DNA from: Laetmonice hystrix
Taxonomy: Eukaryota
Length of the DNA stretch: 64,000 nucleotides
Reading direction: 5' to 3'
NCBI GenBank assembly: GCA_965235115.1
Contig: OZ249440.1
Span: forward strand, 7,130,001-7,194,000
Below, in pieces: positions 1 to 64,000 of this stretch; the first letter of the stretch is position 1; every line of letters begins with the position of its first letter. Position numbers and translations under genes: made by a program. Below the pieces are notes generated by a model. The model ran no database searches. It was not told the DNA's origin and worked only from the letters and a program-made list of their open reading frames with translations.

Positions 1-290
1 CCTCTGCCGCCCACGGGCCTGCAGCGGGATTATGACGACTTCAGCTCATATTCATAGGTGGCGCTGCGGCAGCAAGGACGATTTGTAACATTGGACTCCA
101 ACTCAGTGCAGATATATTTTGGTATCTATAAGACCTCAACAACATACAAGAGGCGTGCGTTTTAGGATGGACAAAGAAAAAACAAATGCGAGCTAAGCAG
201 TCTAGACTTCTGTATATTTAACCATTTATATTAGGCCTGTCTTTCCTTGGACTGTAGCCCGTAAGTATAGTATGAGGGTCGACAGGTGTT

Positions 291-442
291 NNNNNNNNNN
301 NNNNNNNNNNNNNNNNNNNNNNNNNNNNNNNNNNNNNNNNNNNNNNNNNNNNNNNNNNNNNNNNNNNNNNNNNNNNNNNNNNNNNNNNNNNNNNNNNNNN
401 NNNNNNNNNNNNNNNNNNNNNNNNNNNNNNNNNNNNNNNNNN
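291..442. other. Assembly gap (152 N)
   Basis: N-run. Confidence 1.
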
Positions 443-754
443 CTCCTACAACTCAACATCAAAAGTTAAAATCCAATCCAACTTATTCTTAGATTTTTAG
501 CCCATTTTTTCAACTGTTGGGTCGTGCAGCAAAGATCTTTCAAATAAAGAGGTTAGGTTTTCAGAAAGGCCTGCACATGTAGGTGTATCACACAGTATAA
601 TTACACAAATAACTGGTAGAATAAATATTGTGTTTCTATAATTCACAAATAGATATCGTATACTCGGGCTAACAAAGACACGCACATTGCAAGAACTTGC
701 TTGCATCAGTCTTGTTCACCATGAAAGTTTCATGCTTACAATATGTAAATTATT

Positions 755-1440
755 TCTTACAAGGACACGTTTTTACGGATTGTCTATGTACATTGTACCA
801 TGGAGGAGTTACTGTCAGACTAGTTCGTGTACAAGAGAATGTTGTCTTACAGTCTTACAAGGACACGTTTTTACGGATTGTCTATGTACATTCTACCATG
901 GAGGAGTTACTTTCAGACTAGTTAGTGTACAAGAGAATGTTGTCTTACAGTCTTACAAAGACACGTTTTTACGGATTGTCTATGTACATTGTACCATGGA
1001 GGAGTTACTGTCAGACTAGTTCGTGTACAAGAGAATGTTGTATTACAGTCTTACAAGGACACGTTTTTACGGATTGTCTATATACATTCTACCATGGAGG
1101 AGTTACTGTCAGACTAGTTCGTGTACAAGAGAATGTTGTCTTACCGTCTTACAAGGACACGTTTTTACGGATTGTCTATGTACATTTTACCATGGAGGAG
1201 TTACTGTCAGACTAGTTCGTGTACAAGAGAATGTTGTCTTACAGTCTTACAAGGACACGTTTTTACGGATTGTCTATGTACATTTTACCATGGAGGAGTT
1301 ACTGTCAGACTAGTTCGTGTACAAGAGAATGTTGTCTTACCGTCTTACAAGGACACGTTTTTACGGATTGTCTATGTACATTCTACCATGGAGGAGTTAC
1401 TGTCAGACTAGTTCGTGTACAAGAGAATGTTGTCTTACAG
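755..1440. repeat. Tandem repeat, 98-bp unit x7
   Basis: Unit TCTTACAAGGACACGTTTTTACGG...GAATGTTGTCTTACAG at 755, 853, 951, ... 1343; near-identical copies. Confidence 0.97.
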
Positions 1441-4400
1441 TAACCATCTTCCATGCTGACGCTGTGCTTGCATGCCCCAGGCAGACCGAGCGCGTGTCTT
1501 CAGGGAAGATTACGGCAATAAACTACGCCGATACAAGAATGGAATTAGCACCTCCCAAGTCGTTTGCGATTTCGCTTTGGAGCGCCATGCATAAACATGG
1601 AGGAGGAAAGCGTACTTTTGGTTGCTTTCACCATGACCCGCTCACCCTAAAGTGTTTATCGCATGACGATACGTTCGCAGCGATCTACTCCAAGTAATTG
1701 TGGTGTGTATGAACGCGTGTAATGAGTGGCCGTTTGATGGTCAGACAATGATCGGCTCCAAGACAGACGATAATCAGATTAGAGCCTCGGGATCGTATTT
1801 CGCGCGGCCAACACAGAGCGGGAAACGAGGTGTTGGCAGAAAGACGCAGGAAACGTGGCCAAGGTGTTGACGACACGCGAACGACCACCGACTCTGCTTA
1901 GCACGTGTTGGTCCGGACATCTGTGACGGTCCCTGCCGTGGTCAGATTATAGTGACGGTCCAGGCTATATCTCCCTTATTATCGCCCAGGACTACGTCAT
2001 GCCTATATATATGCTTATAGGACCCACTCGCTCATGGGGTCCGATGCTTTATTTATAAACGTGAGTGCACTGTTTGAAGATGTGCGTGGACACTCGAAAA
2101 TTAAAGGTGTTGAAAATTCAAGGGGGAAAAAATCATCCAGAAAATCACCCTCTTGCTGCAACACGTCAGCGCCCCCGAGAGACTAACCCTGTAAATGGTT
2201 TCGTGCATAAGCCGGACCTTTCTAAAGACTAGAACGGTTCTGGCAATGAAACCTGTGCGTTTTAGCCAGGTCATCGCTTAAGTGTCGCTCTTCCAGTTTA
2301 GCAGTAAATGTATACCTACAAATTATAGCAGACACCCGCGGTTGCACAGAAATACTGACCCTAAGAGAACAGACAGGATGACCACTCGACGAATGAAGGT
2401 ATTGGGAAATAATTAATACAAATAGAGTGGTTTACATTGTGTACGACCATGTCCGACTGTCGTTCTCTCAACTTGTCTGTATGGGTCTGTAGGAATGACT
2501 CGTAATAACAAAGATCATGACATGTAGGATTATCACGATGATCTCATTAATGCCTGTATTAATGTACAATAAGCTACGATCGAGGACATCACATTTTTTA
2601 ACTTCGGTACATGTTGTTCCGTCTCGGATTATTAAATCCGTGTTTTCCAAGTTCATCCGGAAGTCCCTGATGTCGCTAGAGGGCGCAACATGTCCCACCA
2701 TCTTGTTTTACGCGCATGAATCGCCAATATAAAACATTTCAGCTTGCATACCTTGAAATTGGATCGGTCCGCCAGGGTTTAGACAACTCGTAGAAAGATA
2801 TAGTTTGCTTTTAAGCAAAATGAGCATTGCGGAAGATCGGCCCAGGCGGGCCGCAAAGTTGGGCTTTTGGGCGTGATCGACGCTACTTCTCGGCATTCCG
2901 AGAAGCATCAATCTTCCCGCTTCTAGGCACTTCTTGGCGGAAGGTCAAGGGGACCACGGGATCGGAGCAATTTACTTGGGACAGTTGAGGAGATGGAGGG
3001 TGCCTGTGAGATCGGACGCTGTCACAACGCACGTCATAATACAGATTTAAGGCTGCCATGTCACGACTGGCTGCCAGCTCAGCCGCTAATCTCCAAAGGC
3101 TCCCACAGGTGGCGCTACTGTAGCTCGGCATTGTACTCGGATCTCTCGGGACACGGGCTTGGCTCTAGACCCCATAACGATCTAGTATAATGCTTGCTTT
3201 AAATACCAACAACAAGCAAAACCACCAAACATTTAGAAAAAAGACGTTCGACGTTATTTTTATGATAACCCAGTCTGGTATACTTGCTTGGCGTTCAGGT
3301 GAGAAATGAGCATCTCTTATTATGGATCTACCTGTTAATATTTAACTTGGATCTCACCTACAATAATTATCAGGCATTCCGCTAATTCTACCACGGTTAC
3401 ACCCTATGACCCCAGATGAACATTGACCTCTCATAACGCTGCTCACATATATAATAATATATCCTCTGTAACAACGAGGCAATACCTCATCGCGCGCTTT
3501 TCGTCCCAAACAGCATTGTTCTACGCCTAAACTGTGCTCATCAGTGATAATTCAACCCGCAGTCGGGTTGTTGAAGCCGTGAACAGTCACACGGCTGGTG
3601 AGACGGTGTCCGTACCAGTCAACACCCGGTACCGGTCACTGACCACCATATACCCGCCTCCGTTTGTCACCACTCACAACATCGTTTATCTCTCACCGCC
3701 AAAAAATGACACACAATCATGATTTGGATAAATACACGAATACAAGTACCATGGCCCTGAAATTGAACTGTCAATGGAATAAATTTTCGTGCTGCTGAAA
3801 TGCATGCATACGCGATAACAGATCAGAACCATGCAAAGTTTGATTATTATAATGATGGATGTGAATATATGACCGGACATGCTTGCACGTCTGTGTGTAT
3901 GACGTGTGTATACACAGCACATTCACAGTCATACTTGTAGTATGTAAAATTATACAGCGTGAGACATGTGGCACATTACAAGACAAATCTGAAAGCGCGC
4001 GAAAATAAATCAGGCCAGAATCTCGTCCTGGAAAAACAGACGCCCAATTCTATACAGCTTTGTATAAATACATGTCAACTTATGCAGCAACTGGTTTTTC
4101 TCTGAGCCACAAAATTGACTCTTAAACACGAGAAGTTTGTCAAACTAAACGACTGCATGTATCATAGTTAGCTGCTTAGTCGCATTCTAGCTCTGGACAG
4201 ACAGAGTTTCGATCCTCAGTTCGCTTCGCCTGGAAAACGCATTGGTCAATTTTGTCTGTCAAATTACCTCGAGTTATTGACTTTTTCAGGGACGCTCCTC
4301 GCAAAGGGAAGCGTTTGTCAATTTCGAGCCAACAGATTGCCCCATCCCGTCCGTCTTGTAGAAGACTTCCCAAGGTTCGACGTAAAACGTGGCTCATTGA

Positions 4401-5332
4401 AAGCGGACACGGCACGGTGATTAAGACGCCATTTGTCTGTGGCGTGCTCGAGCTGCAATGGGGACCAGGGGAATCGGCCAGGCTGTGGGCACGGCCGTCT
4501 CTCCTCTCATAATGTTTGAATTACGAACTTTGATAAATGGGTATTTATGGTACGTTCGCGGGCTGGCGCGCTCCCCGAGATGGTCTGCCCGTGTCAATTT
4601 TGGCCATTTCACATCAAAGCACTGCCTTGTAAATGGATTTGTTTTAATTATGACGAATGGCTCCACCAAATTGTGAAAATTTGACTTGACGTAGAGAAGA
4701 GCATTCAATAGGCATATAAACGGTCGTAAAGCAGCGAGTCGGTCGATTTGAAATCTATTGTGCCAAATGATGTGCCAATAATTGTCGTAGGTCTCCCGCA
4801 TCAAGGCTCGTTCGTCCCATTCGGTGACTGTAGATTGTTATTCACAAAACCAACGTGGGGCCAAGTATTAGATTGGCTCGGTGGAGTGGGCGTGCAAGGA
4901 ATGGGCCTGGTGGATGAGACGTTATATTTGTGTGCTCATATTCCATAATGGAGCGACTCAATACAAGTCGAGCCTGTGTAATCTGTATTAAAACTTTGAT
5001 GCCACTCACAGCCGCCGTTTGAAGTAGGTAGAGTTGTGTGCTGCAGACGATAGGAAACTGCCGGGAACTGCTAGAGATTTAGAACAGAGGCGGGTAATAC
5101 AATCATACAGATCTGTAATGTTCGGCTAATCTATCAAGTAACTTGAAATTAGGATCAGATGTCTGAAAAATAGAAAAACTTAAGACATAAAAATAGGAGG
5201 GAATGGACAAAGAAAGAAGACAAAGAAAGCTGACTGCCTGTGACTTCTTACATCTCCTCCATACGGAGTTCTCTTTACGTTTCAATCCGTCAGGAGTCGG
5301 TCATTAGGTCCTGATGGACGTTAGCTTTGGTC

Positions 5333-5891
5333 CCCGTCACTGAGACACTGAGTCAGACCACCGGGCCGGCCACAGCCCCGTCACTGAGACACTGAGACCT
5401 GAGTCAGACCACCGGGCCGGCCACAGCCCCGTCACTGAGACACTGAGACCTGAGTCAGACCACCGGGCCGGCCACAGCCCCGTCACTGAGACACTGAGAC
5501 CTGAGTCAGACCACCGGGCCGGCCACAGCCCTGTCACTGAGACACTGAGACCTGAGTCAGACCACCGGGCCGGCCACAGCCCTGTCACTGAGACACTGAG
5601 ACCTGAGTCAGACCACCAGGCCGGCCACAGCCCCGTCACTGAGACACTGAGACCTGAGTCAGACCACCAGGCCGGCCACAGCCCCGTCACTGAGACACTG
5701 AGACCTGAGTCAGACCACCAGGCCGGCCACAGCCCGTCACTGAGACACTGAGACCTGAGTCAGACCACCGGGCCGGCCACAGCCCCGTCACTGAGACACT
5801 GAGACACTGAGACCTGAGTCAGACCACCAGGCCGGCCACATCCCCGTCCCTGAGACACTGAGACCTGAGTCAGACCACCGGGCCGGCCACA
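5333..5891. repeat. Minisatellite, 51-bp unit, about 11 copies
   Basis: CCCGTCACTGAGACACTGAGACCTGAGTCAGACCACCGGGCCGGCCACAGC repeated. Confidence 0.97.
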
Positions 5892-6262
5892 GGCTCCGAT
5901 TGGATTAGTTGCTAACACGTAACGACCCGTCCTGAGGTCGCTGCCAACTGTGCAATAAGCACAACCAGGCCCACCGTCCTTTCAAGTGGGCCGGGGGTGC
6001 GAGGCACCGCCGGGGGGACTCCGACGGGCGCAGGGCGCGGTGCCCCCGGCGAGTCAGTCCAGCTGACCGGGCACAGATCAACCTAGAGGGTACCTTAACT
6101 ATAGTATCGACCGTCTCCTCCGTCAGTCCACCGTCATGTATATCAAGGCAATCACTGGGTGGTCCTTTGTATAGATACACCCAGAGTGTGTCTCCAGGCA
6201 TTTAACCCTACTTGTGGGGTATAACAGACGCTTTAGACGGCTAACAATACGGAGAAGGTCGA

Positions 6263-6809
6263 CATGTAAGATCTGCCATAATGTAGCGTTGGGTCATGTA
6301 AGATCTGCCATAATGTAGCGTTGGATCATGTAAGATCTGCCATAATGTAGCGTTGGATCATGTAAGATCTGCCATAATGTAGCGTTGGGTCATGTAAGAT
6401 CTGCCATAATGTAGCGTTGGATCATGTAAGATCTGCCATAATGTAGCGTTGGGTCAGGTAAGATCTGCCATAATGTAGCGTTGGGTCATGTAAGATCTGC
6501 CATAATGTAGCGTTGGGTCATGTAAGATCTACCATAATGTAACGTTGGGTCATGTAAGATCTGCCATAATGTAGGGTTGGGTCATGTAAGATCCGATATA
6601 ATGTAGCGTTGGGTCATGTAAGATCTGCCATAATGTAGCGTTGGGTCATGTAAGATCTGCCATAATGTAGCGTTGGGTCATGTAAGATCTACCATAATGT
6701 AACGTTGGGTCATGTAAGATCTGCCATAATGTAGCGTTGGGTCATGTAAGATCCGATATAATGTAGCGTTGGACCATGTAAGATCTGCCATAATGTAGCG
6801 TTGGATCAT
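6263..6809. repeat. Minisatellite, 32-bp unit, about 17 copies
   Basis: CATGTAAGATCTGCCATAATGTAGCGTTGGGT repeated. Confidence 0.97.
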
Positions 6810-8066
6810 AAAACACAACCGTTTGACGTTTGACAAGGCAGCACATTTTGTTGACGGTTTGGAAACTTTATCTGATTGCATCCATCTCTAATTCCGGAGT
6901 TTACTAAGCGACATCGCCCGGAGGATCCATTGTAGATTAGTCATTTTGATCAGTAGTATAATTATGATGAAGGTGATTACCATTATCATGTATTATACGA
7001 AAAAGACTTGTCATGTACAAAGCTAGAAAAGGTTTCATGTATTTGCTATTTGGATGGAAAACACGGTCATTAAGCTTTCAGCTGAGACGCCAGCGAAACA
7101 TTAACAGTCACACGTTCTGTCAAGTCACATATCCTGTATTGTCAGCAAGGCGCGATTGATAATAACGGCGACTAAATGATAATGGTAAAAAAAATAATTG
7201 AAAAGCTACTAATAATAGCAATAAAGCAGTCGAGGACAAAAACAGCTAGAAGCACTTAGAAGAATAATGTTTTCCGCATGTCCTAGCCTTATTTTATTCT
7301 TTGATGCGGAGAAGACTAAACCTATGAAGTAGGACACGGAATTATATCAAGTATACTGTATGGGTGAGACATACAAGAAATATTGAAATTCCTGCCCTTC
7401 CAACCCAGATGTCAATGCTCTAATTATGTGTGTGTATCCTATATCACACATGCAAGTGTGTTGTCCTGTATGTGTGTGATACATACATCCTCGACATGTC
7501 AATTTGGTTGAGACTTGCTTTATCAAAACAGAACACGGCTGTCCGGTCGACTCCGAGGTCGCCACCCCCGCCCCTCTCCCCAGTATATAGCCGTCTCCCG
7601 TAGACCCTCGAGCTATATGCCCACTCCTTAATGGAGAAATATGTGGCCAAATGTAACCTTGGCCACCGTGCGACTTTAAAAGTTTACAAACGCCTCATTA
7701 GTCGTAGGTTACCTAATTAGAGAGGCCGTTAAGGCGGGCGCCACATCAGACGTGCCGCTAGGGGGCGTGCCGGTGTGGGCCGGGTGCAGTCGGTGGTAGC
7801 GGAGCTGTGCCGGTCGGGCAGCAATCACCTCCACATGGTAGGAGCACCATACCGTTTGATGTACATCTCGCTACAAGTGGCATACAGATTGTCCATGCGT
7901 GGGTATAATTATGATGTAGATGTCACCTTAACAGAAATTGACAAGCACGACGCGTGTCTGTGAATCATGGGAGCTGACACATTCTCGTGAGACGAGCCAA
8001 CCACCAACCTTTGTCTTGGAAACATCTTCTTTTCTGGTCTCTTATAAATTACCACTCTGTCTTAGA

Positions 8067-8438
8067 AGACGTACTCGGGTCTGACTTTATAGAGTAAGAG
8101 ACCTGCACGGTATATCTAAACAGATACTATTAAGTGTTCACTACGGTATATCTCTAAGCAGATATATTAAGTGTCCACTACGGTATATCTCTAAGCAGAT
8201 ACTATATTTCTCAGACGTACTCGGGTCTGACTTTATTCCCCTATAGAGTAACAGACATGCACGGTATATCTAAGCAGATACTATATTAAGTGTCCACTAC
8301 GGTGTATCTCTCAGCAGATTTCTCAGACGTACTCGGGTCGGACGTTATAGAGTAACAGACATGCACGGTATATCTAAGCAGATACTATATTAAGTGTCCA
8401 CTACGGTATATATCTAAGCAGATACTATATTAAGTGTC
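8067..8438. repeat. Degenerate two-level tandem repeat (3 outer units of about 110-145 bp with a roughly 37-bp inner subrepeat)
   Basis: AGACGTACTCGGGTC at 8067, 8213 and 8325; inner ACGGTATATCT...AAGCAGATACTATATTAAGTGTCCACT repeats. Confidence 0.85.
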
Positions 8439-9078
8439 AACTTGAGAAGAGATGTAATGTGTTGTGTGAGCTTTATAATTAATGTCTCCTGACTTAATAA
8501 GTTTTCAGACTTCACTTCGCTTCAAATCACAAAATAGCCACCTTTTGGTTCTTAATATATAGATAACGGGCATAAAGGTATGTATGTCTGTATGTATATA
8601 TGTGCATATTTATATGTAAGTATATAAGCAGATGGTATAATTGACTCTATGCCTGGAAGCCTGTGTCATGTGAAGTCATGTACTACCAATAGCACTCAGT
8701 GAAGTATCATAACCCAAACAAGACCAAGTCGATTTGTCAGAGGAAGACTTGGTACTCCTGTATGTTTATCTATGAGGACATAATAGTTTACGTCTGGACG
8801 GATTGGGTCCATCTGTTCGTTCTCAGTATTATCATATCATACATCGTCGTTCAGGTTCGTTCATCGTCCAGGGGATGTCAGAACATCCTGCACCGAGCAC
8901 CGAGATCATGTTCATCATCCTGAACACCTTGTTTGTGTTAGAAATCTACCCGCGAAATATTGCTCGATATACAGTAAAAACTCTCAACACCTGGACCCTG
9001 AAATTTTTACTGAAATATCATACAATGTACTTGCATGGCCCTGGCCAAACGTAGGGTGGTCTATTTAAAACCAGACTC

Positions 9079-9379
9079 NNNNNNNNNNNNNNNNNNNNNN
9101 NNNNNNNNNNNNNNNNNNNNNNNNNNNNNNNNNNNNNNNNNNNNNNNNNNNNNNNNNNNNNNNNNNNNNNNNNNNNNNNNNNNNNNNNNNNNNNNNNNNN
9201 NNNNNNNNNNNNNNNNNNNNNNNNNNNNNNNNNNNNNNNNNNNNNNNNNNNNNNNNNNNNNNNNNNNNNNNNNNNNNNNNNNNNNNNNNNNNNNNNNNNN
9301 NNNNNNNNNNNNNNNNNNNNNNNNNNNNNNNNNNNNNNNNNNNNNNNNNNNNNNNNNNNNNNNNNNNNNNNNNNNNNNN
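9079..9379. other. Assembly gap (301 N)
   Basis: N-run, followed by an ACAG-type simple repeat. Confidence 1.
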
Positions 9380-10188
9380 ACAGAAACCGACATACAGACA
9401 GACAGATAGACCGACACACAGACAAACATATAGCGGGACAGACAGAGAAAGATGTACTGTATCGAATCCGCAAATAATTAGCCTTAAACAAAGCAAAAAG
9501 TGCGATGCAAGGTTCCATCAGTTAACATTCAAGTTGAACGTCAGAACAAAAACAAACAAAAAAAGCAATGTATGATGCTGACGTCTCCTCTCTCCCACAG
9601 TCAGCACGACAGAGTTTCCCATGTAGCTTTGATGTAGGTTTGCAGCGATCTAAACGAGGCCTTTATGCCTGTTTTTATTGTGGGACCATGATAATCGGCC
9701 ATCGTTAAGGCTTGCGTCGCTTTGATATCAGTGATGTCCAAGTCTGTTTCAAGTTACTACATGTCGGTAACAACGCAGCTTAACTACACGCCACAAATAT
9801 ATAGATATATTACCATCTCGTGTTGCTGCGGGCTTCTCCCATGGACAACATGCAGTTACACGAGCGGCAGACCTAAGAACATTCATCCTTTTGAACTGTC
9901 AGTGAACGCCGCGCCGCGCTCAGCCGGAATTTTAATTCGGCCGCTACGCGTCGCCACCTGCGGCGAGGGCGGAATGGTACAAGGTTGTGATCGGGCGGCG
10001 TCGGGTCAACTCGCTAAAATGGCGAAGTCTTTCGCGATCAAGGCCGCAGTATATAGGCATATCGGGTTAGAAAAACGTAGAAATTTAACCAGTGGAATGG
10101 CTGACTCACCAGATCCCCCCTCCCCCCAAAAAACAAGAAACCACTGTGAAAAAGTCGGATGCAAATTCTCTTAACCCCCCCCCCCCAT

Positions 10189-11003
10189 CTCACCCTGCCA
10201 CAAACCCACGACCTGGCCGAGTTAGAGAAATAAGTGTATTATTATTATAGGCCCGACCTCACCCTGCCACAAACCCACGACCTGGCCGAGTTAGAGAACT
10301 CAGTGTATTATTATTATTATAGGCCCGACCTCACCTTGCCACAAACCCACGACCTGGCCGAGTTAGAGAACTGAGTGTATTATTATTATAGGCCCGACCT
10401 CACCCTGCCACAAACCCACGACCTGGCCGAGTTAGAGAACTGAGTGTATTATTATTATAGGTCCGACCTCACCCAGCCACAAACCCACGACCTGGCCGAG
10501 TTAGAGAACTGAGTGTATTATTATTATTATAGGCCCGACCTCACCCTGCCACAAACCCACGACCTGGCCGAGTTAGAGAACTGAGTGTATTATTATTATA
10601 GGCCCGACCTCACCTAGCCACAAACCCACGACCTGGCCGAGTTAGAGAACTGAGTGTATTATTATTATAGGTCCGACCTCACCCTGCCACAAACCCACGA
10701 CCTGGCCGAGTTAGAGAACTCAGTGTATTATTATTATAGGCCCGACCTCACCCTGCCACAAACCCACGACCTGGCCGAGTTAGAGAACTCAGTGTATTAT
10801 TATTATTATAGGTCCGACCTCACCTTGCCACAAACCCACGACCTGGCCGAGTTAGAGAACTGAGTGTATTATTATTATAGGTCCGACCTCACCCTGCCAC
10901 AAACCCACGACCTGGCCGAGTTAGAGAACTGAGTGTATTATTATTATAGGCCCGACCTCACCCTGCCACAAACCCACGACCTGGCCGAGTTAGAGAACTC
11001 AGT

Positions 11004-11035
<32 letters not shown>

Positions 11036-11340
11036 GGTCCGACCTCACCCTGCCACAAACCCACGACCTGGCCGAGTAAGAGAACTCAGTGTATTATTAT
11101 TATAGGCCCGACCTCACCCTGCCACAAACCCACGACCTGGCCGAGTTAGAGAACTGAGTGTATTATTATTATAGGCCCGACCTCACCCTGCCACAAACCC
11201 ACGACCTGGCCGAGTTAGAGAACTGAGTGTATTATTATTATAGGTCCGACCTCACCTTGCCACAAACCCACGACTTGGCCGAGTTAGAGAACTGAGTGTA
11301 TTATTATTATAGGCCCGACCTCACCTTGCCAGAAACCCAC
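10189..11340. repeat. Minisatellite, 69/72-bp unit, about 16 copies, with an embedded (TAT)n
   Basis: CTCACCCTGCCACAAACCCACGACCTGGCCGAGTTAGAGAACTGAGTG(TAT)4-5AGGCCCGAC; one unit has (TAT)10. Confidence 0.97.
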
Positions 11341-12825
11341 ATAAAGAGGGAATCTCTAAAACTTCTCCTATATTTTGGTTGATTTTGCCTCCTACAAAAT
11401 ATGTTTCATGTCAAGAGCTAAAAGAAACTGATTAGGCCTACCTAATTCCCCCCCCCCCCCCCCCCCCCCATAAAAGCGACGCCCGTACACCGGAATTATA
11501 CGCCTATACATTTTGAGGAACTCCACAGACAGTGTGGCTTTGGTAACCCAGTTCGGAGCACTGGGTTCATGATTGGCTGGTCCGGTTAGACCAACCAATC
11601 AGAAGCCTTAAGCTTAAGCAATTAGGATCCTAAGTTTTTTTAAGGAACTGGTTTGTGTGGTGGCTTAACACAGCCAGCGCCCAGTCGGTCAACCACCTCC
11701 CTGGTCGAGGTCGATCACGGCTTGGTCTGACCAACTCGGTCTGACCATAGAACTGTTCTATGGTCTGACGGCAGGCTGCCATTTTACTGACCATAAACGC
11801 TCCGGACACAATCGTTGACGTCAGCAGACAATTGGTCGGACAGCAGAGATCAAGGTAAAGGTTAACAATAGGATCAGAGATCAGCCAACCACCTCAAGGC
11901 ACGCGTTGTCATCACCTTTCCTGTCAGCGCCTGCTTCAACCAAAACCATTTAGACTTCCCAGTCCATGTGTCTTTAGGCAGAAATGATGCATTATGCACT
12001 TGGCATGAGACTCGGACACACACAGACACACAGGTAGGATATGTGTGTGAGTGATAGCAGTAGAGGTGATTTCCAACCCTCAGGCTGAATTCTTACCTTA
12101 ACCTCCACTCATACTCTCGTCACAATGACGCATATAATGTTTTCAACGGGATTCTTAATGTTTGGGCTAGGTTTTCCTAATCTTGTCTTTGCTCTCTATA
12201 TTCATACGTACTCGTGTAATGAGGATGTTAGAATGCATAGCTGACCAATGTATGTGCACATATGAGAGTATTATACTCGTCAGACTCATGGAGATATTCA
12301 CAATACTTTGCACCTCTCTCTGCATACATGTATAACGCGCGAGCCCATGTACTCATTATAGGAAAACACCAAATGGTATTCATCATATAGGTTCATTATT
12401 CATTCCTGTAACACTAAGAGTAGCATGCCTGTATAACATATAGTCGACACCTAACCACATCCTCGTTGCTCGAGGTCTTGTTCCGACATATTCTTGGCCC
12501 TCTGTCTCAGGCATTCAAGAGATTACAAAGCCGCCAAGGTATAAGTGATTGCTCCAATTGCTGATTTATTCCACAGAGTGTCAGTTGTTGAAAATGTGGG
12601 AAATGTGAAGGGATATGACGAGGATTGTTTGCGTAAAGTGTCACCTACCGATACGTATGGGCTGTGACTGGATTAACTAAACTCCCTTACAATCGTGTAC
12701 GATGGCCTTAGTGTATATACATGTACATACATAGGTCTACACATGACCTGAAACTATGTATATACTTCCTGTATAAACGGACTGCAGGCACTGGCCATAT
12801 ATCACCGAGATTATAATGGCTCTTT

Positions 12826-12990
12826 NNNNNNNNNNNNNNNNNNNNNNNNNNNNNNNNNNNNNNNNNNNNNNNNNNNNNNNNNNNNNNNNNNNNNNNNNNN
12901 NNNNNNNNNNNNNNNNNNNNNNNNNNNNNNNNNNNNNNNNNNNNNNNNNNNNNNNNNNNNNNNNNNNNNNNNNNNNNNNNNNNNNNNNNN
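12826..12990. other. Assembly gap (165 N)
   Basis: N-run. Confidence 1.
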
Positions 12991-13310
12991 TACGCATACC
13001 TGTAACGTTATATGGCCACGTATAGCTATTATCCACTTTCAAGGAAATATATTTATAAAAACTTCTCCTGTACTGAGGAATTGTTGCAAATGAAGAAAAA
13101 GTTAGTTTGTAGCACTCACTCTGTCAAACCAAAGTATACCCTTAGGTATAATGATTCTTCTCCTGGATGTATTTGTCCCTATTCAGCTTCTTGTCGCCCC
13201 TCCCCCTCCAGAGTTCAAAGAACCACGTGTACAGAACCTGCCATATATTTGAAGGTAATAATCGTCTTCATTCATGTACATTTGAAGTTTTCTTCTTACA
13301 CGTCATAATT

Positions 13311-14276
13311 GGCAGGAGATCCAGGAACCTCTCCTGGGGCTGTGTTTTTTCTAACATAAAGCGAGCCTTGATATGGCAGGAGATCCAGGAACCTCTCCTG
13401 GGGCTGTGTTTTTTCTAACATAAAGCGAGCCTTGCTATGACAGGAGATCCAGGAACCTCTCCTGGGGCTGTAGTTTTCTAACATAAAGCGAGCCTTGATA
13501 TGGCAGGAGATCCAGGAACCTCTCCTGGGGCTGTGTTATTCTAACATAAAGCGAGCCTTGATATGGCAGGAGATCCAGGAACCTCTCCTGGGGCTGTGTT
13601 TTTCTAACATAAAGCGAGCCTTGATATGGCAGGAGATCCAGGAACCTCTCCTGGGGCTGTGGTTTTTCTAACATAAAGCGAGCCTTGATATGGCAGGAGA
13701 TCCAGGAACCTCTCCTGGGGCTGTGTTTTTCTAACATAAAGCGAGCCTTGATATGGCAGGAGATCCAGGAACCTCTCCTGGGGCTGTGTTTTTCTAACAT
13801 AAAGCGAGCCTTGATATGGCAGGAGATCCAGGAACCTCTCCTGGGGCTGTGGTTTTTCTAACATAAAGCGAGCCTTGATATGGCAGGAGATCCAGGAACC
13901 TCTCCTGGGGCTGTGGTTTTTCTAACATAAAGCGAGCCTTGATATGGCAGGAGATCCAGGAACCTCTCCTGGGGCTGTGTTTTTCTAACATAAAGCGAGC
14001 CTTGATATGGCAGGAGATCCAGGAACCTCTCCTGGGGCTGTGGTTTTTCTAACATAAAGCGAGCCTTGATATGGCAGGAGATCCAGGAACCTCTCCTGGG
14101 GCTGTGGTTTTCTAACATAAAGCGAGCCTTGCTATGGCAGGAGATCCAGGAACCTCACCTGGGGCTGTGGTTTTCTAACATAAAGCGAGCCTCGATATGC
14201 AGGAGATCCAGGAACCTCTCCTGCATGGGCTGTGTTTTTCTAACATAAACCGATCGAGCCTTGCTATGGCAGGAGA
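13311..14276. repeat. Minisatellite, 63-64-bp unit, about 15 copies
   Basis: GGCAGGAGATCCAGGAACCTCTCCTGGGGCTGTG(G)TTTTTCTAACATAAAGCGAGCCTTGATAT repeated. Confidence 0.97.
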
Positions 14277-14567
14277 CAATATAATCTTAAAAGATGTATG
14301 TCTGCCTATGTACTGTTTTCAAAGGTCATGCCCCCTTAAACGATTTGACATGAGATGGGGCATCGGTTCATCATCACTTGACATCAATTTTGACATTTAA
14401 TTTCCTTCATCTTAGTTTGCATCGCTCTTTTCATGTGCAAGCGATGATGAACTGATGTCCCATTACTTATAAAATGTCTTCTGTGGAGATGACCCTTCAA
14501 ACACTAACCTACCTGTGGGCCCATGTGTCACAGGACCTTGTTATAGTACAATTTGTCTGGTTCGTGT

Positions 14568-14625
14568 GGGTGTGGATGTGGATGTGGGTGTGGGTGTGGG
14601 TGTGGGTGTGGGTGTGGGTGTGGGT
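14568..14625. repeat. Hexamer microsatellite (GTGTGG)n
   Basis: Direct reading of the GGTGTG/GATGTG run. Confidence 0.9.
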
Positions 14626-15222
14626 GTACAAGACGAGAGCCGAGGTCGTATTAATATGTATGCAAACGACACTATATGCCAACCACCATAATCCATCAGC
14701 TGTACTAAATGATGTCTGTAGCCTGAGGCGGACGCCAGGCCCGTGTCTGCTCCCATCTTACCGGGGGGGGGGGGAGGATAATGGGTGGAGCAGTGATACA
14801 AATGAATACTCTATATCATCAGGGTCGTGTCAATGCTACAGGAGTCTACACCTTTAATCAGCGTAAGATCAGCCTTTGTGGAGGTCGCTCAAAATAATAA
14901 ACTGCAGGTTGTTTACCGCAAAAAGCAATCGTTTCTTTTCAGGAACCCTCGCATATTTCATCTTGCGGCACACCTTTGGTGGAATGAGAGACGATCTGTC
15001 ATAGTATATCAACGTGATCACAAAACGTAGCAATTAAGTACGTGTGATGACCATCTATAATAATGTAGATGTATGGATAGAAGCACAACATATGGCATAG
15101 ATGTATTTGCTGACGTAAACAACAACAATATGTGACCGTTTACGTCCTCTAATCACCGGACGCTTGCAGACTAATTTCTCGCGTCAATGATTAAAACAAT
15201 AGCATGGGGTGACACCAGGAAA

Positions 15223-15739
15223 TGTGATATATAATCTGTGGCGTAAGACCTTACTACAGGTCGGGTTGGGACTTGGTGTGACCCGGTCTCTATGGGGTGT
15301 GTGTGTGGTGGTGGGGGGAGGGGGCGTATTGAGGCTCAGACATACAACCTATAAACTTGTCATCGTATAGGTCACTAACTATCGTAATGTTGATATGTGA
15401 TATATAATCTGTGGCGTGAGACCTTACTACAGGTCGGGTTGGGACTTGGTGTGACCCGGTCTCTATGGGGTGTGTGTGTGGTGGTGGGGGGAGGGGGCGT
15501 ATTGAGGCTCAGACATACAACCTATAAACTTGTCATCGTATAGGTCACTAACTATCGTAATGTTGATATGTGATATATAATCTGTGGCGTGAGACCTTAC
15601 TACAGGTCGGGTTGGGACTTGGTGTGATCCGGTCTCTATGGGGTGTGTGTGTGGTGGGGGGGGGGGGGCGTATTGAGGCTCAGACATACAACCTATAAAC
15701 TTGTCATCGTATAGGTCACTAACTATGGTAATGTTGATA
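15223..15739. repeat. Tandem repeat, 173-bp unit x3
   Basis: TGTGATATATAATCTGTGGCGT... at 15223, 15396 and 15569. Confidence 0.95.
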
Positions 15740-18700
15740 TCCCAGTCAGATGGTGCTCACACTCAGACTGTATCAAGCTGTGATGGTAATAGTATGGCTT
15801 AATATCATGTTTGCGTGTTTGGGTATAGGCCCCTATAGGCTATATAGTACGTGAGCACAATTCTTGGACAATATTTCGGTGTAGTTTCGTTCTATGCATG
15901 CTGAAGCAAAGTTACAATAGGACTTGCGAACCCACTTCATGTTAAAAGAAACTCTATCGTAAATGAAGCACATCTGCCTAATTAAGTTAAACTCGATGTT
16001 CTACAGATAATGGCCTGTGCCCACTACGTGTGAGACTAGAACGACGAGTTATCTCTCACTGAACGGGTTATCGAAACACTCTTCTTTCCAAATCTCGCAT
16101 TAAAATAACTGGTGTAAAGCACATATTACTTCCAGGACGATAAAATTTGCTTCTATTTCACTTGTCTTCTCGCCAGTGAAAGAACTTGGGCAAATCCTTC
16201 TGACGTTGCGAGTAGCGTAACTTAATGTGTCGACGGTTGGCGGCGGTAACGTGTTGCGTCAATCAATTTAATCTCTGTTTTGTCGAGTAATTATCCCAAA
16301 TCGAAAGTGGACTGCAACAATATTAAAAGTATATGAAAACGTGATTACATCCATTAGAAAATTAGGCGAAAGCGGTGGGTCTGTTAATTGGCAGGCAGAA
16401 CAACCTAGTGAATGAACATGACACAGCTTAAAGAACAAAAGCGAACGGCATCGTAGACAAAGCGTTTCCCAGATACAAATGGCGATTTAGGTCAATTCGA
16501 TTAGACACCGAGGTATTAATCGTGGTGGGTCGTTGTTTAAGTGTGTTAACAGGGGAAGAAAATCTTGCTATAGATGACGATCGGTTTTCACCGAGAAGAA
16601 CCTCTCACGCATGCTTACTGGTGTGCAAACAGATCAAAAAGTAAAGGAAAAGAGCAACATAATCACAGGAGAACAAGAGGGCAGCCAGGAGGACAAAGAG
16701 ACTACATGGTGAAACAGCCAACAGTTGATGGTCAAAGAGGCGGTGACGCCAGTATGACGGATCTTGGGGGGTTTCAAGGGATTTCAAATCGAAGAAAATA
16801 TTCCAAACATGAAACTAATGGTTCTTTTAGTCTGATAATGAATATATAAAGCAGACTAGGCCTATATATCTTTTGAATTAAACTTCATGCAAACTTCATG
16901 CACTGCAGTATAAACCGTTATGTTGACAATGCCCTCTAAAGCAACCCACGACAGGTTATTTCAATGACTCCAAAATGCATGCGTTGTTAGGTTATAGATA
17001 AGGTCCCAGGCTACATGAATCAATAACTATATACCACAGAAATGGAGAAATCTCGTGAAATTTAACATTCCATTTGCTTGCTGGCGCTATGAAGCGATCG
17101 TCTTATGAGTGGTTGTTGATAAAGTCGTTGACCTGGCATTGACTTGTCCAGCCAATGGCGATGACCCACCAAGGAATCCCCATCACGTGATCAATGGTGT
17201 AGACGTCAGCGATAATTTTAAACTTGTAGAAAATGGCGATGTAAACAAAGTCTGGATTGATCAGTCTTGAGCGGTGATCCAGGTATTGAATAAGTTGGCA
17301 TAATATGGCAACTTTTGACTCGGTAAAATGTTGGTGATTCCTCTATCCAAATTAAGGGTGATTTTGGTACTTTGATATACTCCTGGGTTGCTTTAATATA
17401 CACAGACCCGTGTTTTTCAACGTACCATTACCAATATATTGCTGAAACAGTTTATCTCTGTCACAATGAATTTAAATAAGATCGGTGGGGCGTGTGGTGG
17501 AATACGTTCTCTGCATGTGTCTACAAGGACGTGATGTCGGTGCTAGGCTTCATGCTCACCGTGCAACCTGCCAATTCTGTTTCTGCACTGACTTGAATCA
17601 GAGAGGGGGAGGTGGAGGTGGAGGCATGTTTCCTAAGTCTCATGAAATCCTCCCCCCCCAAAAAAAAAACCTTTACACTTACATCACATAGGCGTCGAAA
17701 CCAGGGGTCAGGGGGACGACCCTGTGATCCAAGCAGGAGACGCCCCCCCCCCTCCGCTAAGCCTCATACTCAGCCATACTCCTATTTATCAGCCTATTTT
17801 GTCAATGAGTGCTGGGCTAGAACAGGGCCAGAGTCGGCCTAAGCTGACTTCAGCCCCCCCCCCCGGAAAAAGTATCTTCCAACGCTGCTGTATCGTTGTC
17901 CTCCTTGGCAGGAAGGTAATCGTCTGTATAGGCCATAATTACACTATTCTGCCGACCATATACAACGAAAAGTCTAATGTCTTCTGGGTATATTTTCGTT
18001 CTCGTCTTCCTTGCCAGCATAATGACACATGACATCGTGTCAAAATGAATGTGTCAGAGAAACGGTCGCTAAAAGGTGGCTGTACATTTCCCCGGCGACT
18101 ACATGCAGTGTGAAGTCGGCAGTGTGCTCCAGTGTCGTTTATCTTTATCTTTATCTCGATATATACACATCGTTAAGACCTGCGTTTCCTTAACCCGACA
18201 GTTCACGCGTTCTCTAGTGTTGTGTCCCCGCTGAAAGTTTAACGATGTCAATCTTTGCGATCAGATAACGCTTCATTTCGTCTAATCACCGTCAACTCGT
18301 CAGTCTGACGACCGACGTGCCGTATTCGCACGGCTTGCTTACAAGGATTTCCTCACTGATAACTGTGGACTGGGGTTGCTGCAGTGGTCAGCTGATATGG
18401 CTGAGCTCGTGCTTGTTTTCTTAGACTGTCCCGTCGCCTGACGTGCGTCCGTCGTCACGTGGCGGTTCCAATACGACACGTTCATTTATCGTCGCCTTGT
18501 CAGACCGATAACTGAAGACGAACTGCTCTCACCGTGCCTCGACTCGACTGGAGAATTCCACAGGAGGCCGCCACTCTGCTATCTCGATACAAGGCTCCAG
18601 GGTGTCGGCATGCCCTATCAATTCTCTAATCCGTCAATATTCCCTAAATGAGGAGCCAAGATCTGTTTGAACCAGTCTCACAGCCTCCACATCCATGTGT

Positions 18701-19958
18701 ACACTTTATACAAAGAACATTAGATCTATAACTGCGATATTGTCTAAGTTATATACTTGATATTCTAGTTATCTCAAGGAGTTTACATTGCGACTCATTT
18801 TTACATTTTACATTGTCCTCACTTTGTCACTTTAACATTCAAAAAAATTGCTGGTTGCTTTTAGCGATTTGAAACGACAGGGGCCATAATGGGAGAAATG
18901 CTCTAAGGGGTGCGATGACGTGCGTCGATGGCTATGGAGAATGAAAGTTACACAAAGCAGTCAGGGGACCCATTGGTAGCCGTCATCAAATCAGCCGAGG
19001 GACGCTGACGCACATATGGCAGGCTCGACAATGTGTACAGGTCGACACAGCGATCGGCCTGTACGGGTTCACTGCTCTGGTTCAGGGAGAATGAGAAAAT
19101 ATGCGCAGGAACAAAGACTATTCTTACTTCTGTGAATGCATAACTTTGTATGTTGTGTATAGGCAGGCTGACACACTTTGCAGGTAGACTCGCACTTATA
19201 AAACATAAATCCAAAGCATTTTCTAATATGTTCCTCACATGTATGGAAACAATCCAAGTATAGATAGGCCAATGCAGGCGATCATTCGTATAACAGTGCA
19301 GATACAATGCAACCTCCGTAAGAGTGACTCGCATGCTCGCAGATGTGGGCTGGACATATTCTAATTCAACTTGTACACAATAGGTACAATTAATTTTCGG
19401 ATCATATAGTCCTAAATGTACTGACCCTCATGTTCTTAAGGGGTTCGTGCAAAAGGTCCGCCTGGACGGCGTCGGCTGTGGAATGTCTAACCGTTTTCTA
19501 TAGTATACAAGTCGATCAAGCTTTATTGGAGTGGAACTATGCGGAATATGGCAGCCCGCTATCCCCTGATAAATGTCTCACCTGTAGATGACAGGATCCA
19601 GGTTTGACAGGCAGATGGACACCTTTACATTCAACAGGTGCCCGGTTCAGGTCAAGATGTCACCTTCAAATGTGTCTGATACATCTGATCTAACATTGTT
19701 AGAGATTGGGATCATAATTTCAGCAGTCTTCTTCTACTTCTTTATATATATATATATTTTTTACTTGTCTTTGATCACTTTTCTTATATTTGTTGATAAT
19801 ACTTCTATTTACATGTAGCACATTTTTTAAAGTCGGGCGAAGAAAGGAGAAACGTATTGAATTATAGACAGAAGATTGTAGACAGAATGTGACATACAGG
19901 TTTAAGTAACTTTTTCAAATGCTTTCTATAATCCATCATAAACACACATGTATATATT

Positions 19959-20224
19959 CAGCCCGTAGTTGGGGGGGGGGGGGTCGACGATCTGAACGGG
20001 CAGCGGTCCACTTTTTGTGCAAAGAGTGTATACAGCAATTTAATTTTCTTGCCAGTTCTCGGTGGAGAGCAAACCCGCCTTCAATGGAAGCCATGGTGAA
20101 GGCCTAAAGTCGATTTTCATCTAAAACGTCCACTTTTTATCAAACAATAGTCGACTCCTTCCAAAGGTCCACTTTTCCCCACAAACGACCCACCCATTTG
20201 GAAGTCCTGGCTCTATACGGGCCT
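19959..20224. mobile_element. MITE-like remnant, about 265 bp
   Basis: Imperfect inverted ends CAGCCCGTAG ... CCTGGCTCTATACGGGCCT, a poly-G tract and three GTCCACTTTT internal repeats. Confidence 0.4.
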
Positions 20225-21499
20225 AATATTAATCTTCAAAGGCCGGATCTTTGTCTCTCATACAGCAGGCAGGACTGTCTTCCATATACTTGTGGCTCCG
20301 ACACAGGAGCTCCACCTTAATTCCTTGCACTCAGCTGAACAATGTCCCTCCACGATATATCTGCAGCATTCCGTGGGAAGACCTGTCAAGTTTTCACACA
20401 CCTTGTATACAAACGCTACCCGAGTGGTAGAGAACAAACACAGGCACAGACTGTGCCGCTATCACCTCACATGGTCAGCATGGTCCGAATTCTCACCTGT
20501 CACCTGCTGTCCAAGGTGGTATACAGAACACCTTCTGACTACTGTTGTCATGACAATATATTAATGGATGGCAACAGTTGGCGTATACCTATCCCTCCGG
20601 TGATTTCTTACAATAAATTAATATCACCATTCTGATATACGGGACGTGGAAGATGGGATAATGCGGAAATGATAATGATATGATGACGATTAGGTAAAAA
20701 AAATATAAGTGCAGGAGGCTGAATTATAAATGGGTCCAATACAAATTAAGCATATGCCTATAACTTATGCCTCACTCATAAATCTAGTTGTCATAAAAGT
20801 ATGATGATTCATTGTGAGCTGAAATGGCCAATTGTCACTCCTCTGATATATGTGTGATCTATTAAAGGGACACATTGCCTGGCTGATATACGCCCACGTA
20901 AGCTATACCTATAGCCCCTCCCCCACAATAAGAGGTATACCTTTTTATTTCCTGAAACAGAAAGTAATGGCCAGTATTTACATAACGAAACAACCCTTCC
21001 AAGGTCGTCGCCGCCGGCATGGGTAGGCCTATATAACAGGCCTCACTGCCTTAATTTATACACCTTAAATTAAAACTATAGAGTGTCATTTTGAAACATA
21101 TAGACTCCTCTAGGCCCTCTCTAACTCCATCACTAAAGGGGAACTCCGCAAATTTCCCATGACATCCAGGAAGAGGTCTGTGTCGATCTTTTTCATTTAG
21201 ACCTTGCTCGTTTGGTTTGTACCAAGTGTAACTAATGAGCATGTGTGGCAGCTGTTGTCTGACCAGTAACATTTACCTCCTCCCCTCTTCTTCTTGTTTG
21301 AGAGCGGTAATGTACACCTATAAAACCAGCTCAACAAACCGCAGCCAACTCCTTCCACACACGTCATCGTCAATTTAGCTCGATATCTTTAGAAAGCGCC
21401 CGCGTCGAGCGCTCAATTGCAATGTAAGTGGTCTGACATGGCTGGTCGATGAAATATTCACCTTCCTTTACCTTCTGCTGTGCATGCCTTCCGGCTCGG

Positions 21500-21545
21500 C
21501 GGCCCTCATTGGTTTAGTCCGATGAGCGCCGCTGGCCAATCAGCG
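21500..21545 (+). promoter_or_regulatory. Candidate Tlx proximal promoter with paired CCAAT boxes
   Basis: Inverted CCAAT (ATTGG 21508-21512) and a full NF-Y-type GCCAATCAGC (CCAAT 21536-21540), about 550 bp upstream of the ATG in CpG-containing unique sequence. Confidence 0.45.
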
Positions 21546-22094
21546 TCGGCGATACAAGCGACAGCGGCACCCCGGCCTTCACTGACAACCTATTATCAAT
21601 ACGTTGGCGAGTGTTTGGCTGTTTCCGAGTCACAATTCATGACGGCTAAAAGAACACTTTTGTTTAGCGGCTATTCACTCCGGTCGGGTTAAGCGGACGA
21701 TACACCACAGCCACACAGAGTGTGTATCTTGGACCAGCCAGACGCCTGCACATCTGGTAGAAGATCTAACTGGAAATCTACGGCTGACTTCTCATGCTGT
21801 GCAATAGGCAATTGTTTCAGTTTTCAAGCGCCTTGGACCTTTTATATTGAATTCACTTGGACTTAACCGCCACTGAGAAGAGTAATTAGGTCCACTTGCA
21901 GATTATTGGACATAGGGCCATCAAACGGCGATGATGATTTGCTTTTTTTAGAGTGACGTCGCAGATGGTTGATCCTGAATCGACTGAGTAAAACTCTTTG
22001 AGAGGTGGGCCTGCTGACACCTCGCGGTATAGCAGACGATCCAGACTTGAGGTGGCCGGGACATTGACGGTCCAGGCCCAGTCGAGTTGTCAGG

Positions 22095-22836
22095 ATGAGC
22101 GAGCAGAGATCAGACGCGGAGGTCGACTCGGACGGGTGTCCGGTCGGGTCAGACGTGGACGTAGAGAACGAGTCCCGGTCGGGATCTCCGGTTAGTACCG
22201 GCCGGTCCACCCCGGGATCTCCGGCCCCGTCCCCGGCCCCGTCCCCGGTCCCGTCCCCGGCCTCGAGCTGTGAGAACGACCCACAGCACTCAAGGCTTCA
22301 CCGTCACCACAGCCATCACTTCCAGCGTCACCACCATCATCATCACCACCATCACCTCCACAACCACAGCAGTAACAACACTAACACCAGCACCAGTGAC
22401 TCTTCAAAACTTTCCTTTGGGATCAGCCGGATACTCAGTGAACCTTCCAGTAAAAGTTCAAGTTTAAAACACAATAGTCACAATAACAACAACAACAACA
22501 ACAACAGTAGCACGCCCAATGAAAACGGACACTTGGGTCACGGGCAGCATCAGCAGCATCATCACCACGGACAACACTATGGCCTGCTGGGTCAGGCCAT
22601 ACCAGCCGGCTTTAACCCACCCCCGGCCCACATGGGGCTTGGTGCCGGCGGCCCGCACCCTGGCCACCCGGGCGGGCCACACGTGGCAGGACTTGTCGGC
22701 TTGGAGCCCGGGTCACAACAACTAACGGGGCATGGTGTGATCAAGGTACCGGCTCACCGGCCCGTGCCGCTCGGTCCTCTCAGCTTCTCACCGCTCATGT
22801 TCCCGTGGATGCAGGACAGGAAGGAACGACTTACAG
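22095..22836 (+). CDS. Tlx: Tlx homeobox gene, coding exon 1 (N-terminus, eh1 motif, hexapeptide)
   Basis: The ORF from ATG 22095 encodes LSFGISRILS (eh1/Groucho-binding FxIxxIL), GVIKVPAHRP and FPWMQDRKERLT (Pbx-interaction hexapeptide), all typical of TLX proteins. It ends at donor ACAG|GTATGT (GT at 22837, phase 1). The exact start codon is inferred from the ORF. Confidence 0.93.
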
Positions 22837-25241
22837 GTATGTCTTACACCACTCTCACTTCAAACTCCACCATTATTACTCGGCCTATATACCATCCGAA
22901 CGTTAACAAAGGCGACAACCATTTACAAGTAGCCTATAGCCGACCTATTTGGATCTCTTATTTTATTTTAATGAACAGACTTGATATCACAAAATGACAT
23001 CACAAATCAGTAGACATAGGGTAGGTTGGAGATAGAGCCTTTAAACAGACTGATGTACAACATCAACGGAACCTACAAGAAGCCATGGGCCTCAAGCATG
23101 CATTTCACATTTTTAGACCTCTATACCTCAAGGCCAGACTCGAAAGTGATATGCGAATGCATTTGTAAACCTAATTGGTTACATGGCTATACGTTTGAGA
23201 AAATACTGCAAGTTGTCGTCTACAGATTAGTTGCTATAAAAGTCGATGATAATCAGGGATAATGTAAGTATAATGCTAGTTTAGGCCTACGTAACCATTT
23301 GCTGTTGATAAACATTGCCTGTTCGTGAGTATTGTAGGTTGACACGCGACATTGACAAGGTCATGATTATTGAACTAATCCTCATGTATCCTCTCAAAGA
23401 GAAGGTCGGATCCTCAGTATGTTGGGAAAGGGCCTGTATATATTATGATAGGTGTATATATTGTGCTGACATGAAGACATTGTCGACACGATGCCGGTAT
23501 CAGGGCAGTGTATATTAGGTCATACCGCCCCAGGCTAATACCACGACAAGCGAGCTGACTTGGTGGTGGCTGACACTAAAACGCTGATTGCGGTCTTCCG
23601 CCACGTGGGGGCGGGCGGGTCGGACGCGGGCGTTCACCGCGCTGGTACAGACAGACGCACGCACGTGGCCGGGGCCAGACGGGCATGCTGTGCACGTGCA
23701 AGCGCGGTGTAAATGAGACATCCACTCGCTTCCCATTATCCTCCACAAACTACAATTAGACAGTGATTAAATGTGCATTTCAGAAAAGAGCATCCCTTGA
23801 TTTGCTCGCCTGCTAATTTTCTTTGTCTGACCCTGAGCTCTGCGTGGTGTATGATATATATCGTTGTGTTCTTAATGTCACTTTGGTATGTAGTGATATT
23901 ATATAAGTAAGAACGTAAAGAAGAACTGATTATAAGCATGCATATACATGGACATGGTGCATTCCTGAATTTATGTCACCATAATAAAAAGTTTCATTGC
24001 GTACCTATATATAGTATAAAAAGTTCGTCTTTGAGACCATGATGGAATTGCCTCCATGAAAAGGTCAAAAGCTAACAATGGGACCCTGGTTTTTTTATAT
24101 ACCGACCTAAGTGGTGCGTGTGATCGCATCTAAATTGGCCAGAACAAGGGAACCATTCTGTAGCTTTCAGCAACAAACCTGAGCCAAATAAAACACGTCT
24201 TTATACGTTATCAGCCTAAGTGTGAGGCAACTACGGCGACAAGTGATGCTTCTCATACCCACACTGTCCAGGGATATAGTCAGAGATTTTTTTATTCCTG
24301 TGAGTTTGCCTTTCATGGAAGATACCGAGGTGGTTGTGAGACCGTACAGTAAAAGTTTGTAGATAGTTGGTGGTGAGAATATACGGTATAGGGTAAAGAT
24401 TTGAAAAGATAATATATAAGGAAGGCGATATAAGTTTGACCTCTATGTACTGACAACCGTGTCAGTGACGGAGTGGCATAGACTCGTGAATAACCTCATC
24501 AACAGACGTTCGTAATTACTTCCATGTTTTTAGCGATAGAGAAAAATAATAATAATAAAGCCAGGGGCACCAAGCACAAGCACCAAAAACAAGCAGTTTA
24601 ATGCCCTTATAGTCGGTGTACATATTGAAATTTTCTGTTGAGCGACCTTATACATTGTGTATAAGTCTTACATTACCACAGTTCCGCACACGACAGGGTT
24701 GCAAGGTCTATACATACATTAGTCCCATTTCGTCAAACACCGCAGCAAAAACTTTCAGTAATTACCACTGGGATGATTTACAAAGGATCAGTTTTAAGAC
24801 CCAGTTTTCTCCACTGCATGAACGGTTTTCCAGTTTCCTGGCGATTTGCAGTTAAAGGAGGCAGCCAAAGCAAAGGAGCGGATAGCAAGCAAATATTGTG
24901 AGGAGAGTTCCAACTTATAAACCCAGAATTATAAGGTAATCGCCAGAACAGATCGCCATCCGCGTCCTAAACCGAGAAACTGCCGACCACGCCGAGGACA
25001 CGTGGGGACATGATACATCATGAGTACACACGAACAATGAGTCTGTTAATGGTACTCCATCACTGACGTGGGACGTACTTCATGGCCCTGTATACATGGT
25101 GTACTTGATGTGGAAGGCAGTGACCGGCTGTTAGGAGCTATGTACCGTACCGTTGGTGGTACGAATTGCTGGTGTAAGTCGAGTAGGTACGCGGACAGCG
25201 GTGAGCATGAGCGCCACACGTGTCGCTACACCTCAGGCACA

Positions 25242-25747
25242 CCCCCGCCCGCCCGCCCGTCCGCCCGTCCCTCCGCCCGGCCGGTCACAGACCCCCGCCC
25301 GCCCGCCCGTCCCTCCGTCCGTCCGTCCATCCGTCCCTGCCTCCCTCCGTCCCTGCCTCCCTCCGTCCCTCCGCCGCCCCTCCCTCCGTCCCTGCCTCCC
25401 TCCGTCCCTCCGTCCCTCCCTCCGTCCCTCCTTCCCTCCGCCCGCCCCTCCCTCCGTCCACCCCTCCCTCCGTCCCTCCGTCCCTGCCTCCCTCCGTCCC
25501 TCCGTCCCTCCGTCCCCCCGTCCCTCCCTCCGTCCCTCCTTCCCTCCGCCCGCCCCTCCCTCCGTCCACCCCTCCCTCCGTCCCTGCCTCCCTCCGTCCC
25601 TGCCTCCCTCCGTCCTTCCGTCCGCCCCTCCCTCCGTCCCTCCCTCCGTCCCTCCCTCCGCCCCTCCTTCCCTCCGTCCGCCCCTCCCTCCGTCCACCCC
25701 TCCCTCCGTCCCTCCGTCCCTCCGTCCCTCCGTCCCTCCGTCCGTCC
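25242..25747. repeat. C-rich low-complexity repeat (CCTC/CCGT tetramer mosaic)
   Basis: A run of CCCTCCGT / CCCTCCCT units. Confidence 0.95.
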
Positions 25748-25903
25748 AGTATCGCCGTCCAACACCCAGCAACTGTCTCTAGCCTCAGGGCCTTGACCCC
25801 CTTTATGTTGGACATATAAGAACAATGATTAAGATTGAAATGATAACGATGAGGACATGCTATATATCATAACGTACAGAGAAGGAGGACGTACAATAAT
25901 CCG

Positions 25904-26305
25904 TGTAACATGAGCCCATAGCATGTCCTCCTGGTATGATGTGTTTGTAACATGAGCCCACAGCATGCCCTCCTGGTATGATGTGTTTGTAACATGAGCC
26001 CATGGCGTGCCCTCCTGGTATGATGTGTTTGTAACATGAGCCCACAGCATGCCCTCCTGGTATGATGTGTTTGTAACATGAGCCCATAGCATGCCCTCCT
26101 GGTATGTTTGTAACATGAGCCCACAGCATGCCCTCCTGGTATGATGTGTTTGTAACATGAGCCCATGGCGTGCCCTCCTGGTATGTTTGTAACATGAGCC
26201 CACAGCCTGCCCTCCTGGTATGTTTGTAACATGAGCCCACAGCCTGCCCTCCTGGTATGATGTGTTTGTAGCATGAGCCCACAGCCTGCCCTCCTGGTAT
26301 GATGT
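25904..26305. repeat. Minisatellite, 42/37-bp units, about 10 copies
   Basis: TGTAACATGAGCCCACAGCATGCCCTCCTGGTATG(ATGTG)TT repeated. Confidence 0.95.
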
Positions 26306-26894
26306 CCGTCACCCTCAGAGTTTAATGATGTATAGATCACTGACTCCCGAACATGATGATTAGACTCCTGACACATGGAAACAATGATTTTGTCATGTTA
26401 ACGTCAGGACAAACACGTCCTAGATGACAACCAACACGGTTTGGTGGCGACCAAAACGACAGTATGTTAATGTTATTTACACGAACGTCCCGTGTATGTA
26501 TGTAGGGACATGTAACGTGTAGGGGTGATCAGCAGGCGGTCCGCTGTCAGCCGTGATCACCAAACTATGGTGATCGAGCACCACGAGGACCTTTTAAAAT
26601 AACATAGTTGACGTTTGGCCAGGTGCAGTCTCGACAGATGGAGTATATTCTCATTTCAACAGTTCATGATGTATCTTTGTGGAGTGTTTATACATTCTTT
26701 ATTGCAAATGGCAAATCATCATTGCTGGCATTAGTTAATAAATCTATATCTATTGATCCCAAGCATGCAGTGCATGCGTTATACGATACGATACTGATAG
26801 TTTACCTCCATATGCCTAAACCTCTACCCTTATACCGCACACAAAGTCTACATTCAGAACTATAGTGTATCGAGTATTGTACCGGACATTGTGC

Positions 26895-27146
26895 AACTAA
26901 AGGGGACAGTTTATAACTAAAGGGGATAGTTTATAACTAAAAGGGATCGTTAACTAAAGGGGACAGTTTATAAATAAAGGGGATAGTTTATAACTAAAAG
27001 CGATCGTTAACTAAAGGGGACAGTTTATAACTAAAGGGGGCAGTTTATAACTGAAGGGGACAGTTTATAACTAAAGGGGACAGTTTATAACTAAAGGGGA
27101 CAGTTTATAACTAAAGGGGACAGTTTATAACTAAAGGGGATAGTTT
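26895..27146. repeat. Minisatellite, 20-bp unit, about 12 copies
   Basis: CAGTTTATAACTAAAGGGGA repeated. Confidence 0.95.
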
Positions 27147-28065
27147 CATGAAGATACAAAGAAAGGTTGGACACAGCGGGATCGACCTGTGCCTAGTGCT
27201 GACGGCTGCTAGTCCTGCACAGTTTCTCCCTGAGTGTATCAGCCAAGATACGGCCAGCCATCAACCCCGTATCACGGCCCCTGACTTCATGTTGACGGGG
27301 GCTAGCACACAGGGCACTAAACAAACCCTGCGCCAGGAAAACATCTAAATATTTTTTTAGAATTCGATTAAAAAGTTTCTGTTTAGATGCTAAGAGTGGC
27401 AGACGATAGCAAGGTGGACATATTGGTGTGATTACAGCCAATCCATTAAGGATTGAAACTCTCTAATGGACAGATACAAGTGTGAATTAAACCAATCACT
27501 TTAATAGGGATTTGAGGCAAAGTCGAGGTCAAATTACGCCCCGGTTAATCTAATTACAACACTCCATTTAACACTGTAGTCCGATCCTGGTCGCAAAGTC
27601 TTTCTAATTGGGACAGCAATTGCTTGGGTGTCCCGCCCCCGGGGAATTCGGTGCCGCCCCTTGGGAACATTGCCATCAGCCCGGCGGGTGTTGTGGTCGA
27701 GGTGGGCGGGGTGGATCTAATGATGTTAATCACATCAAAGTGGCCAGAGACGGCGATTGTCATATACCTAGGGAGACATGTCTAAGGCTACATTATAATG
27801 AGATGAATGAAGCGTTATTAATGACTTTCTGCCTCAGTGGGAGAGTTCAGCTTATCATTCAAAGTTTATTTACAACAGTTGTGTTTCTATCAGAGAACGT
27901 CCAAATGACTGTCAATGTGTCAAAGTTTATTATCCCGATATGTGTACTAATCGGATGGCTTCACACTGATGACACTGTTGTCCTAAATCCTTGAAATGGT
28001 ACCGGCCCATGTCGTCCCGTTTCTCTAAATCTTGATTCATTGAGCAATGCGGTACCTCAGTCCGT

Positions 28066-29592
28066 CACTGATGGTCACTGTCCCTGTCCTTACACTGATG
28101 GCCCACACTGTCCCTGTCCTTACACTGATGGCCCACACTGTCCCTGTCCTTACACTGATGGCCCTCACTGTCCCTGTCCTTACACTGATGGCCCACACTG
28201 TCCCTGTCCTTACACTGATGGCCCACACTGTCCCTGTCCTTACACTGATGACCCACACTGTCCCTGTCCTTACACTGATGGCCCACACTGTCCCTGTCCT
28301 TACACTGATGGCCCACACTGTCCCTGTCCTTACACTGATGGTCCACACTGTCCCTGTCCTTACACTGATGGTCACTGTCCCTGTCCTTACACTGATGGCC
28401 CACACTGTCCCTGTCCTTACACTGATGGCCCACACTGTCCCTGTCCTTACACTGATGGTCCACACTGTCCCTGTCCTTACACTGATGGTCACTGTCCCTG
28501 TCCTTACACTGATGGCCCACACTGTCCCTGTCCTTACACTGATGGCCCACACTGTCCCTGTCCTTACACTGATGGCCCACACTGTCCCTGTCCTTACACT
28601 GATGGCCCACACTGTCCCTGTCCTTACACTGATGGCCCACACTGTCCCTGTCCTTACACTGATGGTCCACACTGTCCCTGTCCTTACACTGATGGTCACT
28701 GTCCCTGTCCTTACACTGATGGCCCACACTGTCCCTGTCCTTACACTGATGGCCCACACTGTCCCTGTCCTTACACTGATGGCCCACACTGTCCCTGTCC
28801 TTACACCGATGGCCCACACTGTCCCTGTCCTTACACTTATGGCCCACACTGTCCCTGTCCTTACACTGATGGCCCACACTGTCCCTGTCCTTACACTGAT
28901 GCCCACACTGTCCCTGTCCTTACACTGATGCCCACACTGTCCCTGTCCTTACACTGATGGCCCACACTGTCCCTGTCCTTACACTGATGGCCCACACTGT
29001 CCCTGTCCTTACACTGATGCCCACACTGTCCCTGTCCTTACACTGATGGCCCACACTGTCCCTGTCCTTACACTGATGGCCCACACTGTCCCTGTCCTTA
29101 CACTGATGGCCCACACTGTCCCTGTCCTTACACCGATGGCCCACACTGTCCCTGTCCTTATACTGATGGCCCACACTGTCTCTGTCCTTACACTTATGGT
29201 CCCTGTCCCTGTCCTTACACTGATGGTCACTGTCCCTGTCCTTACACTGATGGCCCACACTGTCCCAGTCCTTACACTGATGGCCCACACTGTCCGTGTC
29301 CTTACACTGATGGCTCACACTGTCCCTGTCCTTACACTGATGGCCCACACTGTCCCTGTCCTTACACTGATGGCCCACACTGTCCGTGTCCTTACACTGA
29401 TGGCCCACACTGTCCCTGTCCTTACACTGATGGCCCACACTGTCTCTGTCCTTACACTGATGGCCCACACTGTCCCTGTCCTTACACTGATGGCCCACAC
29501 TGTCCCTGTTCTTACACTGATGGCCCACACTGTCCCTGTCCTTACACTGATGGCCCACACTGTCCCTGTCCTTACACTTGTGCCGACACTGC
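28066..29592. repeat. Minisatellite, 30-bp unit, about 50 copies (27- and 29-bp variants)
   Basis: TCCCTGTCCTTACACTGATGGCCCACACTG repeated. Confidence 0.98.
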
Positions 29593-30548
29593 ACCTTGTT
29601 ACCGTTCCTGTCCCCAATTGTCCCTGATTGACTGTCAATCCGTATCGACGTGTATCGCAGCCTGTTCTGTTGTTGTGTTTAGATCCTTGACGTAGAAACA
29701 TGCCCGCACACTGGTACTGTATCCTACATCCCTGTAGAAACATGCCCGCACACTGGTACTGTATCCACATGTTTCCAGCAATCAGTCTGGTTCCGATAAA
29801 TCACAGGCGTGGCCTGTCATATTTCCGTCAACATTCCTGCTGTGTTTAGCTTGAATCGTCGATGGGTCAGACGGAGCTATCGGTGGCGGTAGAGATCGGT
29901 GTTGGGGGACAGAGAGAGATTGAAGGCGGGTTTTGTGAGATCGCTCCAGTCTGGCACACGTTAACGGACACATCGCCGGCCAAACAACGGTCGTACAGCT
30001 CTCTGAGGACGACTGAATGTCACTGGAGATTAAACAGATGTTTATAGACAGGGATTACGGATTAACTGGCCGCCTAGCAACATGTGAACGCTGTATATAT
30101 CTGTTCACGCTGTCTGTGATTCATTTACTGCATATCGCACGGGCGGCCAGCAAGGAAACATCTTCTGATAACAACTTGTTTTTAATCTCCATTATATAAA
30201 CAATATGCCGTCAAAGTCCTATACTTGCTGCCTTAACACCAACGCCTTGAGATACACTTCACTATGCCAAGTCATACATCAAAAACAAAATAGAAACAAA
30301 TTAAATCGATCTTTGTACGCGATTTTAAAAGTGCAAAAATACATGCATCAAATCAATGGTGCGGCATGCATGGACCACAAGCCCTATTTGCCTTAGGTCT
30401 GCATGTGTGTGATAATGCAAGTATGAATAATAATAAAAAACACATGCAAAGAATATATAAAAAAAATTATTTGAAGTTGAGGTTATTATCCCCATGCACT
30501 GGAGACTGACCCTAACATTATATTTCCCATCTTATCTTGTGCTTTCAG

Positions 30549-30765
30549 TGACAAGGCGTATAGGACACCCGTACCAAAACCGAACGCCGCCCAAACGTAA
30601 GAAGCCACGGACATCGTTTACACGACTTCAGATTATTGAGTTGGAGAAACGCTTTCACCGACAGAAGTACCTCGCCTCCGCCGAGCGCTCGCAGCTTGCT
30701 AAGGCTCTCAAAATGACAGACGCTCAGGTCAAAACCTGGTTTCAAAATAGACGGACCAAATGGAG
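30549..30765 (+). CDS. Tlx: Tlx homeobox gene, coding exon 2 (homeodomain)
   Basis: Acceptor TTTCAG|TG and donor GAG|GTATGT. Encodes (V)[71 protein letters not shown](R), with the Tlx-diagnostic Thr at homeodomain position 47. Phase is compatible with exon 1 (G+TG=Val). Confidence 0.98.
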
Positions 30766-33700
30766 GTATGTACACGTATACTTAAGTATATGAAATCTTT
30801 CCAAGGTTTTCTTGTCTGTATACGTATAGGTTCCACGTCACCGTTTTGTTTGTGTGTGTGTCTGTATACCCCAATGCATGTATTCAGACATTATCGTCAG
30901 TGGCCTAATGTTCTTAGAATATCCTTTGTTCGTCGATGTGTATTACTGGTGGATACACACACAAGCCTCTCACATAGTTAAAGTGTTCCAATGTGTGTGG
31001 TTTTTTAAAAGTCTGTGAGTATTATACTGAGGTGTTTGTAAACATGTACTGGTCACGCGCACATATTGACCGTGGACGGAGTTCGCTTCTATCAGGAACA
31101 AAGAACAAAAACCCGTGATAATCGACACGGCGTCAATGTAGTCACAGGAATGTCACAGTGACGGTGTGACCGTGGTGACAGTGATGTAGGATAGAACCCC
31201 AGGCAGATGGCGCCACATGTATGTGTGCTCCCGCTGAACTCTTCCGTCGAAGTGTATAGTGTATACATCACGCTGACATACAGTTCTCGTTTACATATGT
31301 TACATGATAAACAGCCATCACTCCTCCCATGATTACAGAGATATAACCAACGATATGCACGACCTTTTGTGTGCATGATTTGTTTTCTTATAATTTTTTT
31401 TCTTGATTGAATATGTAACTACGTGATGGATACGATGAGTAGCCAGATGGGAGGGGTGAAGGCCGACTCGATATTTTGATGATTGCACTTTGATAGCTTA
31501 TAGTAACGTATTTAGGTAGTACCTATAGTGGTGGGGGGGGGGGGGTCATGCAGGCATCAGATATATAATGATGATGTAATAAATACAGCGTACGATGTTC
31601 ATGGATCACTAATTTATTCACACCAGACACTATTGTTCTGATGATGCTAATGATGATCACATTGTATATATCCACAAAGCCAGTGATTTTTTTTAATTCG
31701 AGACGCGGCCGCCAGGTGTATACGAGTTGTATGTTTCACACGAGGATGATCATGGCTCGGCCAGTGTCCGGGAATGATACGCGGTGAGCGTTGATTGGTT
31801 GACACTCAGCGTGCCGGACTTGCCAAAGGCCGCCTTGTATATAAGACGACTGGTGACCGCCAGCCCACCACAGGCCGTCCTCATTATCGCCCGTTAATGC
31901 ACCATTCACTAAATGCCAACCGCTGCCCCCTAGTTTCACCTGCCACCGGCACACTTGGCACACATGGAGGTTTTGTTGCGTGGCATTTCGCAACTTAAAG
32001 CGTCCGTTTGTTATGCGTTATTAGGATCCGTATGCGCCACTCTCCGTGGCTGAGGCGATCACCGGAGGGAGCTCATGTTACGGTGTGTGATTGCGGCGGG
32101 TGGGGTGGTGGTGGTGGGGGGGGGGGGCACTGGCGGCGGGTGGGGTGGGGGGGGGGGGGGCCGCACGGTCGGAGGGCGGGGTGTTGGCGGGAGGTGAGAG
32201 ACCAAAGGCCGGGGTGGCTCTGAGTCAGCCGCAGCGCTCGCCCTCCCGCTCGCCCGCCCGGCCGGCCAGAGCTGGGGCGAGGGATGCTGACTGCGGTTAT
32301 CGTTGTGAAAATCACTGCCCGCCGTCAAGATGGGAGTCCCACCCACCTCACTCCGTGCTTGGAATGTCTGTCCACTCACCGACGTTACAGCCATCAATTC
32401 GCCTAAAGCTTTTCATGCTCACCAGGTGGCTCTGCAGTGGTTAAACAAACGCTCAGTCGAGTGGACATCACATTGTGAGAACTTCTAGGAAATGCCAATT
32501 GTCGCCTGTTTTCAAGACTGGCCGAGTGAATGACGACAACCGATAGGAAATGATCTGTAAAACAATTGATCGGCATTTATCTAGGACAGCATGTAGTACA
32601 TTGACAAGGGACCTCAGACCCGTTTCAAATTGAGTGCAGCTTCTGATCAAAAAAGACGGTATGGTGTTAGTGTATGGCCATGACCTGCAGCCGAATTACA
32701 GTAAACAAAGTGACCTGCAGACGTATTACAGTAAACATAGTGACCTGCAGACGTATTACAGTAAAGTGACAGCTCTCTATGTACAACATCCATAAACAAT
32801 ACATACCCGAGTGGAGATGGCGTTTTGATTCCGTGCCTTGACATTCCAGAAAGTCCTCGGAAATTGGTTCATATGGAACGCGGACTGTTCCCTCGCCAAA
32901 CATGCTGCTATGCAACGAACAGACGCTCTACGGCAACGATTACACATTTGCTAGCGTCTTTCTACAGGCCGGTCCGCCAAATCCCAAGTAGGACCAAATC
33001 CCAATGATCACAGTGGAAGTGAGACATTTTACTTATATTCCTTACACGTTTGTATAGGAGTTTGACTAAACAAAAGTCGGAGAGACTGGCTGGCCATGCT
33101 GGTCAGTCTACTCACTGCGGACAGCTAATTAAAACACAAGGCGACTTAAGCCAAGGTCAAAGTCAAGGACAAAGGGATGATGCTTCTACACGAGAGTACC
33201 ATTGCTCGATATAAACGGAGTATGCCAGCTATAGATACTACGACAAGTTATACATTCGCAATAACGCTAGAACTCCACTAACCATACCGACAGTGCTATA
33301 TTGAGGACCGTTCACGTCGGTATTCATACTGTGATATATACAGCTATATATTATATAGGGGGAGGATGAGTGATTCTAGTTAACCTTTGAACTCTATAAT
33401 GCGTTCAATGCACCATGTGCTGTGTAGGTTTCTAATATCTAGAGATAGCTATAGTTTATATGCTATCGTAAATTTATAGCTAGATTGGGGGTCGACGACA
33501 TGCCTGAACAATGGAATGAGAGAACAATATAAAAATCTTAATTTTAAAAATCTCTGAGTGAAGAGACAGTGGATCATGGCATGGACTGATCGCAACAGTG
33601 TCCGTAAATTGTGTTTTACGTCTGCCTTACAGTGCTGTGTATCACCTTTTGTATAGACCATGCAGTATGGACATATTATATTATTGTGTTGTTGTTGTTT

Positions 33701-34722
33701 TTTCTATGATTAATATCGACGTCCTACCCGGAAATAATAAAATGATATGATGTTATATTTTGTGAATGAGTGTGTTGTGTCTATCATCAGTATTGGATGA
33801 AAGGAGATGGTTAGCATCGACTCGTTTAGAAAAATATATTTGATCGGTATCATGTTTTAATTAATTTAATTAATTTAATATTCTCCGGATGTCATCCATT
33901 TATCCGTTTTCATGATTTCAACATATTTGATCCGGGTAAAAAGCAGAATTCGAGTTAACCGTTTGAAAGTTTCCCTTTCTGACTGAAGGTCAATGAGTCC
34001 ATTGAAGTCAAATATTATTATTGAGAGCGTACAGATATCGGAAACGTGGGCACGAATTAATTACGTGCCGCTCTCACCTCAAGTGTTCTATCGTCCAATT
34101 AGTCCTCTTATTACTTGTGTAATGGGGTTATTTTAGCGATTCTCGAAAATCGCCCTTCCTTTCAAAACCTCGAGCACGTAATAGGCATATAAACTGTTGG
34201 CCACTTGACTCGCCTTGTGGGTAAAACAATACATTAGGGAGCCGGGTTGGTGCGGCGGCCGACTGCAGCCATTAAGACGCGGAGAAACGTGATACGTTGT
34301 CATTAGCGCGCACGCGAGCACGCCGCGCCAACAAATGGCGTTTTTGGGCCCATCATTCTCCAATTAAGGCGGTATTACATTAATGATCGACCAACATTTG
34401 TGTTGTTCCCCCCATACATAGCCCGGGGGTGGAGACGGGGCGGGGCGTAGATCGCCCCGGGGAGGGCGAGCAGGCGGGCCGGCCATGTGTAGACAACTCG
34501 CCCGTACAAGTCGGTCCCAGTCTCCGTATAATCAAACCGAACGCTCACTCACCTAGAATCTACATGCGGCGCGTTCAAACGTCGGCTCAGATGGAAATCA
34601 CATGGCGCTGCGGAGTTTCGTTTTTATATAGGTTTATTATCGTAGAAATATATCAAAACATCACCGTCATCATTTTCCCTCGGTCTAAGTCTTTCATTTA
34701 ATATCGTAGCGGTAAGCAGTGG

Positions 34723-35330
34723 TGATCAGGGATGGGAGGACACAGGTAGCTCGGGAAGTATGCCAGACTGAGCCACATGTCCCGGACGCTATAGATGAAC
34801 AGGGTTGGGAGGACAGAGTTAGAGGGAAGTATGCCACAGCCACATGTCCCGGACGCTATAGATGATCAGGGTTGGGAGGACAGAGTTAGAGGGAAGTATG
34901 CCACAGCCACATGTCCCGGACGCTATAGATGATCAGGGTTGGGAGGACAGAGTTAGAGGGAAGTATGCCACAGCCACATGTCCCGGACGCTATAGATGAT
35001 CAGGGTTGGAGAGACAGAGTTAGAGGGAAGTATGTCAGAGCCACATGTCCCCGGACGCTATAGATGATCAGGGTTGGGAGGACAGAGTTAGAGGGAAGTA
35101 TGCCACAGCCACATGTCACGGACGCTATAGATGATCAGGGTTGGAGAGACAGAGTTAGAGGGAAGTATGTCAGAGCCACATGTCCCCGGACGCTATAGAT
35201 GATCAGGGTTGGGAGGACAGAGTTAGAGGGAAGTATGCCACAGCCACATGTCCCCGGACGCTATAGATGATCAGGGATGGGAGGACAGAGTTAGAGGGAA
35301 GTATGCCACAGCCACATGTCCCGGACGCTA
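34723..35330. repeat. Minisatellite, 67-68-bp unit, about 9 copies
   Basis: GATGATCAGGGTTGGGAGGACAGAGTTAGAGGGAAGTATGCCACAGCCACATGTCCCGGACGCTATA repeated. Confidence 0.96.
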
Positions 35331-35935
35331 GCAATGAGTATGTATTTTTCTCACAGATGTCCCTCCCCTCCTCCCATTGTTGCGGAGCACCCTCCCTAGC
35401 CTCAGGCCAGAGCTGTTTATTACATTTCCCTCGGAGCGGCCTATAATACATTTCAGTAGGACAACACAATGATAGATTGCCTGGAATCACCCCCCACCCC
35501 CTCACCCCCACCCACCTCCATCCCCAACCCTTTCTCCTGATCCACGGGCGCTGAGCTCAGCCTCCACTTCCTGGCATTTGACATGATTATGGTCTACAAT
35601 CAGCAAGGTCAGGCTGGCGGCCAGAGGAGGCGCTGTGCTGGCGGGGTCTGGGGTCCGTAGCGGGTAATTGGCGGTCAGGATATGGCGTGTTAGCATTACA
35701 ACGGGTATAAACGTACCATTACTCTGCTCTATCACGTACCGGGCGGGGATTCAACCTCACACCAATCAACGTAACCCAACAAAATTATCATCTTCACCTT
35801 CCAATGTAGGCCTATAGTTCTGGCGGGTAGAGAAATAGGTTTATATTTGTCTTTTACGTCATTGATATCCTGTCCTGATATCCATTATAGACCTGAGCGT
35901 CTAGTGTATTGACGTGCGAGTCAGCATCCGCTCGG

Positions 35936-36054
35936 TGACGTTTGACGTACGACGTTTGACGTACGACGTTTGGCGTACGACGTTTGGCGTACGATGTTTG
36001 ACGTACGACGTATGACGTATGACGTACGACATTTGACGTACGACGTTTGACGTC
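35936..36054. repeat. CpG-rich 14-bp tandem repeat, about 8 copies
   Basis: TTTGACGTACGACG repeated. Confidence 0.9.
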
Positions 36055-36436
36055 ACATTGTCCGTGGACACGGCGCGCGGGCCGACACGGTACCCATGTA
36101 TAGACGTACACAGATCAAGGATATAGCCGGGGATCTCGGCGGGCGGCGTTGGCCGGAGAGCTTCACTGCCGCGCCCTATAACGGCCCACAAATGAATATT
36201 AAATACCGTTATCAACTCTCCAGGGTCCTCTCATAAGGCGGTCAGAGGTACAAAGCTAAACGCTTAATATTTCAGCGAACCCACGCCGGCTAAGGTCTGC
36301 TGCTATTGTCCTTTATTCATGGTCGTATCAAACTAACGCTAGAGCTGCCACACCCAGTGGAAGGACAGACAGGATGGGCAAGGAAAGGGTTACGTTTTTT
36401 ATTTGATTCGTATCGCCTTAGTTGTATCATTGATGC

Positions 36437-36767
36437 TTATCACGGTAAAATATTCCAGTAAACCGTATACCGACGGTATCTGTTTATCACGGTAAAATAT
36501 TCCAATAAACCGTATACCGTCGGTATCTGTTTATCACGGTAAAATATTCCAGTAAACCGTATACCGACGGTATCTGTTTATCACGGTAAAATATTCCAAT
36601 AAACCGTATACTGACGGTATCTGTTTATCACGGTAAAATATTCCAGTAAACCGTATACCGACGGTATCTGTTTATCACGGTAAAATATTCCAGTAAACCG
36701 TACCGACGGTATCTGTTTATCACGGTAAAATATTCCAGTAAACCGTATACCGACGGTATCTGTTTAT
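36437..36767. repeat. Minisatellite, 47-bp unit x7
   Basis: TTTATCACGGTAAAATATTCCAGTAAACCGTATACCGACGGTATCTG repeated. Confidence 0.96.
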
Positions 36768-37276
36768 TTCTGAATATATTATAAAACTGATTGGAGACAC
36801 ATTTTCTGACGCGCATAGATTATGCGGGGGCTAGAATGCAACTAAAGAAGTTCCTAGAAGATTAACGGGATATTTCGTAGAACGTATATAATTATCGAAG
36901 GTGTGGGATATTGGGGGGATCTATAAAAAGATAAAGGAACGAGATCGAGCATAATCCATGCATGCATTATGCATTATAATATGATGGTACAACCATCGTG
37001 GTAATCGCTATGTATACGTACTACAAGGTCGGTGTCTGACCCTCACCCATGATCCACCCCTCACTCATCCTTTGCTGCATGTCGCCCAGATAATTCAATC
37101 ACGTTTCTCCTGAATTGAATAGATCGTCCTCAAAGTAAACGGAACAAATGAGGCGCTGGTTGGCTGGCGGCGGCCGAGCTCGAGCCGGGCCGGGAGCGGG
37201 CGGTGTGTACGGGCGGCGGTCTCGGTCCGGGAGACCGGGGGTGGGGGACGGGGTCGTACCGGAGTCAGCGGTAAGA

Positions 37277-37351
37277 GGGGTCCGCCACCTGTCCCAGACA
37301 CGGGGTCCGCCACCTGTCCCAGACACGGGGTCCGCCACCTGTCCCAGACAC
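37277..37351. repeat. 25-bp tandem repeat x3
   Basis: GGGGTCCGCCACCTGTCCCAGACAC repeated. Confidence 0.9.
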
Positions 37352-38311
37352 GGGGTTCGCCGCCCGTCTGGTGGTCATGGGGGCCGCGGAGTGGCGCCCC
37401 GACCCGACCCGGGCCAGGCCAGGCTAGGCTAGGCCAGGCCAGGCCCGGGCCGACCCTGGCGGCGGGCTGTCAGCACCCTCACCCCGGGTCATATAGTGGG
37501 CAGCCCTGGCAGGTCACATTACGTACACGTATACGATATTGTATACATAAGTATGCACCTGCGCTAATTACTGATTGACATAATACTTCGGGTACAAATA
37601 TATGAATCATAATGAGACATTATTCTGATATATAAACTATATAATGGAGATATTCAACAAATGGTCTCACAATTGATCATACCCGGCAGGCTAGGTGGCG
37701 ATCGATAATATGATCGACTTTCATTAAATAATATAACATAACAGATATTTTTCTCATTCGAAAACGATGCGAAAATTGAATACCACATACTCAAGTGGTA
37801 CTGACGTAATAATATACAATTATGGACCCGTCAGCCTTAAACTATGCCTGGGAATTTGTGTCGTTTATGCGTCAGTATATAGATATAAATAGGGGAAGCC
37901 AAAGACAGTTGCGCCTTTGAAGTGGTACATAACGTATGCGTTGGCCTCAAGTACAATGAACATTACGATTTTACAAGCAGCGATAAAGTTGACGAAAGCA
38001 AGCAGCGAGCGTGTGTTGATGTTGTCGACAGCAGCGGCCGGGCTGAGCGAGGCGGCGGTACCGGTTATAGTTATGTTTTACAGCCCCTGACACCGCCTAA
38101 AGCTGGCCGTGTGCTGTAACCGGGCTCCGTCAGCATGGCGCTCGCCCCATTCATATGGATATATATTAATGGATGAACAGTTGTGATTTACATTAAAGAT
38201 GTGAAAGTGTTCATCAAAGGATGATTTTAGTGGTGCCTCGAGTCAAGAGTGACACGGAAACCTTTCAACATTGTCTGGATGCCGACAATATGAACAACCG
38301 AAACTCCGACT

Positions 38312-38670
38312 GGACGTTGGAAACGGTTGGTCTCGGGAAGTGGGGAGGACGTTGGAGGTGGTTGGTCTCGGGAAGAGGGGAGGACGTTGGAAGCGGTTAG
38401 TCTCGGGAAGTGGGGAGGACGTTGGAGGTGGTTGGTCTCGGGAAGTGGGGGACGTTAGCGGTTCGTCTGGGAAGTGGGGAGGACGTTGGAAGCGGTTGGT
38501 CTCGGGAAGTGGGGCGGACGTTGGAAAAGGTTGGTCTCGGGAAGTGGGGAGGACGTTGGAGGTGGTTGGTCTCGGGAAGTGGGGCGGACGTTGGAAAAGG
38601 TTGGTCTCGGGAAGTGGGGAGGACGTTGGAGGTGGTTAGTCTCGGGAAGTGGGGAGGACGTTGGAAGCGG
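38312..38670. repeat. G-rich minisatellite, about 35-bp unit, about 10 copies
   Basis: GGACGTTGGAGGTGGTTGGTCTCGGGAAGTGGGGA repeated. Confidence 0.94.
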
Positions 38671-39142
38671 TAACCCTGAATATGGATGTATTTTAAACAT
38701 CCAAAACATGCAAATCAATGAAGGTATATCGATACATCCATGGAGGCACACGTATATACCCGAAAGGATGAAGAAAAGGCGAGGTAATTCTTCGTTATAC
38801 GTCTCCTGTACATGAGACAGGAATGCATGCAAGCTATACCGTTTGGAAGTCTGAGACCAATTTGTCCAGAGAAAACTTTCCCAGATGTATTTTATTAGAT
38901 TCTTGGCCTGCATGAAATATATATGCCATCTTATTGAGAATATGCCCGTTAACTTGAGGTTCCTCCATCATGATGTATGCACAGGAAACAATCTTATATT
39001 TCCTAAGGGTCGGAAGGTCGAACGTCCCAGCCCAGAGGTATAAATTTTGTTAGGGGGCTATTACCGCTCAAGGAATGACGAAGTCCATGGCTCGTACTCC
39101 ATGCAGGAACCAACAGTTCTCGAGAGTTGGGGACCTGCATGC

Positions 39143-39738
39143 TGGCCCCGCCCGCTGCCCCCGCACCCTGCCCCCGCACCCTGCCCCCGCCCGCTGCCCC
39201 CACCCGCTGCCCCCGCCCGCTGCCCCCGCCCGCTGCCCCCACACGCTGCCCCCACACGCTGCCCCCGCATGCTGCCCCCACCCGCTGCCCCCACACGCTG
39301 CCCCCGCCCGCTGCCCCCGCACGCTGCCCCCGCATGCTGCCCCCGCCCGCTGCCCCCGCCCGCTGCCCCCGCCCGCTGCCCCCGCCCGCTGCCCCCGCAC
39401 GCTGCCCCCGCCCGCTGCCCCCGCCCGCTGCCCCCGCCCGCTGCCCCCGCCCGCTGCCCCCGCCCGCTGCCCCCGCACGCTGCCCCCGCCCGCTGCCCCC
39501 GCCCGCTGCCCCCGCCCGCTGCCCCCGCCCGCTGCCCCCACCCGCTGCCCCCACACGCTGCCCCCGCCCGCTGCCCCCGCACGCTGCCCCCGCATGCTGC
39601 CCCCGCCCGCTGCCCCCGCCCGCTGCCCCCGCCCGCTGCCCCCGCCCGCTGCCCCCGCACGCTGCCCCCGCCCGCTGGCCACGCACGCTGCCCCCACCCG
39701 CTGCCCCCGCCCGCTGCCCCCGCACGCTGCATGCTGCC
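39143..39738. repeat. C-rich 13-bp minisatellite, about 45 copies
   Basis: GCTGCCCCCGCCC repeated, with CAC variants. Confidence 0.96.
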
Positions 39739-40519
39739 CTGTTTGACAGACATTAGAACACTCGTCTTGGCAACGCTTGTTACGGCGTCGTACGGTTTCA
39801 AGTGGATTGTTTGTACGACTCAAGTGGAAGACGGCCAAGATATCATGGCTTCTGTCAACACCCCGGCCGATTGACGGATGACGGAGGGTGGCTCGCTGTG
39901 ACTCCTGGCCGAGCCCAGAGGACGGCACTAATCTCTGATTGGTTCGTCTGGAGGACGCAGAACTAGAAATAGCCCTGTCATACAAACCGTATATCTGCTT
40001 TCGTCTGGTAACAAACAATCGGTTTCTAATGGAATATCTCCTCAAGGAAGTTCACAAATCTAGTTACACCATTCAGGAGATGAACACCGCTATACGTTTC
40101 GATATTCTATAGAGATCTAATGATGTACGACAGGAAAGGCTTGACACTATACATGTAGAGTATTTGTGTTTAAGTAGTATATACAAATAGACATTCGTGA
40201 TCGGGACAACACCAACCATGCAGTATATTATGTCTCCAGTAGTCTATATGATATCGTCACATAGTTATCTTGCATGGCTTTTCATATATCTCGGTATTTT
40301 TTTAGAGCCACGAGAACTCTAAACTTTGAATGTTTATCAGATCGTCCTTATTAAGTATGCAAGTTACACGCGGTACATACTGGACATTCCGAAGACGAGA
40401 ACTTTGCTACAGTACTGTACGTGCATGGTGAGGACCCTGCCAGGCGTAACGTGGCAGAAGAGGTCCCATTCACCTGTGACAGACACCGCCAGGTGGCACG
40501 CCGGACCGCATGATTCGGC

Positions 40520-40728
40520 CGCCCTCCCTGCTCGACCCTCCATGCTCGACCCTCCCGCCCTCCCCGCTCGGCCCTCCCGCCCTCCCTGCTCGGCCCTCCC
40601 CACTCGGCCCTCCGCCCTCCCTGCTCGGCCCTCCCGCCCTCCCTGCTCGACCCTCACGCCCTCCCCGCTCGGCCCTCCCGCCCTTCCTGCTCGGCCCTCC
40701 CGCCCTCCCCGCTCAGCCATCCCGCCCT
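40520..40728. repeat. C-rich degenerate repeat (CCCTCCCGCTCGG-type)
   Basis: Repeated GCTCGGCCCTCCCGCCCTCCC segments. Confidence 0.85.
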
Positions 40729-41642
40729 CCCGGCTGGCCGGCCGGCGCCCCCCCGGGACGGCGGGCACGACACCGACCCCCGCCCGGCGTGGTCGTCACT
40801 GTACCCGGCCGGGAGAGAGCGGGCAGCACCGGGGCCCACGGGCCGGAAAATAACACCGCCTCCCCCGGGAGCCGGCCAGAGTGTCCTCGGGGCCTACTCA
40901 AATAGCCGCCCTTTTGTGTCGGATTCAAAGAGAAGAGCCCACGGTTAAATATTCGGACATTAATGTATACAGTGAATTAAGCGGTGCATTGCTCGCGGGC
41001 GCGTTCTTAATAAAAGACTCGCGCGTTAAGGTTAACACGAGGCGGAAATGTAATGACGGAACAATTGCTCTTTATTCATGTCAATTTCACTAGATGTTGT
41101 ACGTTGTCATTTCCCGGGGGGACCCCAGCCATTGTACATCGGCCCCGTCCAGCATGCAGGGCAAGGCGTGTAAACGTTTATTAATGGACACAGTAGGAAT
41201 AGGTGCCGTGCATGACGGTGTCTTGTCGCAGACCAAACGCTGCCGTATATACATGTATTATCAAAAGAAAGGTCAATTAATATGTGCAAGGACGCCCTCT
41301 AAACCAAGGACGTCCACACGCTAACGACAATTAAGGGAAGTAATTTATTGATTCTATATGAGGCTATGTTTCTTGAATCATAATTTCGTTGAAAGTATAA
41401 GGACCATGCATTCAGTCGTGCATGCCTGGGTGTAAAAGATTTATGATGCGAGTTACGCCATGTAACCTTCGACCCGATTCTACATGCTATAACATGGTTC
41501 GTGTACAGATAAGAGCTTTACAAATAAAGATACAATTAAATGGTATAAAACAGACGTAAATATAGTTATATTTCTCTGACTTATGTCTGTATACACTCAG
41601 GTGGTGCGCGATCCACATTCTGTCAGAACGTAATTTTAATGA

Positions 41643-42286
41643 ACATTTTACTCAACGATTCATATATCCCTCAATCTGTGACATTTTACTCAACGATTCA
41701 TATATCCCTCAATCTGTGACATTTTACTCAACGATTCATATATCCCTCAATCTGCGACATTTTACTCAACGATTCATATATCACTCAATCTGTGACATTT
41801 TACTCAACGATTCATATATCCCTCAATCTGTGACATTTTACTCAACGATTCATATATCCCTCAATCTGTGACATTTTACTCAACGATTCATATATCCCTC
41901 AATCTGTGACATTTTACTCAACGATTCATATATCCATCTGTGACATTTTACTCAACGATTCATATATCCCTCAATCTGTGACATTTTACTCAACGATTCA
42001 TATATCTCTCAATCTGTGACATTTTACTCAACGATTCATATATCCCTCAATCTGTGACATTTTACTCAACGATTCATATATCTCTCAATCTGTGACACTT
42101 TACTCAACGATTCATATATCCCTCAATCTGTGACATTTTACTCAACGCTTCATATATTCCTCAATCTGTGACATTTTACTCAACGATTCATATATCCCTC
42201 AATCTGTGACATTTTACTCAACGATTCATATATCCCTCAATCTGTGACATTTTACTCAACGATTCATATATCCCTCAATCTGTGAC
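41643..42286. repeat. AT-rich minisatellite, 38-bp unit, about 17 copies
   Basis: ACATTTTACTCAACGATTCATATATCCCTCAATCTGTG repeated. Confidence 0.97.
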
Positions 42287-43916
42287 ACAAATTAGCACAA
42301 TCGGCGCCGTGCGCGTGAGGAATTGTTACAAAGGGAAGAAAATTAATCGCGTTTACTTAATGCGCTATTAAATCGACGATCAAACACGTGAACACGGTAA
42401 TGATTGCAAACTAGATTCACTTAAGTGTTGCGTGCAATGCTGTCCTTGTGACGTCCATCATAGCTGCATGCTGATGAGCGTCTCAGGGCCGCATGTCTCA
42501 GACCAAACTTTTACTGCGGTATACTTCCCCAGAATGTACATAGCCGACGGCAACGCCACAGTATATCACCGTCTGTAAGAGTTTTAACAAACACTTGCGA
42601 CTGGCACTAGTCATGCGTGAATTAAACTCCCGTCTTGCTGCCTTCAATTAGACAGCAGTTTTTGCAATGGTATAATGTTTGACGTCACCCGCGGCAGATT
42701 ATAGTCCGCAGTGTGTGTAGCGGTCAATATTAGGATCGATCATGTATGAGGCCATAGATCTGTCTGAATAAATGATGGGTGATACATCTCGGGTTATAAT
42801 GGTCTACCTATATAGACTGATTTGTGACAACTATACTTCATCATTCTATGAAATACAAAAATGTAAGAATATCGTACGATTATGCACATCAGAGCTGCAC
42901 ATATTAAAACATGATAATCCCCCACTTACCTGTCCTATTCCCGAAGTCCGAAATGGTACTACGTTGGTCGGGGGTAACAACCGATAACAGAACAGTCCTA
43001 TCAAAACTAGGACACACAGAGCTGTTTGAAATTTGAAATTTTATGCGCTAGGGAATAGGACAGGTAAGTGTTGGGATTAAGGTATTTCTGTTAATGTTAA
43101 ACTTAGGACGGCTCTTAAAGGCCGTTTTTATATATACCATGGGATGATTGGAAGATTTCCTTCTTTTTGATAAAGAAGTCACAGTGAACCATGCGATCAT
43201 TGGAAGATTTCCTTCTCTTTGATAAAGAAGTAACAGTGTCGACACATCACATGCGTGCATGTTCAGAAGCCCGCTTGTGGTGCCCTCTGGTGTGGCGTGT
43301 ATTCAATAGAATGACAATACTGCAGGCATTTGTTATCAAGAGAAAAGAAAGTCCATGCAGTATATACTAGGCCCTATATCATGTAGATCGATTGCCTATA
43401 TTAGGACCAGCAAACACTCGTATAATCTTTTAGTGACTCAACATGCCTGTCCCTAAAGACACAGTTTAGACTAATGCTTTCAGAAAATACTTCTTTTTCA
43501 CCACAGAAAATGTCCCTTCAGGAATGTATGTATATGTGAAGCAGTATAGGATCACATTATAGCACCGAGTGCAAACTTTACTATTGTTGTCATTGTTAAT
43601 TCTTGACCAGTGAATCAGTTCAGACCCGGCCAGTAGAAAAAGGTTACTGAGTGATCTTCACAAATCACCGGTATTGGCAGTGCCTTAAAGACGTCTACTA
43701 GCTCCAAGGTACAGTGACAGTGTGTTATAAAAACCTTGCATATATTGTCAATAGCGTCATTGGAAGGATCTCGGGGCTTTGATTCTCTGCACATACATGG
43801 TTGATTTGAGAGGGATCACATTCCAAGACGGTAGCCGCGCTTGTGATCAGAACAAAGAGTGTTTATAATCATGGGATGTGGAGGTATGGGCCCACCGTGC
43901 CAGGAATCCCCTGGCC

Positions 43917-44677
43917 GCGCCCAGCGAGCCCCCGGCCGCCCCCAGCGAGCCCCCGGCCTCCCCCAGCGAGCCCCCCGGCCTCCCCCAGCGAGTCCGCAGC
44001 CGCCCCCAGCGAGCCCCCGGCCGCCCCCAGCGAGCCCCCGGCCTCCCCCAGCGAGCCCCCGGCTGCCCCCAGCGAGCCCCGGGCCGCCCCCAGCGAGTCC
44101 GCAGCCGCCCCCAGCGAGCCCCCGGCCTCCCCTAGCGAGCCCCTGGCCTCCTCCAGCGAGCCTCTGGCCTCCCCTAGCGAGCCCCCGGCCGTCCTCAGCG
44201 AGTCCCCGGCCGCCCCCAGCGAGCTCCCGGCCTCCCCCAGCGAGCCCTCGGCCTCCCCTATATAGCGAGCCCCCGGCCTCCTCCAGCGAGCCCCCGGCCG
44301 CCCCCAGCCAGTCCCCTGCCGCCCCCAGCGAGCCCCCCTGCCGCCCCCAGCGAGCCCCCCCCCCCCCCGGCCGCCCCCAGCGAGTCCCCCGGCCGCCCCC
44401 AGCGAGTCCCCGGCCGCCCCCAGCGAGCTCCCGGCCTCCCCCAGCGAGCCCTCGGCCTCCCCTATATAGCGAGCCCCCGGCCGCCCCCAGAGAGTCCTTG
44501 GCCTCCCCTATATAGCGAGCCCCCGGCCTCCTCCAGCGAGTCCCCCGGCCGCCCCCAGCGAGTTCCCCGGCCTCCCCCAGCGAGTCCCCGGCCGCCCCCA
44601 GCCAGTCCCCGGCCTCCCCCAGCGAGCCCCCCGGCTGCCCCCAGCCAGTCCCCGGCCGCCCCCAGCGAGCCCCCAGC
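43917..44677. repeat. C-rich 21-bp minisatellite, about 35 copies
   Basis: CCCCCAGCGAGCCCCCGGC(CG/CT) repeated. Confidence 0.95.
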
Positions 44678-45811
44678 CCGTCCCTCAACAATATACCGCC
44701 GAGGTGCCGTCGTGCACTGTGTTCCCCCTATATATTACAATGTAGCCTACATGTATACCCTGTGTATACTCTCGAGTCCACCACCCATGCACAGCCTGCA
44801 TGGCCCTAATCAACGCCTTGATCCGGCTGGACGGATTTCCTTGCGATTAATTAGTTTAAACTATGAAACAGACCCTACACGGTTTATTTCCCATCCATGC
44901 CATTATTGTGAAAAAGGTATTTCATCCTTTAAAAAACAGAAACATGTTGATAGATGCACAGTAAGACAAAATATAAAAAAATATATCACGATATATAAAC
45001 AGTATATTATAAGTTTTGAGTCATAAAAAAAGGAAATAGGCCTAGACCTATATGCCTATGTATAGTCGGGGGGTTTCCCGACTCGATAGATATTAGAAAC
45101 ATGCCGATAGCTGCATTCAAATATGGATGAAATCAAATTAGTTAAGGGTTATAAATATACAAACCCTCATGACATTAATTTGGCTAAATAGCATGTAACC
45201 GGAGGTACTTGGTATAGTTAAATTTTTTATTACACGTATCTTTTATCGCTATCCCGGTAACTATTAGATGATGGGCCTCAGTTAATCGGTTTACAGAGCT
45301 TGGTCTTGTTATGCTGGGTTATATATGGTTGCCTGGTAAACAATAAGTGTATGTATATCACCCGGCTATGTCACGGGGTTATAATGATATAGCCCATATA
45401 ATCCCCCACATACACTTGCCTCAGAACTAGCTGGGATTGAAATTTTACTTAGAGACTGGTCTATACAAGAATGGGTATCTCAGACTTAGTTCTGTCATAC
45501 AATATACCAACTCTGTACTGCGGGATACATACATACAGTTCTCCTGAAGGCACCTTGCCTGCACATATCGCACCTATATGCTGTGATAGTTTTTTCAGCT
45601 GTCCACCTTAATCAAAGATCCGCAGACACCTGCGCGTGGGCTGTTACCTAGGTTAATGGTTATCTGTGCTACGATTAATGACTTTGAATGCGACATCTTC
45701 ACCTATGCCCACTGTAATCTGTCTTCACTTGCCGCTTGGGCGTCAGCTGCGTCCCAATGTAACAAGACAGGTGATTGGTTGAGGGCAACAGATGCCTTTC
45801 AAGACACTGCT

Positions 45812-47096
45812 GCGCCGTGGAGGTCGACGAGTAGCTCCTCATGCAGTCAGCCTACTAATAGCACTAGTAGATTCTGAAGGCGCCGTGGAGGTCGACGAGT
45901 GGCTCCTCATGCAGTCAGCCTACTAATAGCACTAGTAGGTTCTGAAGGCGCCGTGGAGGTCGACGAGTGGCTCCTCATGCAGTCAGCCTACTAATAGCAC
46001 TAGTAGATTCTGAAGGCGCCGTGGAGGTCGACGAGTGGCTCCTCATGCAGTCAGCCTACTAATAGCACTAGTAGGTTCTGAAGGCGCCGTGGAGGTCGAC
46101 GAGTGGCTCCTCATGCAGTCAGCCTACTAATAGCACTAGTAGATTCTGAAGGCAATGATTTCAGTCAGCCTACTAATAGCACTAGTAGATTCTGAAGGCG
46201 CCGTGGAGGTCGACGAGTGGCTCCTCGTGCAGTCAGCCTACTAATAGCACTAGTAGGTTCTGAAGGCAATGATTCGCCGTGGAGGTCGACGAGTAGCTCC
46301 TCATGCAGTCAGCCTACTAATAGCACTAGTAGGTTCTGAAGGCAATGATTTCTGCGCCGTGGAGGTCGACGAGTGGCTCCTCATGCAGTCAGCCTACTAA
46401 TATAGCACTAGTAGATTCTGAAGGCAATGATTTCAGTCAGCCTACTAATAGCACTAGTAGGTTCTGAAGGCAATGATTTCTGCGCCGTGGAGGTCGACGA
46501 GTGGCTCCTCATGCAGTCAGCCTACTAATAGCACTAGTAGATTCTGAAGGCGCCGTGGAGGTCGACGAGTGGCTCCTCGTGCAGTCAGCCTACTAATAGC
46601 ACTAGTAGGTTCTGAAGGCAATGATTCGCCGTGGAGGTCGACGAGTAGCTCCTCATGCGGTCAGCCTACTAATAGCACTAGTAGGTTCTGAAGGCGCCGT
46701 GGAGGTCGACGAGTAGCTCCTCATGCAGTCAGCCTACTAATAGCACTAGTAGATTCTGAAGGCAATGATTTCTGCGCCGTGGAGGTCGACGAGTGGCTCC
46801 TCATGCAGTCAGCCTACTAATATAGCACTAGTAGATTCTGAAGGCAATGATTTCAGTCAGCCTACTAATAGCACTAGTAGATTCTGAAGGCAATGATTTC
46901 TGCGCCGTGGAGGTCGACGAGTGGCTCCTCATGCAGTCAGCCTACTAATATAGCACTAGTAGATTCTGAAGGCAATGATTTCAGTCAGCCTACTAATAGC
47001 ACTAGTAGGTTCTGAAGGCGCCGTGGAGGTCGACGAGTGGCTCCTCATGCAGTTAGCCTACTAATAGCACAAGTAGATTCTGAAGGCAATGATTTC
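45812..47096. repeat. Modular minisatellite (about 68-bp core with optional modules)
   Basis: GCGCCGTGGAGGTCGACGAGTGGCTCCTCATGCA + GTCAGCCTACTAATAGCACTAGTAG(A/G)TTCTGAAG, with or without GCAATGATTTC. Confidence 0.96.
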
Positions 47097-49995
47097 AAAG
47101 GGCCTTGTGGGTTTATACTGCCAAGTGTATATTTGATGTACTAATCACTTCCTTGGTAACCATAATCGCCCACGGGGTTATTCAGACTATCACACTTGTA
47201 TTATGGGAGAAAGGGCGTGTAAGATTACTTATCAAAATCTGCAGATATAGTGGTATAAAAACACCTTGTCGAACTTTGACATTAAATATTTCAGAAGCCC
47301 TGTGTCACAACATTCTGAGAACTTACAGCTGTAAACAAGTTGATATTTTTAACATTTGTTGAAAATTTTAAGTTGCAATCTCAAATAGCCTTATAATATG
47401 TGAGACCAAAATTCAATGCGTGTCCAATTGACCACCTGTTCAAGTAAAAGCAGGAAGGACGTGATTACAACAAAGTCTGGAACAGCAATTTTTGAGACAC
47501 AATTGTGCATGTCTATGCGCTGAATCCGTACAGATGTACCTAAATTGGACCACCAATGTTTCCCTGAGTGGTGATCATTTTGTACTAGATGTCAGTGCTG
47601 CCACCCAGTGGCAAACGTCCTAGGCGTCATAATCAAGCAGAAGACATTTCCTAGACCTTTTTAATGATGGTTCATTTTAGTTTTGATCGAACTTGCAAAG
47701 TTCCTTATCTAAGGCTTCTCCATCATTAAAATATATTTTTAATATGAATTCCCCCATCAGCAATGAGAGTGGTTACAATTTGGAACCTGGCTTCATTTGA
47801 CCCAGTTGGAACTATAAAGTGGACCACAGAAGTTAAGCTTTGTACATGATCTCTTCAAATAGTTAACTGAAATATCAATCTTGGGATCTTATATCCTACC
47901 TGTGATGTATTTTTTATGATGTGGGAAATATAGGAGAAAATAGAAATAGAAATCAAAGCTGGTCCAAATTTGTGTGGTCCAATTTTGGACACATGGGCCC
48001 TAAATTGGACCATTTCTATTTTTCAAAAATCTATTTTCACAGCTGACTGTAAATAATAATATAGAGCAATATCAGTTATGTCTATACGACACTAGGCCAG
48101 CCCTATCCAAAACAAAAAGGTGCAATCAAAATTCTTTAAAAATATGAGATTTATTAGTGAAACATCTTAGGGGGTTCAATATTGTAAGTTGGACATTGGT
48201 TTGTGGTGGTATACCCCAGAGACGTGACCCCTCATCCCTGGTTACCTCTAATAGGACCTCATTAACCTGGGGCACATCCCTTTGGCTGGCCACCTTGTCC
48301 TGTCAGTCCCAGCACCCGCTGCTAATGTCACAGACCGACCGCCGACATTCCAGCCATAGCACGCGTTCAAACTGCGCAGACGACAGTCGGCTTTCGTCCG
48401 TCCCGTCGTCCATTGCGGCGCGCCATCTTGTTACAGCTGCTTTGACGTGAGGGATCGAAGACAACACAACAAATCCTACGACTGACGGCCTCGAACTTCT
48501 CGGTATGGCGAGAATTTCAACAGGTTGTCTATTTGTGCAAACCCCACCTGCTTCATTTGGGATATTTGAGCAAACTGCCGGGTGACATGCTTTAAACGGC
48601 ACGAGTTTTTGTCAGCCCGAACATGGCATGCCATTTGACACACCAGCTTTCACGTCATGTTGCTGTCAGTCATGTAGATTGACTAAAATGGAACGCGTGT
48701 TTTTACTGAAGGAAATGTGGAAAGAAATGTCATCATATTCATGATAAGAATGTTATAAGAGCTTCAGAAGAGACATGATATTGATGGTGTATTTGACTTA
48801 AAAGAGTGTGGCTTTATAGTTCTTTTTGGGGCCTTCTGAAAATGCCTTTTTTTAGAATTATCAAATACGTTCGTCTTTATGTTCTTAGTCTGAACATATT
48901 CCGATGACTACATAAGTTATCAGTTGTTTCTGTTATACTATAGTCAACATACAAGGAATGTATGTACATATGAATGATGATAATTCTATCATTTTATGTT
49001 CATTTACAACATGCATTAAACAATGCACAACACCACTGAGATAGTTCGTACCCATGATGAATTATAATCGATCTTTTATGGGCAATATGTATCATCATTT
49101 TTGTTAAATTTTCATTATTCTTGCTAGATATACAACGTTGACGCTTGTTCTAGAATCTAGATGCACATTGATTGTTGGATATTTTGGCACGGATTATACT
49201 TCCGGCAAATCGACAGCCGTATATCCTATTGCTATTGATGTGATCAGCCAAAATGAGAGTTGTCTTCTGCTAAAATTTGCTCGCAACTCCTCAACACGCC
49301 AAGAGCCCGTCTCGTCTCGTACGAAAATTCATTACTCGGGCTCTCTTGCCAAGAGGTGTGTAGCCGACGAATTTGTCACCTGCAGGACCACGTCACATCA
49401 TGCAGAGGAAAACTTGATGCAGGATAGTTGCAATGCTTATCCCTCACAAAAAGACCTGTGATACTGATCGTTTTGTGACCATCGTTTCTTGCAAACATAT
49501 TCAGCAGGAAACATTTGAGTAAGCAGGAGGGGTTTGCTTGTTCGTTGAGGTGCGGCCCACTGCTCGTTAGAGAGCCGCGTCATTTGCACCTCGCGACGTG
49601 GCCAGCAACGAGCCGGGCAGACGACATCCCGGTAAGTGGTTTTAGGCAGCGGCCAATCAGACGGGATGTGACAATTGACGACTCGGTCGGGAATGAGATG
49701 TGACACGTCGAAAATGGACACTTGGCTCAGCTACGCTTGTCACGTTAGCCCTGGGCTCCCACGAGGTACAACCGGGGCAGTTCGGATGGCCAGAGCTGGA
49801 ATTGAGCTCGACGGAGCATCCAAAGCCACACACGACGTAAGACCTGGCAAGGAATCGAGTCAGTCTCTTTGTGATTCCGACGTGGCCTGAGTGATCTTGG
49901 TTCAAACAAGAAATGTTAGCCAGACTTCCACCTCGGAACGGCCTGAGAACGTGTGCCCATTGGTGTAATACATGTATGAATTTACGGCAGGGAGG

Positions 49996-50088
49996 GCGAG
50001 AGAGAGAGAGAGAGAGAGAGTGGGGGAGCGAGGGAGGGGGAGAGGGGGAGGGAGAGATAGAGAGAGAGAGAGAGTGAGGGAGCGAGGG
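49996..50088. repeat. Polypurine (GA)n / GGAG tract running into an assembly gap
   Basis: GAGAGAGA...GGGAGCGAGGG directly before the N-run. Confidence 0.9.
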
Positions 50089-50227
50089 NNNNNNNNNNNN
50101 NNNNNNNNNNNNNNNNNNNNNNNNNNNNNNNNNNNNNNNNNNNNNNNNNNNNNNNNNNNNNNNNNNNNNNNNNNNNNNNNNNNNNNNNNNNNNNNNNNNN
50201 NNNNNNNNNNNNNNNNNNNNNNNNNNN
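50089..50227. other. Assembly gap (139 N)
   Basis: N-run. Confidence 1.
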
Positions 50228-51295
50228 AGCATCACTAATTGGGAATTGGTTGATTATTTGACCGATATACTAGTATTCTTCGGATCTCGATCATGACATG
50301 TCGTTGGTATATTCCCGATATATATGCATAAAGATCAGTCGGTTTAAGAGTGCTCGGAAAGATAAAACTAAAAAAAACATCTGCTTTTGTTAGCCAGATA
50401 TTGCCCAAAGAATACGTGTGTATAATATAATGCCGATCGAGTCAGATAATAACTACAGGCGGTATATGAATGGCAAGATTCGTGAAGCAGAGGTCAGAAA
50501 GGTTGATGATGCCTTCAGTCGTGACAGGACTCGACACATATAGACAAGATAGGAATGAGCATGAAGATGGGCACGGATAGGGGGGGTGGAGATCGAGGAG
50601 GAGAAATCCCCGCAGACCGAGTGGGTCAACAATGATGGTCTCCTACTGATAGCCTGACGTGTTCGTGTCTCTCTCAACCATTCCATGCCACCCCGGACCC
50701 CCGGACCCCGGCGGCTCAACCCGCGGTCAGCACGATCATGCTTAGTCTACTTCAACCATTGCAAATTGCCACAAATTGCCAGTTGACCTGGCGGTCTTGG
50801 AAATGTACACAGGGTATAGAGATAGTAAATCCGTCACACGAATGACGTCTCTCCAGCTTTATACTGCTGGTGTAAACGGAAACAAGAAAACCTATGTTGA
50901 TCACCCGTGCTTCCAAATTGCTTGGTTTTGGAGAAGTTTAATGCTTAGCCTCTGTGCCAAGCTAGCCCGGGCAGTAAATGAAACCTCGTCCCAAGATGTC
51001 CAGCCCGATCACGTAGCCAACTTGTATGATTATTGTTCGGGCCTCCAAAGGAAGCACGCCTGCGTGTTTGAGATGTCATTATGTATGCCCCGCTATCATT
51101 TTTCAAAGAAGGTGACAACTTATACAATGTAGTTGTAACTGCTTGACCAGGACATATTTTGTACCTCAAAATGTGGCGCATACTCACGATGGTGTCCATG
51201 CGGACAACAGCTTGGATGTAGGGGGGACTTGATGGACATGACTACATATTATATTGGCAGCTCGGGCCGGAACCGCACACACCATTTACCATGTT

Positions 51296-51489
51296 GTTTT
51301 GGTGTCAGCGGGTTGTATTGACTTTTTGGTGTCAGCGGGTTGTATTGACTTTTTGGTGTCAGCGGGTTGTATTGACTTTTTGGTGTCAGCGGGTTGTATT
51401 GACTTTTTGGTGTCAGCGGGTTGTATTGACTTTTTGGTGTTAGCGGATTGTATTGACTTTTTGGTGTCAGCGGGTTGTATTGACTTTTT
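51296..51489. repeat. Minisatellite, 27-bp unit x7
   Basis: GGTGTCAGCGGGTTGTATTGACTTTTT repeated. Confidence 0.95.
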
Positions 51490-51952
51490 TTGGTTGATAA
51501 TAACAGAGGTCGGACGTGTGGGTTGCTCCCATCAACTTCATTCTTACCATTATCACGCTATTCGTGATCGATGGCGGCAGTGATTGAACATAATATACGA
51601 ATACATGTATATTTGTCAGTGGTCTAATTTTAGGTCCACTAAGAGTGGATGATATTTCCCCCTCTTTGCTTGCAATGTGACAAGATCTGTGTCAATCATC
51701 AATTAATGTTACCTATATACATGTAATGAGGTTTTCTCATCAATATTATCATGATATAGGTACACAAAATAGCGGAAGTGTAAGGCCTATCGAAAATGTC
51801 ATAATTTATGTGATGATTGACTATATCAATATACTATACGCTACATTGAAAATGATCGAAAGCCTATTTAACACTCGGCTGATCAAACAACATATTGGCT
51901 CTAATATTGACTTATCAATTGACTAAAACCGTCAGCCATTTCATGGATAGCG

Positions 51953-52314
51953 AGAACGGAAGTCAAGTAGCGCTATGCTCTCATGGTTTACAACGATGAC
52001 GGTTTGGCCTTCACCACGATTGGGAAATCAGAGGGAACGGAAGCGGGAAGGGAAGTCAAATAGCGCTATGCTCTCATTGTTTACAACGATGAGGGTTTGG
52101 CCTTCACCACGATTGGGAAATTAGAGGGAACGGAAGCGGGAAGGGAAGTCAAGTAGCGCTATGCTCTCATTGTTTACAACGATGACGGTTTGGCCTTCAC
52201 CACGATTGGGAAATTAGAGGGAACGGAAGCGGGAAGGGAAGTCAAGTAGCGCTATGCTCTCATTGTTTACAACGATGACGGTTTGGCCTTCACCACGATT
52301 GGGAAATCAGAGGT
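51953..52314. repeat. Tandem repeat, 93-bp unit, about 4 copies
   Basis: AGTCAA(G/A)TAGCGCTATGCTCTC at 51961, 52054, 52147 and 52240. Confidence 0.95.
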
Positions 52315-53753
52315 ATTTAAGCCGACTCCGACTGTTGCATCGATCTTCACCAACTCCACGATCTAAAATATTGGCAGTGAAGTAATTGAATGAACAATAA
52401 ATTAAGACACTTTGTTTTCATTACGCGTCTCGCTGGGGAATGATCACGCAGCTTTCCATTAGGGCGAAAGCTTTGGCGAGAATGTAAATAATGTATCGTC
52501 ATTAGTCATAGTCGTGATGAAAAACACATGGAGATTATATGGTAATGTGATAAGTAATGATTAATTATAGTTTCCGTAGGGCCCCATGGGTACAAGGTAA
52601 AAGGTATGAGGATGACTAGAGAGAGGAAACACCCCAGTCTCTGGCCATCGTCTGTTTGCCATCATCCGACAGTGGGTAGTAAACAGTATTGTCCGGGTAG
52701 TGAGCACTGAAAATACCATCATGTTTGTACATATTTGGTCAGCTTATGAAACCTATTTTGCCCTTTCTCTATACTCTAACTGTCATTATAGCTGATATTC
52801 CTGTCATGCATATAATTCCCTATAGACATTCCTTCAATGAACGGTTATAATATACACATAGGCCGACAAGCCATATATAGTCCAAATTGTAAACTCGACC
52901 ATAGGGACACACACTTATGTTTGATGTGAAAGATTGAGAGTATCAAAATGAACCCATGGGGGAAATACAGCCGTCTTTGTCAGAACTTTTTACCGATGCA
53001 GCGAGAGTTCCGGCGTATAATGTTTGCACATCGCGCCCGTATGGTCTGGCGCGAAACACGCGTCATTATCGTCTGCTTGTGTTAAACCGTCGCCACCATT
53101 CACATCATGTTTGTACTCAGGCGACTAATCGAATCTTTCTCTCCGATCAACCGCAAAGTAAATGTTAACATCAAATAGAGCGGAATAATATGGTCCTTCA
53201 ATTCGTTTAACAGCCTAATCGAATCCGGAAAAGACCCACACACAGTACTGAAGCAGTTGTGTACTTCTACGAAAACAAATGCGGCGATCAAATTATTGCA
53301 CAAAAATGAATTAAGCACAGCGCTCCTCTATCCACTGGAAGACGATGACAAGAATAAGACCTATTTTGGTACATGCGCTGAAATAATACAAATGTCCTGT
53401 TGAGTATAGTTTTCCATGCACTTCGCCTTTCCCTTCTGGTTGTTTGCACCCTTGGTCAGGCATGTTGCCTTGTTTTGGGTAATGGCGTGACCATGTTTTG
53501 AAACATGTATCCTGAAGAGGTCATTGACTTTGACAGTATTCAATGATGGTTGATCGCGGAAACATGGTAACTATCCACCCATGCCACACTGAAGGCAGGT
53601 GGCACAGGAAACACGTGTTACATGCATGCATACCCTGGGCCAGTCGGGTAGATACATACTGAAGAGTATAGTCTACTGATGTATAGGGGCACAACCATTT
53701 AAGGTTTGCCGTGAGGCCTATTTGCTCTTTTTTGTTTTTTGTTTTTTGTCAAC

Positions 53754-53982
53754 TGACTTCACCACAATGTACCGACTTCACTACAAGTAGTGTACTACTT
53801 GTACAGACATGTACATTAGGCTATACCATGACTTCACCACAATGTACCGACTTCACTACAAGTAGTGTACTACTTGTACAGACATGTACATTAGGCTATA
53901 CCATGACTTCACCACAATGTACCGACTTCACTACAAGTAGTGTACTACTTGTACAGACATGTACATTAGGCTATACCATGAC
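53754..53982. repeat. Tandem repeat, 75-bp unit x3
   Basis: TGACTTCACCACAATGTACCGACTTCACTACAAGTAGTGTACTACTTGTACAGACATGTACATTAGGCTATACCA repeated. Confidence 0.96.
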
Positions 53983-55298
53983 CAACATGGGCGGTACGGC
54001 CGTCGCAACCCCTTCCGTGACCCGTTTTCAAAGTGGCTTCAGCCATAAAGACACCACAGACATGCAGTGGGGTTTCAATCTGAGAACCTTGTATCCACTC
54101 CAAAGACCACTGAAACGTTCATTGTTAACTTGGTACATTGTTCTTATCCCTCTATTGATTAATTATATATTTCCCGTGATCCAGTTATCGGCTTTTAACA
54201 AGTTTTCCTCGTGAGTCTGCCATCAGTGCGAATTAAACTCGTTTTAAACGTTTGCACGTAGCGCCATTAGACTTCATTGTGTAATAATATACATTTTATA
54301 CGATGTCAGAATTAATACGCCTACTAATCATAAAGACATAAACACCTATGCATACTAATGTGACATGAATTCTTACCGAATGCTACTTCTCCCGTCAGTC
54401 TGCCCGTACCTATATATGGTTATTAGCTCGAGTATTTAATTGCCACATAATTGATATTACATCTCGCCGCTCCGTAAGTTCATGGAGATACAATACGTGC
54501 TAGTACGACCATCAACTTGACGGGGGTGAAGTATTCTGCAGGATTTGACTGGGTTCTACCCTGCCCTGCTGAAGGAACAGTGTGGTTGCTCCTGCACGGT
54601 ACCATGGTGACATGCGGTGTGATTGTTATAAGTCATAAAATGCTTCATCACGTCCGCCTACCCAACCCGCCGCCCCCTCCAGTAGTATAAAATAATAACC
54701 CGTTGGGAGGGGACTCGTGTACCCGCCCGGCCCGGACGTACGCTGGCCGTGGGGCCGGGGAAGGTGGCACGCTGAGAGATTGGAATGAAATCTACATGAT
54801 ATATTTACATGATGTTGTCGTTAAGTGGCACTCGGCACACGCCGTGCCTGGTAACACGTGAAATGTACATGACCTCGTTGACCTGTTATGGTGATGGATG
54901 GATGCAGGGTGGGGGCCGGCTAATGAACATACTAGCTATTAACACCTGAAGGATGGCATGGTCGGGCGACTAGATCTTTTGTTCGACATCCAACCTGACT
55001 GAAGCCAGGATCTAATAGCCCCAGTTTCTCTCGTGCATCTATGGTGACTATTCAGTAGACACTCACTCACCCTCCCAGCTGTAGGCTCTAGACTCAAGGT
55101 ATAGATCTGACTTAGCCGTGTAGGTATATCTAGATTACCAGTATGGGGTTTGTGAAAGGATACAACATGCATATAGAAAGTTATGCATATACAGCACAGC
55201 TCCCTTTCAACTCCGTTATTTCTTAGCCACAAATTATATTTATTATGTGTATATTCTTTAAAACTCTCTTTGATCAAATTAAATATGCTCATATTCTA

Positions 55299-55441
55299 CG
55301 GAGTGCTTCAAAAAAGGAAACCAAGAATAAAGTGCTGATTATAAGGAGAGATGTTGTAACTTAATGTAACTCTAACAAGCCTGCTCCTGAAATAAACAAA
55401 TTCAAATTTTAAAAAAATTCATTTTTGTTGGAAACACCCTG
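55299..55441. mobile_element. Tc1/mariner-type MITE remnant, about 143 bp, 160 bp upstream of the exon-3 acceptor
   Basis: TA|CGGAGTGCTTCAAAAAA ... TTGTTGGAAACACCCTG|TA: a degenerate CAGGGTGTTTC-type TIR pair with TA flanks. Confidence 0.5.
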
Positions 55442-55600
55442 TATGCAGACGGTAAAAGTGGCCCTACATTCCTTGGCTTGGAATACGGTAAACATATAGA
55501 TCTACACTGATATCTGCTTATACACAGGACTGGCACTATATCTGGTATAAATTGGTAATAGTAAATGATTATCCTGAATGTCTCCTCCTGTATGTTGTAG

Positions 55601-55835
55601 GCGTCAGACGGCCGAGGAACGCGAGGCTGAGAGGCAGGCAGCGAACCGCTTCATGCTCAGTCTCCAGGCGGAGGCCAGCAAGAACATGTACAACAACCCT
55701 GACCCTTTGTGTCTGAGTAACGCGTCGTTGAGTGCTCTCCAGAACCTCCAGCCGTGGGCCGAGGACCAGCAGGAACAACAAGACAGGCCCAACTACCTCA
55801 ACGTCGCCTCGCTCACCTCGCCTTCACTGGTATGA
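55601..55835 (+). CDS. Tlx: Tlx homeobox gene, coding exon 3 (C-terminus, stop TGA)
   Basis: Acceptor TGTTGTAG|G; AG+G completes Arg. Encodes [24 protein letters not shown]...[19 protein letters not shown]...SLV*, matching the conserved TLX C-terminus. Spliced CDS 742+217+235=1194 nt = 397 aa + stop. Confidence 0.96.
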
Positions 55836-57474
55836 TAGCGAGGCTATCCGTGACGTCACTGACGTAACTAGGTCATGTATCCACCGCCATCTTAAACCGC
55901 GACGAAAAACGTCAACGAGAATGAGTATAGGCTAAGGAGCGCTCAAATAGGCTATGTGGTCGAACTAAATGTCCTTACTCTATGGGGCTGGGTAGAGGGG
56001 GCGTATACTGGCCATACGGAATCGGAGCCAAAAGTCTGTGATCAAGTGGTCTGTAGATTACCTAGCCGAGGACGATTCTATCGGCCTATTGTCTAATCTG
56101 TAACTTTAGGTATCATAATCATCATGAACTCTTAAAATCAATGCATGATCGCCACATTTCTGGATCAGTTTCTGTCGGCAAAAACCTACTTACATTGAAT
56201 TGCTATAGTATTAGTAGCCTTTATATAAAGTTCGGATCCTCTCAGGAGTGGTGTCCGAGAATTATTTCGACATCAACAATGTGTATTCTGTAAAATATCA
56301 ACAAAATGTATCCCATAATCTGTGTTGTTACTTGACCTCTTTTATACAGGGCCTAGATTACTCTTGACATGGGTTACAAGGGATAGTGTGTGATTTTTAA
56401 AACATCACGTTATCGTTACAGGTCTGTTGGTCTACCGGTATAATATGAAAGTGATTACCCAAGGCATTAATTCTTTTCGAACTATTTAGATTATTTCGAA
56501 ATATTAAAAACCTAAGATGAACACGTGAAAGCACTCACTATAGCCAACCTGTCCTGCCTGAACGTGCGGTTATATAAACCAACCAATTTGAACCAATTCA
56601 CTTTATTCACATACCCAAGGTATAATATACTTCAAGGATCCTTTGCTAAACTCGATCGACGGGGCATGTAACACGTACATTGTTTTCACGTAGATGTATA
56701 TAGATGTGTGGCAGTGAGTGCCTGTCCTCCTTCCTATTTAAACGTTTCGGGCCGTAAATCGTTTCTGACCAGAGTGTTTACTCGTATAACTACTTAAATT
56801 CTTAGCGCGACAGAAAGAACGCATGACATGGTAGTCAGAAGATATCCGGAACTGTCGCATTTCGTCCCTTAAAGAATGTTGACCGTCAAACTCTGCACCT
56901 GGAGGTACGTCAGAACGAGATGCCCTGCATTGTCTCGCGTGAGTTTGTACGAGACTGGCGACAGGTGGCGCCTTGTACGAAAACTCGTGCTCCCCAGTCG
57001 CCTATACATAACGTGTGGGTCGAATATACTAAAAGGGCTGTCAGGAAAACGGCCGTTTAGGTAGACTAGCAGCTGTAGACGAACGAAGTAATTCGCTCGC
57101 CTATAGCAGGAATCTGATACACAGCTGTGTATAAGCACCTGGATATAATATCGCTTCATCTCAAACCTTTCATTGAACGTAACCATGTCCCCCCCCCCCC
57201 CACGACATTATATCCTACCTTGTACTTTAAAAAACTCTTTGTGGCTGCAACTAAACTTGTTAAAAATGTATATATGGCAGTGTAGGGGCGTGCAATTGTA
57301 CATAAGATATGTCATATATTCATGTATATGTGTATGTATACACACACTGTCTACTTTGAGGTCATCCCTGTGTATTTGTTGGAATGTACGAGTGAGATGA
57401 CAACAACAAGTATTTCACCCGGAAAGTTCATTGTACAGGTGATTCCTGGCGTATCAAAGTGTGGAAATTCTCGA

Positions 57475-57480
57475 AATAAA
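57475..57480 (+). promoter_or_regulatory. Candidate Tlx polyadenylation signal (3' UTR about 1.65 kb)
   Basis: First canonical AATAAA I found after the stop at 55835, followed by a GT/T-rich tract (GTGTATTTTTTGTTTGTG). An ATTAAA variant lies at 56503. Confidence 0.5.
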
Positions 57481-57566
57481 TCTATTTATAAGGAAGTCAA
57501 GTGTATTTTTTGTTTGTGAGATGTTAGAAATGTGCGTATACTGTATATGGAATTCTTCACCTCATC

Positions 57567-58472
57567 TGATGGCCCAGGTCCCACATCCCATACATTATTC
57601 CATCTCCTGAAGCCACATCCCTATATAATACCGGGCCCACATCTAACATCACATGTCCCATTGCACAAAGACACGCCCCTACCCTACCCAAGCATAACAT
57701 CTAATACCCCACATCCCATCGTAAGAGGGCACCCCCTACCTTTCCCCTGCAGATCACATCTGATGTCCCATGTCCCATCACAAGAGGACAGACCCCTACC
57801 CCTGGAGATTACATCTGATGTCCCAGGTCCTATCACAAGAGGACACACCCCTACCCTGCCCCAGCAGATCACGTCTGATGTCCCAGGTCCCATCACAAGA
57901 GGACACATCCCTACCCTGCCCCAGCAGATCACGTCTGATGTCCCAGGTCCCATCACAGGAGGACACAACCCTACCCCTGCAGATCACATCTGATGTCCCA
58001 TGTCCCATCACAAGAGGACACACCCCTACCCCTGCAGATCACATCTGATGTCCCATGTCCCATCACAAGAGGACACACCCCTACCCCTGCAGATCACATC
58101 TGATGTCCCATGTCCCATCACAAGAGGACACACCCCTACCCCTGCAGATCACGTCTGATGTCCCATGTCCCATCACAAGAGGACACACCCCTACCCTGCA
58201 GATCACATCTGATGTCCCATGTCCCATCACAAGAGGACACACCCCTACCCTGCCCCAGCAGATCACGTCTGATGTCCCATGTCCCATCACAAGAGGACAC
58301 ACCCCTACCCCTGCCCCAGCAGATCACATCTGATGTCCCATGTCCCATCACAAGAGGACACACCCCTACCCCTGCAGATCACATCTGATGTCCCAGGTCC
58401 CATCACAAGAGGACACACCCCTACCCCAGCAGATCACATCTGATGTCCCAGGTCCCATCCCCTGAAGCCACA
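57567..58472. repeat. Minisatellite, about 55-60-bp unit, about 13 intact copies plus degenerate leading copies
   Basis: CAGATCACATCTGATGTCCCATGTCCCATCACAAGAGGACACACCCCTACCCCTG repeated from about 57748; decayed copies upstream. Confidence 0.95.
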
Positions 58473-59891
58473 GACTACTCCTGTCTCATGAGTGTCAACA
58501 CCACACCAGTTATAGATGATATGCATATTAAAACTGACTGCTAGTCGAAACAGAAGCTTGGCGCCATCGACCCAGCGCGCAGAGAAGACCATTTTATTTT
58601 CCTAACACCTTGCCATTACGATAATTCCATTGAGCGTGTCAGTCCGCGGTTCTCGCCTGGCGCTCATTCTATCATATTGCAGGCCAGGCCTCTCGGAGCC
58701 GATCGATGAAGATCATACTAATGGGAGGTACCGGTCGTCTCAAGGTCCGGTCTTCTTGTGGTGCGTGTACCTTAGGCAACATGTGCTTGTAATGCAATAT
58801 GCACACTGGAATTGAGGCGGATGGCAAATCTAACCCTGCGGACCCTTGGAATACGGGCAATGATTTATGAAACCGTACGGCTTCCTCTTTCTAGTCGTTT
58901 ATACCAAGTCACAATGTATTTGCATTATGATCAGTTCAATCGTGTACGCTTGCGGAAGGGGTTTTAAGATATAGTATGTATATTATATCATGTCGTCAAC
59001 CATCTCCCATAGTGAAATATTTGAAAAGGTAACGATTTACACAGACTTTAAGATTTGTTATATAATCTCCTGTCAACACGTGTATAACTCACTATTATCC
59101 TTTTTTTAATATAAAAAAAATAATTCGGCTATATATTCGCGGCCCTTCCGTGACCCTTTCTAGTCTAAACACGACTTGCATCCATTGGCATGAACACAAA
59201 CCAGACTCCATCAACATACAAGTCAACCAACTGGTGACGGTGGGCGGAGGTCGAGTCTGCCTTGGCCGATAAGCGGGGGTACAACACGTAGTCTTTGTTA
59301 GTCTGCTGACGGCCGTGCCCTGTCTGAGCTCCGACCTGCAGCTTGGCAATTCTTCACGGTGTTGTGATGAAAATGATCTATTGCTAACGTCATGGGTCGT
59401 TGTCAGATGTCCAATTAAGACGTAGGTGTTGTGTTCACTGTTAAGCTGATTCCTGACATATTGAACCCGAGGGTGTGTTTGTTTTCCGTTCACGCGGATC
59501 CCAACACACCCCGCCCCCCTTTCCCTCCCAGTAGGGTTGGGCAAATCCGGGTACTTTTTTTGAAACGAGTGTTTTTTATGGCCAAATTACCTGCTGAATA
59601 CGAATATGACAATGAAATTTGCCTGCCAGAATGTTTTCGGTCGGTAAATTCGGAAAATCCAAAATGATGGCGAAAATCCGAGATTTTTTCATCAGGATTT
59701 TCATTTTCGACTCTACCATCATTCAAATATGTCAAATAACAGGGGTTTCAGCTCGCTAAAAATCAATTTTGAAATCCAAACCGCCGGAAAATGCACCATG
59801 AACGAGTTAAAGCCATAATTAATGAATTTCCAAGAAAAAAATTACTCGATAGACATCATTACATTCCATCAACTCCAGACCAGGTCAACAC

Positions 59892-60132
59892 TTAGCTCAG
59901 AAAACTGAGCAAAAGTCCATCAACGTTCGGCACAATGTCTGATTCCGGCTTTATCGCATTTCTGATGGACTGCTTGAATTCTGTGGTAGTGAATTTTTGC
60001 ATTTTGTATGTCCCGTACATCTTTACTCTCCTCATTTTCCTGATTGCCAGAGCAATCGTACACCGGAGGAATTTGATTTCCGCTAGTAGCTGTTTATCCG
60101 TCAGTTCGTTTAACTTTACCATATCCAGTGAA
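59892..60132 (-). pseudogene. Protein-like C-terminal coding remnant inside the TIR element (possible transposase fragment)
   Basis: Non-repetitive, charged, helix-like reading MVKLNELTDKQLLAEIKFLRCTIALAIRKMRRVKMYGTYKMQKFTTTEFKQSIRNAIKPESDIVPNVDGLLLSFLS*, cut off at the inner element. No catalytic motif is visible. Confidence 0.45.
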
Positions 60133-61024
60133 CAGGCCTCCCAGCAGCCCTTGAAAAAAAGTAGGATTCTACTCCAAAAAAGTAGGACCTCTAATCTTGG
60201 AAAAGTAGGAGAGTTATTTTTGAAAAACAATGTAATAGAGGGCTATTCTTACTTCGACATAGCCATGTACACACTGATGTATCAGACAAAAACTTCATGG
60301 TATTATGTATACATACATGAGCAGAAGGAATAAGCAAATTCGCAGAAAGTGTCTAGTTTGTGGCCGTAGGTCACAACCCGAGGCCATTGGCCTCGGAGGG
60401 GGAGGATCAAGGGAGGGGGGCATCCCCCTCCCTTGGTAGGAAAATTTTAAAATGTTGACATTATGTGAGTGCATTTTGGTGGTATTTGAGAGGGATATAG
60501 GACCTTGTATATTACCTAACATGCCTCGAAGGGTGAGGGGGAGGGTCAAGGGAGGGGAGCATCCCCCTCCCTTGGTAGGAAAATTTGAAAATGTTGACAT
60601 TGTTGACATTAGTGCATTTTGGTGGCATTTGAGAGGGATATTAAGGGTATATCACCTAACATGGATTTGGACAAGTTTCACCCTAACCCCCTATATATAT
60701 GCGTTTTTGAGATCTCACCATATTTACATCGCACAAATTTCGAACCAGAAAAAGCGGAAACCCGCGAATCCTTACACATACTTATTTTCGACCGCATTAT
60801 TAACCAATGAGAGAGCATTCCTGTATTTTACTCCTGCTGGGGATTTTTCTGCAGCTAGTCCTACTGGGAAGTGCCTGGATTAATTATACCCCGTTATTAA
60901 TTATATAATGTCCATTAAATGTGATGCTACCTTTTCCGATTTTTTAGTAGGACTTGGTTAGAAAAATAGGAAAAGTAGGACTGTATAGGACGGAGTCTCA
61001 ACAAGTGGAAAAGTAGGACGGCTA
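60133..61024. mobile_element. Nested MITE-like insertion with AGTAGGA subterminal repeats and an internal 133/140-bp tandem duplication
   Basis: Starts CAGGCCTCCCAG. Six AGTAGGA copies (60160, 60181, 60204, 60946, 60974, 61012). Duplicated block 60391-60523 / 60524-60663. Right boundary uncertain. Confidence 0.5.
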
Positions 61025-61502
61025 TAGAAGTACACCACGTCATCAAATGTTTTCTTCGCCCGTTTACTGAGCGTTATCTGTTGTTCCTCCTCTATTGCTA
61101 TCATTTAATTTGGAAATACACGAAAGAAAACACTTGACGAATCCAAAGTAAATCCAAAGCCACCGAAAATATACCAAATACACGTCAAAAGCTGCCAAAC
61201 TGCATTATGTGAAGAAACAATAGCTCCTACAAAGAATACAATGGTAAATTAGGTTTCTACGATCCTGAAAACAGAAATCATTGCATATTAGGAGTAATTG
61301 TGTATTATTCAACTGTGGTCGATGTCGAAAATTTGCGATTTTTGGCCGCCATTTTTATTTTTTGAGATTTACTGACCGAAAATATTATCGCAGCCCATTT
61401 TTGTCCCCGAATTCGTGTTCAGTGGACAATTTGGCCATAGAAAACACTCGTTTTCCTCGAATTTGTTGAAAAAAGGCATTATTCGCCCAACCCTACTCCC
61501 AG

Positions 61503-62105
61503 TGCGCCCACATATTTACGCATACGCAATCTCCGGCGTGATATAGTGCTCGCCTCCTCGTCACTGACAACCTCGGCGGGGAGGGGGCCCAGGTTTCGGA
61601 AATTGTCAACCGTGATGATTAATTGCATCATGTTTTTAGTCTGTAGTGTGATTCCTTGTATATGCCGGTTTTTTGCTGTGATGACGCTATATCGTATGGC
61701 ACCGGTGGCGACACCATACGGCACGTGACAAATCTATTGCGGAAGCATGTGCATATATTAGAATATGATGACTTGTGTCCTCGCCAACTGCCTTCGAGGA
61801 CATGTATTTATGTCCCCGTAAGAACCACCGTCATTGGTGAGGCCAAGCATTCAGGCTGCGCTGCCTTGCAGCTATCTGTGTGGTGCGCAGTTTGACCGTA
61901 TATGTTTACGCCTTTCTACCAACGACCTCCATTGAATCATTAATATTCTCTGTGATGGTTTGCATATTGTCATCAAACACCACAAGGCACGTCTTTGTCC
62001 TAGCCTGCTGCCCACCTGTAATGTTGGCCGTGCATAATCAAGTTATGTAGGCGATTTATTAATGTAATCGTATTGGACTGTAGCTCCATCGAACGGTCTA
62101 ATTGT
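61503..62105 (-). mobile_element. Degraded non-LTR retrotransposon (CR1/L2-group-like) ORF2 C-terminal remnant
   Basis: Frameshifted minus-strand translations give, in the expected order, IRP.ME(Y)S (about 62071-62102), QRRALWCL (about 61986-62000), QWRSLVERRKHIR (61896-61934) and LPAEVVS (61563-61583). These resemble the post-RT motifs RPxLEY / QRRAxRF / LxWxxLxERR / WNxLPxxVV. Confidence 0.6.
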
Positions 62106-63045
62106 ATAAGATGTGTTCATCTCGTTCCCCCATTCTTGTAGACCTACACTCGCCCCTATATCTCCATTGTTGGATACAATGATGTAGAGCAGTTATTCTA
62201 CTTTCATTTGACGATTTCGTTTTCCACTTAGCCTTCATGTATTTTCTTTAGAATACATAACTAGAGGCAGGGGCTTTTCTCTCTGTACCGATAAGAGATA
62301 TTTTCTCTGAAAATCGTTAGAAAATATTATGTTTTGTAAATGACTGCTAAGTGTGATTATTACACAGGAGATATCTTATCTAACCCTGGTTAATACTGTA
62401 ATACCACCTTATCTTTATACTCAGTGTACCTATAGCGTTCCCAAACGCCTACTTCCGGTATAAGAATCCCTGGATAGGGCGCCACGCCTGCATGGCTCAA
62501 CCCCTGCTTGCCCGTCCACCTCTTGGCGCGCCCTCTATGTAAACACACCCATGCTCTTCTCCTTATTAAATATCCTTTTAACAAACCACCTTTATTTGGC
62601 TTGTGGTGAACATTGGCTACACAGGTCACGTCGAGCGCACTTATTAATTGTTGGGCGCGGCTTATTACTTCTTCGCAGTCATTCACTGGCCTCCGTTCCT
62701 CTCTTTTAATTCCCGGCCTAATATCATTTCTACCACTACCGCAGTTCAGGCGTCGCGCGCCTAATCAGTTTAGTGGTGACTTATGAAATACATGGAGTGG
62801 CGGCTAATCCAGCGACATAAGCCACACCACTGCGGCACCTGAAACTAGGGGCCTGTACAACAGCCGGACCCGAGAACCTGAGAGTGAGAGGCAGAGAATG
62901 GATCATGGACGCGCCCACCCCACCCATTCCGTTATAACATAACCAGATTGGATGCTAAAGTTGCCATAATTAGGCCCTACCATATATTAGGCCTGTAGAC
63001 AGGATTCATAGAAAAAACAACGTGGCCGAAAAAACAAAAACAAAC

Positions 63046-63261
63046 AAAATTCATTTTTGTTGGAAACACCCTGTATGCAGGCGGTAAAAGTGGCCCTACA
63101 TTCCTTGGCTTGGAATACGGTAAACATATACACTGATATCTCCTTATACACAGGACTGGCACTATATTTGGTATCGTTATAAATTGGTAATAGTAAATGA
63201 TGAGTCTCTGTCGTCGATGATTATCCTGAATGTCTCCTCCTGTATGTTGTAGGCGTCAGAC
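63046..63261 (+). pseudogene. Diverged duplicate of the Tlx intron-2 3' end plus the first 9 nt of exon 3
   Basis: Aligns to 55414-55609 with about 3 substitutions and 3 indels (-6, +6, +20). The acceptor CTCCTCCTGTATGTTGTAG|GCGTCAGAC is intact. Confidence 0.9.
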
Positions 63262-63500
63262 AGAAGATTTTGAGTGGGGCAATGGCCCATCCATCGTTAA
63301 AACACTATAGATGTAATGTTCTTACCCTCCGGAGGGGTAGGGGTAGGGGATTGCACCCCCCTTACGAAGTAGCCTACGAGTAATCTTTCTTTTTTTCTGC
63401 TTGAAATGTTCAATCCAAACATACACAAACCCCCTCCCCTTGGCACCCCCTTTGGCACCCACAACCCCCCCCCCTTGGCGCCAACCTGGATCCGCCCCTG
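63262..63500. mobile_element. MITE-like remnant (right end CTGGATCCGCCCCTG)
   Basis: The right terminus is the reverse complement of CAGGGGCGGATCCAG, a common MITE terminus, and poly-C/G tracts lie inside. The left terminus appears truncated at the junction with the Tlx duplicate. Confidence 0.45.
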
Positions 63501-64000
63501 CCTCCGAAGCTATAGCCTATATAATTATATATATATGTGATCATGAATTATCCTCAGCCAGGTACATAGATCTAGCCGTGAGACCTCGGCAGTATAGAAG
63601 AAGAAACGTTGTGGTTCCATCCCAGATGTCTACCCTGTCTCTCCGACTTCACTGTCAAATGACCAGCGACCATAGAACGATCAGGCTTCTGAGTCATCCA
63701 ACCCACATTATCTTGTCATCTGCTCACAGGGAAAACGATTCAAATTAAATTAACTACTGCCAACAATACCGGACTCTATACATATACTGTACAGGGGGCC
63801 CAGACCTTTGGATAAGTTTGGCCTATAGGACAAGAACATATTAGCTTTTAGTCACCAGCGTGCCCTATATCTAAACAGATGCGCAAGCATTACACAATAG
63901 CAAGGCGTTTTTTTCGTATATAGGTATACATTTTGTATAGACCTTGAAGTAATTCGTTGTGTCGATGAGATATAGTCATGTGTTACAGGGCTCCAGGGCA

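What the first reader, a model, noticed from the sequence alone, without database searches (positions are those of the whole stretch)
63046..63310. Duplicated Tlx exon-3 splice acceptor 7.6 kb downstream: a candidate alternative terminal exon
Seen: 63046-63261 copies 55414-55609 (the intron-2 end plus GCGTCAGAC of exon 3) with about 3 substitutions and three indels. One indel is a 20-nt insert that duplicates ATGAT. The pyrimidine tract and TGTAG|G acceptor are identical to the real one. Splicing exon 2 (ends 30765) to 63253 stays in frame and reads ...RRTKWR-RQTEDFEWGNGPSIVKTL* (TAG 63308-63310), a 338-aa protein. It keeps eh1, the hexapeptide and the homeodomain but loses the conserved EEREAERQ helix and the DPLCL..LQNLQPW motif. 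Inference: this could be a newly born alternative last exon giving a C-terminally truncated Tlx, or an inert relic of a partial duplication. Use would need exon-3 skipping and read-through past the AATAAA at 57475; I saw no AATAAA in 63310-64000.
Basis: partly seen in the sequence, partly recalled or inferred. Interest (0 to 1): 0.75.

Follow-up and report, generated by a model that had tools for sequence, protein, structure and literature searches.

The report
Stray copy of Tlx splice acceptor
A roughly 220-base copy of the end of the last Tlx intron, with the first 9 bases of the last exon, really does sit 7.6 kb downstream of the gene, but it looks like a young, harmless DNA-repair scar, and nothing shows it is used as an exon.

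Summary
Window 63042-63261 copies 55411-55609, the end of Tlx intron 2 plus GCGTCAGAC of exon 3. There are 3 substitutions in 193 aligned bases and 3 indels. The last 45 nt, with the pyrimidine tract, the AG and 9 exonic nt, are identical. The genome holds only these two copies, and both flanks of the copy are single-copy DNA. No other piece of exon 3 or its 3'UTR lies within the next 20 kb. Contigs built from reads of three runs (one sample) join the copy to both flanks at the flanks' depth, so it is not a haplotype mis-join.

No RNA run was listed, so junction reads could not be sought. The 18-codon tail is as long as chance allows. The clean 45-nt block is not significant (P about 0.23). 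Use would need read-through past the gene's poly(A) signal and skipping of an identical acceptor transcribed 7.6 kb earlier.

Best reading: a young, neutral, one-step local templated duplication that left a decoy acceptor. Earlier notes of this scan list many tandem acceptor duplications ("mirages") elsewhere in this genome. This one is not tandem.

The parts
63042..63261 (+). The copy: a duplicate of the intron-2 end plus the first 9 nt of Tlx exon 3
   Evidence: It is one of only two copies in the genome. Read-derived contigs join it to both flanks.
55411..55609 (+). Parent segment: the last 190 nt of Tlx intron 2, the AG acceptor (55599-55600) and GCGTCAGAC of exon 3
63217..63261 (+). 45-nt block identical to the parent: 36 intronic nt (candidate branch region CCTGAAT, pyrimidine tract, TGTAG) plus 9 exonic nt
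   Evidence: (D10). Read contigs break exactly at 63261, as expected at a shared block longer than the 31-letter word.
63253..63310 (+). Hypothetical exon body: completes the codon for R, then RQT EDFEWGNGPSIVKTL and TAG. Only the first 9 nt are copied. The rest is single-copy intergenic DNA.
63197..63216 (+). 20-nt indel relative to the parent, flanked by ATGAT direct repeats. It is either an insertion in the copy or a microhomology-mediated deletion in the parent. No local template was found.
63172..63177 (+). 6-nt indel (TATCGT) relative to the parent
63168..63168 (+). One of the 3 substitutions. The assembly has T, but read contigs of X1-X3 have C, the parental state, so it is polymorphic or converted. 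63212 C>G also varies.
   Evidence: table 3 (L017 4708 and 4752; add 58460)
22095..22836 (+). Tlx exon 1 coding part (eh1 FGISRIL, FPWMQDRKERLT)
30549..30765 (+). Tlx exon 2 (homeodomain up to KW + AG)
   Evidence: Pfam Homeodomain, E 9e-22
55601..55835 (+). Tlx exon 3 coding part with its stop codon. The C-terminal region is conserved across animal phyla.
   Evidence: One search gave 221 hits, including proteins named TLX1/TLX3/Tlx from vertebrates, a spider, an annelid and a mollusc.
57475..57480 (+). AATAAA of the canonical Tlx 3' end, which any transcript reaching the copy must read through
63373..63538 (+). Dispersed repeat (at least 547 first-look candidates in the genome) about 110 nt after the copy. 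It is not part of the duplicated segment.
   Evidence: high depth
63744..63749 (+). First poly(A)-signal variant (ATTAAA) after the hypothetical stop codon

Best explanation
This is a real, evolutionarily young, non-tandem duplication of about 200 bp of the Tlx intron 2/exon 3 boundary, placed into single-copy intergenic DNA 7.6 kb downstream. It lies 5.6 kb past the gene's AATAAA. It most likely arose in one step, as a short locally templated insertion during break repair or a replication template switch (MMBIR/FoSTeS or polymerase-theta type). It has since gathered a few substitutions and indels. It left a sequence-perfect decoy 3' splice site, but that site is expected to be silent or nearly so. 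Transcription normally ends before it. The identical genuine acceptor is transcribed 7.6 kb earlier and is followed by the conserved exon. Nothing downstream looks like a selected exon. Shown here: the duplication, its uniqueness, its presence in reads and its youth. Inferred: the repair mechanism and the lack of use.
For: There are only two copies in the 627-Mb genome. The flanks 62300-63045 and 63255-63345 are single-copy. No other homology exists between 30766-57700 and 57701-84000, so the edges are discrete and not decayed. Three substitutions in 193 nt is 1.6%, close to the allelic differences of read contigs in the same region (0.7-1.5%, table 8). One of the three is polymorphic, with the parental base. 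Contigs of X1-X3 cover 62179-63261 without gaps (X1: 2 other letters). Depths are 55.6, 59.5 and 32.5 against 57.5, 62 and 46.9 (left flank) and 51.7, 55.6 and 33.8 (right flank). X1 and X2 contigs from 63232 cross the right junction. The 18-codon tail is unremarkable: the chance of no stop in 18 random codons is 0.42. With 6 differences, the chance that none falls in the last 45 nt is 0.23. No gene-like ORF lies in the next 20 kb. No Rfam family or unusual fold is present in either copy. Published tandem intron/exon boundary duplications ('mirages') do not disturb normal splicing (PMC3087553, PMC3902484).
Against: No transcript data could be examined, so 'unused' is an inference. The acceptor, pyrimidine tract and likely branch region are fully intact. 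The frame is open, and the 9 copied exonic bases finish the 60-residue homeodomain exactly (RRQT), so a product would be a plausible homeodomain protein. The repair mechanism is not demonstrated. Microhomology is limited to a run of A at the left junction and none is evident at the right junction. All reads come from one sample, probably the one that was assembled.
Confidence: 0.8

Rival explanations
1. It is a newly born alternative terminal exon. Some Tlx transcripts read through the canonical poly(A) site and splice exon 2 to 63253. That would give a 338-aa Tlx with eh1 and a complete homeodomain, but without the conserved C-terminal region.
For: The 36 intronic and 9 exonic nt at the acceptor are identical to the real site. 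The frame is open to TAG at 63308. ATTAAA lies 434 nt downstream. The copied 9 nt end exactly at homeodomain residue 60 (read from the translation).
Against: No RNA holder was listed. X4, the only run that could be RNA, does not cover 63042-63330 or any single-copy part of 58461-64460. Use needs read-through past AATAAA at 57475 and skipping of an identical acceptor made 7.6 kb earlier. The tail is unique DNA of chance length. The lost region is conserved across phyla, so loss would be costly rather than obviously useful. There is no sign of constraint on the copy (P = 0.23).
Confidence: 0.07
2. It is an assembly artefact: a haplotype fragment or chimeric read wrongly joined in, so the two copies are never on one molecule.
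For: All four runs come from one sample, which may be the assembled one. No single listed piece spans the whole 6-kb stretch.
Against: Only 199 nt are shared, and both flanks of the copy are unique and unlike the parent's flanks. A haplotig mis-join would carry long homologous flanks. The copy has its own three indels. Contigs built separately from the reads of three runs contain the left junction and the whole copy, and those of X1 and X2 contain the right junction, at single-copy depth.
Confidence: 0.03
3. It is the remnant of a larger event. A 7.6-kb tandem duplication of 55411-63041 was followed by a deletion that removed all of the second unit except its first 200 bp. Like the best explanation it is inert, but it arose in two steps.
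For: The copy starts exactly one 'unit' after the parent, which is what a tandem junction would give.
Against: The deletion would have to remove the rest of the second unit with nothing left. 63262-63345 is unique and matches nothing in 55610-63041. Two events are less parsimonious than one.
Confidence: 0.08
4. A mobile element captured or transduced the fragment (Helitron or Pack-type capture, a retroelement template switch onto Tlx pre-mRNA, or transduction by the neighbouring dispersed repeat).
For: A high-copy repeat lies 110 nt downstream. An A-rich tract abuts the left edge.
Against: The DNA directly on both sides of the copy is single-copy. Other copies of the repeat start at 63373 or later in the blastn check, and none in the genome search reaches upstream of about 63329. 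The A-rich tract is on the 5' side of the sense fragment, not a 3' tail. No target-site duplication is evident.
Confidence: 0.02

Closest known systems
'Mirage' minisatellites of lancelet genes (Adh3, globins BflGb6/9, troponin C, PGBD5): duplications of intron/exon boundaries
   Same: The duplicated unit spans an intron/exon boundary and carries an intact AG acceptor. The unit size (about 200 nt) is near that of the globin mirages (150-160 bp). Published cases do not disturb normal splicing (PMC3087553, PMC3902484). Earlier notes of this scan list many tandem cases in this same genome.
   Different: Mirages are tandem arrays lying next to the real boundary inside the gene. This is one isolated copy 7.6 kb away, beyond the gene's poly(A) signal, and there is no array at either place. 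I could not establish what animal this is.
Templated insertions from break repair or replication template switching (MMBIR/FoSTeS, polymerase-theta end joining)
   Same: A short stretch copied from nearby DNA on the same chromosome sits in otherwise unique sequence. Its breakpoints are discrete, with at most a few bases of microhomology (A-run at the left). For general properties see the abstracts of PMC8421209 and 10.1101/2019.12.20.882852 (listed).
   Different: About 200 nt is long for polymerase-theta fill-ins, by my own recollection, which I did not check here. No microhomology is evident at the right junction. The mechanism cannot be tested from one allele.
Alternative last exons born by duplication, and tandem exon duplication that gives mutually exclusive exons
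   Same: A duplicated acceptor could in principle compete with the original and give a different C-terminus.
   Different: Only 9 nt of the exon were copied. The rest of the 'exon' is random intergenic DNA. There is no transcript evidence, and the copy lies outside the known transcription unit.

Membership tests
Alternative terminal exon of Tlx | Competent 3' splice site (branch region, pyrimidine tract, AG) | tested here: met
   36 intronic and 9 exonic nt are identical to the genuine acceptor, so any 3' splice-site score based on 20 intronic and 3 exonic nt is the same for both.
Alternative terminal exon of Tlx | Spliced reads joining exon 2 (30765) to 63253 | not testable with these tools
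   The single run search returned no run on record as RNA. Read laying showed no X4 contig on 63042-63330, but the kind of X4 is unknown.
Alternative terminal exon of Tlx | Transcription reaches the site (read-through beyond AATAAA at 57475) | tested here: inconclusive
   X4 covers only the dispersed repeats at 60308-60731 and 63439-63500, and nothing single-copy in 58461-64460. Its library type and Tlx expression are unknown.
Alternative terminal exon of Tlx | Poly(A) signal shortly after the stop codon | tested here: inconclusive
   There is no AATAAA before 64828. ATTAAA at 63744 lies 434 nt after the stop.
Alternative terminal exon of Tlx | Signs of selection: conserved tail, constraint on the acceptor, presence in relatives | tested here: not met
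   The tail is unique DNA of chance length (0.42). The clean 45-nt block has P = 0.23. The nearest relative with DNA available (L018) aligns only in the coding part of exon 3, at 69%, so no relative is close enough to show the copy.
Mirage minisatellite (tandem intron/exon boundary duplication) | Repeat unit spans an intron/exon boundary | tested here: met
   The unit has 190 intronic and 9 exonic nt.
Mirage minisatellite (tandem intron/exon boundary duplication) | Head-to-tail tandem array adjoining the real boundary | tested here: not met
   There are two copies 7,632-7,652 nt apart. TRF and the repeat finder show no array at 55.4-55.6 kb or at 63.0-63.3 kb.
Tlx (T-cell leukaemia homeobox) gene, host of the parent segment | Homeodomain plus a Tlx-type N-terminal eh1 motif, FPWMQDRK motif and conserved C-terminal region | tested here: met
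   Pfam Homeodomain, E 9e-22. Exon 1 relatives share FGISRIL and VIKVPAHRP..FPWMQDRKERLTG. Exon 3 hits proteins named TLX1/TLX3/Tlx.
Templated insertion (MMBIR / end-joining fill-in) | Inserted stretch copied from nearby DNA, with discrete junctions in unique sequence | tested here: met
Templated insertion (MMBIR / end-joining fill-in) | Microhomology at both junctions, and an empty ancestral site | tested here: inconclusive
   At the left, both sequences share a run of A. At the right, none is evident. No haplotype or relative with an empty site was available.

The most novel reading that the evidence does not exclude
The decoy acceptor is used in a minority of read-through Tlx transcripts. 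That would make a lineage-specific 338-aa Tlx that keeps eh1 and the complete homeodomain but lacks the C-terminal region conserved across phyla. It would be an alternative last exon caught at birth, created by a 200-bp DNA-repair copy. A second novel reading is that it is a 'displaced mirage'. That would show that whatever process duplicates intron/exon boundaries in this genome can also act at a distance.
Probability: 0.07. Interest if true: 0.6.

Novelty: new member of a known kind. Interest (0 to 1): 0.15.

Why it matters
If it is silent, as seems likely, it is an ordinary small structural variant. Its use is mainly as a warning to gene predictors, because a perfect acceptor with an open frame sits 7.6 kb past a homeobox gene. 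It is also a natural control for splice-site choice, since an identical acceptor without exon context lies beyond the poly(A) site. If it were used, it would show how a repair scar of a few hundred bases can give a developmental transcription factor a new C-terminus in one step.

Tried and rejected
RNA test. 

Read laying on 58461-64460 gave Logan contigs only, so no starts, strands or junction reads.

Relatives. The exon 1 search found nothing closer than 59% identity. The exon 3 search found nothing closer than 80%. The one relative locus fetched (L018) aligns only in coding sequence. So the indels could not be polarised and the duplication could not be dated by an outgroup.

Embedded RNA gene in the duplicated intron end. 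There was no Rfam match of note (best E 0.16, far below the gathering score). Folding energies were no better than shuffles (z from +0.3 to +2.2). The AUGAUGA...CUGA pair created by the 20-nt insert is too closely spaced for a C/D snoRNA. Rejected.

Local template for the 20-nt insert. None was found in the window.

Mobile-element capture. The flanks are single-copy. Rejected.

Downstream gene using the acceptor. No homeobox motif and no convincing ORF lie in the next 20 kb.

Cluster names for the relatives. None were returned, so the animal's identity stays open.

Full report

Yes. Reading both places and aligning them shows that window 63042-63261 repeats 55411-55609. The repeat finder reports the pair as families D7, D9 and D10, with spacings of 7632, 7626 and 7652 nt. 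blastn gives 166 nt at 90% including gaps (E 6e-55), plus a 45/45 identical block, 63217-63261 = 55565-55609.

A global alignment gives 190 matches and 3 mismatches. There are three indels:
- a 6-nt loss after 63128;
- a 6-nt gain, TATCGT, at 63172-63177;
- a 20-nt gain at 63197-63216, bounded by ATGAT on both sides.

The right edge is sharp, 9 nt into exon 3 (GCGTCAGAC). The left edge fades inside an A-rich tract.

**2. The gene.**

The host is a three-exon Tlx gene on the + strand.
- Exon 1 coding part: 22095-22836, with FGISRIL and FPWMQDRKERLT.
- Exon 2: 30549-30765, Pfam Homeodomain E 9e-22.
- Exon 3 coding part: 55601-55835.

The 77-aa product of exon 3 finds 221 relatives. These include proteins named TLX1, TLX3 or Tlx from vertebrates, a spider, an annelid and a mollusc, typically about 70% identical over about 70% of its length. 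So the region that the hypothetical isoform would lose is conserved across phyla.

The canonical protein has 397 aa. By my count on that translation, the nine copied exonic bases finish homeodomain residues 58-60 (RQT).

**3. Is it a repeat family, part of a bigger duplication, or an artefact?**

A search of the whole 627-Mb genome with 55400-55840 finds only the parent and this copy. The DNA to the left (62300-63045) and right (63255-63345) of the copy is single-copy.

I added 20 kb beyond the window. After that, a sensitive blastn of 30766-57700 against 57701-84000 finds nothing except these two pieces. So no further part of exon 3 or its 3'UTR lies downstream, and the edges are discrete rather than decayed.

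In the whole 84 kb there is only one other non-tandem duplicate of at least 100 nt. A dispersed repeat with at least 547 first-look candidates lies at 63373-63538 and is separate from the copy.

**4. Reads.**

The run search listed four runs of one sample, with kind unknown, kept as Logan contigs. I laid them on window 58461-64460 (L017; add 58460 to its coordinates). In X1, X2 and X3 a single contig runs from unique left-flank DNA through the whole copy to 63261.
- X1's contig covers 62179-63261 with 0 gaps and 2 other letters.
- Depths on the copy are 55.6, 59.5 and 32.5.
- Depths on the flanks are 57.5, 62 and 46.9 on the left and 51.7, 55.6 and 33.8 on the right.

The contigs stop exactly at 63261. 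That is expected where a shared block longer than the 31-letter word ends. In X1 and X2 the next contig starts 30 nt earlier (63232) and crosses the right junction.

A haplotype mis-join would carry long homologous flanks, and there are none. I therefore treat the copy as real, with the caveat that all reads are from one sample, possibly the assembled one.

Two sites in the copy differ between the assembly and the read contigs. One of them (63168) shows the parental base.

**5. Age.**

The 3 substitutions in 193 nt amount to 1.6%. Allelic differences of read contigs in the same stretch are 0.7-1.5% (table 8). The duplication is therefore very recent on an evolutionary scale.

The nearest relatives in the protein collections are only 59% (exon 1) and 80% (exon 3) identical. 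Where DNA was available it aligned only in coding sequence. So no outgroup could date the event or polarise the indels.

**6. Is it an exon?**

Three points favour it:
- the acceptor is identical over 36 intronic and 9 exonic nt;
- the frame is open;
- an ATTAAA lies at 63744.

Several points count against it, or are neutral:
- No RNA run was listed.
- The small run X4, whatever it is, lies only on dispersed repeats and nowhere on single-copy DNA of the 6-kb stretch.
- An 18-codon open tail has a chance probability of 0.42.
- With six differences, the chance that none falls in the last 45 nt is 0.23, so there is no sign of constraint.
- The tail is unique intergenic DNA.
- No gene follows within 20 kb.

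By inference from established knowledge of co-transcriptional splicing, use would also need two further things. Polymerase would have to read through the AATAAA at 57475. The spliceosome would have to ignore an identical acceptor made 7.6 kb earlier and backed by a conserved exon.

Neither copy holds a known RNA family or an unusually stable fold.

**7. What it resembles.**

Earlier notes of this scan list many tandem duplications of splice acceptors in this genome and call them 'mirages'. I followed that lead to two papers. [quoted passage not shown]

The present case shares the boundary-spanning unit but fails the tandem criterion and lies outside the gene. It works like a single decoy acceptor, not like a mirage array.

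Its anatomy best fits a one-step templated insertion by break repair or template switching: a short copy of nearby DNA with discrete junctions in unique sequence (for context see the abstracts of PMC8421209 and 10.1101/2019.12.20.882852). This mechanism is inferred, not shown. A 7.6-kb tandem duplication followed by a large deletion is a less parsimonious alternative.

**8. Verdict.**

The 'alternative terminal exon' reading is possible but has no support, and I give it about 7%. The 'inert relic' reading is favoured at about 80%. It is a new example of a known kind of event and of low interest, unless transcript data show that it is used.

Noticed in passing
window 59526-61496: An element of about 1.97 kb has TCCCAG(T) on both sides, like a target-site duplication, and terminal inverted repeats TAGGGTTGGGC.... 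Read contigs of X2 and X3 skip it (joint 59525->61497, 7 letters shared). X1 shows no such joint, and its contig runs on past 59524. It looks like a heterozygous, non-autonomous DNA-transposon insertion, possibly hAT-like. It contains the inverted-repeat arms 59563-59688 and 61328-61453.
   Followed up: partly
window 57638-58459: A 55-nt minisatellite (about 13 units, 89% matches) starts about 160 nt after the Tlx AATAAA at 57475.
   Followed up: no
L013 7955-8067 and 9532-9645 (= 71955-72067 and 73532-73645 on the extended scale): This is the only other non-tandem duplicate of at least 100 nt in the 84 kb examined: 114 nt, 96.5% identical, 1.6 kb apart, direct. It could be the ends of an element.
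   Followed up: no
relative's contig (ENA sample ERZ25072999, 379,659 bp), not in the window: At the Tlx exon 3 place of a distant relative, one contig carries two called 85-aa ORFs 1,979 bp apart, while its sister contig carries one. Exon 3 may be duplicated there too.
   Followed up: no
window 63253-63261: The nine copied exonic bases encode exactly the last three homeodomain residues (RQT). The duplication edge therefore coincides with the end of the homeodomain, which is probably chance.
   Followed up: partly
window 60396-60641 and 63329-63503: G/C-rich repeat pieces (motifs such as GGGAGGGGGGCATCCCCCTCCCTTGG and CCCCTCCCCTTGGCACCCCC) have very high read depth and are the only places covered by the small run X4. 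The repeat families were not classified.
   Followed up: no
window 27995-29692 and 25050-25816 (Tlx intron 1): Long coding-looking open frames here are really minisatellites (PYTDGPHCPC repeats; proline/serine-rich SLRPSVPP repeats). Intron 2 holds similar arrays near 39-45 kb.
   Followed up: no
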